Under the pieces are notes generated by a model, which did not search any database, was not told the origin of the DNA, and saw nothing but the letters and a program-made list of their open reading frames with translations. A stretch of 61,875 nt of DNA, counting the filler, from Sphacelaria rigidula (lineage: Eukaryota): assembly GCA_964200075.2 (NCBI GenBank). It is 11 parts of 11 records of this genome, joined end to end, with 100 filler letters (N's around TTAATTAATTAA, not from the genome) between each part and the next. Parts side by side here need not be neighbours in the genome. Positions count along the whole stretch, not along the records: positions 39,440 to 44,973 come from CAXNAA020026555.1; 10 more parts are not named here. One strand, given 5' to 3'. Of this stretch, positions 1 through 61,875 are shown piece after piece (within the stretch, counting starts at the first letter, position 1; every line of letters starts with the position of its first letter). The translations under genes were made by a program, and so were the position numbers.

Positions 1-100
1 CGGCCAGAAGCCTACTGATTATCTTGCATGTGGTTGACAGCCTGCAATGAGTTGCTTTATTTTCTGGTTTCGCTACTTCCAGAGACAGCCATGGCTCATA
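1..100 (-). repeat. Dispersed repeat family A, partial copy at contig start
   Basis: Reverse complement matches GTCTCTGGAAGTGGCGATACCAGAAAATAAAGCA...GCAAGAT..TCAGTAGG at 61681-61770, 3030-3100 and 20718-20800. Confidence 0.85.
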
Positions 101-1908
101 CACTGCCTCACGGGTGTCTCACCGTGCTAAGCTATTTTGTTTTTGGGGGGGCTATTGCAGAAAGTGACGTCGGCCCTTGGCCAATGAAAATGAAGTATCT
201 TTGCTACTCACGTCCTCACGTCTTCAACGGGGGAAACTAGAAACAAATTCTGCGGGTCTTTTTATTAAAAAACAAAATTGACTCTAACTGGCGTATAGCG
301 TGCGCCATTTTAGTTGAGGGCGTCGGGGCGCGGCGGGAAAGAATAGTGTGCAGTGAATTTTTGCGCGTAACCTTGTTAACTCTTTTGAGAACGATACTTT
401 GTGCGGGATATACACGGGGGAAAGCTTATACTCGTAGTAAGCAGTGGTTGAATGAGGCGTGACATTGTTGACCCTTTGACTCCGAAATTGTGGATATTTC
501 GAGTGTGAGCCCATGAGGATGCCGCTGCAAACGATTTTTGTGATGTCGTTCCCCGAGCGCGAATCCTTCTGCAGAAAAAGATCCAAAGAAGCCCTCGGAA
601 CCCGAAGAGGGACGATCCATAATGTCATGTACGTGAAAAATGGGCAAAAAGAAAAGTACAGAAATTCGCGTACGAGATAATTATAGCAAATGACAATACG
701 ATAAGGAATCTCCGCCGGACGACTACGGTTATTACAACCATTTGAAAACGTAGCGAGCAACAGCAGCTGAAAAGTTGAGAAGTCACTCGTGTTGAAACAT
801 CCCGTGGATAATGGCCATACAACGATATATATATATATATATACGTTCCTGAAGTTCCTGGGGTTCCACAACTCCGATCCTCGTAAGTTATGTCCTCAAA
901 TGGGTTTCCCCCAATTTACCGGGCAGCGTTCATGGTGGCGGACCCGACCTCAAGGAGAGATCACTCTCAACCCTAAGTATCCTGTGTATGCTTCACCTAC
1001 ACTACATCGACGAGCCTTTGACTCTCCAACTACAGCACGAGCACAACCTTTGCTGTAGGCAGTCTTCCTCGGGAGGGATCATCCCGTTTCCACTCGCATA
1101 TCGAGATCATATCTGCGACGATTTTTTCGCTCGAGGATAAGGAAAAATTGATGAAGTCAGCTATTGAGCTGTATGTTGCAAGGCCTAAGACCGCCTAACG
1201 AAAACATGCACACGCCCCACGGCTTTTTGTCAAGAAAAACAAAAGATCAGCAGATTTTCGAGTTGTGCAATAACAGCGCGGGTGTTTCGTTGTATCGTTG
1301 ATGGTTCCCGTCGAGGGTAGGATGAATAATCGCTGGTTCGAACAACCAAAAACGATGATTTCTGAGGCCTGATTGCTCGAAAGAGGGACAAAAAAAAACA
1401 GTTGACCGCGAGTCAAGACGTTTTCTTGAGCATTTTTTGCTGTATTCCACATGTCTCGGGTGTGCGTGCGCACCTGGGCTGCATGCGATGCTGAAAAACA
1501 AAGCCCGAGGGATTGAATTGATTCGTGCGGTACGAATCACGTACACTGAAAGGAAGTCATTTTTAGACGAATCATACACTCGTCCGATCCCTTGGTTTCC
1601 TTCAGAATACATGTTGTTGTACAAAAGTAGTTTATAGGCCTTTTCTTTCAAAATATTAAAACAAAAAATAGCACCAAACAAATCATTTGTTTCATTTTTT
1701 TTTCTTCTCACATCTTCCTTCTGTCTACACATCATTGCTCACGTTATTTTCCGTTTTTTCCCCTGAAGCTGTAGTAATACAAACTGTGGGAAGATGATAC
1801 GCATCCATGCTGCTTTTGGAAGCAGGAGCTGTGTATATATTTCCCGTCGCGCAGACACCCCCAACACTAAACATGCCTACTCCCGGGGGTGGGTGGGAAA
1901 CTCAACAG

Positions 1909-2062
1909 GCAACACGATCCTAGCTCCGTGGGGCAGTTCCAGAGGTTCTTCGTCAAGAACAAACTAGCGGCGCATGCGCTTCCCAGGATCGAGCGAGAGC
2001 TATGGGAGGTCGAGCAAGCACGCCTTGCTCGTTCGGAGACCCTCGCAGCGGCGCGGGGACCA
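1909..2062 (+). CDS. Putative internal exon, unknown protein (HDPSSVGQFQRFFVKNKLAAHALPRIERELWEVEQARLARSETLAAARGP)
   Basis: Follows a CTCAACAG acceptor, is GC-rich and coding-like, and encodes a helical-looking peptide. The donor is uncertain and no family is recognised. Confidence 0.4.
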
Positions 2063-2147
2063 GTATCAATGATCGGGATGCGACGTGGAACAGAAAATAG
2101 GTTAGCGAACGAGTTGTGTGTGTGTTTGTGTGTGTGTGTGTTTTCCC

Positions 2148-2290
2148 TTGATGGAAGGAGGAAACCCAACCCAACACTTACCTCGCAAACGAGTTCGTGT
2201 GCCGCCTTCCCGAAGGCTCGGCTAGACTGCCTCGTGGCATTCATGTGGAGAAGGCGCCTCGGGCGTTCTCAAGCTTTGCTCAAGGCAGTC
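2148..2290. repeat. Dispersed repeat (second copy at about 25350-25500)
   Basis: Shared GGAGGAA..CCCAAC...TTCGTGTGCCG...GAGGCTCGGCTAGACTGCCTCG...GGCGCCTCG...AAGCTTTGCTCAAGGCAG in two different contigs. Confidence 0.8.
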
Positions 2291-3025
2291 CAGGGGACGC
2301 TCCCACTAAAACCCCTTATCAACTTGGAGCAGTACACGCGCCGCCGTGCTCTCATCATGAGCTTTTCAGGCCCTAGTGTTGCGGGGGCTGGGACTATGGT
2401 GGGTGATGATTGTGACCGTACTTTCGCCGTTAATGTTTTCTTGGCATTGAGCGTTATGATGGCCTGTACGATACTGTGTCTTCGTGTACAAGAAACCTAC
2501 CACTATCGCACACGAAAAAGACAATCGATAAACTCGTGGATCGCAGGCCACTTGAAAATTGGACCGCACAGGCATATTAACGACAGAAAGTCACCGAGGC
2601 CGATACAATACTACAATGAAGAAGTTAGTTTTGCGATAAGGGCTGTACAAGCCAGGTTTGTTTGTGTTGTTTTGTCATTAGATGTCTCATGCTGCTGTTT
2701 TTTTCACCCTGAAGCAGTGAATATTTGTCGGCTATGTGTTTCACATGCATGTCTCACGGCCGAAAGTCATGCTTGACCCCCCCCTCCTCCCCCGTCCCCT
2801 GGTGGGTTGACGTCGGTTGGCAACGACGCTGTAAAACTTGCCGCTCACTGCGTAAGCTCGGCAATCAGGGTACTGTTTTTTTCCTCGCTTGCGTTCTTTT
2901 GCGGCAACCATGATGGTGATCGAGTCAAATCATATTGTGCGGGGCGGAGAACCCAACTCCGTGCAAAGGGGATGGTCGCCCTACGTCGTATTTGGATGGT
3001 GAGACACCATAAGGCAGTGTAACCC

Positions 3026-3300
3026 GTGACTGTCTCTGGGAGTGGCGATACCAAAAAATGAAGAAACTCATTCGAGGCTGTCATCAATATGCATGATAAT
3101 TTGTGTACTTCGAGCTGGTCAATCTTTGCAGGATGCAAATCACCCCTCATGCGACTCACCGAGCACATCCCGGCGCCTCGCGCTTGGTGATTGCGAGCCT
3201 GATCTGGCGAAAACCGAGCGTGCTTCGTCCCGGCTTTGTAGGGATGCGAGGTCAACGGTCACATGACTACAGCATGCACGATCATGAGTGCATCCCAACC
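3026..3300 (+). repeat. Dispersed repeat family A, near full-length copy
   Basis: Runs from GTCTCTGG..GTGGCGATACC to CCCGGCTTTGTAGGGATGCGAGGTCAA..GGTCA.ATGACTAC.GCATGCA.GATCATGAGT. Other copies lie at 1-100, 20718-20990, 22538-22607, 56342-56410, 60062-60142 and 61681-61875. Confidence 0.9.
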
Positions 3301-3368
3301 ACTCCCCGGTCGCGTCACACCCGCCCCGCCCCTTCCCCCACTTTCTCCTCCTTTTTATCGGCAAGCAG

Positions 3369-4731
3369 CGATAGCACTACCGGCACCACTCCTGTCATGC
3401 AACCGACATCGGGACCCACCGTTGCCGCTGCCAGGGGGGGCGGCTTTGATGGCGGCGGTGCAAACTCCGACGACGACAGGGCGTTCCCGAAAGGCGCCGG
3501 CGGCGGTCGTTCCCGTGCGGGAAGCATGACAGGGAGCGTAAGTAGTCTCGGCGATGAATGCGCCAGCACGGATGTGTTCGGCGCCGGCGCCGGCAGAGAT
3601 GAAGACAGCATCTGCAGCACGATGACGTTCATTAGCGGCGACGACGACCGTGCGGGTTCATTACCGTGGGTGGCTACTTCTCCTTCTCCTCATCGTCGTC
3701 GTCCTCCTGCCGCGTCTACTGGCAGAAATCGTAGGCCTTACGACGGAACGATACGTCCGCGGCGTCGGAATCGCAGACGGTGGGTGCATCCTTCGACAGA
3801 GCAACCGGCACCATCGGTTGTGTCTCTTCGTGCCCGTGCTGATGATGATGCTGACGCGGCTACCGCTGCTGACGATGCATCACTCGGCGCTTTATCGTTC
3901 TGCGCTTCATCGCGGGCTTCCGTTCAATCGACGAGTTTGCCCTACTACAGGACGCCTGCGGAACCTTCGGACCTACGCACGGAACCTGGGAACCGATCCG
4001 CGGAACGATCCACAGAACGGCCTAGTTCTTCTCATTCTTACGGCGTCAGCGCCGCCGATACTTCATGCTGCGTGTTGCCCTCGATGTCTACCGTCTGCCC
4101 CGCAGGGACTTCAGCACCATCATCCGTAGGGGCTTTAACTCTACCGTCGATCGCCGCCGGCGCCGGCCGTGGTCCGTTACACGGCGATACTGCTGGACCG
4201 TGCGTTGTCGCTGGTGACGTCGGCGACGATGCCGACGGGCAAGGTGGGACAAACGCCAAGCCACCGACGACACTAGATCGAGCGCGGAGAAGATTTTCGG
4301 GGATATTCGGGGCGAAAAGGTTTTTGACCAAGAAGAAAAGGAGAAGCGTCTCCTCCCGTAGCACATTAGGCGGACCCGCCGGCGACGACGGAGGTTGCGG
4401 CGGCGGTAGTGATGACAGTGACGGAAACGCACCAACCACCGAAGATGTGGGCCCACATCGACTGGCAGTCACCGCCGCTGCTGCTGGCGTGGATGCCGGA
4501 GTGCCGGCGAGCGACGGCGAGGCATCTGCTGGTACTTCGGCCGATGCGATGCCTCTGCTGGGAGGGGGGGAGATGAGGGACGGTTGTGAGGATGCTTCAG
4601 CGACGCAAGTGACGTCCGGGCCGCCTGCGGGCGGCAAGATACGACGGTGGAGACGGGGCAGAGGGGGCGATGAGTTGGGTGCGGTCGGGGTTGCACGCAA
4701 GATTGACATCGGCAGCGTTGCGCAACAGAAG
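3369..4731 (+). CDS. Large internal exon of an unknown, low-complexity (Ser/Gly/Ala/Asp/Arg-rich) protein
   Basis: A pyrimidine tract and CAG acceptor at 3366-3368, a stop-free GC-rich frame (inside ORF 3103-4839) and an AAG|GTACAG donor at 4731/4732. Contains basic clusters RPRRRNRRR and KKKRR. The 5' part of the tracked ORF is read through repeat A. Confidence 0.65.
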
Positions 4732-5465
4732 GTACAGTCAATTTCATTGGTAGATACAGGAGTTTTGCTGATGAGTACTGCGTCAATGACGCTTTTCGCA
4801 GTCGTGTTTTTTCAGAAAACAGACCTCTATCGGTGTTGAGACACTTCTTTTTTTGTTCGTTTTTGCTTGATACAGCATGATAGTCTGGGCGGGGTACCTT
4901 ACAGTTCTCCCTTTACTGTGTTGTATGTGCTGAAGGCCAATTTTTTACCTTCGTGCTGTCTTCGCGACCGGGCCTGTCGTGCCAGCGGGATTCGCTAGCC
5001 TGCGAAACGTGATGTAGTAGACCCTGTACAGTGTGGTATTTCGCATGTCATGGTACCTTCTGTTGGATCATTTTTTGTGGGTTGTATGTACCCTCATCTT
5101 GTACGTTCTAGTTGCGTCGCATCGTAGCTTTAGCACGGTAGCGGCCTGCTCATGAGAAACGAGGTTGTGAGAAAATCAGACTGGCATTTCTAAACAAGAT
5201 AAGAGAATGTTGAGCCGCAGCGACGACCGCTACACTTGAGTCCAATTTCAATATAGTAGGCTTCCGCATCAGATATTTTTTTTTACTAAAGCTGAGCTTG
5301 ATTTTCAGTTTCCTACATGAGCGGGCCGCTACTATAATCCCGTTGTGATTGAATGTTACATTCTTTTTATGGTGCGCTTGGTCGCGGCATATGTGAACAT
5401 ATCGTCAATGGTAATGGACATGTGGTAGTAGTGCCGGTCCTCCGTGGTCTAACCGGTACAGCTGA

Positions 5466-5535
5466 GACACTTTCTACGATAGCCCCCCCCCCAAAAGTGC
5501 ATGGTTTTTGGAGGCGAAATCTTCACGTAAATCGA
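5466..5535 (+). mobile_element. End of GAC-terminal MITE family (TIR GACACTTTCTACGATAGCCCCCCC), truncated by contig end
   Basis: The same TIR occurs at 5636-5693, 10222/10403, 34060-34087 and 39530-39560, and degenerate at about 140-168. Confidence 0.8.
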
Positions 5536-5635
5536 NNNNNNNNNNNNNNNNNNNNNNNNNNNNNNNNNNNNNNNNNNNNTTAATTAATTAANNNNNNNNN
5601 NNNNNNNNNNNNNNNNNNNNNNNNNNNNNNNNNNN
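5536..5635. other. Artificial contig spacer (44 N + TTAATTAATTAA + 44 N), first of ten
   Basis: Identical 100-bp spacers begin at 5536, 11170, 16804, 22438, 28072, 33706, 39340, 44974, 50608 and 56242, an exact 5634-bp period. TTAATTAATTAA places stop codons in all six frames. Confidence 0.98.
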
Positions 5636-5693
5636 AAGATTTTGCCTCCCGGAACCATGCACTTTTGGGGGGGGGGCTATCGTAGAAAGTGTT

Positions 5694-7000
5694 GTCCCCG
5701 ATAGTTTCCTTGCGCCCCCGCAGCCTCCGCGACGCAAGGCCCCTCGAAAATCGACCCCAACCGTGCCGCCCCTACCAACCATAGCCGAAACCACGGCTGT
5801 GCCCCCCTCCCGTGGTGATGATATTGCAAACACCACCACAACACCCTCCACGCTAATCGACGCAAGAGTAGACGTTAACGTTCCGTCTGAGAGTACACCA
5901 ACTGGAAGGCTCACCCTTGATTCCGATATTACCGTCTCGTGCCAACCCCGCCCCGAACCGCCCCCACACGAAGTAGACGCTTCAACAGATGGTGTATTCA
6001 AGGAACGTTTGGCTCTCTTCTCCCACGCCGATTGGGCCCAGGAACAACAGGTAGAACCTGCTTGTAAACCAGCTATCCATCATCTATCTAAAGGTTGTCC
6101 ATGTCCATTCTCAGAAACCGAATTCCTTTTGCCAGTCGGGAATCTCAAAGCGCCCACACAGGATGAAGTTACTGAGCTTTCGAGGAAAGGTATGCTACAT
6201 ACGGATGATGATGGTATAGCTCTGTTAGTTCGCCGGCCCACAGCAGCCCTCCCCAGGGGGAAACCTACAAGTCGACATGCCCGCTTGCTAGGTGATGAAC
6301 CCGTCCGCATCTATGTCCAGATGCTCCTGCGCCCATGGGTTCTACACGAATGCCATTCACAGGTATCGATTCATTTAGGCGCCATTAGGACCTCCCAGAT
6401 GTTGGAACGTTTTTATTGGTGGATTTGGATGGATCAGTATTGTTGTTGGTGGTTGAGACGTTGTCTTTTGTGTCAGGCGCGAAAACCTTCTCGTCAAACA
6501 GTTCGTTGGCTGATTGTTTCCATGTCACTCCCAAACGGGCCTGGTGAGGTAGTTTCGGGGGACTATGTTGGTCCTTTGCCCCTAACGGATAGTGGAAAAA
6601 AGTATATTTTGTTGTTTATGGATAGATTTAGTCGACATGCGGCGATGCACGCCGTCCCCCCCAGTAGTTATACCGCGGAAGGTACCGCCAACATTCTTGT
6701 CTACATGTACATCCCACTGTAGGGTGTGCCCAAACGCTTACTGTCTGACAACGGCCCGCATTTTTCTGGCAAACTTTCAGCCGCCGTCAGTGACCTTTTG
6801 GGTGCCCATCGCATTTTTACTAGTTCATATCACACTTCCACCAATGGTGGAACGGAACGAGTGAACCATACGATGGCACAGATGCTTGCTGCTGTAGCAA
6901 ATGAGAGACAGGTGGACTGGGATCTGCACCTGACCCTTGTCCAGATGAACTACAACAATTCAGTCAATGCCGCTACGGGATTGTCGCCGACCGTCGTCTC
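5694..7000 (+). pseudogene. Ty3/gypsy LTR-retrotransposon pol fragment (integrase), disrupted
   Basis: H2C2 zinc finger (ECHSQVSIHLG...FYWW...CLLCQARK) and rve core D-D-E motifs (DYVGPLP...LFMDRFSR; PKRLLSDNGPHF; TNGGTERVNHT). An in-frame TAG at 6720-6722 sits where W is expected. Confidence 0.93.
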
Positions 7001-10000
7001 TTCTTGCCTGTCGCCAACGCGAAGATCGATTTCTCTCTGCCTCTCCTTTTGGACAGGACGCGCCTCTGTGCGCTGTAAAACATGTTGAAAAAATAGGGCA
7101 ATGTTCCCGTCACCGCTACTCCTGTTCTCTGTCACACACATGCCAGCAAGGGCGGTGCTGCGGCAATAACAGATAGATCCATTTTGAACTTAGGGGGTGT
7201 TATTCATCGTTGATTTTCACCGACCTCTCCCAACGTGGTGCTCGAGCGAAGAGCAGAAGGGCCTGCCACACGCCAGTTGAGGGCGGTGTATGAGAGATCA
7301 AACACTTGTAGAGATTTGTTTGACATGCGGAGTGAAAAAGATACCTATGGTGGTGACCTAACTGTTGCTAGCGTGGCGCATAGGCAATGTGCAGCACGCT
7401 GGTCACGTGAACAGCTTGGTACAGTACGAGTAGTAGCTTCCCATAAGTAATAAGGGTCACGGTAACCAACTGCATCGAAATCGCAAGACCTGTGAAAGCT
7501 AGAGAGTTTGATTTTCATGATCTGCATGCACAAACTTGAAACGGGTCTGAAAACCGGAGGGAGGACGACTTCCCTCTCCCCCAGCCAGGCATCGATGAAC
7601 GAGGAAATACTTTTACAGGCGGGTACAACACACGTGGGGGCCCGGAGAAGTTTCTTTCCATCAAAATCCATGTATTCCAAGCTGCAAAGGCGTTACATGC
7701 GCACTGTTTTCTAATACGAACGGTAACTTGTCGATTTCTGTTCCGTTGTTCGAGCATTGTCCGATGCCGATTCTGGAAACGTTTCGTATTGCTGTTCGAC
7801 AGTTTCTTCGGATGTTTGACTGGACCCGAAGCGGTCACCTTCCCTCAGGTGTGTGTGTGTTAAGTATGTGAGGTTCATGTGGGCATTGAACTTTAACCAC
7901 AAGCTAAAGCTACATAGCATGGCTGTGTGTACATACACTCACAATCAGTGTATGGGATTTGAAACCAGCCAAGGCTGTCGAACACTTCGATCCGCTTGCC
8001 TAATTTATATATGAAAGGGGGGAAAGGGGGTAAGTTTTCAACGACTTCTGCTGTTTCTCGATTCTCATCCACTGATACGGTGCAGTATATGGGACTTGAA
8101 CAGCAGAAGCTGGTCGCAAATGAGTCCTTCGTTTGCTCAATTTCAGGTATTGGCGGGCAACAGGAGAATTTATTTCGAACAGTTTCTGGTGTACAAATTC
8201 CATTTGCGGGAGTATATGTGATTTGCACAGCCTCTGCTGTTCGAAATAAATCATTTTTGCCCGATTCCGATAATTTGGAATCAGGATTTATTTCGAACAG
8301 CAGAGGCTGTAAAAATTCCAGATTTCCATACGTAGCACTTGTGGCTCCAAAAACATTTCAGGGAATTCTAATATCGACACAGACCTTCGAGGGTCCCGAC
8401 ATTGAAAATCCTCTAGAGGATTACGAATACCCGAGATCCTCTAGGGGGGATTTTAAAACGGACGGAACCGAGGATGACGTTCGAAACTTCCTCTACGAGG
8501 TAGCCGAATGGCCGCGTGTGGGGTTGGGGTTAGTCATTTCTAGTCCTGATGTTCCCCTGGTCTATGGAGAGAGTTCGCAGATTGAGATAGTCCTTCGTTA
8601 TTACCCTAGAAAGCTATCCACGTCAATAGGCACACCAGCTTGTTGTCTAGTTCTCTGTATTGAGAAGAGGCTGAAAAGCAGGGAAAGGGCACATCATTTC
8701 TGGTGGGAGGAACATGGATCGCTCTCAGCGGATTTTTTCCTTTGCCTGCCTGTAATGCGTGGGAGGACCGCGTGCTTTTGGGACGGCATCGGAGTTCAAA
8801 ACACCCCACAGTCGACGGTTTTTAAGACCGCTTGGGCCAGTCCCTTCAGGGACCGCGCCCCTGACCCTCATCTTAACTCCACACGTTTCTGAAACTCTCG
8901 GTTACTTGACTTCACCACTTTCTTGCGGCCTCCTCACTGTGCGCTCACCTCGCTTTAGAGAAGGGGCAAGAACAATCATAAGCCGTTGTTCGCTCCGATG
9001 TATCTTGTACCCAGCCCCCCGATTCTCCCGGCCCGAGTTCCACTGGAAGTAGTTCGTCTACACTGCACGCATGCAGCTCCTCACCGTCGGCCGGCGTAAT
9101 ATGTATTTTTGGGCGTTTAGCGACATTTTTGGATTCTTCTTCCGAGTTACCCCAACTGAGAAAACATCGTTGCAGCAGTATCATGAGTGTCAGCTGCACG
9201 ACGAGAGCCCGGCAACGTCCGTGTCGACACATTGACGCCACGTGATGATCTGAAACCGAAAACGGGGGAAAATAGAAGAGATAGCGGAAGTAACGGCGGC
9301 GTCGAGTAAAACGACCACGTCCCATACGGAAGAGACGGAAACGCGACTCGAGTAGTGTGCACACTGGAAAAAGGCGAAAACGACAACTTGTCGATCGATA
9401 CACTTTCCAGAGCCTGCCGTAGTAGAGCTTGTCCCCTTCTACAGAGGTGTCGGCTGGGAGTTTCAACCTAATTATGAGGTCTCTAGATAGGTTTGTCGCA
9501 ATCTACTTTCGCCGCCTGTTGAACAGCTTCCTCACCTCAAGACCCGGGACGGGTTATTATCGGAGTTTCGTCGCGAGGGGGACGTGTTCTGTAGTGCACA
9601 TCGTCCTCTTTTTCGAAAACGTGCTCTGTACTGCACGAAGGCGCGTCCTCTCCGGAATGGGAGACAAAGAGGAATCGATATTTGTTATGGTTGGCGCCAC
9701 AGACAAGACACAAAGACATCAACCGAAATGCGGCAACCCTGGACACCCCGATTGTCTATGGGGGGGGGGCTGTACAACCACCTGCCGCCCTTGTACCGAC
9801 GCAAGGGCTGACGAAGCGGGTTTGCGGTGATAACCTGATGCCAAATTGTCCAGCGACTGGGAATCGCCGAATGAAGGCACATAAACGACACCGTAGAGGG
9901 ACTTTCTCTCCACCATTGCTCCTCCGTCCGGTGGCATCGTCACCGACACACGAGTACACAGCATGAATTGGGTACACTTAGCCACACCTGCATGACATTC

Positions 10001-10221
10001 AAGAAAAGCAAACCATCTGAAATTGCTTTCGCTTTGCAAACAATTTCGGCATAAATCCCCAAAACCCAAAGGTAGGCTGAACCCCACGGCGATGTTGACC
10101 TTCATTTTCGAGAAAACCTTGTAATTTGCTCTCTACAGCCCCGGACGCCGCGCAGGCGGAGTACCGCAAAGGAAGGTAGCGCTTTGGCTTCTCGGATTCT
10201 GCTGTCACGTATTTGTTTCTC

Positions 10222-10403
10222 GATACTTTCTACGATAGCCCCCCCCAGAAACGTGCATGGTTTTGGGAGGCAAAATCTTCACGTAGATCGAAAAGGGAAA
10301 AGCCGAGTACAACGAGAAGCTCGGAATTCCCGCGCTTGNNNNNNNNNNATTTTTTCGTGACACTTTTAGCTGGTTTTGGGGGGGGGCTATCGTAGAAAGT
10401 GTC
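10222..10403. mobile_element. GAC-terminal MITE, both TIRs present (internal N gap)
   Basis: GATACTTTCTACGATAGCCCCCCC ... GGGGGGGCTATCGTAGAAAGTGTC with flanks TCTC/TTTC, an imperfect 4-bp TSD. Confidence 0.8.
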
Positions 10404-10554
10404 TTTCATACAACGAATCTGAGAGACCCCTTCGACTAGTACTTCTGGGTAGCTCATGAGCTGTCCGACGTGCGATCCATTACCATCCGAAATACACCGT
10501 GCAATATTACCATGATTGAATACCGTCGTGAGTGACGTGACCAATCTCAAATAA

Positions 10555-10965
10555 TAGGCATACCGAAGGGAGCCTCAAATTGGCATATCGAAGGGAGTCT
10601 CAAATTGGCATATCGAAGTGAGCCGTGGTGCACCCTTGTTTGGAATTGGAAACGTGCACACCCTGGACAATACGATATGTTTCCAAAATATATTGGTCGA
10701 TCATATTGGAATTTTGCGATATATTGCCGGTGTAATATACATATTGGTACCCGTAGACTGCACATGTTTTGCGCGCCCAATATATATTGGTACTATTGGG
10801 TTGAACACATATTGCCCCATCAACATATGTTGGGGCAGCGTGGGCGACAGCATATTGCACGACCAATATATATTAGGGTCGCATTGGTAAGGACATATTG
10901 ACCGGTCAATATATATTGGGTCTGCGTGGGTGACAATGTATTGGCCGGTCAATATATGTTAGATA
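10555..10965. repeat. AT-rich repeat built of CAATATATATTGG palindromic motifs, plus a 22-bp tandem (CAAATTGGCATATCGAAG)
   Basis: Repeated ATATATTG/CAATATAT motifs in both orientations, with tandem copies at 10575-10617. Confidence 0.6.
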
Positions 10966-11889
10966 TTATAAGTATCGTGTACGCTCTAGGAGAGATTCAG
11001 ACGCGATGGATGCCGGAGCCCGTGCAGATTGGGAAAAGCTTCAAAGGGAGCCGCAGAAGTTCGCGTGCATTACTCCGGAACGTTGTCGAATGCGTTTGAT
11101 ATATATATATATATATATATATACAAGGGGTTCGGCGGCTTCCGCCGCCACGCTCAATGAGATCGATAGNNNNNNNNNNNNNNNNNNNNNNNNNNNNNNN
11201 NNNNNNNNNNNNNTTAATTAATTAANNNNNNNNNNNNNNNNNNNNNNNNNNNNNNNNNNNNNNNNNNNNGGTTCCCCTCCCCCCCCCAACCCACAAAGAA
11301 AAAAAAAAAAAAGGCCCCCCCCCCCCCCCCCCCCCCCAGAAACACTCGCTGACGGAAAGTAAACATGAAAAAAAAAAACTCGCGGCCGGAAAGTGAACAT
11401 TAAAATAAATAAATAGAAAAGTGGGAAAGATTCAAAAAGTACACCGAAAATGGTAAAGAAAAAATTAAACAAACAAGGAAAAAAACCACAGACAGGGCAG
11501 AAAAGTAGGAGTGACCGACCTCTGCCACATGACTTCAGGTGAAAAAGGTCTTCCGCAACAAACAGACGCGATCATACCCAATCGAGGAAAAACAGAAAGC
11601 CGCGGGGATGGATTGCGGCTCATCTAGGTCGGCCACACTGTTTTGGGTATGAGGTCTCCCCTATGAACCCTACAGAAGCAAAGCACCAAACTGGGACTTG
11701 CTTACACGGGGAGGGAAGAACGGAGAGAGAAAGAGAGAGAGAGAGCGACATGCTTCCTATCTTGACGCCCTCAGTGTCGTCTGGCGGTTCGTTTCGGGAT
11801 TGGCATTCCCTGACTTTCTCCGGTGGTCCCTCTATATTTTTCTCGGCTGTGCCTTCTTGTTCTACATGGACGTACGTATGTACGTGCAG

Positions 11890-12009
11890 GTGTATCAGGT
11901 GGTCGGGCCCAAGCTGATCCGGAACGTTCTGGAGGGGTTCAATGCTACCATGATAGCGTACGGGCAGACAGGATCGGGAAAGACGTTCACTATGGAGGGT
12001 TCAAAGAAG
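11890..12009 (+). CDS. Kinesin motor domain exon containing the P-loop
   Basis: GTGCAG|GTG acceptor and AAG|GTGCGG donor bound 40 codons, [40 protein letters not shown], which include the kinesin signature [17 protein letters not shown]. Confidence 0.95.
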
Positions 12010-12119
12010 GTGCGGGAACCAGAGCCTTTGTATCACCAGCCCGTTGTTTTTCACTCGGGGGGGTGCTTTTTTGGTCGCCAACTTGTAGGGTTGTTCCTTT
12101 GGTGGCGTGTGTGTGTGGG

Positions 12120-12200
12120 GGGGGGGGAGGGGCGTACTTATTTGTTGCTTGCCTTAGTCGTTTGACCATTGACCACGCATCCTCTTCGAGACGGAGATGG
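12120..12200 (+). repeat. Dispersed repeat family B (G-tract + GTACTCATTTGTTGCTTGCCTTAGTCGTTTGACCATTGACCACGCATCC)
   Basis: Further copies at 22405-22437, 35192-35260 and 59920-59995, and reverse copies at 16715-16803. Confidence 0.8.
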
Positions 12201-12541
12201 AGGGTGTGTGTGTGTGTCGGGGGGGCGCTTGCTGCTCACTGCTTGCTGCTTGAGCATTTTGAAAAAAGAAAGCCAATATTTTTCTGTGACGGGGGCGGAG
12301 AATTTGCTGCTGTTTTGCCACTTACGGAGAGGGGTTCGCGTCAGTACAAGGAGCGTAGTTTCTTCGAGTTGTATACATCGAACACTGTCTCATGCTTCCT
12401 CGGGTACACGTTTCTGCGTCCCGCAAGATCTAGGAACGTTTGGTGTCCATCACGATCCTGCTCCGAACTCCAACCCTAGCCCCGAGGACCTCGCAGTGTC
12501 CAGTCGAGTCCCGAACCTGTAAGCCCCAAGCCTTCCATTTG

Positions 12542-12579
<38 letters not shown>

Positions 12580-14819
12580 GTTTCTTTTCTTTTTGGTGTT
12601 GTTACACGTTTGACCCCTTCCCCTTCCGTTCAGACGGATCCGCTCTCTTGAGGGATCAGTCCATCCAATCTCGCTCTCTGCCGCGGTACACACCCTCCAT
12701 TTTCGTATATTAGCGGATTGGATCAGCACTTGCATCGAATTCATAAATGCGCGGATTTTGTTTTCACCACTCACATCTTCACGTTTTCAACGACGAGGAG
12801 TACATACTGCAGACAGATACTGCTCACAAAGATCAAACATGTCGGGATTCGAACACGCGCAACCTTCCGCCCTGACTGACTATGAATGTGTCGGTCAAGA
12901 CGACTCGCACGCAGCTATATCTCCGGTGCTACATAACGTCAACCCTGCCCCACCCGATGTACCGCACGATAGGGTGTTGTTGAAACCCTGAGACCAATCC
13001 TGATCTCGTCTGTTCTTTCTCCTGGCGAAGGACAGGACCCTGGCGTTACGCCGCGATTGTGCAGGGGTCTGTTTGAGACGATACGGGCGACCGCTTCTGG
13101 GAGGAGGGTGCGGGTGCTGGCTACTTACGTTGAGGTAATCCACCGTTTTGGTTTCCGTCGATGCCATGCCTCGTGTATCCCGGTTGCGAGTTTTTTGGAG
13201 AGCGCTGACGAGAAAAAAAAAAGGTATACTTGGTCTCTTTTTGACCACGTAGGGGAACGGTGTGATCAGTGGTGATTGGATTTTTGACATGGCGAATCCA
13301 ACTGGAAAGCGGTAGTTGAGGACGGCGCATGGTTATCGGCGTAACGACCAGCAAGCACCCCACGCTGAACCGAGGATTGACCATATTGACAGTGGTGACG
13401 GAAAAAGGTACAAGAGTGGTCAAGGAAGGATGCGCGAGTGACCGAGTTCAGCACTTTGTCGCCAAAGTAAAGTGATGCTCAATGGAGGTAGAGATAAACG
13501 AGCAACACTCTTCCCTTGGGGACAGCTTAGGGGCTCCAGCAACTACGCATTCGTCTCAAGGAGCGTGCTACTCGGTTTCATCCAGTCTTTCGCTTGCAAA
13601 ATATGTGTAGGAAAAAAGCAACACTGCGTAGATATGTAGGAAATAAGCGATACCGCGCGTTCCGCTGAAGATGACATACATCTGGGCGTCAGTTCATGTC
13701 TTTTTGTGCCTGAAAAAAGCTCGGTGACCGCTGTACCCTGACCTGCCCAAAAAACAAGTTGACCTTTTCCCGACTGTCCACTATACATATTTTTCCGTGG
13801 TGTGTGTGTGTGTGTGTGTGTCCAGTGCTTACCTTCCCCGGCACTCATGGTTTTGGGGTTTGGGGCAGCGAGCCACACAGCTGGCTGACCTTCGGCATCC
13901 ACGTTTGTGAATATAGCGATGGATACCTCAAAAGGAACAACTAGAAATTCGGCGTCGTTTCCATGGTGCCATTTACTGCCAATGGACTGGCTTGTTGCTT
14001 GTCTGTGGAGAGAAAACCCGACCGGATTCCGAGCTTTTGTGCACTTGTAGCTTCTGATCGTCTATTCTTGTTTCCGGACTTGCGGCTCAATCGCTTTTGT
14101 GTGCTATCCCTTCTCTTGAAACTCCGGGAGTTGCCCTCTTGACCCTTCCGCGACGTTTTTCGTCCGAGGAGAGTGTTGAGCGGATTTTTCAACCCCGGAA
14201 TGATTTGGTCTACTATCGGATACGATTTGAATCAGTCACGATTTCCCGTTGTTGGGTGCGCGCAGTTAGTTTTACGTGAGAGCGGATTGGAGATGTTCCG
14301 CCGTCACCAACAAACGCCAAACGCGCAAATACTTACCACATTTTTTTGTTTCACTGAAACTTAGATCGTTCAAAAAATTGTTAGTCTAGCCAACAACTAA
14401 ACCGCGACCATCTTAGTCTTCCCGAGATGTCAACATCCGTCCAGCCCCCCTCCCGGGCGAGCAGCAACGGGAAACGATCCAAAAAAGCATTTCCCTGAGA
14501 TATTTTTTGACCGGATCATACGGAGCAACTTCGGAGCATTTGCGATTATATTTTTTGCTTTTGCTTGTGGTTCTCGTGTTGTATGTTTCCTGCCTCAGAA
14601 ACCCCTCCCTAAAGCTTCGAGTGCGGTCCCCAGATCCTCAGGCACCATCCGACCAAGGTTCTTAGAAATAGGATACTGGGCGGCTCGTGATATTACTTGT
14701 ACGAAATGATAATAAATAATACTGATCGCACTATTAATAATTGCAATGACGTGAACGGTGACAAGAACTTACAACTCTGCGAAGACGCTTAGGATGAGGT
14801 ACGAGTACGAGTACGGATA

Positions 14820-15690
14820 ATTTAAGGGTGTCGAAACTTCATGTACTCTAGGATGCTCGAAATGTTCGGCAAGCGATGCCCCAGGTACTCTGGAATATTC
14901 AGTAGAATCGTCAATCGATACTCCAAGATCCTCTCAAGGATCTGGTATTTTTGGTAGGCGACACTCTAGGCAACCTGGAATCCCCAGTATTTTTGGCAGA
15001 GTACTCTGAATACTCGGAAATTCAGAGTGCCTGGAGTATCGTTCTTTATGCCAAGCACCTTTGACTGGGTACCGGGTACCGGGTACAAAGGAGTGCCTAT
15101 TTCTACTGTCCGCTGCACTGGATGGCTACTGCAATCTGCACGAGTTTGCCCATCACGCCGCTGCACGCTTCTAAACTGTACCACTGTGCTGTGGGGCTCG
15201 TTGATGAGGCCATCATGCTCGGGGGAGAGTATGGAGCTCGGCGTGGGTATCACCCAGTAATTGCTTGTAAGTTGAAATCAAGATTCGTGCTGTAGATTGA
15301 ACCGCACGCGGTACCACACTGACGTCATTTTTTTGTGGTATTTTGGCTGTAGTATACCCAGCAAAGCCTATTGTCCAGTATATTGGCGGATGGGTACTGC
15401 GCAGAACCCGGGAGTACTCAGTGCTTTCGGTACTTCATACTGGAACACTCAGTAGCTTCGGCACCCGATGCTCCAGGTACTCCGAAGTACTCGGTATGTT
15501 CGGTACCCGATACTCCATGTACTGTGGAAAACTCAGTATTCCGGCACCGATGCTTCAGGCAATCTGGACTACTCAGTACTCTCGGCAGTTGATACTCCGG
15601 GTATTCGCATCAGAAAGCCATTCCGATCTCTGCGCAGTACTCCGTACCGGGCATCTGATGTGGACGCCTTCCGTGGTCACAGGTCAACTA
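14820..15690. repeat. GAGTACTC/GTACTC-motif-rich non-autonomous DNA-transposon-like sequence
   Basis: Dense GTACTC/GAGTAC/GATACTCC motifs. The segment 15627-15682 recurs at 21303-21358. Confidence 0.5.
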
Positions 15691-17000
15691 CCCAAAACAA
15701 GATTTTTGGGCGAGTAATATACTTCCTCTGTCCCATGAGTAAAGGTACCTAAATTTGTACGGGCCCTCAACGATGTCCGCTCGTTTTTTTTTCTCTTTTA
15801 AAGAACTCTACGGTGCATTTTGGGTGAAGAAAATGTGTTTAAAATATGCAGCTCGTGCTTGAATCATGCAGCCGTGCGGCCGAGAAAAAGTAGGTCGGTC
15901 CAAAAACGGCCATTTTTCACTCGTTTTCCCAGGGAAGCATGATAGACCCGGGAACACGAAAAATCGCGAAAAATGGGCAAAAAAATGTGAAAATCGCGAA
16001 ACCACCATTGATTTTGGACATGTCCGTGATATTAACCTACGCACGCCCCATCCAACATTTTGTTAGCATGTAGTTGCTAGTGATCGGCGTGAAAACGTCC
16101 AGAATCGGTCAATGATGGGAGGAAAATGGATCAAAAAGGGTCAAAATGGGGTATATTTCGACAGAGTTTTAGTGATGAAAACAAGTCTTTTTTTCGTTTT
16201 TTTTTTTCCATCAGCTTCGTCTGCGCTTTGCCTTTCTAACGAACCCAACCACACCATCGTCGCCACCACTGTCATACCTAAACAATGTATCGCCGTCAGG
16301 TACCTTTACTTCTGGGACAGAGGAAGTATATATATATAGAACTCAGCAGAAACTCCCTCAAACGCGATACACAGCGAAAACAAATTCTGCTGACCTCATA
16401 AGTTCCGGTGCTGTAGACGACCATTCGGACTACTGGAGGGAGAGCCCAATGTTTACACTCGGCACGCGAAGCCGAGCGGAGGTGGGGCCAAACTCAGAAA
16501 CCAAAAATCACCAACCACAGCAACAATAATCGCATGGTTCTATCCGTGCACCTCGGGGTACTCAGTATATTCGTCGGTCGATACTCCAGTTACTCTAAAG
16601 CATTGAATACTGACAATTACTCTGCAAAATCCAGAGCACCCTGAGTATCAAGTAAATGCCTTTGGGTTGTACAATAGTTTTGAGTCTAGCCATCTATCCC
16701 CCCTGCTCCTCAGACTGGCAAGCAACAAATGAGTACGCCCCCCTCCCTGCTCCTCAGACTGAGGCAAGAAGCAAATGAGTACGCGCCCCTCTCCCCCCCC
16801 CCCNNNNNNNNNNNNNNNNNNNNNNNNNNNNNNNNNNNNNNNNNNNNTTAATTAATTAANNNNNNNNNNNNNNNNNNNNNNNNNNNNNNNNNNNNNNNNN
16901 NNNGGATCCACACGACTCTACAGTCAGTACCGCGCGCGGGGGGGGGGGGGGAAAGGACTACCAATGACGCCTATGTTGCGCCTTATTCTCATGTCCTCAC

Positions 17001-17222
17001 CCTGCTCGTGTCACAGCTGATGCGATCCGGCAGATGGATTACCAGCGGCTCGCTGTTCGAGTACACAGACTCGAGGACCTCGTCACAGGCTATCGATGTG
17101 GAAACAGCGGTGGCGGAAGTGGCGGCGGTGTCTTCCCCATCACCAGGAGAAGGGTCGCTGAGCGAGCTCTGCAGCGTCAAAGATGCCAACACAAAAAGCA
17201 GGATGAAATTCAATGACCACAT
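17001..17222 (-). CDS. First exon of a putative secreted or cell-surface protein
   Basis: ACAACA-ATG start, signal-peptide-like MWSLNFILLFVLASLTLQSSLS, then DPSPGDGEDTAATSATAVSTSIACDEV..., ending at an AGG|GTGAGG donor. Product family not recognised. Confidence 0.65.
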
Positions 17223-19337
17223 TGTTGTATCTTGTCTGTCGACGGGGTGCCCAAAGTAAGGGATGGTGCGGAGCCGATGATTGTGATGGAGGGGGGGAGG
17301 CGAGGCATTGTCGCGGCCAGTGAATCTTCGGACTAAAAGGCGGGAGCGGGAGCGGATTGCTCGACGCGATCTTCTCGTGTCATTTGCACGTTACTTGCAA
17401 GGGTCCGCATCTAGTAACCGTTGCCCTCGACGCATGAATACACAGCAGAGGCAGGTGTCGGCTTGAGGGCGATGAATGCGTAGAATCAGTCATGTTTCAG
17501 TGCGATACAACTGCCCCTTGCCGTACTCTAAATATACGAAGCGGTTTTTATCGTCATACGCCAATGGTGATGCTCTGATCGATAGCAGTCGAGGCAGGAA
17601 GAAGGATTGTCGGCACCGTTGCAAGAAGGCTGCTCTTCTGAGACTTCTAATGCACACTGTGGTATATAATTTCTGTACTGTTATGGTGTAGCGGGTAAAT
17701 TGATGCTGCCTGAGGTTACTTGCGGAGCAAATTTCGTCGTGAGAGGCTTGAGGTTGAGCTGGCTCGGCGAGTTTGGACAGGGGAGTCATGGAGATGGGCA
17801 ACATCAGACGACGGAGGTAGGGTGCTGTGGTGCGAATTTCGACCCGTTGACTACATGATGAATGCACTCTATTTCGTATTGTGCTGTCCATCCCACTTCA
17901 TTGTATAAGTTAATGAAGGTGGACCCGTGGACATGCTACGTTGTCCAATATGCGCGTAGTACAGACTGTCATGTTGTCGGTGTCATGGTGTCATCCAGGT
18001 CTCCATATATCCTGCAAAAAGAATTATAAACAAGTCACCCAGCTATAATAATCGTGACACCTTCATTTTGGTAATTACTATTGAAGTACAGTATAGCCAG
18101 AGTCCTCACAAGAGCGGACTATTTCGATCATTTACATTTGTTTAGGGAAGGGAGTGCTACGTAGTGGATGCTGGTGCAGTCGACTGTAAGAGTTCGCACG
18201 TCCCAGAAGACACTTTACCGCGACAATATGTGTAGCAATGCTATGTACCTGTTGCCTGATGCTACCATGTACAATTAGTCGCCGCAAGCAGTCAACAAGA
18301 ATAACACTAGGGCTTTCCTGCGTTAGTTCCCGCTTCTTGTGACCGAAGAAGCGACCACGCAGCTGGGTTCAGTCCAGAATAAAGACCCGGGAGGCCTTGA
18401 AAGGCTGCAATACAAGTAAACTATTGAAGCTGGCCATCCACACACCACAAAGGAAACATCCTGGCGGTCTGCAGTCATGTCGTACGGCGTACTTCCCTGT
18501 TGACCTGATGAGCAGTGGTAAATCGATCCTTTGTGGAACGCACGCCCAGATTTTGGCGCGGATATTCGCAAGTTACGCATGTTTCAGAAGGTTTGGGGCA
18601 TGATAGTTGTCGAGTGGCGAAGGGTATGTCCAGGGATATCAGAAGCTCTTGTGTACGTATGTCATACCCTACAGGGAACCCGTATGGCAGTCTAAGGCGT
18701 TTGACCGTCAGGGTGGGTCATCGATTGAATCAGCGTCATCATTGGTTGGAAAACAAATGTAATATCCACATGACCCGCTTTGCCTGTCGGAAGGGTCGAA
18801 CCCCTTCGGCCACCGGGGCGGGTCGCCCAGGTGTCACATACAATTTTCAAGTGAAATGAAATGCCGACTCAACACATGACCCACCCTGGCGGTCTAAGGT
18901 TTGATCTTGTGATCGCCCATTTGTCATCAGACCGTTTTACTTGTTTGTTTCCGACGCGAGGTGGGCTACTTCTTATATTTTGGCGACCTCCAGTAGACAC
19001 AGAGAGAGCTCTAGTAGTGACGTAGCACAGCGTTCCTTCGCATGGCGCGCGTGTGTCGCGTCCACGTGTATGGTGGTGCAATTTGTCGTGTACTGTACTT
19101 GATATCTGCAGGGCCCGTTTCAAGGAGACGAGAAAAGTGAGAATGCGTCGTGAGAGTGAGGGGGATTATATTCTAGCGGTTGTGTTGTTATTTTGTGTCC
19201 TTCCGATTGGTTGAGAGCTGATGCGCAACCAATTGGAAGGACAGGAGAAAAAAACAATCCCGAAAAATGTCTGAATCGTTCTCACTCTCATGGAGCGTTC
19301 TCACTTTTGTTTTTTGGTTGAAACAGGCAAGCCCTTA

Positions 19338-20119
19338 GACCCACTTTTATGGCAACGAATCTCGATTTGTACAAATATGAGGATTTCAGCCCGTCTACAG
19401 GCGATTTTCTCCCGTCGATTGACTTATCGGACCGCAGTCCGTTGGGCACAGTTTCTCGGCTAGTTGTGAGCAAACGAGATCAATTCTCCGGTTCTCTAGA
19501 CATTGACTTGTGATTCACCACCTTTCTGCCCAAATCGGGACACTCCGGCATTTCCCCTGCCTTTTTTCGATGAGGATTTTATCCCGTCTACAGACGATTT
19601 TCTCCGGTCGATTGATTTTTCGGACCCCAGTCCTTTCGGCAATGTTTTTCGGCTAGCTGTGAGCAAACCAGATCAATTCTCCGATTCTCTGGACGTTGAC
19701 TTTTGGTTCACCACCTTTCTGCCCAAATCGGGACACTCTCACATCTCTCCCAATTTTTTTCAATATAAGGATTTCAGCCCGTCTACAGGCGATTTTCTCC
19801 CGTGAATTTTTTCTTTCTTTCTTTCTTTCGGACCCCAGTCCGTCCAGCAGTGCTTTTCGGCTAGCTGTGAGCAAACCAGATCAATTCTCCGTAAAATTGG
19901 AAGAGATGCGGGAGTGTTCCGATTTGGGCAGAAAGGTGGTAAACCAAAAGTCAACGTTCAGAGAATCGCAGGATTGATCTGGTTTGCTCACAGCTAGCCG
20001 AAAAACATTACCCAACGGACTGGGGTCCGAAAAATCAATCCACGGGAGAAAATCGCCTGTAGACCAGCCGAAATCCTCATATTCGTACGAATCGATATTC
20101 GTTGCCATAAAGGTGGGTC
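19338..20119. mobile_element. Non-autonomous DNA transposon with long (about 200 bp) TIRs and internally triplicated subterminal module
   Basis: GACCCACTTTTATGGCAACGAAT... is inverted as ...ATTCGTTGCCATAAAGGTGGGTC with flanks CTTA/TTAA. Three direct modules of about 190 bp (AGGATTT..CCGTCTACAG.CGATTTTCTCC...GTGAGCAAAC.AGATCAATTCTCC) precede one inverted module. Confidence 0.8.
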
Positions 20120-20717
20120 TTAAGCCTGTCACTACAACCCGGTACAACTCAGAAACATGTGGGGCGATCTGCGTTCATTTTGTCGCGTCTATTCCGAAGG
20201 CGGAGCAGTCGTCAGTGACACGGTGCTGAAGGCGTTTCGCGAGTTGGCCTGCGTTTCTCTCCCCTCCGATCACTTCTTCGCGCATAACTATGTTGAGGAG
20301 GCGTTTGTCGTGCGTGCACGCGACGAGGCCGTCTATACTAGTGTTGTCATTATCCACCAAAACCAAAAAATATATCAGAAGCTGGATTTACAAAAGGGAA
20401 CGCCGCGGGTGCGGCAAGGGCCAAGAGCGCCTACTGCTCTTGGAGATGTAGAGTCTCTAGGAACATAAGAAGGGCTTCGTCTATTGTACTACCGTACATT
20501 TTGTACGAGTAGACCATACATCGCGATGGGTTTGGCGCCATGCCGTTCATATGTTGATAGAACGATGCGATTGAAGCTCGAAATCTGCAAGTAAGAATAT
20601 AGTTGTTGCCACATGTTCACTTGGTTCAAGAGGGGATACGAGTATTTGCGGTGCAGACTATAGTATCTGCAGCGACATGTGCGCTGGATGACAATCTCGC
20701 CCCCTCGCCCGCAAGAT

Positions 20718-20990
20718 GTCTCTGGAAGGGGCGATGCCAGAAAATGAAGCAACTCATTCGGGGCTGTCATCGATATGCAAGATAATTAGTTACCTTCGGG
20801 CGGAACAATCTTAGTAGGCAGCAGTTAGCTCACCCGTCATGCGACTCGTCGAATACATCACGGCAGTTCGTCCTTGATGTTTGAGTGCGAGCCTGGTTCG
20901 GCAAACCCGGCGTGCTCCGTCCCGGCTTTTTAGGGATGCGAGGCCACCAGTTTCAAGACCGCAGCATTCAAGATCATGAGTACACCCCCC
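20718..20990 (+). repeat. Dispersed repeat family A copy
   Basis: Aligns end to end with 3026-3300 and ends in ATCATGAGTACACCCCCC. Confidence 0.85.
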
Positions 20991-23844
20991 TCCCCCCGCA
21001 AAACGTCCAAGCGTTGTTTCTAATCAGTACAACAAGATGCCTCAAAACCTCAACACCTACCCCATGCGTACTACTAAAATAATACAGAAGTTGCATCTCG
21101 AGTATCGCTCTATTGCCGGTCACTGACGTTTTGAGTATTTTCCATCTGCCGTTCATCCTGCGCCCTCATTTGAAGCCTTTCTGTGCAGTAGATTTCATTG
21201 GCACAGGGCAACTATGATATTCGCGATGCGAGGTACCGTGGTGTATTGTGATGGGCGACCGGATGTTGTTGTTGTTTCCTTCACATGAAAAACTGTTCTG
21301 ATATCTGCGCAGTACTCTGCACTGAGCATCTGATGCGGACGCCTTCCGTGGTCATAGGCTCTGATGTAACGCCATTATTTTCGTAGGATTCCCAGACAAA
21401 TTGGAGACGCGCTGCATTTTGTGTTCAAGTGCACAAAAATGTCTTGCACTATACTATACCATGATGAAATGTAGAGTAAAAGACTTTGCACCCCATGCAT
21501 GTAACTATACCATTATAGCGATTTGCAATAGACCGCCCTATTTTCACAGTGCTGAAGCATGATTGAGCACGGGAAACGCGTTGTTTTTGTGACCACAGAA
21601 TTTTTGCCCGCCTGAGGTCGACAAGAAAATAAGCACAAGCTGGGCCGACGAACAAAGCGGGAATGCACCAATATCGCCTCACACACCCCAGTATTCAATA
21701 TTTTGACTTGGGACTCGAAAAATCGATACGAGGATTCCACGTTGAAATAAACCAAACGTTACTGGTTCTGATCACTAAATCTACGATTTCTTGGGCCAGA
21801 TTGATAAATAAAAGGGAGGGGGGGGGGCGGGGGGGTTGATGGCGGGTCAAGAACGTCTCTGGGCATTTTTCGCGCTATTCCACTTGCCTCGCCTGGGGTG
21901 CGCGTCCTTCAACCTGGGGTGCAACGTTGAAAACAAGGCCAACCAGGAGTGCCCAAAAACAACTGCGAGGCCCTTTGCCGATGTTTTGAATCCTAGGTGT
22001 TTTCGGGGGGGGGGGAGGGGGGGTACAATATCCCATACATGAATTTGAAAAAAAATGAACAAAATAAGTATATAAAGAATAAAAATTCGTGATGATGAGG
22101 CTTTAATTCTTCGCATACATTCGGAGCCAAGTAAGGCCAAGTTATCTTTATGGGTTTCGGCAATACATTGAACATCACACTTCCACGACAAGAACAAGAC
22201 CAGACAAATACCACAATGCTCTGCAATGCTTGCTCAATCAAGCTAAACGCATCTGCGCCCCCAATTTGTGTCCAATGTTGTGGTGGCAGATAGGGCCAAC
22301 AGTCATGGGCGATACCTCACGCAAGTCGCCCCAAAATGGCTATTTAGTGAGTGTTTTTTTATGCGAAATCAAGAAAAAATCCTACGACCGCCGGAGGGGG
22401 GGGGAGGGAGGGGGGGGGGCGTACTCATTTGTTGCTTNNNNNNNNNNNNNNNNNNNNNNNNNNNNNNNNNNNNNNNNNNNNTTAATTAATTAANNNNNNN
22501 NNNNNNNNNNNNNNNNNNNNNNNNNNNNNNNNNNNNNTCCCGGCTTTGTAGGGATGCGAGGTCAATGGTCTTATGACTATGGGCATGCATGATCATGAGT
22601 ACACCCAACGCTCGTATGTCCTCGTGTCAACGATCACGCTACCGGTAGTGCTCGGTGCGCCATTCGTAGGCAGCATATGTACGGCAGGTGGCAACACTGC
22701 CCACTTTACACAGGGATGAGGGTTACGCTTGGCCCCGTTACAACCGTCCGGTCGTTCGAATCTCTTCATGCCAACAAACTTCACCTTTCTCCCTCCCCCG
22801 CGCGCAGGGGGAGGTCAACGGTCTTGCGACCAAGGCATGTAAATTCATGAGCTCAACCCCGCCCAGCGCGTACGCAGCACATGGAGCGATTGCTCACTTT
22901 GCAACGTCTTTTATAAAAATAGTGCTTTGTTCTCTCAAGGTCACGCGGTCCACGTTTAGGTACCTACGGGCATGCGGAACACGTGAATCCCCCATAATCC
23001 CCCATACGAGTAGTGAAGTATACAAGTGAGGCCGGGACAAGAATGCATAGAAGGGGGTGCGTGAAATCACGAAAAAAAAAATGTGTACGAGTACAGCTAC
23101 CGATTCAATAGCGCTTCATGTCAGGAAAAACTGACTTAGAATCACTTCCGATGGTACTTTTTCAAGGGTCGGACAAATCAATGATTCGTCTGGGAATTAC
23201 TTGGTTTTGGTGTAATTGATTCGAATTGTACGAATCAATCCCTAGGCTTTGTTTTCAACGCTGAAATCAAACCCAGGTACATGCAGCCCAGACACGTAGA
23301 ATGGCGCAAAAGTTGCGTGGATACCCCTTGGACCAGCGGTCAACTCTTTTCTCCCTTTTGGGCAATCAGGTCGAAGAAATCGTGGATTCGGTGATTCGAA
23401 TCCGTGATGATTTGTCCAAACCGTGTACTTTTTTACAACTTTTATTTTCATTCCCCGTCACAGTTGCAACCTCTCCCTTACCTCGGGACTATTTCATTCC
23501 GTGGTCTCAAGGGACCAATCCATCTCTCCGCCGGTACACGGCCTGCATTTCGGTATCGTGGGTTGGATAATGACCATCACCACCTCCGCACCGCGTCGAC
23601 TCTAGCCAAGATGAGCTCTCTTTGATAGTCACATCCTCACGCTTCCAACGAAGGGCGTCAGATACTACGCACCCAGAATTAAAAAAAAGCGCAACGGCCA
23701 TGACTCGAACTCGCACTCTTCACGCCTATTATAGTGGCTTCAATGGTACAACTACGCCACCGGGGCGCGCCGACAACATTCCTCTAACACCCTCTGAACC
23801 TGCCAACCCGTCCCCTCCCCCTTCCCCTCCCCTGCCGTCGGCAC

Positions 23845-25708
23845 CTGCTCATGGCCCCCTGCTGCGCTTTGACAGACTGCTGCTTCTTCACCGCAGCGCC
23901 TCCGTCAGCATCTCCTCCATATTCGCCCAGCAGATCTTTGAGCTCTTCGTTGTAGATCTCCAGGAACGAAGCTTGCACGTCGTAGCTCCACTGCCCCTCC
24001 TGATTTATTTCGTGTTCATGAGGGGCAGTCGCGGACGAATTACGTCGGCAAAAATAATACAGGATCATCCCCCCCCCTCACGACAGCAACGACATCGTAG
24101 CAGGAAAGTTGGGCAGCAGAATATTCTCGGGTCGAGAGTCCGTGGCTAACTAAGCTGGAACCACGTCCTTGACATACATCACCTGCTGTAGTCCATCGCA
24201 CCCCGCTGAGTGACCCTACAGCAAGCAATGTATTGAGGCGTTCTCTCTCACCTACACCTAGACCCGTCAACAAACGCAAGTTGCACGAACTGTCAACCAT
24301 CAGCAAATCGAAAGCTCTCCATGAGACCACAAGGCTCTCTCTCCCTTCCCCGATGAGTAGAACATCCACACACCGTACAACAGTTCAAGCAAAAGTGTCA
24401 TACTCCAAGTGCTAGTGACGAGATATACGTAACGCAACACCGCCAAAGCACACCTGCAGCTCCGCCACCCTCGCGAGGATGTGCTCAACGGATCTGGGAA
24501 TGACACCCCTCATCCGACCGCTGCCCGAACCCGTCATGGTGTGCGTCTTTCCCGAACCCGTTTGCCCGTAGCTGAACAAGCACACCTTTGTTCAAACGTT
24601 TAGGGTTAGGGCTACGGTGAGGGGCTAGGGACAGAGCAAGATGTTGGGTGTGTGGAGAATGACCGATGTAAGCTACCAATTGCGACGAGCACAACCGTTC
24701 AAGGGCAGGTCGAGTAGAGTATGCTCAATACTCAGTATTTTCGGAGAGTCATGCTTCTCGTACTCAAATTTTGAGTAGAGTATTTGAAGTCATACCCAAG
24801 TGATACTCCATACTCAAGTATTACCGAGAGTGCTTACTCAATATTTGAGTAGAGTATTTGAGGCCGTACTCGACCTATTCAAAACTGGAGTAGAGTATTA
24901 AGGTCATACCCAAGTGATACTCCATACTCAAGTATTACCGAGAGTGCTTACTCAATATTTGAGTAGAATATTGGATGCCGTACTCGATCTACTCGAAATT
25001 TGATTAGAGTAAAATACTCGGGTATTTTACTCGAGTACTCAAAAGTACATGCTCTACGCGACCTGCCCTTGCAACCGTTTGTCAAGGACAAAGCACCATC
25101 AACAGTTCAAAAAAATCTAAGCAAGCATTTGCTGGTACATCAAACTTTTCCACAACCGACCCAATAATATAGTTTGTTGCAGGTACTAGAATGTATCCCT
25201 CGGAGATTTCTGTATGACATTCGATGACGTGACACTCTCCGACACCGTACACACAGACTCAGAATGATTCCAATATCACCACCTTCGCAGCCTCGGCAGG
25301 ACGGCATACAGTTACACTCCCAGATGGACGACCAGATCCCTTTTTTTTCGTTGAAGCAAGGAGGAATCCTGACCCAACCAACCTTTACCCCGCAATCGGA
25401 TTCGTGTGCCGATTACCCCGAGGCTCGGCTAGACTGCCTCGCGGCTGTCATATGGGGCAGGCGCCTCGAGCGGTCGGAAGCTTTGCTCAAGGCAGAGTGG
25501 GGGTTCGACCCACAGAACCAGGTTGTACGAGTACGTAAACAATAAACGCGGGACAACCAACACGTCCCGTCAAACCTCACTGACCTCTACAACTGGCACC
25601 CGACAGTAATTCAGGCTGGCTATTTCTCAAGCGCGTGCGCGTCTGCCCTCTCGCGCCTGATTGATTGGTTGCTCGTTCATGTGTCCTGTCCTGTCCTGTC
25701 CTGTCCTG

Positions 25709-25765
<57 letters not shown>

Positions 25766-27875
25766 GTGTGTGTGATTCTTCGCAGTTTGTGAAAGAGAAA
25801 ATGAAGAGGCGTCTCTCTCACCTTGAAGCCGTCCAGAGCAGACTGCACGAAGCCCGAAACTTCCTTGAACACGTCTTCTTGACTCGCGTGGCCCCCGAAC
25901 ACATGGTCGAACGCGCAAGACATAGCCCTGCCGAAATCACACGCCGCGAAACAGGTGGTAGTGTACAGAAAAAAGAGACAGCGTCGCGTGGGTTAACACC
26001 TCTCTCGAAGATACCCAGGAGGGTCTTGATCTGTTGAAGCAGCACCGCATCAACGCAGCCCGACACCGCCACACAAAAAAAAACACAACGAGAGTCGCAT
26101 AACGCACCTGGAGGGATTGTCAGGGGGGCACACCGCAACCGAGCACTGGTCCGCCCCGCAGCGAACAGTAGCCTCTCCCTGTGACCCGAGCACACCACCA
26201 TTACAAAAGGCGTCGGCACCGACGGGGGGGGGGGGGGATTAGATGCATCATTGCTGTTATTAAAATTCGTTGGAAGAGAAGCAAAGAAACCAAAAAATTG
26301 AAGTGAGGAGCTAATTGCCTGCGGCTTGCGGTATGAACATGACCAGAGGCATTGGACAGATTTTGGGAGTAGTTAGAGTGATCATGAATACATCCAATAC
26401 TGCTCCTAGCTGTGGTGGTTCACATGTTCTCCTTGGTCTTTGTCATCTCATTCTCCATACCTCCCCCTCCCTCTTGTCTTGTTACGTGCGCTGTCCTCCT
26501 TTTTATCTCGCCTTATTTTTCTGCTTGGTTTTTGTTTTCACAGTGTAGTTGCGTTCTTGTCTCGCCTCCATAGAACTCGTGGGTGATAGTTTATGCAATA
26601 TGGTGGTCATAGCCCAACTAGCTTCCACGACATTTTTCCCGTCGCACCGCCGTTCTCCCTGAAGCTATGCTGCAGGGGTTGGCCATTTCTTGTTCCCTGT
26701 AAATATTGTCTCCTTTGTTTTTCTTTTTTTCACCATTTAACCATCATTTTCATCGGGACCGACTAACCTTCTCGTTCCCCTTTCTTTTCCTCTTCAGATC
26801 TGACTCGTTTGTCTTTCGTTTTTCTTCAGGTTACCTCGTTTATTATACCCATATATCTTCACCTTCCTTCCGCGAGTATTTTCCGTTTAGTTCGTGTTGG
26901 ATACGTCTAAACTTGTGGATAATGACCACGGCTGGAACGTGACAAACTCGGGGGTCAGTTCATGTGCCACAACCAACTGGAAAAAAACACACACACACAC
27001 ACGCACATACAAAACGACATGACGAAACTGTTGGTAAGAGTAAGAACTGGTGTTTCCAGGGGAGCGCGCGCCTCGGAATGCGGCAGGGTGCAACAGCGCT
27101 GGAACAGTCACCGACGTCGTGGTCCCGGCGACCAGACTACAAGTACGGTAGGTACAACTTGACGTGCTATCCCCCTCCCACGAGACAAAAACAGAGCCTG
27201 TTTTGAATCGTTAGATGCAGCTCCGGTTTTGTTCAACAACACACTAAGTAGACGCCGAGGCACTCCACCAAAGGGCAACAAGCTCTCACGTGGCACAGCC
27301 CGAGCCCAAGCGCAAACACCACGGCCCGTCGGGTCGACGACGGCGGGGGATGGGTTACCTACTGCTCATCCATGGCACAGCACAAAACGCATCTCCACTT
27401 CACTCCAAAGAAAACACCACAACAAACCAGAAGGCTACTGTCCTGGACATACTATCAGGCCTAAATTGCTGAAATCAGTCCATCCAAGGGAAATGAAGGC
27501 TGGGTCCGTCACAACCTCGAGTGATACGCCACAGCCCAAATCCCAACCCCAAGCATACGGTGACCCTCCGTTTTACCACCTCCGCAACACGCATGGCCAC
27601 CAACACACGCAAGCATAGCGCCCAGACCTACCTGGGTGGACGCATCCTCGCCATCGGATTCCAAAAACGGTCGAGCGCGCACAAACACCCTCACGCTACC
27701 CCTGAGCTCCTGGATGGTGTTGTGCATGCGGCGGCGCGTGTCCTCCAGCTCCTCCACCATCTTCTGCAGCCCGCCACACCGCTCCCGCTCCTGCTCCAGC
27801 TCACTCCTCAAAGTGCTCAGCTCCTGCTGACGGATGCGCGCCGCTTCCGACGACACTCCGCCGGCTGATACCCCG
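23845..27875 (-). CDS. Kinesin-14 family (KAR3/KIFC1/NCD-type C-terminal motor), partial gene, five exons
   Basis: Minus-strand exons with consistent phases and GT-AG ends. 27632-27875: coiled coil plus neck [23 protein letters not shown]. 26108-26178: [23 protein letters not shown]. 25822-25927: [32 protein letters not shown]. 24454-24585: [19 protein letters not shown]...RGVIPRSV. 23845-23999: [21 protein letters not shown]. Confidence 0.95.
24700..25071. mobile_element. hAT-type MITE in kinesin-14 intron
   Basis: TIR CAAGGGCAGGTCG(A/C)GTAGAG with a perfect 8-bp TSD CAACCGTT (24692-24699 and 25072-25079). Has an internal direct duplication of about 115 bp rich in GAGTA/TACTC. Confidence 0.92.
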
Positions 27876-30800
27876 CTGGTTGCTGGTAACGTTCGAAATA
27901 CAAACACCACGCACCCAGCAACGACGGAAAAGAAAAAGAAGCATGCAATGAGCAAGAGATACAAGCAAACGGCACGGCGGAAAAAAAAAAAAAACGGGAA
28001 TCGAGAAAATGGGGTGGGTGGGAAAGAGGGAAGCGGGGGGGGGGCGACGGGGGGGTGAGGGAGGAGCGGGGNNNNNNNNNNNNNNNNNNNNNNNNNNNNN
28101 NNNNNNNNNNNNNNNTTAATTAATTAANNNNNNNNNNNNNNNNNNNNNNNNNNNNNNNNNNNNNNNNNNNNGCTACAAACAGTTCGCAAGTTGGGTTGCC
28201 CACTTGAGCCTCAATTCAGAGTTAAACCTCAATTCGCACAATCTGCCATTATGTGTTCTGGATAGTCGATGGGAGATACAGTATGGCTGATGTCTGCATA
28301 TCGAATAATCATGTGCGCAACGAAGAGTGTTCCAGGAACGTTCGTTGGATGGAGGATCTCTGCTCTGTGGTTATTGTATGATGTTTTGATGTGGATATAT
28401 TTCCTGTGTAAGGTGGTTACATCATCGACCCGAACACATCTGAGCTCACTTCGTTTTGGACCCAGGATAACATCAGCCTTGCCGCCGTTGCTCTGAGTTC
28501 CAAGTGAGTCCTTACAGGAGAGTTGTGGTCTTGGGGAAACTACTGGCTCCGGTTCGTACTGTGAATTAGAAAGAGATAATCTATTTTGTTTGTGTGGACA
28601 CCTGGATTCGATTGCTGCTGCTGTCACAGTATTGGGTCTGTATTGATTTACTGCACTTTACTGAGCGCTTTGCAACCTAGCTCCCACAGCTTGAGCCGCT
28701 GTTCGTAAGAACATCAGGGCAAAGGTGGACTGAGGCTGCCTTCTCCAAGGCATTTAGCTTAAAGTTCATAATATATGGGGTTTCAGCTTGTAGCGATCAA
28801 GCTCTTGTTGTGTGCTGCCTACTGCGTTGCAAGGTGTTCCTGTCTTCTCCCCTGAGGGTGTCTGCTGCATATGATTTTTCCGTAAGGATCTGCTTCAGGC
28901 CCACGGGTCATTTTTTCGTTTTCCCTCGTGCTGCTTTTGTATACTTGTTTGCTCTGGACTGCCGCCCGCAGCAGTAACACTTGTAGTATTAGCGCGCACT
29001 ACTGTGCCGCCTACATTGAGCGTTTTCTGGTGTGTCGTGTCGACTGTATTGACAGTCGTGCCTATGTGCGTATCTTGCGCGTGCTATAACTGTCAGTCGC
29101 ACTTTTTCAGTCCCAAGCATTTTCGTGTTCCCACCTGCCGGATTGCTGTTGTTACAGCTGCACGATTTGTTTTCTTGTCTTTGGCGCTCCTTCCTGTGCG
29201 CACCTTCGCCCCTGGCTGCCGCCGACACAAGTAACCATCGTCGCATCAGTGTGCACCTCCGCGCTCGCTATTGTATATAGTGTGCTTTGGTTTTGTGGAT
29301 TCTGTACAATCTGCGATCGTTCCCTTGCTGTCTACCCCATTTCCGGCGCAAAACAGTACGTGTGCAACTGGTTTCAGGTCCGGACAAAAACGCCCAAAGT
29401 GGGCTGCGAGGTCTGTGTGTATGTCATGGTACGATACTTACCACCTGGGTAGGAAGATGCCAGTTCAGTGGGCACCGGGGCTAGCAGGCCCAAACACAAT
29501 CTTTAGTATCGCAACCATTGAGTTCGATATTATCGAGTGCAAAGTCAGCCACCGCACCAGTGGTCAGGTGGCATGCCATAAGCCGCGCAGGCTGCAGCAC
29601 AACATGTGTTGCATGAAGGTCAGGCTTACATTTTGTGAAGACCAGAGAATCCTCTGAGATAGCAGTCCCTGATGGCGTAGATGCTCTTGTATTATTGGCG
29701 TACAGGCTAACTTGTGCTTTGCTAGTTGAGATGCATAGTCCAGAATGCTGTGATCCAAAGGGGGCCGCCAAGTCAATTCAATCAAACAATGTGGTATGAC
29801 CCATCAGGTACCAAGCATGACAAAGTATGACAAATGGAACCCAGTCGACTGGAACATGACCAATAAATCTGTAACATGTACAGAGCACCGAGGATCATCA
29901 TCGTACGCCAGTATACTACCTTTGTTCACGGTGTGCACTCTACACCACTCTCGCCGTTCCATTTCTATACCAGCACCGGCCATCTTCCCTTGCCTTCAGT
30001 TTGTTTGCGCACGCCTCGAAACCCGTGCGTGCAGCACCAGACCCTTCCAGTGTGGGAGTCGCCCTCCATGCGTGAGGAGCGATATATAGTACCTGGTACA
30101 GTTTCTTTTCTGTATATTGCTCTGCTTGATTGTTTTGTGAGGCCACGACATCACTGCATCGCTACCCATATTGATGGGTCGTGGTGGGAGAAATCCACCA
30201 CCCGACCACTTTGCCTCGAACGCCGATGTTAGTTTGTGTACGGCACTCTTCAGCGGCAGCGCATCGATGCCTTGCTGATATATAGATATGTACATTTTTT
30301 TCGGTTCTGCGCAGTAGTCTTTTTGCTCCGTTCCTACACTCTCTCATGAGAACGCGCGGAGTATCTACTCACTGTCTTTTATGTACGCATGCGGAGTAAC
30401 TGCACACATCTGTGCACGTTCTTGGGTGGCCTGTTTCCGTTACATGTGCACATTGCACACGTTTGTGTGTGCACTATTGTGTTGTGTCTTGAGGTGGTGG
30501 ACCGACGAACGATGAGCCCAACAGCAAGACACAAGCACCCCTTTCCGGTGTTTCGTGTATGCCGTTGGCAAATAAAGCTACCCCACAACGCAACACATGA
30601 GCACAGACGAACCAAATTGTTTCCTCCCGCAATTCTCACACCCAAATTGTATGTGCCCACGCATGTAGCCTCTGATCAGCAGATGCGTTGCTGCCATGGA
30701 CGATGCTTCATCCCGAATGTATGTTCTGTTTCGTTTTTGTCTTTAATTTTTTCGTGGCAGCGTTGGATGCTGCACTTTTCGGCATCGCTGTCAACCACTC

Positions 30801-33800
30801 CCATCTACTGGTGGATCTGCTAATATTTTCGAGTGGCCTATTCACTGTAACCCGCAAGTTTCCATGGCCCACGCCCGCGGTCGTGGTCACATCGATATCC
30901 TGGCCGAAACACCGACGTTGTGGTTACGAATGCTTTGGTTCCATGTACTCTTCAGTACTGAACTCTCTCTCTGAACTTTCTGTAGTGCGCAGGATAACTT
31001 GAAACACTGCACTTGGTGCACGAACGGAAGAGTATTTTTCTTGTGCTTGTTCTGAAGTACACTGCATTGCAGTACAGTAAATTGGAGTCGGGTTGTACCC
31101 ATAGTACATTTCTGTCATGGTTCCGACACGGTCCACCAACCCCGCACCACGAGCTATTCAGCGATAGGTGTGCCTGCACTCGAAATCTTTTCGTCGCCGG
31201 AGTGTTTCATTTGATTTGTCGCAGGCATGTGGTATGGCTGCAGTCGAGTGTCATATCTTCTCGAATACGTACACGTGTTCGGGTAATTCGGCACTACAGA
31301 ACATATGTGCTACGGTAGAAACACCGTCTCCGACGTGGACCACGATTGGTCGACAAATGCGGCCTTCGCCAGTAGTCTGTAACACTAAACGATGTTCGGT
31401 CGCCTTCTTTTTCTTTCCCTTGGTGTTGATCACACGAATACTGCCCTTCCGGTTGAGTACCATAGGTAACGTTCCGCGCGCAACCCTCGTGTTGGAGCAA
31501 CATTTCAGATGCCGACCGAAGCCTGCGGGTCAATTCCGTTTAGCTCCGCTTCATACAAGTGTTCTACACACACAGGGGTTCAGCGGCAGTACTATTTCCA
31601 CCCTGCAGGTGTGCGCTGCGCTTCCTGAGTGTTTGATTTTTTTTCACATGGATTTTCGACATCATTACACCTTGAAGCATGCGTCACCCAGCTCAGCCTG
31701 CTGGGGATGTGTAGCCGCTTGTGTTCCGTGGTCTGTCAATCTGACATTTTTATCCCAATCACGAATTGCGCTTCAAAGCAGCGCATCCAAGTTGTGGTGC
31801 TTGGATCGATATCCTGTTCGAGCCACTGGCTCTTCGGTTTGAAGTATCTCAGTTTCCACATACAGTACACCAGCATGCAAACGTGCCGCTCTTCCACTTT
31901 CGTAGTGAGGGTGCAATTTGAGAGAGCGCTGGTGAAGTATGGGAAACTCGGTACTGACTACATCATGCGCACGGACACTGTCCGGACCAAACGCGTCGGA
32001 TATTCCATTGCATCCCACCTCTGCACCTATGTATCATACGGACGGGTGTTTTTCAGTTTCGGGTTGTTCCTCCATGTGCCACTAGCTGTATGTCGAGACA
32101 TGTATTGCATACACCTCCTCGACACACCGCTCGGACTGTATTGAACTTTCCCCCAGAGTGACAAACATCCCTCCAACGCATACGGGTAATGCAGTGATAT
32201 CGTGGTATGAAACCACTACATTATTTCAAAATCGATACCATCAAATAATTGGCGTTGATGAACTTGCATCGCGATGCTTCTCCGAAGTGAGGGCCCCACA
32301 CGTTGTTTTGCTAAGGTTCCAAACGCCCTTACCAGCAGCCCCATGTGCTCCCACACACAACAGACTGTATCCAGTACCACCGTAGCCTGCCCAGAAATTC
32401 GCGCCGTGCGCACCATCAAAAACGCTGTTCTGACAACTCCGTGTACCACCCGACAATTTCACTGAAGCCTGTCTGAGGTACAAAGCGCTGTTCTGACAAC
32501 TCCGTGTACCACCCGACAATTTTTCACTGAAACTTGTCTGGAGTAGAAAATGGCGGTCGCATGCCTTCACGACTACACCCGAAATCACGGTATCAGTCTC
32601 TGTACTTACTAGCAGGCCTGGTGCTTGGTACACAAAACCAAAAAACAGAAGAACAATATAGAAAACCACAGCCTGAAGGAAACTTCCCCTCAGCCTCTGG
32701 TATTGTATCATTCCACGAGAATGAACCCAAGCCAGCCACGGCGGCTCCTGACCGAACACCAAGACGGTGCGGTCCCCCTTAATTCTACGCGGCCACTGCA
32801 CCCACATCCCGAAACTAAGATATCGTCGGCCGGCGCTAGCTCAGGCTTGTGGTGTGGGTACAGTGGGTTCGATCAGTCCTGAGTCAAGGGTCCCACTCAG
32901 GCACGAGCCCCCGCGAAGCCGCACGTGGGTGTAGCCCTCACGGTGAAGAATTGTGTTGTTTCATCATTAAAATTGACCACTCAAGGGTACCACTGCATAG
33001 TTCCAACTGTTGGTAGCTAGCTCATTCTCCCCGACCATCGGGATGGGAAACCACGTCTTCTGGCGGTGCCCACATGCCGAGAGAGAAGCTGTCTCGCGGT
33101 ATTGTGTTGCTGCCCCTACAGCTATCCACTGTAGGGTACATGTTAGCCCAGGTACCCACAGGACGGCCCCTTAGTACAGTGTTACGCCGGGGGAAATTTT
33201 CTTTTTTTTAATAGTCTTTTAAACGCCTCCGCGAAAAACGGTGAAAAGCGTTGGATGATGGCAAATATCCTGTTTTCGCAAGCACGGTCCGCACCTGTTG
33301 TGCATTCAAGAGCAGCCCAGACAGCATCGCCCAGGAGGGAGGAGGAGACGCGTGAACAATTGAGGTGCGTTCATATATAGGCAGACAGTTCCTCTCGCAA
33401 ATTGCGATGGCAACAGTGCTGTATGCAACGAGTTAGGGCAGAATCCGTGCAGCTCAGGGTGAACATCACCCCCCTCGCTGAAACCTGACCTCCGGTGTCA
33501 TGTGAGGACACGGCGCTGGACCTACACGACCAGGAGAGATACAGAGAGATGTTTCATCATGTAGAGAAAGTAAACTTTATGTTGCAAAAGATTTCACTGA
33601 AATCCATCGCTGTCAAGAAATTAACGACTTGACTGAAGTTGAAAAAAGTTTAAATTTTGCTCCGCACCAGCACATGGGTGCAGTAGAGAGCCCCCTTCGT
33701 GCTCTNNNNNNNNNNNNNNNNNNNNNNNNNNNNNNNNNNNNNNNNNNNNTTAATTAATTAANNNNNNNNNNNNNNNNNNNNNNNNNNNNNNNNNNNNNNN

Positions 33801-33805
33801 NNNNN

Positions 33806-34087
33806 ACCGTTGCTGCTTTTTACGACGATCTGACTCGAAATTTCGAGCGGCAAATGGCCCAAAATCCCCCCCCCGCGCTATCGTAGGATGACTCTCATAC
33901 TACAGCGCCTGATGTTTGGTTTCGGGCTGCATAAAGCGCCTCATATGGGCGACACTGACGAAAATGAACCCAAGCATGGAAATTCTCAGCTGCTCGTCGA
34001 TCTCGGATTTTTTCATTTCGATTCACGTGTAGATTTTGCTTCCGCAAACCAGCCAATTATATTGGGGGGGCTATCGTAGAAAGTGTC
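33806..34087. mobile_element. GAC-terminal MITE family end at contig start
   Basis: Ends ...TTGGGGGGGCTATCGTAGAAAGTGTC. The subterminal sequence matches 5466-5535 inverted. Confidence 0.75.
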
Positions 34088-35922
34088 GGAGATATCGAAG
34101 GTCGACTGAGCACCGTACAACTAGCTGTGCACAGTACATATGCATGGAGAGCAGCTTCACACAGCACAATGCAAATATCACACAGTGTACGGTGCATCAG
34201 AGTACACTCCAGGGGCGCTGTGCAACAACATAAAGGAGAGTACACACATCTATCTGCAGCAGATAGCTGCATAGTATACGCACGGGTACACTAACGGCTG
34301 CAGCATACTGTATGGCACATGCAGTAACGCCACGAAGACAACACTGACTGTACAATGCATCAAGTACTGATAAAGGCAGTACAGGCCGTACAAAGTTGAA
34401 AACAGCAGACAGTACATCGTCCAGTGCTGGTTCATACAATGAATGATAGGAACTGCCACAAGGCTAGCTGTTCCCATCCTGCTGGTGATGCTGGTGAGTG
34501 CCCGCCGAACATTTTCGTACGAGCTGGACCAGCTGCGGCGGTGATTCTTGAGCTTTTTCGGGTCCGGCGGTGCTAGCTTTTTGAGGAGTTGGGCACTGAA
34601 TGTTTTACACGACATTCTCATCATTAACACGCGCAACATTTTCTCAGGATGCCGAGAGAGAGATGAGTGTACAAAACAGTTGGGCATACTTCCAACTTCA
34701 GGGACAGGTTGAAAAACGAAAAACGGCGGCATCCCCAGAAATGTGATCCTTACTGGCGTGCAGGAGATCCTGGTAAAACTCGGCCACTCAGCGTTATTTT
34801 ATCATCTCTTGAAGTACCGCAGCTTTCACCGCTACCACCGCCATCACGACCTTCGTTACCTCCCCTGGCACATGTACTATCGTCACTGTTACCGTTCACC
34901 AATACTTCTCCCGTTGTCATCCCTACCAAGTGCCGTACTTCACACCCCAACTCATGCCGTTCAATTGCCGATTCCTCTGCGGTCGGTGATAACAGGTTCG
35001 CCAATACTTTACAGACGCGTCGTTCTACGCCTCAGACATCAGCGCGAGGGGAATCTGCAATTCTATGCTTCCTTGCCGCTCATTTGCTCCCACTGCGGCT
35101 ACGGTCAAGGTGAAGTTTCTTACTACTGTACCTTAAAGCTGATTCAGCAGTCAGTAGAAACTCGTGCGGCTGTGTGTTGCAAGCTTTTTTAGGGGTGCGT
35201 ATTCATTTCGTTGCTTGCCTTAGTCGTTTGACAATTGATCGCGCATCCCTTGCTAGACAAAGGAAATTCCAGGGGGGAGGGGGGGGTGGAGGCAGTTGGT
35301 GACATTGATAGAAAAAGATGTGCATGTCAGTAAAAACGATAGTCGATCAAGTACTTTTATGGCGCGCACCCGCGTATCGTGATCATCTCCTAGCGGAATC
35401 GTCCTTGACGCTATTTGCGATGTTTTCCGCCAGAAGCCACGCCATTAATGAGGGTCATTTCGGTGGAGAGGGTGAGAAAGGTTAATATTTGTCATTTGAT
35501 TTTGATATCGGGTTTTAATATCCGCTCACACCTCCGTTTCTTCGCATTTCGCGGAAAGGCCGAGAACACGCAGCCAATTCACTTTATCTACTGGTGCGAA
35601 AGCCATGCACCGCCCCATTCCCATCATCTTGTCTGGTCGTTGTGCAAGCGCAACTAGATCCCACAGCATCGTGTGTTTGAAGTATTTTACGGAGCGTTTC
35701 AACGTTCAAGAACTTGTATCCCACCGCCGTCTAGCTTTGCCCCTATGAATCAAGCATGATGTAGCACAGAGGTTGGCAAAGGTGATCATGGTTGCTGTCA
35801 CCACGAAGCTTCTCCGTTGACCACCATGCCATGCGCCGCATCCCATCAGTCGATGCTGTTTTTGCAACCTTTTTACAACGCATTCCATGTTTCGCCTATT
35901 AAATTTTGTGTGGCTACACAAG

Positions 35923-37215
35923 GCCATAATGATAAACAGCGCAAATCTGATGGGCGGAGGTACCGAGCCGGACAAATACACAGGATTCGGTCGCGTGCAT
36001 CTGGAGGCCGGAATGCCTCTGCGCGGTGAAGGAGATCTTGCCCTCTTCGTCGCCGACTCAGCTAACACCAGCATCTCAGAGAACTCCAACGATACCTACC
36101 ATTTTCAGGTGAAATGAGCATTACATCAACACCAAGACTTGCAAACCGGGACGCCCGTCATTTTCGAATGAACGTGGCCATTTTGTATTGTCATACCTAT
36201 TTGTCGTTCCATCTCTCATCATCGGGACCAGTCCGTAGTCATGGGGCATCAACTCATATGTACCCTGATCCACATATCGCAAATTACCGTCGAACGTTGG
36301 ATTTGCGTTGCCGTAGCCCGTCGACTTTGAAGTGGCCGTTCTGTCAGCTCGCGTTCCGACGCTTCCCACCACAGCCCCCAGCATGATGCCGTACACCACA
36401 ACAATCGGGATTCGAACCCTCAACTCTGCCCAAACTGACCTATGATGCACCAATTTGACCACTGGATCGCGACGTCAGTAGGTATAATGAAGAGGGGCCC
36501 GCGGAGAGTAGACCCACGCTTGAGGATGGGTGCACCACTTTACTGTACCCCAATTACGCGAGCTTCGTACACTATTACGCCAGAGTCGACTCATAACTTT
36601 TGTGGGCCGGGGGATATGAACAAGTGCCCAACAGTCGGGTTCACACCGGGTTTGCCGCCTCCTACAAGCCGCGGTATCGCCCTAGACGCGTTTGTCGCAG
36701 GTGTTCAGCTCACCGACTGAGCCTGCACTTGTATGTTTTTCTCCACTGCTCAGGTTAATGGGAGTGCCGGCCTCGAGCTACGCGCCACCATCTCCTGGCT
36801 GGACGTACCAGCCTCCACCCTGACTCGAGGGATTCTCAATGATCTTGACCTTGTAGTCACGTCACCTTCGGGTGGAGCGTACAATATGTGGGCTTCAGGT
36901 GTCTCAGATACGACAAATGTCAACGAAAGGGTGATCATCTCCGCTTGTCAGGTGGAGAGCGGAAACTGGACGGTGACAGTTCGCTCAAGAGCTCTGGTGA
37001 CCGAGACCCAGGATTACTCGCTGGTGGTAACAGGCGCTGTGGTACCTGTTCACAGCCACTGTGGTACCGCTCGAACAAATTACTCCTCACATTTCCCGAG
37101 TGAGAAATCGGGAGAAGGTGATGAATTTTCAAAGCAAACGTCCATCCCTGAAGGAATGCAGGAGTTCCACAAAGTCGGGGGAAGGGACAACTACGACCAA
37201 GGGCCCATCGTTTAG
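35923..37215 (+). CDS. Subtilisin-like serine protease (S8, KP-43/TagC type), last two exons
   Basis: Exon 35923-36108 (AIMINSA...GFGRVHL...LFVAD) ends the S8 catalytic domain. Exon 36754-37215 (LRATISWLDVPAS...NDLDLVVTSPSG...DTTNVNERVII...WTVTV...QDYSLVVTG) is the C-terminal jelly-roll domain typical of KP-43-like proteases. The CAG|GT and CAG|G junctions are in phase 0. Confidence 0.9.
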
Positions 37216-37583
37216 TGTTTGGAAGCTCTCCTCAAGGGGGGGGGGGAGGTTCAGTGAAGAGTATCATGCGGCCCTCTAAGTCGTGGAATGGTTTCCCAGT
37301 ATATTATTCTGTTACCAGGTTCGCTGCTCCCCCCCCGTCCACCGAGACCGTTCTACCCTCCAAACCCATAGAGATGGAGGTTCGTCAGCCCTCGCGTCAG
37401 CTACTACTCTGTAGGTCGCGAACGATCAGTAGCGTTTTCGCCACGTCACGACATCAAAATCTGCAGGAATATAGTAGTCATGATTGCGATATATATATCT
37501 ATATATAACAGTAGTAGATTGTGTCACACGTGGCTGTTGCTAAGCAGCTGATTGGTGTAGTGCAATTTGTGTTTGTTGGAAAG

Positions 37584-37894
37584 CAGTGTTGGAGATCGTC
37601 GCCAAAATCAGCCTCGATCTGAATTTGGAGATCGAGGCAAAAAAAACCGATCTTCGACCCTTTTTCGATCTCCAGGAATTCGGCCGATTTTCCGATCTTG
37701 ATCTTTCGATCTCGATCTTGCCCCCTTACGAGTGCCGGTATCTTACGCGGCAGACGGCGATGGCATGTCGACTGCGAGAGGAGCTTAAGCGCTTCCGCTC
37801 TCGGCGGCAAAGGAAACATTCTCGAGGCTCATGTTGATGTTGGCGGGGCCAGTGTGTGGTGCGCAGAAGAGCTGTGATCTGTGGTCTATGGTGT

Positions 37895-37961
<67 letters not shown>

Positions 37962-38246
37962 TTGGGGGGGGGGGGCGGGGCGGGGGGTGTGGGGGGGGGG
38001 GGGCGGCAGTGTGGAATGTGGAGTGTGGAGTGTGGAGGAAAAGGGGCCCCGCAGGGTGAATAATGGGATATGTGCACCTCGGGGGACTCCGTGAGTAAAA
38101 ACATCGGAATCGCGATCTCCGATCTTCGATCTTCAATCTCGATTCAGAATCGGAATCGTGGCCAAAATATTCTCGATCTCGATATTGGAGAATCGGCGAT
38201 TAGTCGGAGATCAGATCGACTGTCCGATTCACGATCTCCAACACTG
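37584..38246. mobile_element. hAT-type MITE carrying a (GT)n/G-tract core
   Basis: TIR CAGTGTTGGAGATCGT with a perfect 8-bp TSD TTGGAAAG (37576-37583 and 38247-38254). Subterminal CGATCT motifs. Confidence 0.93.
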
Positions 38247-38974
38247 TTGGAAAGAAATCCATCTCAGATCTGTATAAATTTTTCGGTAGAATAGGTTACG
38301 CTTCAGCGTGAAAAACAACTTGAGTAGAAGGTAAAACAGACAGTACGAATGAGTCTAACCGTGGGGTAGATGAATGGGCAAATCGAACTGTTTGTGTCGG
38401 AATATAGTGAAGAGCTTGAGTCGAAGAGTCTATAGTATCAAGAGTTTGTGGATGTGCAGTTCATGGGTGTATATAGTTCAGGTCGAACAATTCAACGTAC
38501 GAACGGTTTTGTTGCATGAGACAGTTTTTTGGAGCGCCACTCGTGGTCACTCTCTTATTTTATTCACTCAATCAAGCCTATCAGCTTGTTGGTAGTTTTT
38601 GCAATAATAAGGCACCCAGCGTTTTATTGTTTCCATGCTGTGTTCGACCCAGTGAAGCGCCAAGTGTCACCCCCCCTTGTTTTTTGCACAAGCAAGTGTT
38701 CAACCATCACTGTGGAAGCCTCTGCGAGCTCCATTGTCAAAGCTGGGTTCACGAGCTGAACTCATTATTCCACACGTCGGACAACTCAACTCAGGTTAAT
38801 ACGCGCTAGCTGCTTTTCGCTTACCTCACCACTGAGGTATAGCAGCATCACTCAGCGGTGCTCATTCTGGCCGGGTGAGCTGAGCACGACCTGTTTATAT
38901 TGCCATTGTCTATCGACTTTACCACTTTCGAGTGGAAGGATAGTAATACCAGATATGATATAGGGGCTTGCCAT

Positions 38975-39052
38975 TTACGTCAACGTTGACGTAATCTGTT
39001 ACATCCGTCAACGTTGACGTATTCTGTTACATCCGTCAACGTTCAGCATCCG
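38975..39052. repeat. Short tandem repeat, 28-bp unit with palindrome GTCAACGTTGAC
   Basis: CGTCAACGTTGACGTA(A/T)TCTGTTACATC repeated about 2.5 times. Confidence 0.75.
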
Positions 39053-39439
39053 TCCCATAAGCCCCGCATGGACACAGCAACACATGGAAAACACTCACAC
39101 CGTCTCTAGCTATCGTTCAAGCCATCGCACGGAGCAAACGGATCTGTAGCGGATGAGATACGTGCTTAGCTGTCACAACGTTGTGCTACACACGATGTGC
39201 TGATCACAGATAAGTGATCGAAAAAGCCGCAAGCTTCGAATAGGCAAGCCCGGACGCCAGTGGACACAACATCAAGTTGTTACCGTGATAGCTGAGGTCG
39301 TGGACTGGGTCTAGGCAGCGGGAAGACTTGATTCGTATCNNNNNNNNNNNNNNNNNNNNNNNNNNNNNNNNNNNNNNNNNNNNTTAATTAATTAANNNNN
39401 NNNNNNNNNNNNNNNNNNNNNNNNNNNNNNNNNNNNNNN

Positions 39440-39560
39440 TGGCCAATGTCGCCAATATGAGGCGCTTCATGCAGCCTGATCCCGAAGATCAGGCGCTGCA
39501 TGGCCATTATTTCGTGACACTTTTAGCTGGTTTTTTGGGGGGGCTATAGTAGAAAGTGTC
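39440..39560. mobile_element. GAC-terminal MITE family right end at contig start
   Basis: TTTCGTGACACTTTTAGCTGGTTTT..GGGGGGGCTATAGTAGAAAGTGTC, the same as 10350-10403. Confidence 0.8.
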
Positions 39561-40164
39561 AAGCGAACGGATATAATGAGGGAAGGTGGAGCGGTTGTGG
39601 AGATGTCTGTCGAAAAATAAAGGATACCTGTAAAACAGGATTGGGCAGATAGATTTCTGGAACAAATGAAAAAGTAGCGAAGTACAGGTTCGTATTCGGT
39701 CGGCCGATACAGCAAAAAGTGCGAGGCCAAAAGAGGTCGAAGGGGAGACGGTGCGAAAGAAGTAGAAGCAGCGCGTCGAGAAGCGCGTGTAAAGCGCGAT
39801 TCAGGTGAAGGCGTGCGGTAGAAACATCGCTGCACGGGACAAACAGCAGAAAACGCTATGTTGAGGCAACTGCAGGTGCACCTGTACGTTACAGTAAGCT
39901 ACTGTAAAAACTCAATCACAAGGATGAAAACCAATTGACTCACGTAACAAAAATAAAAAATAAGGCTACAGCAAGATGGGAAAAACAGCAACTAGAGCGC
40001 AGTACAGACAGCTGATAAGTAAATAACTCCTCTACTCTGAAAAGGGAAACCAGGCACAGCACCCATACATGAGGATGCATTTGTAGTGAATTAAATTATT
40101 CACGCGAAGCTCGAATTTTCTTTCACTGTAGAAAATAATTCATATATATATATATAAAACAACG

Positions 40165-40830
40165 GACTTGTGTCTCCCACCGGTGCTGCGATCTGAGACA
40201 GCAATTTTACAAAGTATGATGTTTCTCTTCGAGATCAGGCTCAATTTCCACCCGGTGTTTTGCGTTTGATACATGAGTATCCACCAAATGACCTCACGGT
40301 TTCTAAGGAGTCTGTGTAAGCGGGGCAGGTAGGCAACTGGAGCGGCAAAATAACATAACACACGGCAATAACACGAAAACCCATGAACCCTGAATATATA
40401 ATACTCGTAAAGGACGACAAACTTTGACGTTTCTCTTCGAAATCAGGCTCAATTTCCACCCGGGGTTTTGCGTTCAGCACATGAGTATTCACTGGATGAC
40501 CTCACGGTATCGGAGAAGTCGGCGAACAGGGCACCTAGGCAACTGGCGCGGCAAAAGTACATAACACACGGCAGTAACACGAAAACCCGTGAACACTGAA
40601 TATATAAGAAGCGACTTGTGTCTCCCACCGGCGCGTGCGAGCTGAGCCGGCAATTTTACCAACTTTGATGTTTCTCTTCGAGAGTAAGCTCAATTTCCAC
40701 CCGTTTCTTTGCGTTCGGTACATGAGTATTCACCGGATGACCTCACGGTTTCTAAGGAGTCTGTGTAAGCCGGGCAGCTAGACAACTGACAGGGTAAAAG
40801 TACATAACACACGGCAATAGCACGTCAACC
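40165..40830. repeat. Tandem array of three 208-241-bp units downstream of the KDZ gene
   Basis: TCAATTTCCACCC at 40241, 40449 and 40690, each followed by ACATGAGTAT...ATGACCTCACGGT...ACATAACACACGGCA. Confidence 0.85.
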
Positions 40831-41086
40831 CATTAACCATTCGACCGCGAGGGTAGTCTATTTGCATCACGCATAGTTTTTCAAGTGAAATTGATGCCGA
40901 TCCATCCGGTGACTTAACCTCGCGGTCAAAGGGTTGAACATCGGAAGAAAACGAAGCGGTCCAAGCACTTTCGCTCCTGAAAGCGATCGCTAGTTCATTA
41001 TTTACAGTGCACCAGAGATCAACTCTACCAGTTGAACACAAGTCTAAATATCTCGCAACAATCATGCGTCATCTGCTGTGCATTTT

Positions 41087-44000
41087 TCACAACCACACCG
41101 ACACCATGCCCGATCTCCCCCACGGCATCTCCTTTTCCCAATTTCTACATGACTCAGGGCGGCGCTCTTGTAGCGTTACATTACATTGCGGCATCGCCCC
41201 TTTCTCTCGAGGTGTAGGGTGAAATCGCTTGTAACCGCCACGTTGTTTGCAGTGGCTACACGTACGGCACTGTTGTGGGGCTCGGAGTGGGCCCTTGGAC
41301 TTCTTGGGCGTGGGTTCGGAGTTAATCTCTACGTCCCCGCATCTCCCAACATCGTTCATCACTGCATCGTTCCCAGCTGCCGGGCCCGCGCCGCCCGCAG
41401 CATCCCCTTCCTCACCGCCGCCAATGCCTGCCTCAGAACGACTCCGCGGAACAGCAGGGGGTACTGCACTACCGACAAGACTAGCAAACAACGCCTCCCC
41501 TCATGGTTCCTGTAAAGAACCTCGCAATTCAGCATGCGTTTGACGTATAGTAAACGTTGTTTTCGTCGCATTGGCGCTCTGCTTAAACTGCTCGTAGTGA
41601 GACTGTAGTTGCTTGGAGGTTTCCCGGTAGACGGCTTCCCACTCCGTCCGACCGGACTCGATCGATTCACAGTGGTTATTCCACTCTACTGCCCACTTAC
41701 CGAAGTTGATACTCTGGTGCTGCTGGAGTCTCCCCATCCGATCGCCTGGAATGAAAAGGTACGCGTCAAGCTCGGTGGCGAATTTCCTCCTCTCGACTGC
41801 ATTGTGTACGGGCGTGTCAGGCATTCCAACATTCATCATGCATGCGTATTGCTTTGCAGAGTGCGTGAGCCTCGGGAGGGGCACCGGTTCCTGAACCATC
41901 CCTTGGTCACCAACGAAATCTGCTGGCACTCTGCCAACCGCACCACCCCATATGCTCTTCGAAAGCCCACTCCTCTCACCCGTGTCTGCAGCATCAAGTG
42001 CGGAGACCCACTCAGGAAACAAGGGGCTGTCCGGGTACCAAGTGGCCGTCTCGCGCTAAATGATCTCAATATCGAACTGGTCGAAATATCCTCCAATATC
42101 CTTCCGCAGGTCGCGGTTCTTCACAGCCATCTTGATATTCCAACGATGGTTGAACGCAAGGAGCATGGATTGAGCCAGCGAGGGAGATGCACAGTATGGA
42201 CTAATGCCGAGATAGCCCCCCCACAAAACATGCACCGGAGACCGTCCGACAAAGCGGCTGGAATCCCACCATTGGGCTCGTTTGCAGCCATTTCTCCCAC
42301 ATGAGAGGCGCGTATCAGTTCGATATCAGCTATACCGCCCAAATTAGTCGCGCCGTACAGCACGACACCAGCTCTAACGTAATTTATGATCATCGCCCCC
42401 GTGCACGTTGTTGGCCGGTTTGGGGGGGGGCTATCTCGGCAGCAGTCTATGGTAATAGCAACCTGCGGAGATAACGATGATAACCCTTTCGAGAACAAGC
42501 ATGTACAGGAAACGAAAAAACAAAAAACGCATGTCAGGTCCATACTACAAAATCTTTCCCGTCGCCAAGCCGAGGAGAGAAGTCACACACGTGGTACGAC
42601 CAACATAGATTTTTTTTTTTATGTCGATGGATTGGCTCGTTGATTTGATCTCCATTATTGTTCTGGACATGAACCTAACCTCAGTGCTATTGGTCCCTCT
42701 GACACAGCGCCACGTAGTGCTCCCGGCTGCGCTTTTGCCTGTTGCGCAGTGCTGGGGCACTCCGTCGGGGTTGCTGAGATAGCCAGCTTCGATGTGCTTG
42801 CGGAGGAGGTTAATGGCCTCCATAGCTTTTGGTCGAAGGAGAAGTTCTCCCGATTTCGCGTCGATCACCTTCCGGAATTGATCGATCCCTGAATCGAAAC
42901 GTGCCGACAAACGTTCCCGGTTTGGCACCAACCGCCGGCGGTTCCGCAAAACATAAAGTCCAGTTTTGTTCGTTGTAAGTTGCCACCTCCTCCGGTTTCA
43001 TGCTTTGCGTTTTCAGAGCTAACTCGACCTGTCATTACCGAACAGATATCTAGCTCGGAAACAAAATCGAAACGAGCGCAGTGGTTGCGATGCAAGCTTC
43101 AGCACACCGCCGGAACTCATATATGCACAATGTTAAAATCCTCACCGAAGTCACTCACGCAACCAACAGCAGACGAAATGTCAACAACACTTGCCTCTTT
43201 GATGTCGGCTAGACTTACGATGAAGTTGTTGCAAGCTTCTCTCGATCGAGCCATGAAGGGCCTGAAGGCACCATGGCTCTTTTTCAGCAGGTGCGACAGA
43301 CGGTGAAGTGCGTGAAAGATGTCGAGGCGAACCTTGAGCATGCGCCTCCTCTCCAGCAAAAACTGGAGGGATACAACCAACATTGAATAGCGGCAGTGGC
43401 AGTACACCGACGATTGGCGTCGGCAGGGAACAACCTTCAGAGACAACAGTTATATTCACTTTCAAAAATCACTTTCTACCTTCGCAGCATTGGCATCTTG
43501 GTCCATGTTGATATCACCATTGCTGTCGTCCACGGCTCCCGTGTGGCAAGCACGGCGCCTAAGACCGAGGTCACCGTCATCATGTCCATCGCTGTCCTCT
43601 CCGTCCTCATCCAAGTCTTCGTCATCTACAGGGAGAACCATGCAAATAAGTTTGGCTTGGGTTATACGATATCGTCGTGAACAAAGCGCGAAGTACCCAA
43701 AATGCAAGGGTTTCACGAGCCATCACATTGCCATCACAGAAGGGGGCAAGATCTTACCTGGCAAGCGCACGACATGGCAAGGTGGATCAGCAGCGAAGAA
43801 CTCGGCGTCATCATCGTGAGCGGCACTTGTACTCTTTGTTGCCGAAGGTGCCGGTGTCGGAGGACGTGGTGTCAAACCCCTCGCGAGGCGAATATGGGCA
43901 ACGTCCCACAGAACAAGACAGTCGTCATCGCTCTCGAAGACGTCTTTCAACGTCACACGTTTCACACCGGAGACAGAAGGTGAACTTTTGTGCGGAGTAA

Positions 44001-44870
44001 ACGCAGCAGGCACGAGCGCCTTAATCAGCTTGACTACAATAACACCCTTCAACCGTTGCCAGTATCTAGGGCGCCACCGACGCAGAGCTTCCTCGTCATC
44101 CTGCACCTCCCCAAGACCAACACAATTGGCATGGTCGTTGCTGTAGAGACGCACCTATTAAAACAGCAGGATACAGCATAAAATTTGCGGGCGTGATAGC
44201 AGTATCTCTTGCGAGCGATCGTGATGTACATCCAACATGATTGAACGGCGCAAGTAAACAGCTTCGGCGCACCTGATACAAACATGGCATTCGTACCTTC
44301 GTTCCAACCAGCAGCGTCGTCGGTGCGGGGGTGCGTATGTGGTCTTTCAGTCTCTCGATTTCCTGGTACACAAGCACGGACGCGTACGTTTAGGCACGCG
44401 TACTGCACCTGTGATCATAAGAAGAGCGTGGTTCATCATGAGAACATGAACAAAACAGCAAGTTGAAAAGCGCTACGCAAACAACAAAGCAGTGATGAGA
44501 AAGATACTACAAGAAAATCGTTGCAGGTGCAAAATCAACGCGCAGAGCTTCCTAAATCCCACCTGCTCATTTGTGAGGGAATCGCTGCTCCATCGAGAGA
44601 AGCGGATGGTCGGATCTTTAGGGAGTTCTTTCCCGATCAAAGCACCCTCCATGCCCGCCAGCGAACGAGACGGCGTCTCCACCTAACACTCTCTTGCGTG
44701 AGTCCTCACGTCCACGGTGTTGGCGACGTCGACGCCATAGTCTCGCTCCAAAAGGGAAGCATCAGAATTCACATTTACATCAATCTGGAGATGAGCGGAA
44801 GCGGCAGACTGCATGAGTAACGCACACGCACCGCATTTGTACCTTAGTACTTTGAAAATAGGAATCACTA
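41087..44870 (-). pseudogene. KDZ-superfamily (Kyakuja/Zisupton-like) transposase with WRN-type 3'-5' exonuclease domain, spliced and decayed, 5' end beyond contig
   Basis: Exonuclease: VNVNSDASLLERDYGVDVANTVDV; SLAGMEGALIGKELPKDPTIRFSRWSSDSLTNEQ|VQYACL. Transposase: KVRLDIFHALHRL...HGAFRPFM; RRLVPNRERL...DAKSGELLL...HIEAGYLSNPDGV...WRCVRGTNSTE; ASPSLAQSMLLAFNHRWN. C-terminal CRTCSHCK...H...C finger. GT-AG introns, frameshifts, an in-frame stop and a MITE insertion are present. Confidence 0.8.
42199..42447. mobile_element. 249-bp GAC-terminal MITE inserted in the KDZ coding sequence
   Basis: TIR GACT(AA/GC)TGCCGAGATAGCCCCCCC with a perfect 4-bp TSD TATG (42195-42198 and 42448-42451). Removing it restores the frame LLLPY|CASPSLAQSML. 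Confidence 0.88.
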
Positions 44871-45184
44871 ACCATATATTTGCGATGGAAGGGTCTTCCA
44901 GAACTTGTCGCCAGCAATGCTAGGGTAGGGGTGCACTTCTTTCGCGATTTTTTGTCTGGTTCAGGGGCTCCTANNNNNNNNNNNNNNNNNNNNNNNNNNN
45001 NNNNNNNNNNNNNNNNNTTAATTAATTAANNNNNNNNNNNNNNNNNNNNNNNNNNNNNNNNNNNNNNNNNNNNATTTTAATCCTCCGGGTTCTCATCCTC
45101 AATGAAGAGCACCATCCTCAACATAGATGATCGGCTGTTCTTTTATGTATTTACACCTGCCTGACTCGTTTACCACGACTGCAG

Positions 45185-48100
45185 ACAGAGGAAGCAATCG
45201 GTCAACTACGTGAACTCGTCGATACCGCGGGGGGAAATACGGTGATTCTCACTGGCGCCGGCGTTTCCACTGACAGTGGGATACCCGACTACCGGGGTCC
45301 TCAGGGCTCGTACTCGCGAGGGCACAAACCCATGATGCACGGCGAGTTCATATCATCCGAGGCAAATCGCAAGCGGTGAGACAAATAGTGGAAATTGGGT
45401 CAGGAAGATGTGTATAGCAGGGGGGAGCCACTTTAAGCGCGGTATAATGCCGGAAAAAGTGGACCGCCTTGAAGTGAGACTCAGCCTCGAAATGAATTGG
45501 GCCATACCTACCAGAAGAGTAATGATGCCAGTGTGGGAACCACCGCACAAAAGGGACAAATTCCCACAAGTGTCCGTCAAGGAATCACCTTTTCACATTG
45601 GCGACACTATGAGATAGCTCGTACGCTTCACGAACAGAAGGTCCCGTGTTCAAATCCCGGATCCCTCCAACATGGTGGGAGCCAAAAAAATGGTGGATAC
45701 CCTCTGAAGCAGAGTTCAAAACTCACGGAAAATCTCCTGAGGCGATTGTCGGTTGGGTGACCCAACACACGTGGAAGATATGTGGATTAAAAGGCAAGAT
45801 TTCAGCCGCTAGCTGGCGTAAAAGGTTTCTCCTACAAAACCTCGAAGAGGTCCATGAGGGGGGGGGGATGTGGGAACCATCATATAGAGGGGACAAATTC
45901 CCACATGTGTCTGCCAAGGAACCACCTTTTCACACCAGCCGATTTTACCGCCGTAGGGTGCAGCCTCACCTTGAAAAGGACTCCCTTAAAGTGGGGACAC
46001 CACTGCGCGAAATGATCTTATATGGGAGTACGTGCGCCTAACGCTGTGGTTCCTTGATTGCTGAGTCGTAACCTACTCCCGCAGCCTTGCTCCTTGCACT
46101 GAGTTCTCTCCATAGCCCTGGTGGGGCTTTGCACGGGAGGCTCTCTCAGAAGCATTTTCAGTCCAACAGCCCTATCGGTTTATCCTGCTTGCTCCCCATG
46201 TCTTTGTTCCCTTCTTTTTCTTCTTGGGTTGCCTCCAACCGGTATAATTTTTGTTAACCCACCCTCGATACGTCTGTCTTATGACCATGGGTGGATTCAT
46301 CGCGTATATGTCTATGGGGGAAAATCGAACAATCAGCATGCACACCTCGCGAGCGCTCCACCTTGTGCCACGCATTCAATTTTCCTTCTTCCCTGTTGGA
46401 GGAGGGATGAATCGTAGCTTCGCACTGGTTCATGTGATCGCTTGCTGCGGTGTTCATCCCATGAAGGTGTATCAAACGCGGCGAAACATGCCCAGGTTAT
46501 CAGCGAAATCAAAATCGGAAATGTGTCCACGGAAGATAGTCTGGCACGAGAGGATCGGTGATACATTTTGCTTGAGCCGCCCGCAACCATTGGGGGGTGG
46601 GGCGGTAGACCCCACGTGTAGTTTCGGAGAAGGTGTAATATGGCGCGGATCTATCTTCCTTGCATGTTGATCGAGAGTGAGTCGGGACTCGCTCAAGAGA
46701 ATCAGGACGGCAAGCATACACCTCGTTGTTGGACTAATGCCAGGTACTGGGCGCGCTCGGTGTTTGGATGGAGCAGTTTCAGCGCCGCCAGACCGAATGC
46801 GGCGCATTTTGCGCTTGCGGCGTTAGAGGCTGCGGGAAAAATTAGCGGAATCATAACGCAGGTACGGCGGAGCCAAATGGCGTTGAAAAAGAGCGCTCGC
46901 ACCTTTTACCCCAAATGCGCCGGTTGCCTCATTCGTGGTCAAACTCAATATCGTGTAGCTTGCCTGTGACGAGTATCGAGCAGTGCGAGTTCTCGGGGGG
47001 GGGGGGTGCAAATTATTGACTTCTCGCAATTCATGTTCTGAAGGATACTTCATGGAAATATAACACGGTGTAGCAAAACCAGCTGAACAACAGCTTGTGC
47101 ACCTTTCGTGGCGGTAACCCTCGCTAGAAGCAGCGCGGATGTTAGTCCGCAGAGCAGCTGCAGATCGTGTATGATATTCACCCCAAGAAAGTCAAGACGG
47201 AGTTGTTGGTGATACAAAAGTCCGCGTGGCTCGCTCGTGTTTTCCGTGCTCTGCCTGTACGTACACGCGTGAGGTTTCTTTACCACTTGGTCGATGAAGG
47301 AATTCATCGGAAACATATTTTTTCGAATAACGCTAACCCTAACCCTAATCCCAACCCAAGGCATACCGAGAACCCTGGGGCGGGGGGGGGGGTGAAGTGT
47401 CCCGTAGGCAAAGTGTGGCGTTTGCAGACCTCAAAACGGCGCCGATTTTGATAAAAACGCGTTCTGCGCACGCGAGGGGTAGACAGCCCGCTAAAGATCC
47501 GAATATTGGTGTTTACACTTAGATCAAGTAATAAGATTCCGGGGAGGTTCTAATCGAGCAACTGGTGAACACTACGGATACGCGCGTAAACACTGGCACA
47601 CATTGCATTTTTGCTAGAGCTGTGTTGATCTCTCTCTCTGTCTTCCTTTCTCTCTTTTTCTCTCGCATGTCTCATTTCCCTGCCGCCTAAGAACGTGGAT
47701 GGTTTGCACCAGAAGGCGGGCAATCGAAACGTCGTTGACCTGCACGGACGGAACGACAAGGTATGTATTCACGAGTTTTGCGGTGTTTGAGACAATTTTA
47801 GGTGTTTGTCTCGACAGTGTGCTGTCGCTGCACCCCGATGGTCAAACGGGCGCTTTGAAACTGGTCAAGTCGTTTTTTGTGGATCTGAATCCTGGCCTTG
47901 AAGCTTTTTTTTTCTGTTTCTCGTCATCCGAAAATGTGTAGACGATATTTGGCAAAATCCGGTCGATGAAAAATCGACGGACTTCGGGAGTGGTGATAGT
48001 CATGATCCATGATCCAATGCCGATCACAGTATGCAAGGCGGGTACGGGGCGAGAGATGGGTTGGTCCTCTTGGACGGCAGACACATCCCGAGGACGGGGG

Positions 48101-49326
48101 GCTGGGGCGAGGGCGGGGAGGGTAACAATACATGAAAAACGAATACTGTGGACAAGCTATGGTCATCATGCTAACAGTTCTGCGCGAATTATCAGTGTCC
48201 ACGACTGCGTGGTACCCTTGAGATAGGGTTCAGCTGGTTGGTTGTTCAGGACGATGGGTGCTCCGCATCAAGCAATTTTGCGACCTTTTGCAAGTAGTGC
48301 ATACTATGCTGGTGCTGCATCGAAGGCTATCAGAACAACGAAAGGGCGCTCGCTGTCTCCACGTGTTCACCCGACGCATGCAGAATAGTGTGCAACGTTC
48401 GGCGATATGTACATTTCTCTTTTCATACCCGAGCCCACCGTTGCTCGCCACCCCTTTCACTTCTTCAGGTCGAGTGCTTATCATGTGGCTTGAAGGCAAA
48501 CCGAAACGCTCACCAAATGCACCTAGCGCGCCTGAACGCTGGTTGGATAGCTAGAAATACTCGCGCAGCAGCGGGAGTAGTAGCAGCATCAGGGACGGCG
48601 GCGGCCGGAACAGAAGGTACGGATTCGGTTGGTGAGAGACCTGTCTGGGTTCGAGTGTCGACAAGGTTACTCTTTTGCATTCTTGAGTTTTGTCGCGCGT
48701 TTTCTCTTGCTTGTAAGATATGAGCAACTGCACCGCGGCTTGTCGTCAAAGCAAAGGGGTGAGACTCGCATGTACGGAAAACCGATTCCGCTGCCTATGC
48801 GCAAAAAAAAAAGCTGGACAACAACTGACTACATTGTCCACACTACATTTTTCTGGTCCTTCTCGTACGCCCTCTGTTAATCTCCGGTTTGGTCCTTCTC
48901 GTACCCGTTTATCTCACAGTGCCGCGAGTTCCCGTATCGCGTCGCCTTGCAGAAAACAGCAGTGCCTCCAAGATTCTTTAAGAAACCGTCTGATGGATAT
49001 TTGCACCGTTCTTTCGCAACAGTGCTTGCACAATAAATGTAGTGAGGGGGAGGAGGAGGAGAACGGGGGTTAGCACCGGTCAACCGTCTTTTCCCACTGT
49101 CGCTCGATGTCTGTTTTGGTGGCGGGGACACACGCACGCGCACACACAAGGGATACACTCTTCGAGAGTTGGCTTCAGAACGCCGGCAACAGCAGCGAGC
49201 GGAGCGGGTGGATTTCAAGCGAGGGATGCGCGATTGCGGGCTGATGGCGATGCGGACATCGATCCGGCGACCAACTTGGGGGGGTTCGAAGTCCCTGCGT
49301 GCGTCCGGTGCGGGGGTGTTCTGAAG
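45185..49326 (+). CDS. SIRT4: NAD-dependent deacylase, class II sirtuin (SIRT4/SRT2-like), partial, five exons
   Basis: Phase-consistent GT-AG exons. 45185-45375: VILTGAGVSTDSGIPDYRGPQGSYSRGHKPM...FISSEANRKR. 46744-46861: YWARSVFGWSSFSAARPNAAHFALA...IITQ. 47692-47760: NVDGLHQKAG...DLHG. 48469-48616: VECLSCG...Q..LARLN. 49151-49326: LRADGDADI...FEVPACVRCGGVLK. RYWARS and RxDGD are SIRT4-class hallmarks. Confidence 0.94.
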
Positions 49327-50519
49327 GTACGGTGGCCTGTGCTACGCAGCAGCACCCTCCCATAATCCATATGTGATATCTATGTTTCTTTACCACAGCA
49401 GCCCTCCACGCGCGTCGACATCACCCCCTTCATGTGCGTCCTCGTCGTCTGTTCAATAGACGCACAAAAACAAACGGAAAAGCGCCTGGACAAAAACATA
49501 TATATACATATATATATATACATATTCACGTTATTCTTCCGTCGGGCAAAGGACGCATTCTACCGTACAATGATGAAACAATGCAAAACCATGGTGAAAA
49601 TATCTCGGCTTTTCAAAAAACGGTGTTTTAGAACATGATCATACGATATGAGGTACTTGACTTTCGCGGTATAAGTGTCGTACGCGTGCTTTGTACCCGT
49701 ACAATGCAGTACGTGCGGTGCGGTATTTTTCTATCGTGAATCCAACGGTACCTCGGCGTCTGGTCTTTCTGGAAGTACGGCACGGAAAGTAAGGGGCCGG
49801 ACGAATGTGGAACCTAGGCTCTAACTTGAACATACAGCGGGAACTGCGGATCTCTGAACCCACGTTATCCCGTCACGGAAAATTGCGGTAGTGGGCATGC
49901 TGCCCTGTATATGTGTGTCTGTTCATGTGCGCGCTTATATTTGCAGGTAACGAATGTATTGCGACCCCAAAAGTCATCGTGCAGGCAGAGTAAGGAACTC
50001 TTAAGAATATTATTCAAAGTATGGGAAAATACCGAGTGCGGTACGACAAATCGACCGAGCATTTGTTTCGCTGTAATTCCAGGATGAAATTGCAGTATGA
50101 CAAAGGACAAAAATTACGAGCATTAGTTTCGCTGTACAAGAGAGCAGAAAGTACGCGTTTATCTATCTGCCGGCGATCGCAGCAAAGCAAGAAAGCAACA
50201 AAAATACGACGCGAGAACGACACAACCGAAGTACGACAACAAAATACGACAACTGAGACAAGAACAGAAGTTTAATGTGGGGACAATAATACAGATTTCA
50301 GCATACTCGTGAAACAGCAGGTCGTAACCTTTTTTTTCACTTCCTGAATCATTTTCTAGTCTCAACAGTTGGCTTGAATGGCAGACTGTATAGCTGATGG
50401 GTTTTTTTTTCCTCACACGTTGAACCCATCTCTCCCTCGGTACGTGCCTTTCATTTTGGTCTCGCGGACTGGATCAGCACTCCCTCACCGCGTCAACTCA
50501 CGTCACACTAACCCAGTCG

Positions 50520-50607
50520 ACTACTTTGTTCGCTCACGTTCTCACGCTTTCCACGGTGAAAATCATATATTACTAAGAAAAAACCCAACGCATCGGGAAT
50601 CGAACCC
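50520..50607 (-). repeat. tRNA-derived SINE-like fragment
   Basis: The minus strand has a B-box GGGTTCGATTCCC. Related segments (CTCACG.TT.CA.CG...TCGAAC) lie at about 12770-12865 and 23630-23720. Confidence 0.45.
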
Positions 50608-50914
50608 NNNNNNNNNNNNNNNNNNNNNNNNNNNNNNNNNNNNNNNNNNNNTTAATTAATTAANNNNNNNNNNNNNNNNNNNNNNNNNNNNNNNNNNNNN
50701 NNNNNNNCCCCCCCCCCCCCCCGCTCCGCCGCCGGGAAGGGGGTCCCGGCCCCGCGCCCAACCCCCACCGCACACACCCAATTGGGCCCCCCCCCCCCCC
50801 CCCCTCCACACACACATAATGTACCTGTCAAAGAGGTCGCGGTATCCTCTGGTGGACTGTGTCGTTTCTATGTTTTTTTGGTGCTGCTCTCAGGATTATT
50901 AGTTGGTGCCGACC

Positions 50915-51750
50915 AAACAATCCCCTTGAAACGAGATTTCACAATTTGGGGATGGATTTTTTCAAGGTTGTGTTCTGTAAGGTACGGGTACGTCCTGTAG
51001 GGTATGAGATTCCGCACAGAGTTTACCGAACTGTCGGGTAACGGCTTAGAAATCTCACAGAGTTTACAGAACTGTCGGGTACCGGTATGAAAGTATTACA
51101 GACTTTACAGAACTTCTCGGGCACGGTACGGGAGGCTTACAGAGAACCGGTACCGGCAGTCGGGCAACTCTTTTCGAGTATACCCGCCCCTCGGGTTCGG
51201 GTAAATGTTATGTACATAACTTACAGAACTGCCGGGTACGGTACATACCCGGAAAAATACCCCGGGTATCCAGAAAACCGTACCTTACAGAACACAACCT
51301 TGGATTTTTTAATCGAGGATGAGAAACGGAGAATTCAAATCTTCGTATCCACACGAAATCTTCAAAATATATAGTGCCACTCCTTCACCTACTACTGGTA
51401 GCTATTAATAACTACTACACGCCATACAAATTTGGATCCGGATAACCGACATGTTGGGGTCCTATATGTGAAGCAACAATTTTGGGGAACTTACATGATC
51501 CGATCAGATGGACGAAATTCCCAAAGATTGTTTCTTCACCTATTCATAAGACCCCAACATTATTTCGGTTATCGAAATCCAAATTTGTACGGCGTGTAGT
51601 GGTTGTCAATAGCTACCCGCAAGTGAAGAAAGGGAACCGTATTTCGAAGATTTGATGTGGAAACAAAGACTTCAATTCTCGGGGTTTCCCATCCTCAACA
51701 TAAATCCATCCCCAATTTGTAAAATCCCGTGTTTCTTCTCTGGGAATCCA
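50915..51750. mobile_element. Old foldback element with long imperfect inverted arms
   Basis: ACAATTTGGGGATGGATT pairs with AAATCCATCCCCAATTTGT, and TACACGCCATACAAATTTGGAT pairs with ATCCAAATTTGTACGGCGTGTA. The left arm is interrupted by a hAT MITE. Confidence 0.75.
50963..51302. mobile_element. hAT-type MITE
   Basis: Perfect 25-bp TIR CAAGGTTGTGTTCTGTAAGGTACGG and perfect 8-bp TSD GATTTTTT (50955-50962 and 51303-51310). Confidence 0.94.
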
Positions 51751-52467
51751 ACCGTCTCATTTATCTCACAACTTTGCCCCAACAAGGAGACTCCTGCTCT
51801 GTATTATTTGCATAATAACGTAGACAGTATGTATGTAATGATGCTGTGTAAAGGACGAACTACGATCGGGCACTAAGCTCTAGCGCCCAATTTTCTGAGA
51901 GTTGTGAACCGTTTGACCCCTCAGGGATGTCCACACCTGTACTGTTGTAAATGGGCATTAAATTTCCTGGAGAAATGACACGTTCAGTTCATGTGTCCCC
52001 TCTGGGAAAGCTCAAACCAAGGGTTGATGCTGCCGATGTTGGTACACTTTGCACCGGCGAAACCGTCAACGTGTGAACTGGCCGTCATGCAAAATATTGT
52101 CTTTGTTTTCGGGTTGCCATGTGTGATTTGCAAACCTACGCAACCACTGGGAGGAGAGTTGGACCTGAACCCATAGAGCAATAGAGCGCAACGCCTCCAA
52201 ACAAAACGTCCGCTCAAAGTCCCAAGTCTCAGCCAAAAAGAGAACCAGAACCAAACTGGCCGAAAAATAGAACCCATCTGGGAACTCGGAACAGAAACGT
52301 TGTATGTATGCACTTTTAGGGAGCCGATCTGTTACTTTTTGGTCATGCGCACCGGTGCGCTGAGCTCTGTTCTCTTGCAACATCACCATCATCATCATTT
52401 TGGTCTGCATAACGCGCTTATTTCATCTCACCAGCGAACTAAACCGTCCCGGTGGCATCCAGCAATT

Positions 52468-52671
52468 ATGAGTTTGCCTGCCGCCGACAGCACGCAGAGC
52501 ACTGAGAAGAAGCGACCGTTTAGGTTCTCCATCGACAGAGGAGGCACCTTTACCGACGTCTATGCGGAGGTGCCAGGCAACGAGAAGGGATTTCGCGTGC
52601 TGAAGTTGCTATCAGAAGACCCGGAGAATTACCCGGATGCGCCACGCGAGGGAGTGCGCCGTATTCTTGAG
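52468..52671 (+). CDS. OPLAH: 5-oxoprolinase (ATP-hydrolysing), first coding exon
   Basis: [37 protein letters not shown]...[27 protein letters not shown], the diagnostic eukaryotic oxoprolinase N-terminus. Confidence 0.94.
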
Positions 52672-53289
52672 GTCGGGTCCGTCTATTTTTGTAATTGCAT
52701 GACGAGGTATTGTAAAGGGCTGCAATGACTAGTCATGAGTCATACATGAGTGTTGCAGTTGATTTGTCTAAGTTCAATTTAGTGTTGCAGTTGTTGCGCA
52801 TACACGGTGCACGGTCGGTATGCGCATATAGACGGTACCCGTATTGGACACAGCAGTACTGTCGTTCCTCGCCCATACTAACTTGGATATATTTTGGTAC
52901 ACCGTGAGGGGGAAGGCTCCTTCTTCACCCTGGATAAATTCTTAACCACGAAGGTGTCTCTAAAATTTCTTTGTGCGTCGTCTATTGGTGCGTTGTCTGC
53001 AGCGAAACTTCAAGTATCCAACCATTTAGGGCCCGTGCTATCGAGTCCAAAAATGTGGGAACGCGACGTGACAGTGAAAGTGATTGTGGTGGTTGAGGAT
53101 TTTTTTTTTCATAATTCCGGTTGGTTGTGAGTTGATGCCACATTGCTACCTCCCTCAAAATCACTTTCACGAAAATTGATTTGTTGGGAAATAATTTTCG
53201 TTAGAGCGGATGGACATCTGCATGAGAATGCGAAGAGCAACGTCACATGGTTGTAAGGCGTGGGCTGTTGGGCTATTCATGGGACAGAC

Positions 53290-54543
53290 TTGGCTTTAGT
53301 TCCGTATGAGCGTTTTTTCTTGAAATTAAGCTCCATTTTTTTTCAATGTAACTTTTTTTTTCGTTTATTAAGCACCATTCTAAGCTTTTTCAGCGCAAAC
53401 TAGGCGCGCTTTATGCGCCTTACTCCCGTCCTTGTTGTGGCGTTGTGGGAGTTTTCCCTCACGAGGCGCGCCTTCTAGGATGAGGACAAGACGACAAGTT
53501 GGGCATACGAAGTTTTTGTTGGTCATTTATAATTCTAAAATGAACCTTTTCTTCAGTTATTAAGTTCGGAGACCACAACCTGCACACCTACACCCTAACC
53601 CACGTACAGGAACAACAAATGCCACTACACTTACGATACTCGATACAGCAGTACGGCATTGTAGCCTCTAGACACAGGGCATTGTAGCCTTTGGCCTCTC
53701 GCTCGGCAAGCTACGAGCTACAAGCTACCATCACCCCCGCATCATCTACCATCTGTCGAAATTGAAAACCTTGTCGAACTACCGGTACCGATTGTACTTC
53801 ATCATAACTACGGATTCGATCCGGTCTCCTAACGTCTTCTCCTGCCGGGAGTTCAAGCACCCCTTCAAAATCGAAAACACTCGCTCCGTAGACGTGGACG
53901 ATGGCTGGATAAGTGAAATATCCATCGCCACGAGATACCAACTGGGAAGCCTGTTATTGATGTCACCTCAAAACGACAGCAGACCATACTCCGAGTGCGC
54001 GCCTGAGGCCGCGACCAAAACGTCATCCTTCTCAGGCAGTAGGCCCGCCATGACCTCGTGAGTTACAAACGCTGCTATCGCTCGTTATCACTTCTCTCTG
54101 TTGGTGCTGCTGTTACTACTGCCGTCTGCTGTCTGCTGTACTAAGTACAAGTGTATTATTTATTTAGTATCTCGTCATATTTTTGAAGGCAACATAGTAC
54201 CATGTGTATTAAATATAACCTGGAGCCGTCTGCTCACCAGACCCGCAACAGAATAGGAACACGAAACATGACCATGGAAATTTAAAGTGCTGAGTGTTGG
54301 AGCCTGAAGCCTGAAGCCTGAAGCCTGCCGCCTGTCGGCATGTCTGGTGTTGAGTTACACCACATGGAGCACTTGCGAGTAAAACAATATCGCAACTTTA
54401 TGCGCGGTTATGCGCCTTTTAGGAAATAAAGCTCGTTTCAAGCGTATTAAGCCGATAATAAGCTTTGCGCTAAACAGGCCTATTTAAGCTCAAAACCCCG
54501 AAATTACGCTAAGCTTTGTGCGCGCATACGGAACTAAAGCCTA
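53290..54543 (-). mobile_element. Internally deleted hAT transposon retaining the C-terminal dimerisation-domain remnant
   Basis: TIR T(T/A)GGCTTTAGTTCCGTATG with a perfect 8-bp TSD GGACAGAC (53282-53289 and 54544-54551). The minus frame at about 54058-53779 reads LLSF*GDINNRLPSWYLVAMDISLIQPSSTSTERVFSILKG...IESVVMMKYN. Confidence 0.9.
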
Positions 54544-54589
54544 GGACAGACGGTTGGCTTCCCGTCACTAGCAGTAGCCACACTGGCTT

Positions 54590-55545
54590 CAATCCCATCA
54601 CCAGTAGTAGCCACTCGTGGGGGACACACTCCGCGTGCACAGCTCCCACAGAGAGATGCGCACAGCTATATCTCCCGAAACTTTGCCGAGTAAGTAAGCA
54701 TGGACCCATCGGCGGGTAGTACGTACCAGCGCTGTCCAGCACGGTGGCTATCACTCGCAAGGTGCGTGGGTGTTGTCGCATGGTCGAAACGCGGGCCGTC
54801 AACGATGAAGAGTAGCAGCAGCAGCAGCATCGGCACCGGCTGATTCAGACCCAATCCCAGCCGTACACATTTACTGGCAATAAATATGCTGCTGCTGCTG
54901 CTGCTGCTGCTGCTTCTCGTGCGGGAGGCGGTCCGCGTTTCGACGTGCGACAATACCCATGCACCTGTCGCGTTATTGCCTCCTCCGTACTTGAAATCGA
55001 CTATGATCTGTTTGCGTGTTGTTACCCATATAGCATTTTCAGTACGAGTACATACCACTTGTTTTCCCCTGTATTGGACGCTGGCTTTATTCTCATCACC
55101 AGCAGTAGCCACGCGTGCGAGACACACCCGACGTGCATAGCTCGCACAGGGAGATGCGTACAGCTATATCTCCCAAAACTCTGCCTAGTGGGGAAGCATG
55201 GACCCATCGGCGGGTAGTACGAACCAGCGCTGTCCAGCACGGTGGCTATCACGCGCAAGGTGCGTGGGGGTTGTAGCACGATCGAAACGCGGACCATCTC
55301 TCCCATTGAGGAAGAACGGCAGCAGCAGCAGCAGCAGCAGTATCGGCACCGGCTGATTTAGACCCACCCCCAGTCGCGTACACCTACTGGCAGTCAGATG
55401 CTGCTGATACGGCTGCTGTTGTTGCTTCTTCTCCTTCTCGTGCGGAAGGCGGTCCGCGTTTCGACCTGCGACAATATCCGTACCCCCTTGCGCGTGATTG
55501 CCGCCCTGCTTGAAGTCGCTGGTCTGTTCGCGTGCTGTTACCGTC
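54590..55545. repeat. Tandem duplication, about 498-bp unit with (CAG)n/(CTG)n tracts
   Basis: CAGCTATATCTCCC at 54663 and 55161; CATGGACCCATCGGCGGGTAGTACG at 54699 and 55197. Confidence 0.88.
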
Positions 55546-56592
55546 ACTGTATCACTTGTTTCCTACCATAGATTAGAACGGCGCGTGATTTCTCGTGATG
55601 ATGCAGTTGTGGACCGTCACTTCACTATCACTATCACTATCACGAAATGATTGTCATTTCCTTTGTTCTGTTGAAACATCGCCTTACCGTGTTTCTGTAG
55701 GCCGCTAGGCTCTTACTTAACCCTTTTGTGACTGAAGCTCAGTAACAAGGGGTTCACCATGTATTTGTGAAATGATAATAAACACGTCTGGGAGCGATCT
55801 CCCCAATCATGGCGAGGCGAAAATTATCGACCACATCCGAACGACCAGTGGATGGGGCCTGTCGCCGGGATTGATGTCACTGTAAAGTTGGTGTACCTGT
55901 CACTGGCCCACAAAAAAGCCGTCGAAGCAAAAGGAAGCCCAAGTGGTCAGGGCTCGGATTCCCCATTTTTTTTATCATTTACTTGCATTCTATATAGGTC
56001 CGACCTCCCATGCGCCGATTTTTTTGGGGTCACCATCCCGTGGTCAAACCTTGTTGATAACACCAACACGTAGTGCTCGGGGGAAATTCGGGAAGAAATG
56101 CACCGTACTATATATATGTGGTCATGTTCACAAGGCGGCTGAAAAAGAAGGAAAGAAAAAAAGAAAAAGGCGGCTGAATTTAGCAACGCTGTGGGACGAG
56201 AGACGGAGCTAGAGGCATGCGTTCTGCGTATCCCTCTGTCGNNNNNNNNNNNNNNNNNNNNNNNNNNNNNNNNNNNNNNNNNNNNTTAATTAATTAANNN
56301 NNNNNNNNNNNNNNNNNNNNNNNNNNNNNNNNNNNNNNNNNGTTCCGGCTTTGTAGGGATGCGAAGACAATGGTCATACGACTACGGCATGCATGATCAT
56401 GAGTACACCCTCCCCTGCCGCCTATGATCACTATTATCCAAGTGTCAATAGCCTGATCAGCGCTGTACCTTTTTCAATCGCTGCGAAGTACCGGGGGGAA
56501 AATCACCACAGCCGCTGTCACTCAACGTGTTGGCGCCACCTCTATTCTTGTGGTACATCATGTGACCCCAACCAATCACGTGGACGACTTAC

Positions 56593-58370
56593 TCGCCGGT
56601 CGCCTCCCACCTTCGCCAATTCTGTCAGAATGCTCCGGAGATACAGCTTCTCTGCATCCCGCCGCTCTCTCGCGCTGCACTCGCTGCCATTAACGCGTTC
56701 GAGCTGCGACAGACGTGCAATGCACGCCGCACGCGCCTGAAAAAAATAATAATAATAATAATGTCGAAGTGCATGCAGCGATTGACATTTTTGCAACGAA
56801 CGGACTCGCGATAAACAGAAAGGCAACCGTCGCAGGAAAGGAAGGTGGAGTGCGGAGAAAAACGAAGTTCCTGAGCAATGCTACAGTACGGTAGAGGTTG
56901 CACTTTTTGTTTCTGGGCGGGCCTCTTCTTTGTAGGAGCCCAAATATATGGGGCTTACTGTGCAACCCATGACTCCGGGTACCGGCCTCCCAGAAACATG
57001 GTGTTAGCACGCAGGGGCCTTTTCGTTTATCAGCGTCATTTTCAGTCTTTCTCGAGTAAAAATAATGGCGATTCTCAACATGACCCGTCCAACACACCGT
57101 GCAGCCCCGAGGAACGTTTTCGCTGAAAAAAAGTGCAACCCCCCTACCGTAGCATTGCTCTCCTGTGTTGACCTTCTTCTTGTGAGTGACCCCCGCTAAC
57201 TAACGCGTCCACATATACCGAAATGTGTAGACTGGTGTCCAGAATAGATGGGATGGCAACATCTACATACATACATGCATACACACACGAACACAACACA
57301 CGCACAGACTATATGCATGTATGTATGTATGTATGTACGTGCATGGACCCCCTTCACAAAAGGCCGACGACAGCGCATCGCTATAGCGTGTTTGCGTGTG
57401 TGTGTGTGTGTGTGTGTGTGTGAGTGAGTGTGTATGCCGTGGTGATGGTGGTAGTGGCGATGTCATGGTTTACCCCGCCGGCGACTTTTTCCACAAATGC
57501 AAACACAAAAGTTCACACCCTGGACAATAGATTATATTGTTAAAAAATGTACTGCGTACGGTATGGAATATATTGTCTATTGCTATAGGCGCAATAGTCG
57601 ATACTGTACGCAGTACACTTTTTGACTTGTGCATTCCATTGTCCAGGGTGTGCGAAAGTTGCACACGTCGGACAGATCATGATCCGTCTGAATTACTTAT
57701 CCTCAGTATACTGATCCGGATCATGATCCGGACCATGTGGTCCCCCTTTTTCATGCTTTTTCCTTACGGCACCGGCCGCCGAGCACGCCGAGTAGTGCAA
57801 AGGTTGCGCTTTGGCTTTTCTGATTCCGCGGTCACGTATTTTGTGTTTTTGGACCGATGGGACTCGAGAATCTTCTTCCATTACTTGTTTCAGACAGATC
57901 ATGATTTGTGCGACGTGTGAAAAGTTGCAATCTTTTGAATCTTGCTCGGCGATTAGTAGCGCTGCACTCGTACTGCATGCGTCTCTCGGTCGACTCTTTC
58001 TCAAGTTTGCCAAGCCGGTAGGTACAGCACACCAACAGCCAGAGAGGGAAGGACGTCGCTGGACCGAAATTCCGACAGGAACCGTACGTGTTTTTTCGAA
58101 GCATAATCTGGTTTCCATCGTTTGAATAGCTTGGCGGCGACGCGAGTAGCAAGGGAAAAAACAAAACAAAACGACGCGGTGTGCGTTGATGTTGACAGTC
58201 ATGATCCAGTCCGCGACACCCAAGATATACGGCAAATACAGTGGCGGGGGAGAGATGGGTTGATCCCCTGGAGACTACTACGGAGTCGTCCCGAGGAACG
58301 GAAGGGGTTAAAGAGTGTCGCTCTGTTCGGAAATATAACCAGCATTTAATATGCGGCTCAATAACTCCCG

Positions 58371-58411
<41 letters not shown>

Positions 58412-60988
58412 TTTTTTCAGTTATAATGTTGGAATTCGTTGTTTTTTTATATGGGTNNNNNNNNNNAGGAAAGGGCGAAAGGGGGGGGGGTGGGGGGGGA
58501 GATTTACCCTGAATTTAATATGCGGCTCAATCCCCCCGGCATTTTTTTTTTTTTCACGTTTTTTTGCATCGTTCTCGGGGTTCTCCAGCGAGAATGTCTG
58601 AACCGTTTGTTTCTCGACATGGCACCCAACGTGTGTCCACAACAGCATCCGAAGCAGATGCACTCAGAGCTCGAGAAGTAAAATCTCCGGTAAACTGTCT
58701 TCCAATACACTGTTCACCATGGTCGTTGCTGGAGGCGCTGCTGGGAGGCTGAGCAGAAATAATCTGAACGAAAATCATGAGAGACGTGCTTTGAAACGAC
58801 GAGCTCCTCGAAGGAAGCAAAAGCGGTAAGTTGGCCCATGGCGACATCAAGCGAGTCGCGCAGCAGTTTCGTCGCTCGCGCAGTCAAGTTTCGGCCGTGT
58901 GAAAACGATACAAGGAGCAGGAGAACGCTAGCATCGCCGCTCCAAGCTTGCGCAGTAACCGTGCTGGAAATTCGAGCAGGATCGGAACCGACTTTGCAGC
59001 GGTGCGCGAGAAATTGCGACAGATCCATCTCAAGAACCGCACTACCCAGCGAGCTGTTGCTGCACAGCTGGGGATGGTCCGAACACATCCTCTGCGGGTA
59101 GGGGATGATTACATTGCATCTCCAGGGTTTTGCAATTTTTGCATGAACTGGGATTATTTGTTGTGAAATTATGATAAAAAGCTCCTTCTTTCCGTCACTC
59201 GCTACGCCACAAACCAAGCCACGACGCCCGGTACAGCAGCCATGCACCTGCCATACAGCAGCAGCAGTATCATCTACAGCACTTGACTACCCGCCTTGTC
59301 GACAACCTCGGGAAACATGGCCTGCACGCTTCCCGACGCCATATCAAGCCGCTTTTCACGGAGAGCGGCAATGGGAATGGCCTTGCCTGTCGGCGTCGAG
59401 GCATGAGCTGCGGCTCGGACGGCTTGAGCGCGGAGAGCGATGGTGGTCACAGGAGTGGTGAACCGTTGCGCTTGTAGGGGCGTTGTTTTCATCTTCTGCT
59501 GTCGTTGGCGATAGTCTACAGGTAATCAAGTGCTCTAGATAATACTGCTGCTGCTGTATGGCAGGTGCATCGCTGCTGTACCTGGCGTCGTGGCTGGGTT
59601 TGTGGTGGAGCGAGTGACGGACAGAAGGAGCTTTTGATAATAATTTCACAACAAATAATGGCAGTTTACGCAAAATTTTTAAAACCCCGGGGATGCAATG
59701 TAATCATCCCCTACCCCCAGAGGATGTATTTGGACCATCCCCCAATCACTTTGACATCGTTTTGAGTTTTTTTTCCTCACATAGTACACTCGATCTAGGG
59801 GCAGAATCGCCAAATGTTCGTTATATCTCCGAATAACCAGATGCTCGTTATATCTCCGAGCAGAGTGGTCTGACGTAATAAAAACATGCTATCGGAGGAT
59901 CACCACCTGCAGCCAGGAGGGGGGGGGGGAAGGTACTCATGTGTTGCTTGCCTTGGCTATTTGACCATTGACCACGAATCCTTTTTGAGACGGAGCACCG
60001 TTCCTACTCTTAATAGATAAACCTCTAACATCTGGGCACTCACTACGGGAGGAGGGGGGGAGGGGTGTACTCATGATCATGCATGCCACAGTCATATAAG
60101 ATAATTGACCTCGCATCCCTACAAAGCCTGGACGGAGCACGCCGTCACAATCACTCCTGTACTCGTACAACAGTCGTTGTAACCTCCTGGCTGACATAAT
60201 TTTTCCAAGGGTATATTAGGTAGGGTATTTCCTACATCTGGATATTTCGAAAAACAAAAATCGTACTCTCAAGTGCCCTAAACCTGTGTTGTCAAGCAAG
60301 TATTGAGATCGTACTCAACATTACCCAGAAAATGGGTAGAGTATTGCGCGGTCGTACCTGACTCTAAAACAATATTCGAGTTAAAGTTTGGAGACCGGAC
60401 CATCGCAACACGAAATTCGGGAGAGTAAATACCCGGGTACTCACCCTACTCAAGACGCCCTTGGAATTTTCTCACCACCTCAAAATTACACCGCTCAACT
60501 GTCATCCTAGGCTCAAACTAGCTGCTCACAGTAATTTTCCCAACCCATAGTCGTACCTCGGATGCGCCGAGACCTGAAGTCACAGGGTTGCCGCTGAACC
60601 TAAGCGATCGCAAGGCCGGTAAGCCGCTGAGTCTGTCCACCGCGCTCCACTCCTCTATCCTGTTACCGCTCAAGGAGATCGCTGTCAGCGACTCAAACGG
60701 CAACTTAACGACCCCGGGGTCCTTACCCTGCTCCCCTTCCCCTTCCCCGCCTCCCCCGCCTGCCCCGTCTTTGGCGTCGCTAGCAACGGGCACAGCAGCA
60801 TCGACGGGTACACCTGCACCAGTACCTACGCCAGGGCTGCCGGATGCAGTCGAGGCTGCGCTCGACTGTGATGCAGCCACTCCGCAGCTGGATGCGCTAG
60901 CCGACGCTTGCATGTCGGAGACGTCGGCCAGCCGGTTGTGGTTGAGAAGGAGCATGGACAGGACCGGCAGGCTTGAAAAGCACATGAC
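56593..60988 (-). CDS. TBCE: Tubulin-folding cofactor E (LRR region), two exons
   Basis: Exon 60557-60988 (LSMLLLNHNRL...FESLTAISLSGNRIEEWSAVDRLSGLPALRSLRFSGNPV) splices in phase to exon 56593-56736 (ARAACIARLSQLERVNGSECSARERRDAEKLYL), the TBCE LRR-cap signature. Confidence 0.88.
56873..57159. mobile_element. Sola-like MITE (GAG termini, 4-bp TSD) in TBCE intron
   Basis: TIR GAGCAATGCTAC...GGTAG..GGTTGCACTTTTT with TSD TCCT (56869-56872 and 57160-57163). Confidence 0.8.
58760..59069 (+). pseudogene. Tc1/mariner (plant/oomycete DD39D-like) transposase N-terminal DNA-binding remnant
   Basis: The frame reads DELLEGSKSGKLAHGDIKRVAQQFRRSRSQVSAV*KRYK...RAGNSSR...LRQIHLKNRTTQRAVAAQL, matching the two-HTH N-terminus pattern of such transposases. 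It contains stops. Confidence 0.7.
59070..59742. mobile_element. Long-TIR (about 200 bp) foldback element inserted in the mariner remnant
   Basis: GGGGATGGTCC.AA.ACATCCTCTG...TGCACCTGCCATACAGCAGCAGCAGTAT is inverted at 59540-59742. No clear TSD. Confidence 0.85.
60206..60463. mobile_element. Degenerate hAT-type MITE
   Basis: CAAGGG...TAGGGT and ACCCTA...CCCTTG ends with near-TSD AATTTTTC/GAATTTTC and GAGTA/TACTC motifs like 24700-25071. Confidence 0.6.
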
Positions 60989-61680
60989 CTGGCAGCACGT
61001 AAAAACCGGTGACAAAAAATTATCAACGGTAGGACGGACAATAAGGCATTTTGTCTTTGAAAAATAATATTTCTACTTGCTTGTTCTAGTGTAATGGATT
61101 CGTAACAAACCTCACGAAATTATTATTATTGCGCTTTTGCTTTTTCGGCGTTGCACCCCTGGTACGCGCACCCGAGGAGGGCCCTTGAACTAGCGCATAT
61201 AAATTGTTGCATGGAGACCTTTTCTAAACCCGCCATCAACTTTTTTTCCATCTCTTTCGAGCAATCAGACACCGAAAAATGTATAGTAAATTCGGTGACT
61301 CCAAGCAGCGATGATTTGCTCGACCCCTCACAAGAAATCACAACTAACACTTGTAGGCAAGACAGCTCTGAGGACCGGAAAACAATGATGCCAACCAGGT
61401 GGAAAATACGCGTCCGCACCCTATGCCCACACACGTACATATGACTGCTTCATTGCCGTCAGACTTTTCAACCTGAACCGCCAATGTTACGCCCCGACTC
61501 CCTCCTCTCCCCATTGACGCGACAGCCGATAAACTGGTGCAGTATCGGCCCGAGTTGTTGGATTGAGGATGTCATCACAGAATCAGGGTTAGGTCGAGAG
61601 GCCCCATATCGGGAAATGACGGCACCCCCTCTCCCCCTCTCCCCCTCATGGTGAGACACCCATGAGGCAGTGCAAAAGCC

Positions 61681-61875
61681 GTGGCTGTCTCTGGAAGTGG
61701 CGATACCAGAAAATAAAGCAGCTCATTGTCGGTTGTCATTCAAATGCAAGATGATCAGTAGGTTTCGGGCCGAACAATCATAGCAGGATGAAGCTCACCC
61801 TTCATGCGACTCGCCGAGCACATCACGGCGCTTCGCGCTTGGTGACTGAGTATGAGCCTGGTCCGGCGAAAACCC
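61681..61875 (+). repeat. Dispersed repeat family A, 5' part at contig end
   Basis: Aligns with 3026-3215 and 20718-20908. Confidence 0.88.

Follow-up and report, generated by a model that had tools for sequence, protein, structure and literature searches.

The window analysed here is a 61,875-nucleotide stretch of Sphacelaria rigidula DNA (GCA_964200075.2) made up of 11 pieces, each of ∼5534 nt, separated by N44-TTAATTAATTAA-N44 linkers. The 11 contigs are unrelated and joined only by these linkers, and neighbouring genes therefore provide no context for the transposase gene copy described below. This copy lies on one 5.5 kb contig (39440-44973; the next linker begins at 44974), where the minus strand of 41062-44912 corresponds to the last ∼870 codons, the C-terminal part, of a spliced transposase gene. 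Homology to its closest relative, the 995-residue S. rigidula protein P0001, ends at 44910-44912 as judged by tblastn, and a high-copy repeat occupies 44913 to the contig end at 44973. The 5' half of the gene is missing from the contig; given where the homology and the contig end, the copy has no ExoI motif, no N-terminal zinc finger and neither of the two N-terminal catalytic Asp. The missing 5' half was presumably once part of this copy.

Organization of the gene copy

P0001 is colinear with 44910-41065, with 60-88% identity per block. Five GT..AG introns restore the reading frame relative to P0001, while a sixth stretch (43029-43190), also bounded by GT..AG, fails to do so. The colinear alignment and these introns bear out the spliced transposase gene proposed in a preliminary description of this DNA; the introns that it placed at 44409-44562 and 44155-44296 were recovered at the same coordinates, both bounded by GT..AG, and all of the peptide strings that it quoted were located on the minus strand. 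Along the coding direction, a partial DEDDy exonuclease is followed by a beta-rich segment and then an acidic linker; after these come a DxxH motif, the catalytic Glu and, last, a CCHC finger. The features of the contig, in the direction of the gene, are as follows.

44913-44973, no strand: start of a very high-copy repeat, which breaks the exonuclease coding and extends to the contig end
44563-44912, minus strand: exonuclease coding, ExoII region (..LEDPSIA / (I)DVNVNSDASLLERDYG ... SLTNEQ), tblastn match to P0001 122-206
∼44785-44880, minus strand: in-frame intron-like stretch within the ExoII coding, donor unrecognisable
44409-44562, minus strand: intron, 154 nt, GT..AG
44297-44408, minus strand: ExoIII-motif exon (VQYACLN / YASVLVYQEIERLKD..)
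44155-44296, minus strand: intron, 142 nt, GT..AG
43758-44154, minus strand: exon, beta-rich segment between exonuclease and catalytic core, 83% identity to P0001 229-363
43626-43757, minus strand: intron, 132 nt, GT..AG
43480-43625, minus strand: exon, acidic disordered linker (DDEDLDEDGEDSDGHDDGD...), pLDDT <50 over P0001 324-438
43435-43479, minus strand: short intron, 45 nt, GT..AG, following the P0001 gene model
43191-43434, minus strand: DxxH exon (VRLDIFHAL; Asp 43323-21, His 43314-12)
43029-43190, minus strand: intron-like GT..AG stretch, frame not closing in this copy (-1 to -2)
42680-43028, minus strand: exon with RCVRGTNSTE at its end, catalytic Glu GAG at 42682-80
42486-42679, minus strand: intron, 194 nt, GT..AG; frame 2 gives GYHRYLRRLLLP directly behind the AG
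42448-42485, minus strand: exon piece GYHRYLRRLLLP(Y), interrupted by the nested insertion, matches P0001 607-618
42195-42447, no strand: MITE-like nested insertion of 248 bp with, in addition, a single copy of the TATGG duplication (5 bp), inverted ends of ∼27 nt
41062-42194, minus strand: last exon (YCASPSL..AFNHRWN..), CCHC finger at 41269-41183, TGA stop at 41064-62, 88% identity to P0001 618-978
40968-41061, minus strand: 3' untranslated stretch, common to at least one other copy
40835-40935, no strand: 101-nt inverted-repeat element of a different high-copy family, 3' of the gene, with 21-nt arms that are 86% complementary
40150-40850, no strand: 3-4 tandem-like units of 204-243 nt, 71-90% alike (families D1-D3 and D7)
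39440-39547, no strand: high-copy repeat at the other contig end

Lesions, nested repeats and copy number

The copy was compared with contigs of other copies from four sequencing runs of the same organism (X1, X2, X3 and X8). The preliminary description had called the copy dead, and indeed 41062-44912 is broken by three stops and no fewer than three frameshifts, besides the nested MITE of 248 bp and a change from Asp to Asn at ExoIII. The first stop (TAG, 44685-44683) replaces a Trp of P0001, and the other two, at 42058-56 and 41503-01, are private to this copy; position 42058 is C on the coding strand in 11, 8, 2 and 1 contigs of X1, X2, X3 and X8, respectively. At 44386/7 there is a 2-nt deletion, as other copies have an additional CG behind 44386 (two contigs of X1, none of X2 and one of X3). 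There are +1 frameshifts near 42950 and at ∼41141, the latter being a base that is missing from 2, 3, 1 and 1 contigs of the four runs, and a 6-nt insertion relative to other copies lies at 43225. At ExoIII an Asn (AAC, 44390-88) replaces the catalytic Asp of the relatives. With nothing upstream of ExoII and with these stops, frameshifts, MITE and Asn, the copy is incapable of cutting, joining or trimming DNA.

The excision of 42199-42451 suggested earlier corresponds to a real nested insertion, here placed at 42195-42447: position 42194 is joined directly to 42448 in 3, 4 and 4 contigs of X1, X2 and X3 (none in X8), so that the empty site is found in three runs. The MITE family is extremely abundant (summed depth 434,483 in X1), and an 18-nt match to its inverted end lies at 39530-39547, within the high-copy repeat at that contig end (summed depth 753,006 in X1). 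The repeat at 44913-44973 reaches a summed depth of 266,905 in X1, against ∼62 for a single contig, and each DNA run gave 118-131 contigs with loose ends 'before 44913', which agreed poorly with one another. The 101-nt element at 40835-40935 has a summed depth of 62,576 in X1, with loose ends behind 40935.

The genome holds several diverged copies, of which this is one. There are 2-17 contigs per variant site in X1, where the summed depth over the gene body is 410-930; the other copies lack the MITE, private stop and frameshifts seen here, and P0001 and P0005 represent two further Sphacelaria paralogues. A 2.6-kb contig present in X1, X2 and X3 aligns to 40968-41489 with ∼83% identity, and the contig of another copy joins 40575 to 40968. 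The tandem-like units at 40150-40850 have a summed depth of 311-545, which is near that of the gene body, and are either the 3' subterminal region of the transposon or its target array.

Relatives and conserved residues

Using the exon that contains the catalytic Glu (42680-43028) as query, 153 proteins were found at E≤0.001 in a search of 1.84 billion proteins. The proteins closest to the window copy are from Sphacelaria (P0001, 91% over 184 aa) and Ectocarpus (P0004, 62%), in keeping with the brown-algal origin initially proposed; P0022 is also an Ectocarpus protein. Relatives that bear the exonuclease occur in brown algae, chytrids, an aphelid and Agaricales, and both the phmmer and the profile searches remained confined to exonuclease-bearing proteins of algae and fungi. 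No animal Dada protein, a form without exonuclease, was reached in the follow-up sequence searches. Toward animals, the only pointers were leads in the Atlas, to chordate DUF6729 clusters.

Among 38 long relatives, the exonuclease family PF01612 was matched in 31 and DUF6729, which the preliminary description had also expected, in 13 (E≤0.001), where it is N-terminal. All 12 single-unit proteins with DUF6729 have it first, then the exonuclease and last the query domain. Some relatives also contain OTU or Ulp1 protease modules, and paralogue pairs are found within single genomes (P0001/P0005 and P0121/P0156).

Conservation was scored in 29 relatives (PF01612 present in 26) using the numbering of P0121. 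A Cys cluster of the form C-x4-C...C-x2-C (C255 in 14/14, C260 in 11/12, C293 in 12/12) falls within the DUF6729 match. It is followed by the transposase Asp residues D447 (D1, 15/16) and D517 (D2, 20/20), then by the exonuclease residues D581 (24/24), E583 (23/24), D616 (24/26), Y687 (25/25) and D691 (25/25), and then by the DxxH residues D739 (27/29) and H742 (28/29). The catalytic Glu E894 and the Gly-Thr are each present in all 29 relatives, and the Asn of FNHRWN in 28/28. The CCHC finger of the window copy has the spacing C-x2-C-x12-H-x11-C; a simple pattern found such a finger in only 5 of the 29 relatives.

In the window copy, ExoII (VNVNSD) and ExoIII (YACLN) are both upstream of DxxH. 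The ExoII Asp and the ExoIII Tyr are retained and ExoI lies off the contig; the domain is not intact, since ExoI is missing, the ExoIII Asp is changed to Asn and a 2-nt deletion adjoins it. The family consensus at ExoIII is QxxYAALDAYAS (Y and D each 25/25), and this motif is skipped by the gene models of P0001 and P0005. A Pfam profile search matched PF01612 in P0001 (E 1.9e-9), and the window's own exonuclease stretch matched it at E 0.1 only; the exonuclease call thus rests on the intact relatives. The beta-rich segment that follows has five strands in the P0001 model (residues 228-321, pLDDT 60-88), and at least 80 of its residues are aligned in 23 of 32 relatives.

Predicted structure of a full-length relative

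An AlphaFold model of P0121 (pLDDT ∼85-93 over residues 230-1090) was used for structural comparison. Residues 538-706 match the mouse WRN exonuclease with Z 20.2 and an rmsd of 2.0 Å over 162 aa (33% identity), and Foldseek gave E 9.3e-8 to WRN exonuclease (PDB 2E6L, 2FBX), which has the same fold and DEDDy residues. Together with PF01612 in the relatives, this supports the WRN-type DEDDy exonuclease put forward at the outset. In WRN itself the exonuclease is the N-terminal domain of a repair RecQ helicase, whereas here it is spliced into a loop of the transposase core.

The best solved match to the core, on both sides of the exonuclease insert, is the ISCth4 transposase (PDB 6XG8/6XGX; P0121 323/332 to 1126, Z 13.7-13.8, 271-281 aa, 8-9% identity). 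Other matches that span the insert are the P element (Z 8.9), Hermes (Z 8.4) and retroviral integrases (Z 7.4-8.7). ISCth4, which we take to be a bacterial member of the IS256 family, differs in having neither an inserted exonuclease nor the Dada zinc fingers. In the model, DxxH lies on the strand after the insert. The predicted structure therefore shows an RNase H-like transposase core into which a WRN-like exonuclease is inserted; the model and the residue order in the relatives agree with the earlier proposal, which placed the exonuclease within the catalytic fold and upstream of DxxH.

Probable assignment to the Dada superfamily

Exactly this insertion has a published precedent. According to Kojima & Jurka (2013; PMC3706591), the DEDDy exonuclease of Dada elements from Ectocarpus and Laccaria follows the second D and precedes DxxH, a C-terminal CCHC finger is common to all Dada, and introns occur in all but those of Perkinsus. 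The paper also uses C/DxxH to group Dada with hAT, P, MuDR, Kolobok and IS256, and reports HHpred similarity to ASV and HIV integrases. The view that this architecture was uncharacterised in brown algae is thus mistaken, as Dada-1_ES of Ectocarpus siliculosus was described there in 2013. The window copy likewise has DxxH, a CCHC finger, introns and exonuclease motifs upstream of DxxH; of the DDE triad it has the Glu only, while D1 and D2, conserved in the relatives, lie outside the contig. By description, the position of the exonuclease, DxxH, CCHC finger and introns are alike in Dada-1_ES and in Dada-1_LB and Dada-2_LB of Laccaria bicolor, whose hosts, a brown alga and Agaricales, are found among the relatives here, and the size of a few kb is similar (Dada-1_ES, 4.7 kb). 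The window copy differs from these elements in its host genus, in being dead and 5'-incomplete and in its ExoIII Asn.

Motif spacing can be compared with zebrafish Dada-U6_DR, for which the same paper gives C389/C394/C429/C432, D567, D635 and E811. The D1-D2 distance is 68 in Dada-U6_DR versus 70 in P0121, and D2-E is 176 versus 377, the latter becoming ∼177 once the insert of ∼200 residues is removed. The Cys spacing is C-x4-C-x34-C-x2-C versus C-x4-C-x32-C-x2-C in the relatives, and the CCHC finger, C-x2-C-x9-H-x8-C, differs in spacing from that of the window copy. Membership in Dada is thus judged from the architecture, the spacing of the motifs, the hosts and the fold. On this basis, 41062-44912 (minus strand) is very probably a decayed, 5'-incomplete copy of an autonomous Dada-superfamily transposon of the exonuclease-bearing Ectocarpus/Agaricales subgroup.

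Animal Dada, which are without exonuclease, insert in U6, U1 or tRNA genes with 6-7-bp duplications. In PMC3706591, targets are reported only for elements with definable termini, and the ends carry sub-terminal rather than terminal inverted repeats. The termini and target-site duplication of the present copy are not definable on the contig, which lacks the 5' end and shows no clear 3' boundary. No tRNA and no Rfam match at the gathering threshold were found in the whole stretch, and none at E≤1 on the copy's contig, including the tandem-like units; the absence of this hallmark Dada target speaks against the assignment.

Alternative assignments

The family could instead be a separate, unnamed lineage related to Dada, IS256 and MuDR, with only the C/DxxH core in common and an exonuclease acquired independently of Dada-1_ES and Dada-LB. 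Such a reading would accommodate a likeness to named Dada that is one of description, the lack of a small-RNA target on the contig, phmmer and profile matches that stay among exonuclease-bearing algal and fungal proteins, and an extra beta-rich module that is not mentioned in the consulted passages of the Dada description (PMC3706591). It is nevertheless improbable, as published Dada agree with the present family in hosts, insert position, both kinds of finger (Cys4 and CCHC) and D-D-E spacing. Moreover, a 2025 census of Ectocarpus transposable elements lists a single Dada family of 15 copies (one intact), which is similar to the low copy number found here.

The preliminary description had assigned the copy to the KDZ (Kyakuja/Dileera/Zisupton) transposases, with an acquired WRN-type exonuclease. 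KDZ elements resemble the present family as large, intron-containing eukaryotic transposases of the DDE type with Cys clusters, and they are present in brown algae, with 8 families and 6,403 copies in the Ectocarpus census. However, Pfam KDZ (PF18758) was matched by none of the 38 relatives at E≤0.001, by none of P0001-P0005 or of 10 window pieces at E≤1, and not by P0121 at E≤10; nor was it one of the 25 families listed, of 31 in all, for the 29 members at E≤10, the other six being single-member matches weaker than E 0.25. The KDZ-associated Cys cluster CxC1 was hit by one of the 10 window pieces, below threshold (E 0.035, 14.7 bits versus a cut-off of 26.9), but CxC clusters were absent from P0001-P0005 and from the families listed for the 29 relatives. 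Repbase and the 2025 census both keep Dada and Zisupton/KDZ apart, the latter entering them separately, and the exonuclease-in-core layout is published for Dada, not KDZ, in the consulted passages of PMC3706591; the 2025 KDZ/TET paper (PMC12730594) contains no mention of an exonuclease. The latter paper describes terminal inverted repeats and 8-bp duplications for Zisupton, 7-bp duplications and CA..TG ends for Kyakuja, and an association of both with TET/JBP genes; none of these ends, duplications or genes was seen on the contig, where the element ends are missing or undefinable. With Pfam KDZ reported for no relative and a layout that fits Dada, a superfamily of its own, there is no support for the KDZ/Zisupton label, which is highly improbable.

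That the window holds a pseudogene copy of a domesticated host gene, combining a WRN-like exonuclease with a transposase-derived domain, would suit the lack of demonstrable termini or target-site duplications and the annotation of the Sphacelaria and Ectocarpus gene models as ordinary proteins, but can practically be set aside in view of several diverged copies in a single organism, all bearing lesions and nested repeats of their own, paralogues within single genomes (both pairs above), catalytic residues that are all kept across distant, patchily distributed hosts, and the transposon-typical OTU or Ulp1 modules of relatives.

Proposed mechanism and implications for the family

Returning to the Dada assignment, intact relatives begin with an N-terminal Cys4 finger region (Pfam DUF6729), followed by strand 1 with Asp 1, strand 4 with Asp 2 and the exonuclease, behind which there is usually a small module rich in beta strands and an acidic linker that is disordered. 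The DxxH strand comes next, then a helix that opens with the catalytic Glu (RGTNxxEGxxH); the C-terminal region is helical and is followed by the CCHC finger. Following Kojima & Jurka (2013), the DDE core would cut and join the transposon ends, and the built-in exonuclease may trim the 3' ends exposed by cleavage to leave an exact 3'-OH for strand transfer.

As the exonuclease-in-core design is already published for Ectocarpus, the window copy is an ordinary relic and no new element type. DUF6729 has no mention in the literature searched, and hence no equivalence to the N-terminal Cys4 DNA-binding region of Dada is stated there. Tentatively, the exonuclease-bearing Dada could constitute a distinct, widespread lineage with an IS256/ISCth4-like core, usually an extra beta-barrel, and targets other than small-RNA genes, with DUF6729 as the Dada Cys4 region, although this is somewhat less than an even prospect. 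The extra small beta-barrel of this putative lineage may lie between the exonuclease and the DxxH strand, and its elements may travel with, or insert into, their own tandem repeats of ∼210-240 nt.

A spliced transposase gene on the minus strand

All of the motif strings on which the preliminary description was built were located on the minus strand, at 41087-44919. Ten single-frame pieces of the window gave no significant match to Pfam. The longest of these (41501-42055) identified P0001, a predicted Sphacelaria rigidula protein of 995 aa (91% identity), together with relatives from Ectocarpus. P0001 is colinear with window positions 44910-41065. Identity is 88% across its final 358-361 residues, the remaining blocks having 60-83%, and the interval 41065-44910 contains all 225 HSPs obtained when 156 collected proteins were compared with the window. 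Five GT..AG introns close the reading frame relative to P0001, the first two of which had been proposed from the sequence beforehand. In the window copy, the first intron of the exonuclease region has no recognisable donor.

Introns and intron-like stretches of the window copy
44409-44562, minus strand: GT..AG intron, frame closed
44155-44296, minus strand: GT..AG intron, frame closed
43626-43757, minus strand: GT..AG intron, frame closed
43435-43479, minus strand: GT..AG intron, frame closed
42486-42679, minus strand: GT..AG intron, frame closed
43029-43190, minus strand: GT..AG stretch, frame left unclosed

The only Pfam match in P0001 is the 3'-5' exonuclease family PF01612 (residues 68-205, E 1.9e-9), an exonuclease having been anticipated in the preliminary description. 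The DNA at 44297-44408 encodes the ExoIII motif (Y-x3-D), which is kept by the Ectocarpus protein P0022 and is skipped by the gene models of P0001 and a second Sphacelaria protein, P0005, where ..LTNEQ runs directly into EIERLKD..; these two models were probably either mis-predicted or built on frameshifted copies. With two bases restored, the window exon yields a family-like motif (consensus QxxYAALDAYAS) in which Asn replaces the catalytic Asp.

Relatives share an exonuclease and a DUF6729 region

A search of 1.84 billion representatives with the exon encoding RCVRGTNSTE gave 153 matches at E<=0.001, the named members belonging to Ectocarpus, the chytrids, an aphelid and the Agaricales; 38 long matches were scanned with Pfam, and one of these is a false positive, a bacterial Ig-repeat protein. 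PF01612 was found in 31 of the 38 and DUF6729 (PF20499) in 13, and the 12 single-unit proteins with DUF6729 all have the order DUF6729, exonuclease, query domain. The DUF6729 match (P0121 residues 230-386, for example, P0121 being the full-length relative used for numbering) takes in the conserved cluster of four Cys residues that precedes the first catalytic Asp, and DUF6729 therefore appears to be the N-terminal zinc-finger region of Dada transposases; it was not mentioned in the literature searched. OTU or Ulp1 protease domains occur in 2 of the 38: the Podochytrium protein P0019 (3352 aa) combines an OTU domain with three DUF6729-exonuclease units in tandem, and P0102 (1268 aa) ends in a C-terminal Ulp1 (C48) protease. 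These modules may be accessory domains of the transposon lineage or may reflect merged gene models.

A beta-rich module of at least 80 aligned residues is present in 23 of 32 relatives. For this segment Atlas comparisons gave only weak leads, to plant DUF8039 clusters and transposon-protein clusters (TM 0.48-0.61), and DUF8039 had no Pfam match in P0001 at E<=1. Another Atlas result, again a lead only, puts chordate clusters with DUF6729 close to the C-terminal half of P0001 (feature scores 0.87-0.91, TM up to 0.46). When relatives lacking the exonuclease were sought with P0121 residues 225-530, a search limited by a word filter, only two aphelid paralogues were returned; a profile search with the alignment of relatives, limited in the same way, gave 4 matches, none of them animal, and did not reach the exonuclease-less animal Dada elements.

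Catalytic residues and predicted fold

In an alignment of 29 relatives (P0121 numbering), a Cys cluster, C-x4-C...C-x2-C, lies within the DUF6729 match. Asp 447 is kept in 15 of 16 sequences and Asp 517 in 20 of 20, the five DEDDy residues of the exonuclease in 23-25 of 24-26, the DxxH residues Asp 739 and His 742 in 27 and 28 of 29 respectively, and Glu 894 is invariant (29/29). The spacings are close to those printed for Dada-U6_DR: 70 residues against 68 between the two Asp residues, approximately 177 with the insert removed against 176 from the second Asp to Glu, and C-x4-C-x32-C-x2-C against C-x4-C-x34-C-x2-C for the finger.

An AlphaFold model of full-length P0121 is confident at residues 230-1090. 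It runs through strands 1-3, a helix and strand 4, with both Asp residues on strands, then the exonuclease, the DxxH strand and a helix opened by the Glu. The P0001 model is only moderate (pLDDT 64.8, pTM 0.45) because the underlying gene model is without strands 1-4 of the core.

Best matches of the P0121 model among solved structures
538-706 (insert): mouse WRN exonuclease, Z 20.2, rmsd 2.0 A, 33% identity
538-706 (insert): human WRN, Foldseek E 9.3e-8
323/332 to 1126: ISCth4 transposase, Z 13.7-13.8, 271-281 residues
319 to 947: P element transposase, Z 8.9
424 to 938: Hermes (hAT), Z 8.4
~439 to 940-1130: retroviral integrases, Z 7.4-8.7

Every transposase and integrase match bridges the insert. 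Among solved transposases, the modelled P0121 core is closest to that of ISCth4, which we take to be a member of the IS256 family.

The element probably belongs with Dada

The preliminary description had assigned the element to the KDZ/Zisupton-like transposases. Pfam KDZ (PF18758) matched none of the 38 long relatives and was absent from all scans, including the 25 families listed of the 31 found for the relatives; the other six were single-member matches weaker than E 0.25. In Repbase, Dada and Zisupton are separate superfamilies, and a 2025 census of Ectocarpus counted KDZ (8 families, 6,403 copies) apart from Dada (1 family of 15 copies, 1 of them intact). No exonuclease is mentioned in the 2025 KDZ/TET paper (PMC12730594).

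According to Kojima & Jurka (2013; PMC3706591), Dada transposases have a DDE triad, DxxH past the second Asp, a CCCC finger at the N-terminus and a CCHC finger at the C-terminus, and their genes contain introns save in Perkinsus elements. The same source describes duplications of 6-7 bp, inverted repeats that are sub-terminal rather than terminal, and insertion into U6, U1 or tRNA genes. It groups Dada with hAT, P, MuDR, Kolobok and IS256 as families sharing C/DxxH and reports HHpred matches to the ASV and HIV integrases, with both of which the structural matches of P0121 agree. It also describes an exonuclease within the DDE core of a brown algal element. The architecture given in the preliminary description was therefore correct, while its family (very probably Dada, not KDZ) and its novelty (published in 2013, in a brown alga) were not.

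Set against this published description, the window copy is very probably a decayed member of a kind of Dada element already in print. On this reading, proteins of this type that are annotated as 'unnamed protein products' in Sphacelaria and Ectocarpus are Dada transposases, as are many fungal proteins called 'hypothetical' or '3'-5' exonuclease domain-containing'.

The window copy is a dead member of a probable low-copy family

Lesions of the window copy
44685-83, minus strand: private stop, Trp in P0001
42058-56, minus strand: private stop, Gln in P0001
41503-01, minus strand: private stop, Gly in P0001
42195-42447: nested MITE-like insertion, 248 bp, inverted ends of ~27 nt that finish in a C/G run, 5-bp TATGG duplication

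The copy had been described as dead, and the three private stops, frameshifts, nested insertion and ExoIII Asn agree with this. Other copies in public sequencing runs of the same organism carry the Gln-restoring base at 42058 (11, 8, 2 and 1 contigs in four runs), two additional bases behind 44386 (2, 0 and 1 contigs) and one base fewer at 41141; the window copy also has a +1 frameshift near 42950. The stretch earlier marked for excision proved to be a real insertion, with 42194 joined straight to 42448 in 3, 4 and 4 contigs of three runs and in 0 of the fourth. The summed depth of the nested repeat is 434,483 in one run (X1), against ~62 for a single contig; at thousands of times single-copy depth, it ranks with the most abundant repeats in the genome. 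The high-copy sequence at the low end of the contig (39440-39547) contains, at 39530-39547, 18 nt that match the inverted end of the nested repeat.

At variant sites the gene body is represented by 2-17 diverged contigs, with a summed depth of 410-930 against the same ~62 (X1). The contigs and their depth, the Sphacelaria and aphelid paralogues and the decay of the window copy point to a low-copy transposon family. Contigs of a run guessed to be RNA (X8; depth 2-6) at 40952-41199, 41911-42148 and 43231-43440 do not demonstrate transcription of the window copy.

Surroundings of the element

The window consists of 11 pieces of ~5534-5535 nt separated by ten N44-TTAATTAATTAA-N44 linkers (5536-5635, 11170-11269 and so on to 56242-56341), and the element is confined to one piece (39440-44973). 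The pieces are unrelated 5.5-kb contigs in a chain, so apparent neighbours, such as a Sir2-like gene, are not genomic context. In the next piece, a plus-strand ORF (45131-45379) shows an N-terminal motif of the Sir2 family (PF02146, E 5.8e-5; 23.6 bits, just short of the cut-off of 24). It is probably a sirtuin exon with no connection to the element.

Repeats flanking the gene
40150-40850: 3' of the gene, 3-4 tandem-like units (204-243 nt each, 71-90% similar)
40835-40935: 101-nt element with 21-nt inverted arms, 130 nt 3' of the transposase stop codon

Judged by contig depth, both ends of the contig are high-copy sequence comparable to the nested repeat. At the upper end one repeat of this kind begins at 44913, the exact end of transposase homology, and the loss of the gene's 5' half is attributed to insertion of a repeat and a subsequent break in the assembly. 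The tandem-like units matched no Rfam family; their depth is similar to that of the gene body and the same kind of unit is joined to another copy of the element. They may be the element's 3' (sub-terminal) region or a target array. The 101-nt element is a member of a different high-copy family, whose summed depth in X1 is ~62,600. Neither Rfam nor ARAGORN found a small-RNA target on the contig. The joints 40932/40937 to 44913/44918 and 42447 to 44913 have sides shorter than 30 nt and are read as high-copy repeats that adjoin elsewhere rather than as an empty site of the element.

Significance

As a discovery the copy itself, a dead fragment, carries little weight. The gains are modest and lie in annotation, with a family for brown algal and fungal proteins, in structure, and in method, with the chained contigs recognised as separate. 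The inserted WRN-like exonuclease might trim ends during transposition, and with the P0121 model placing this domain after strand 4 and before the DxxH strand, that proposal is now testable.
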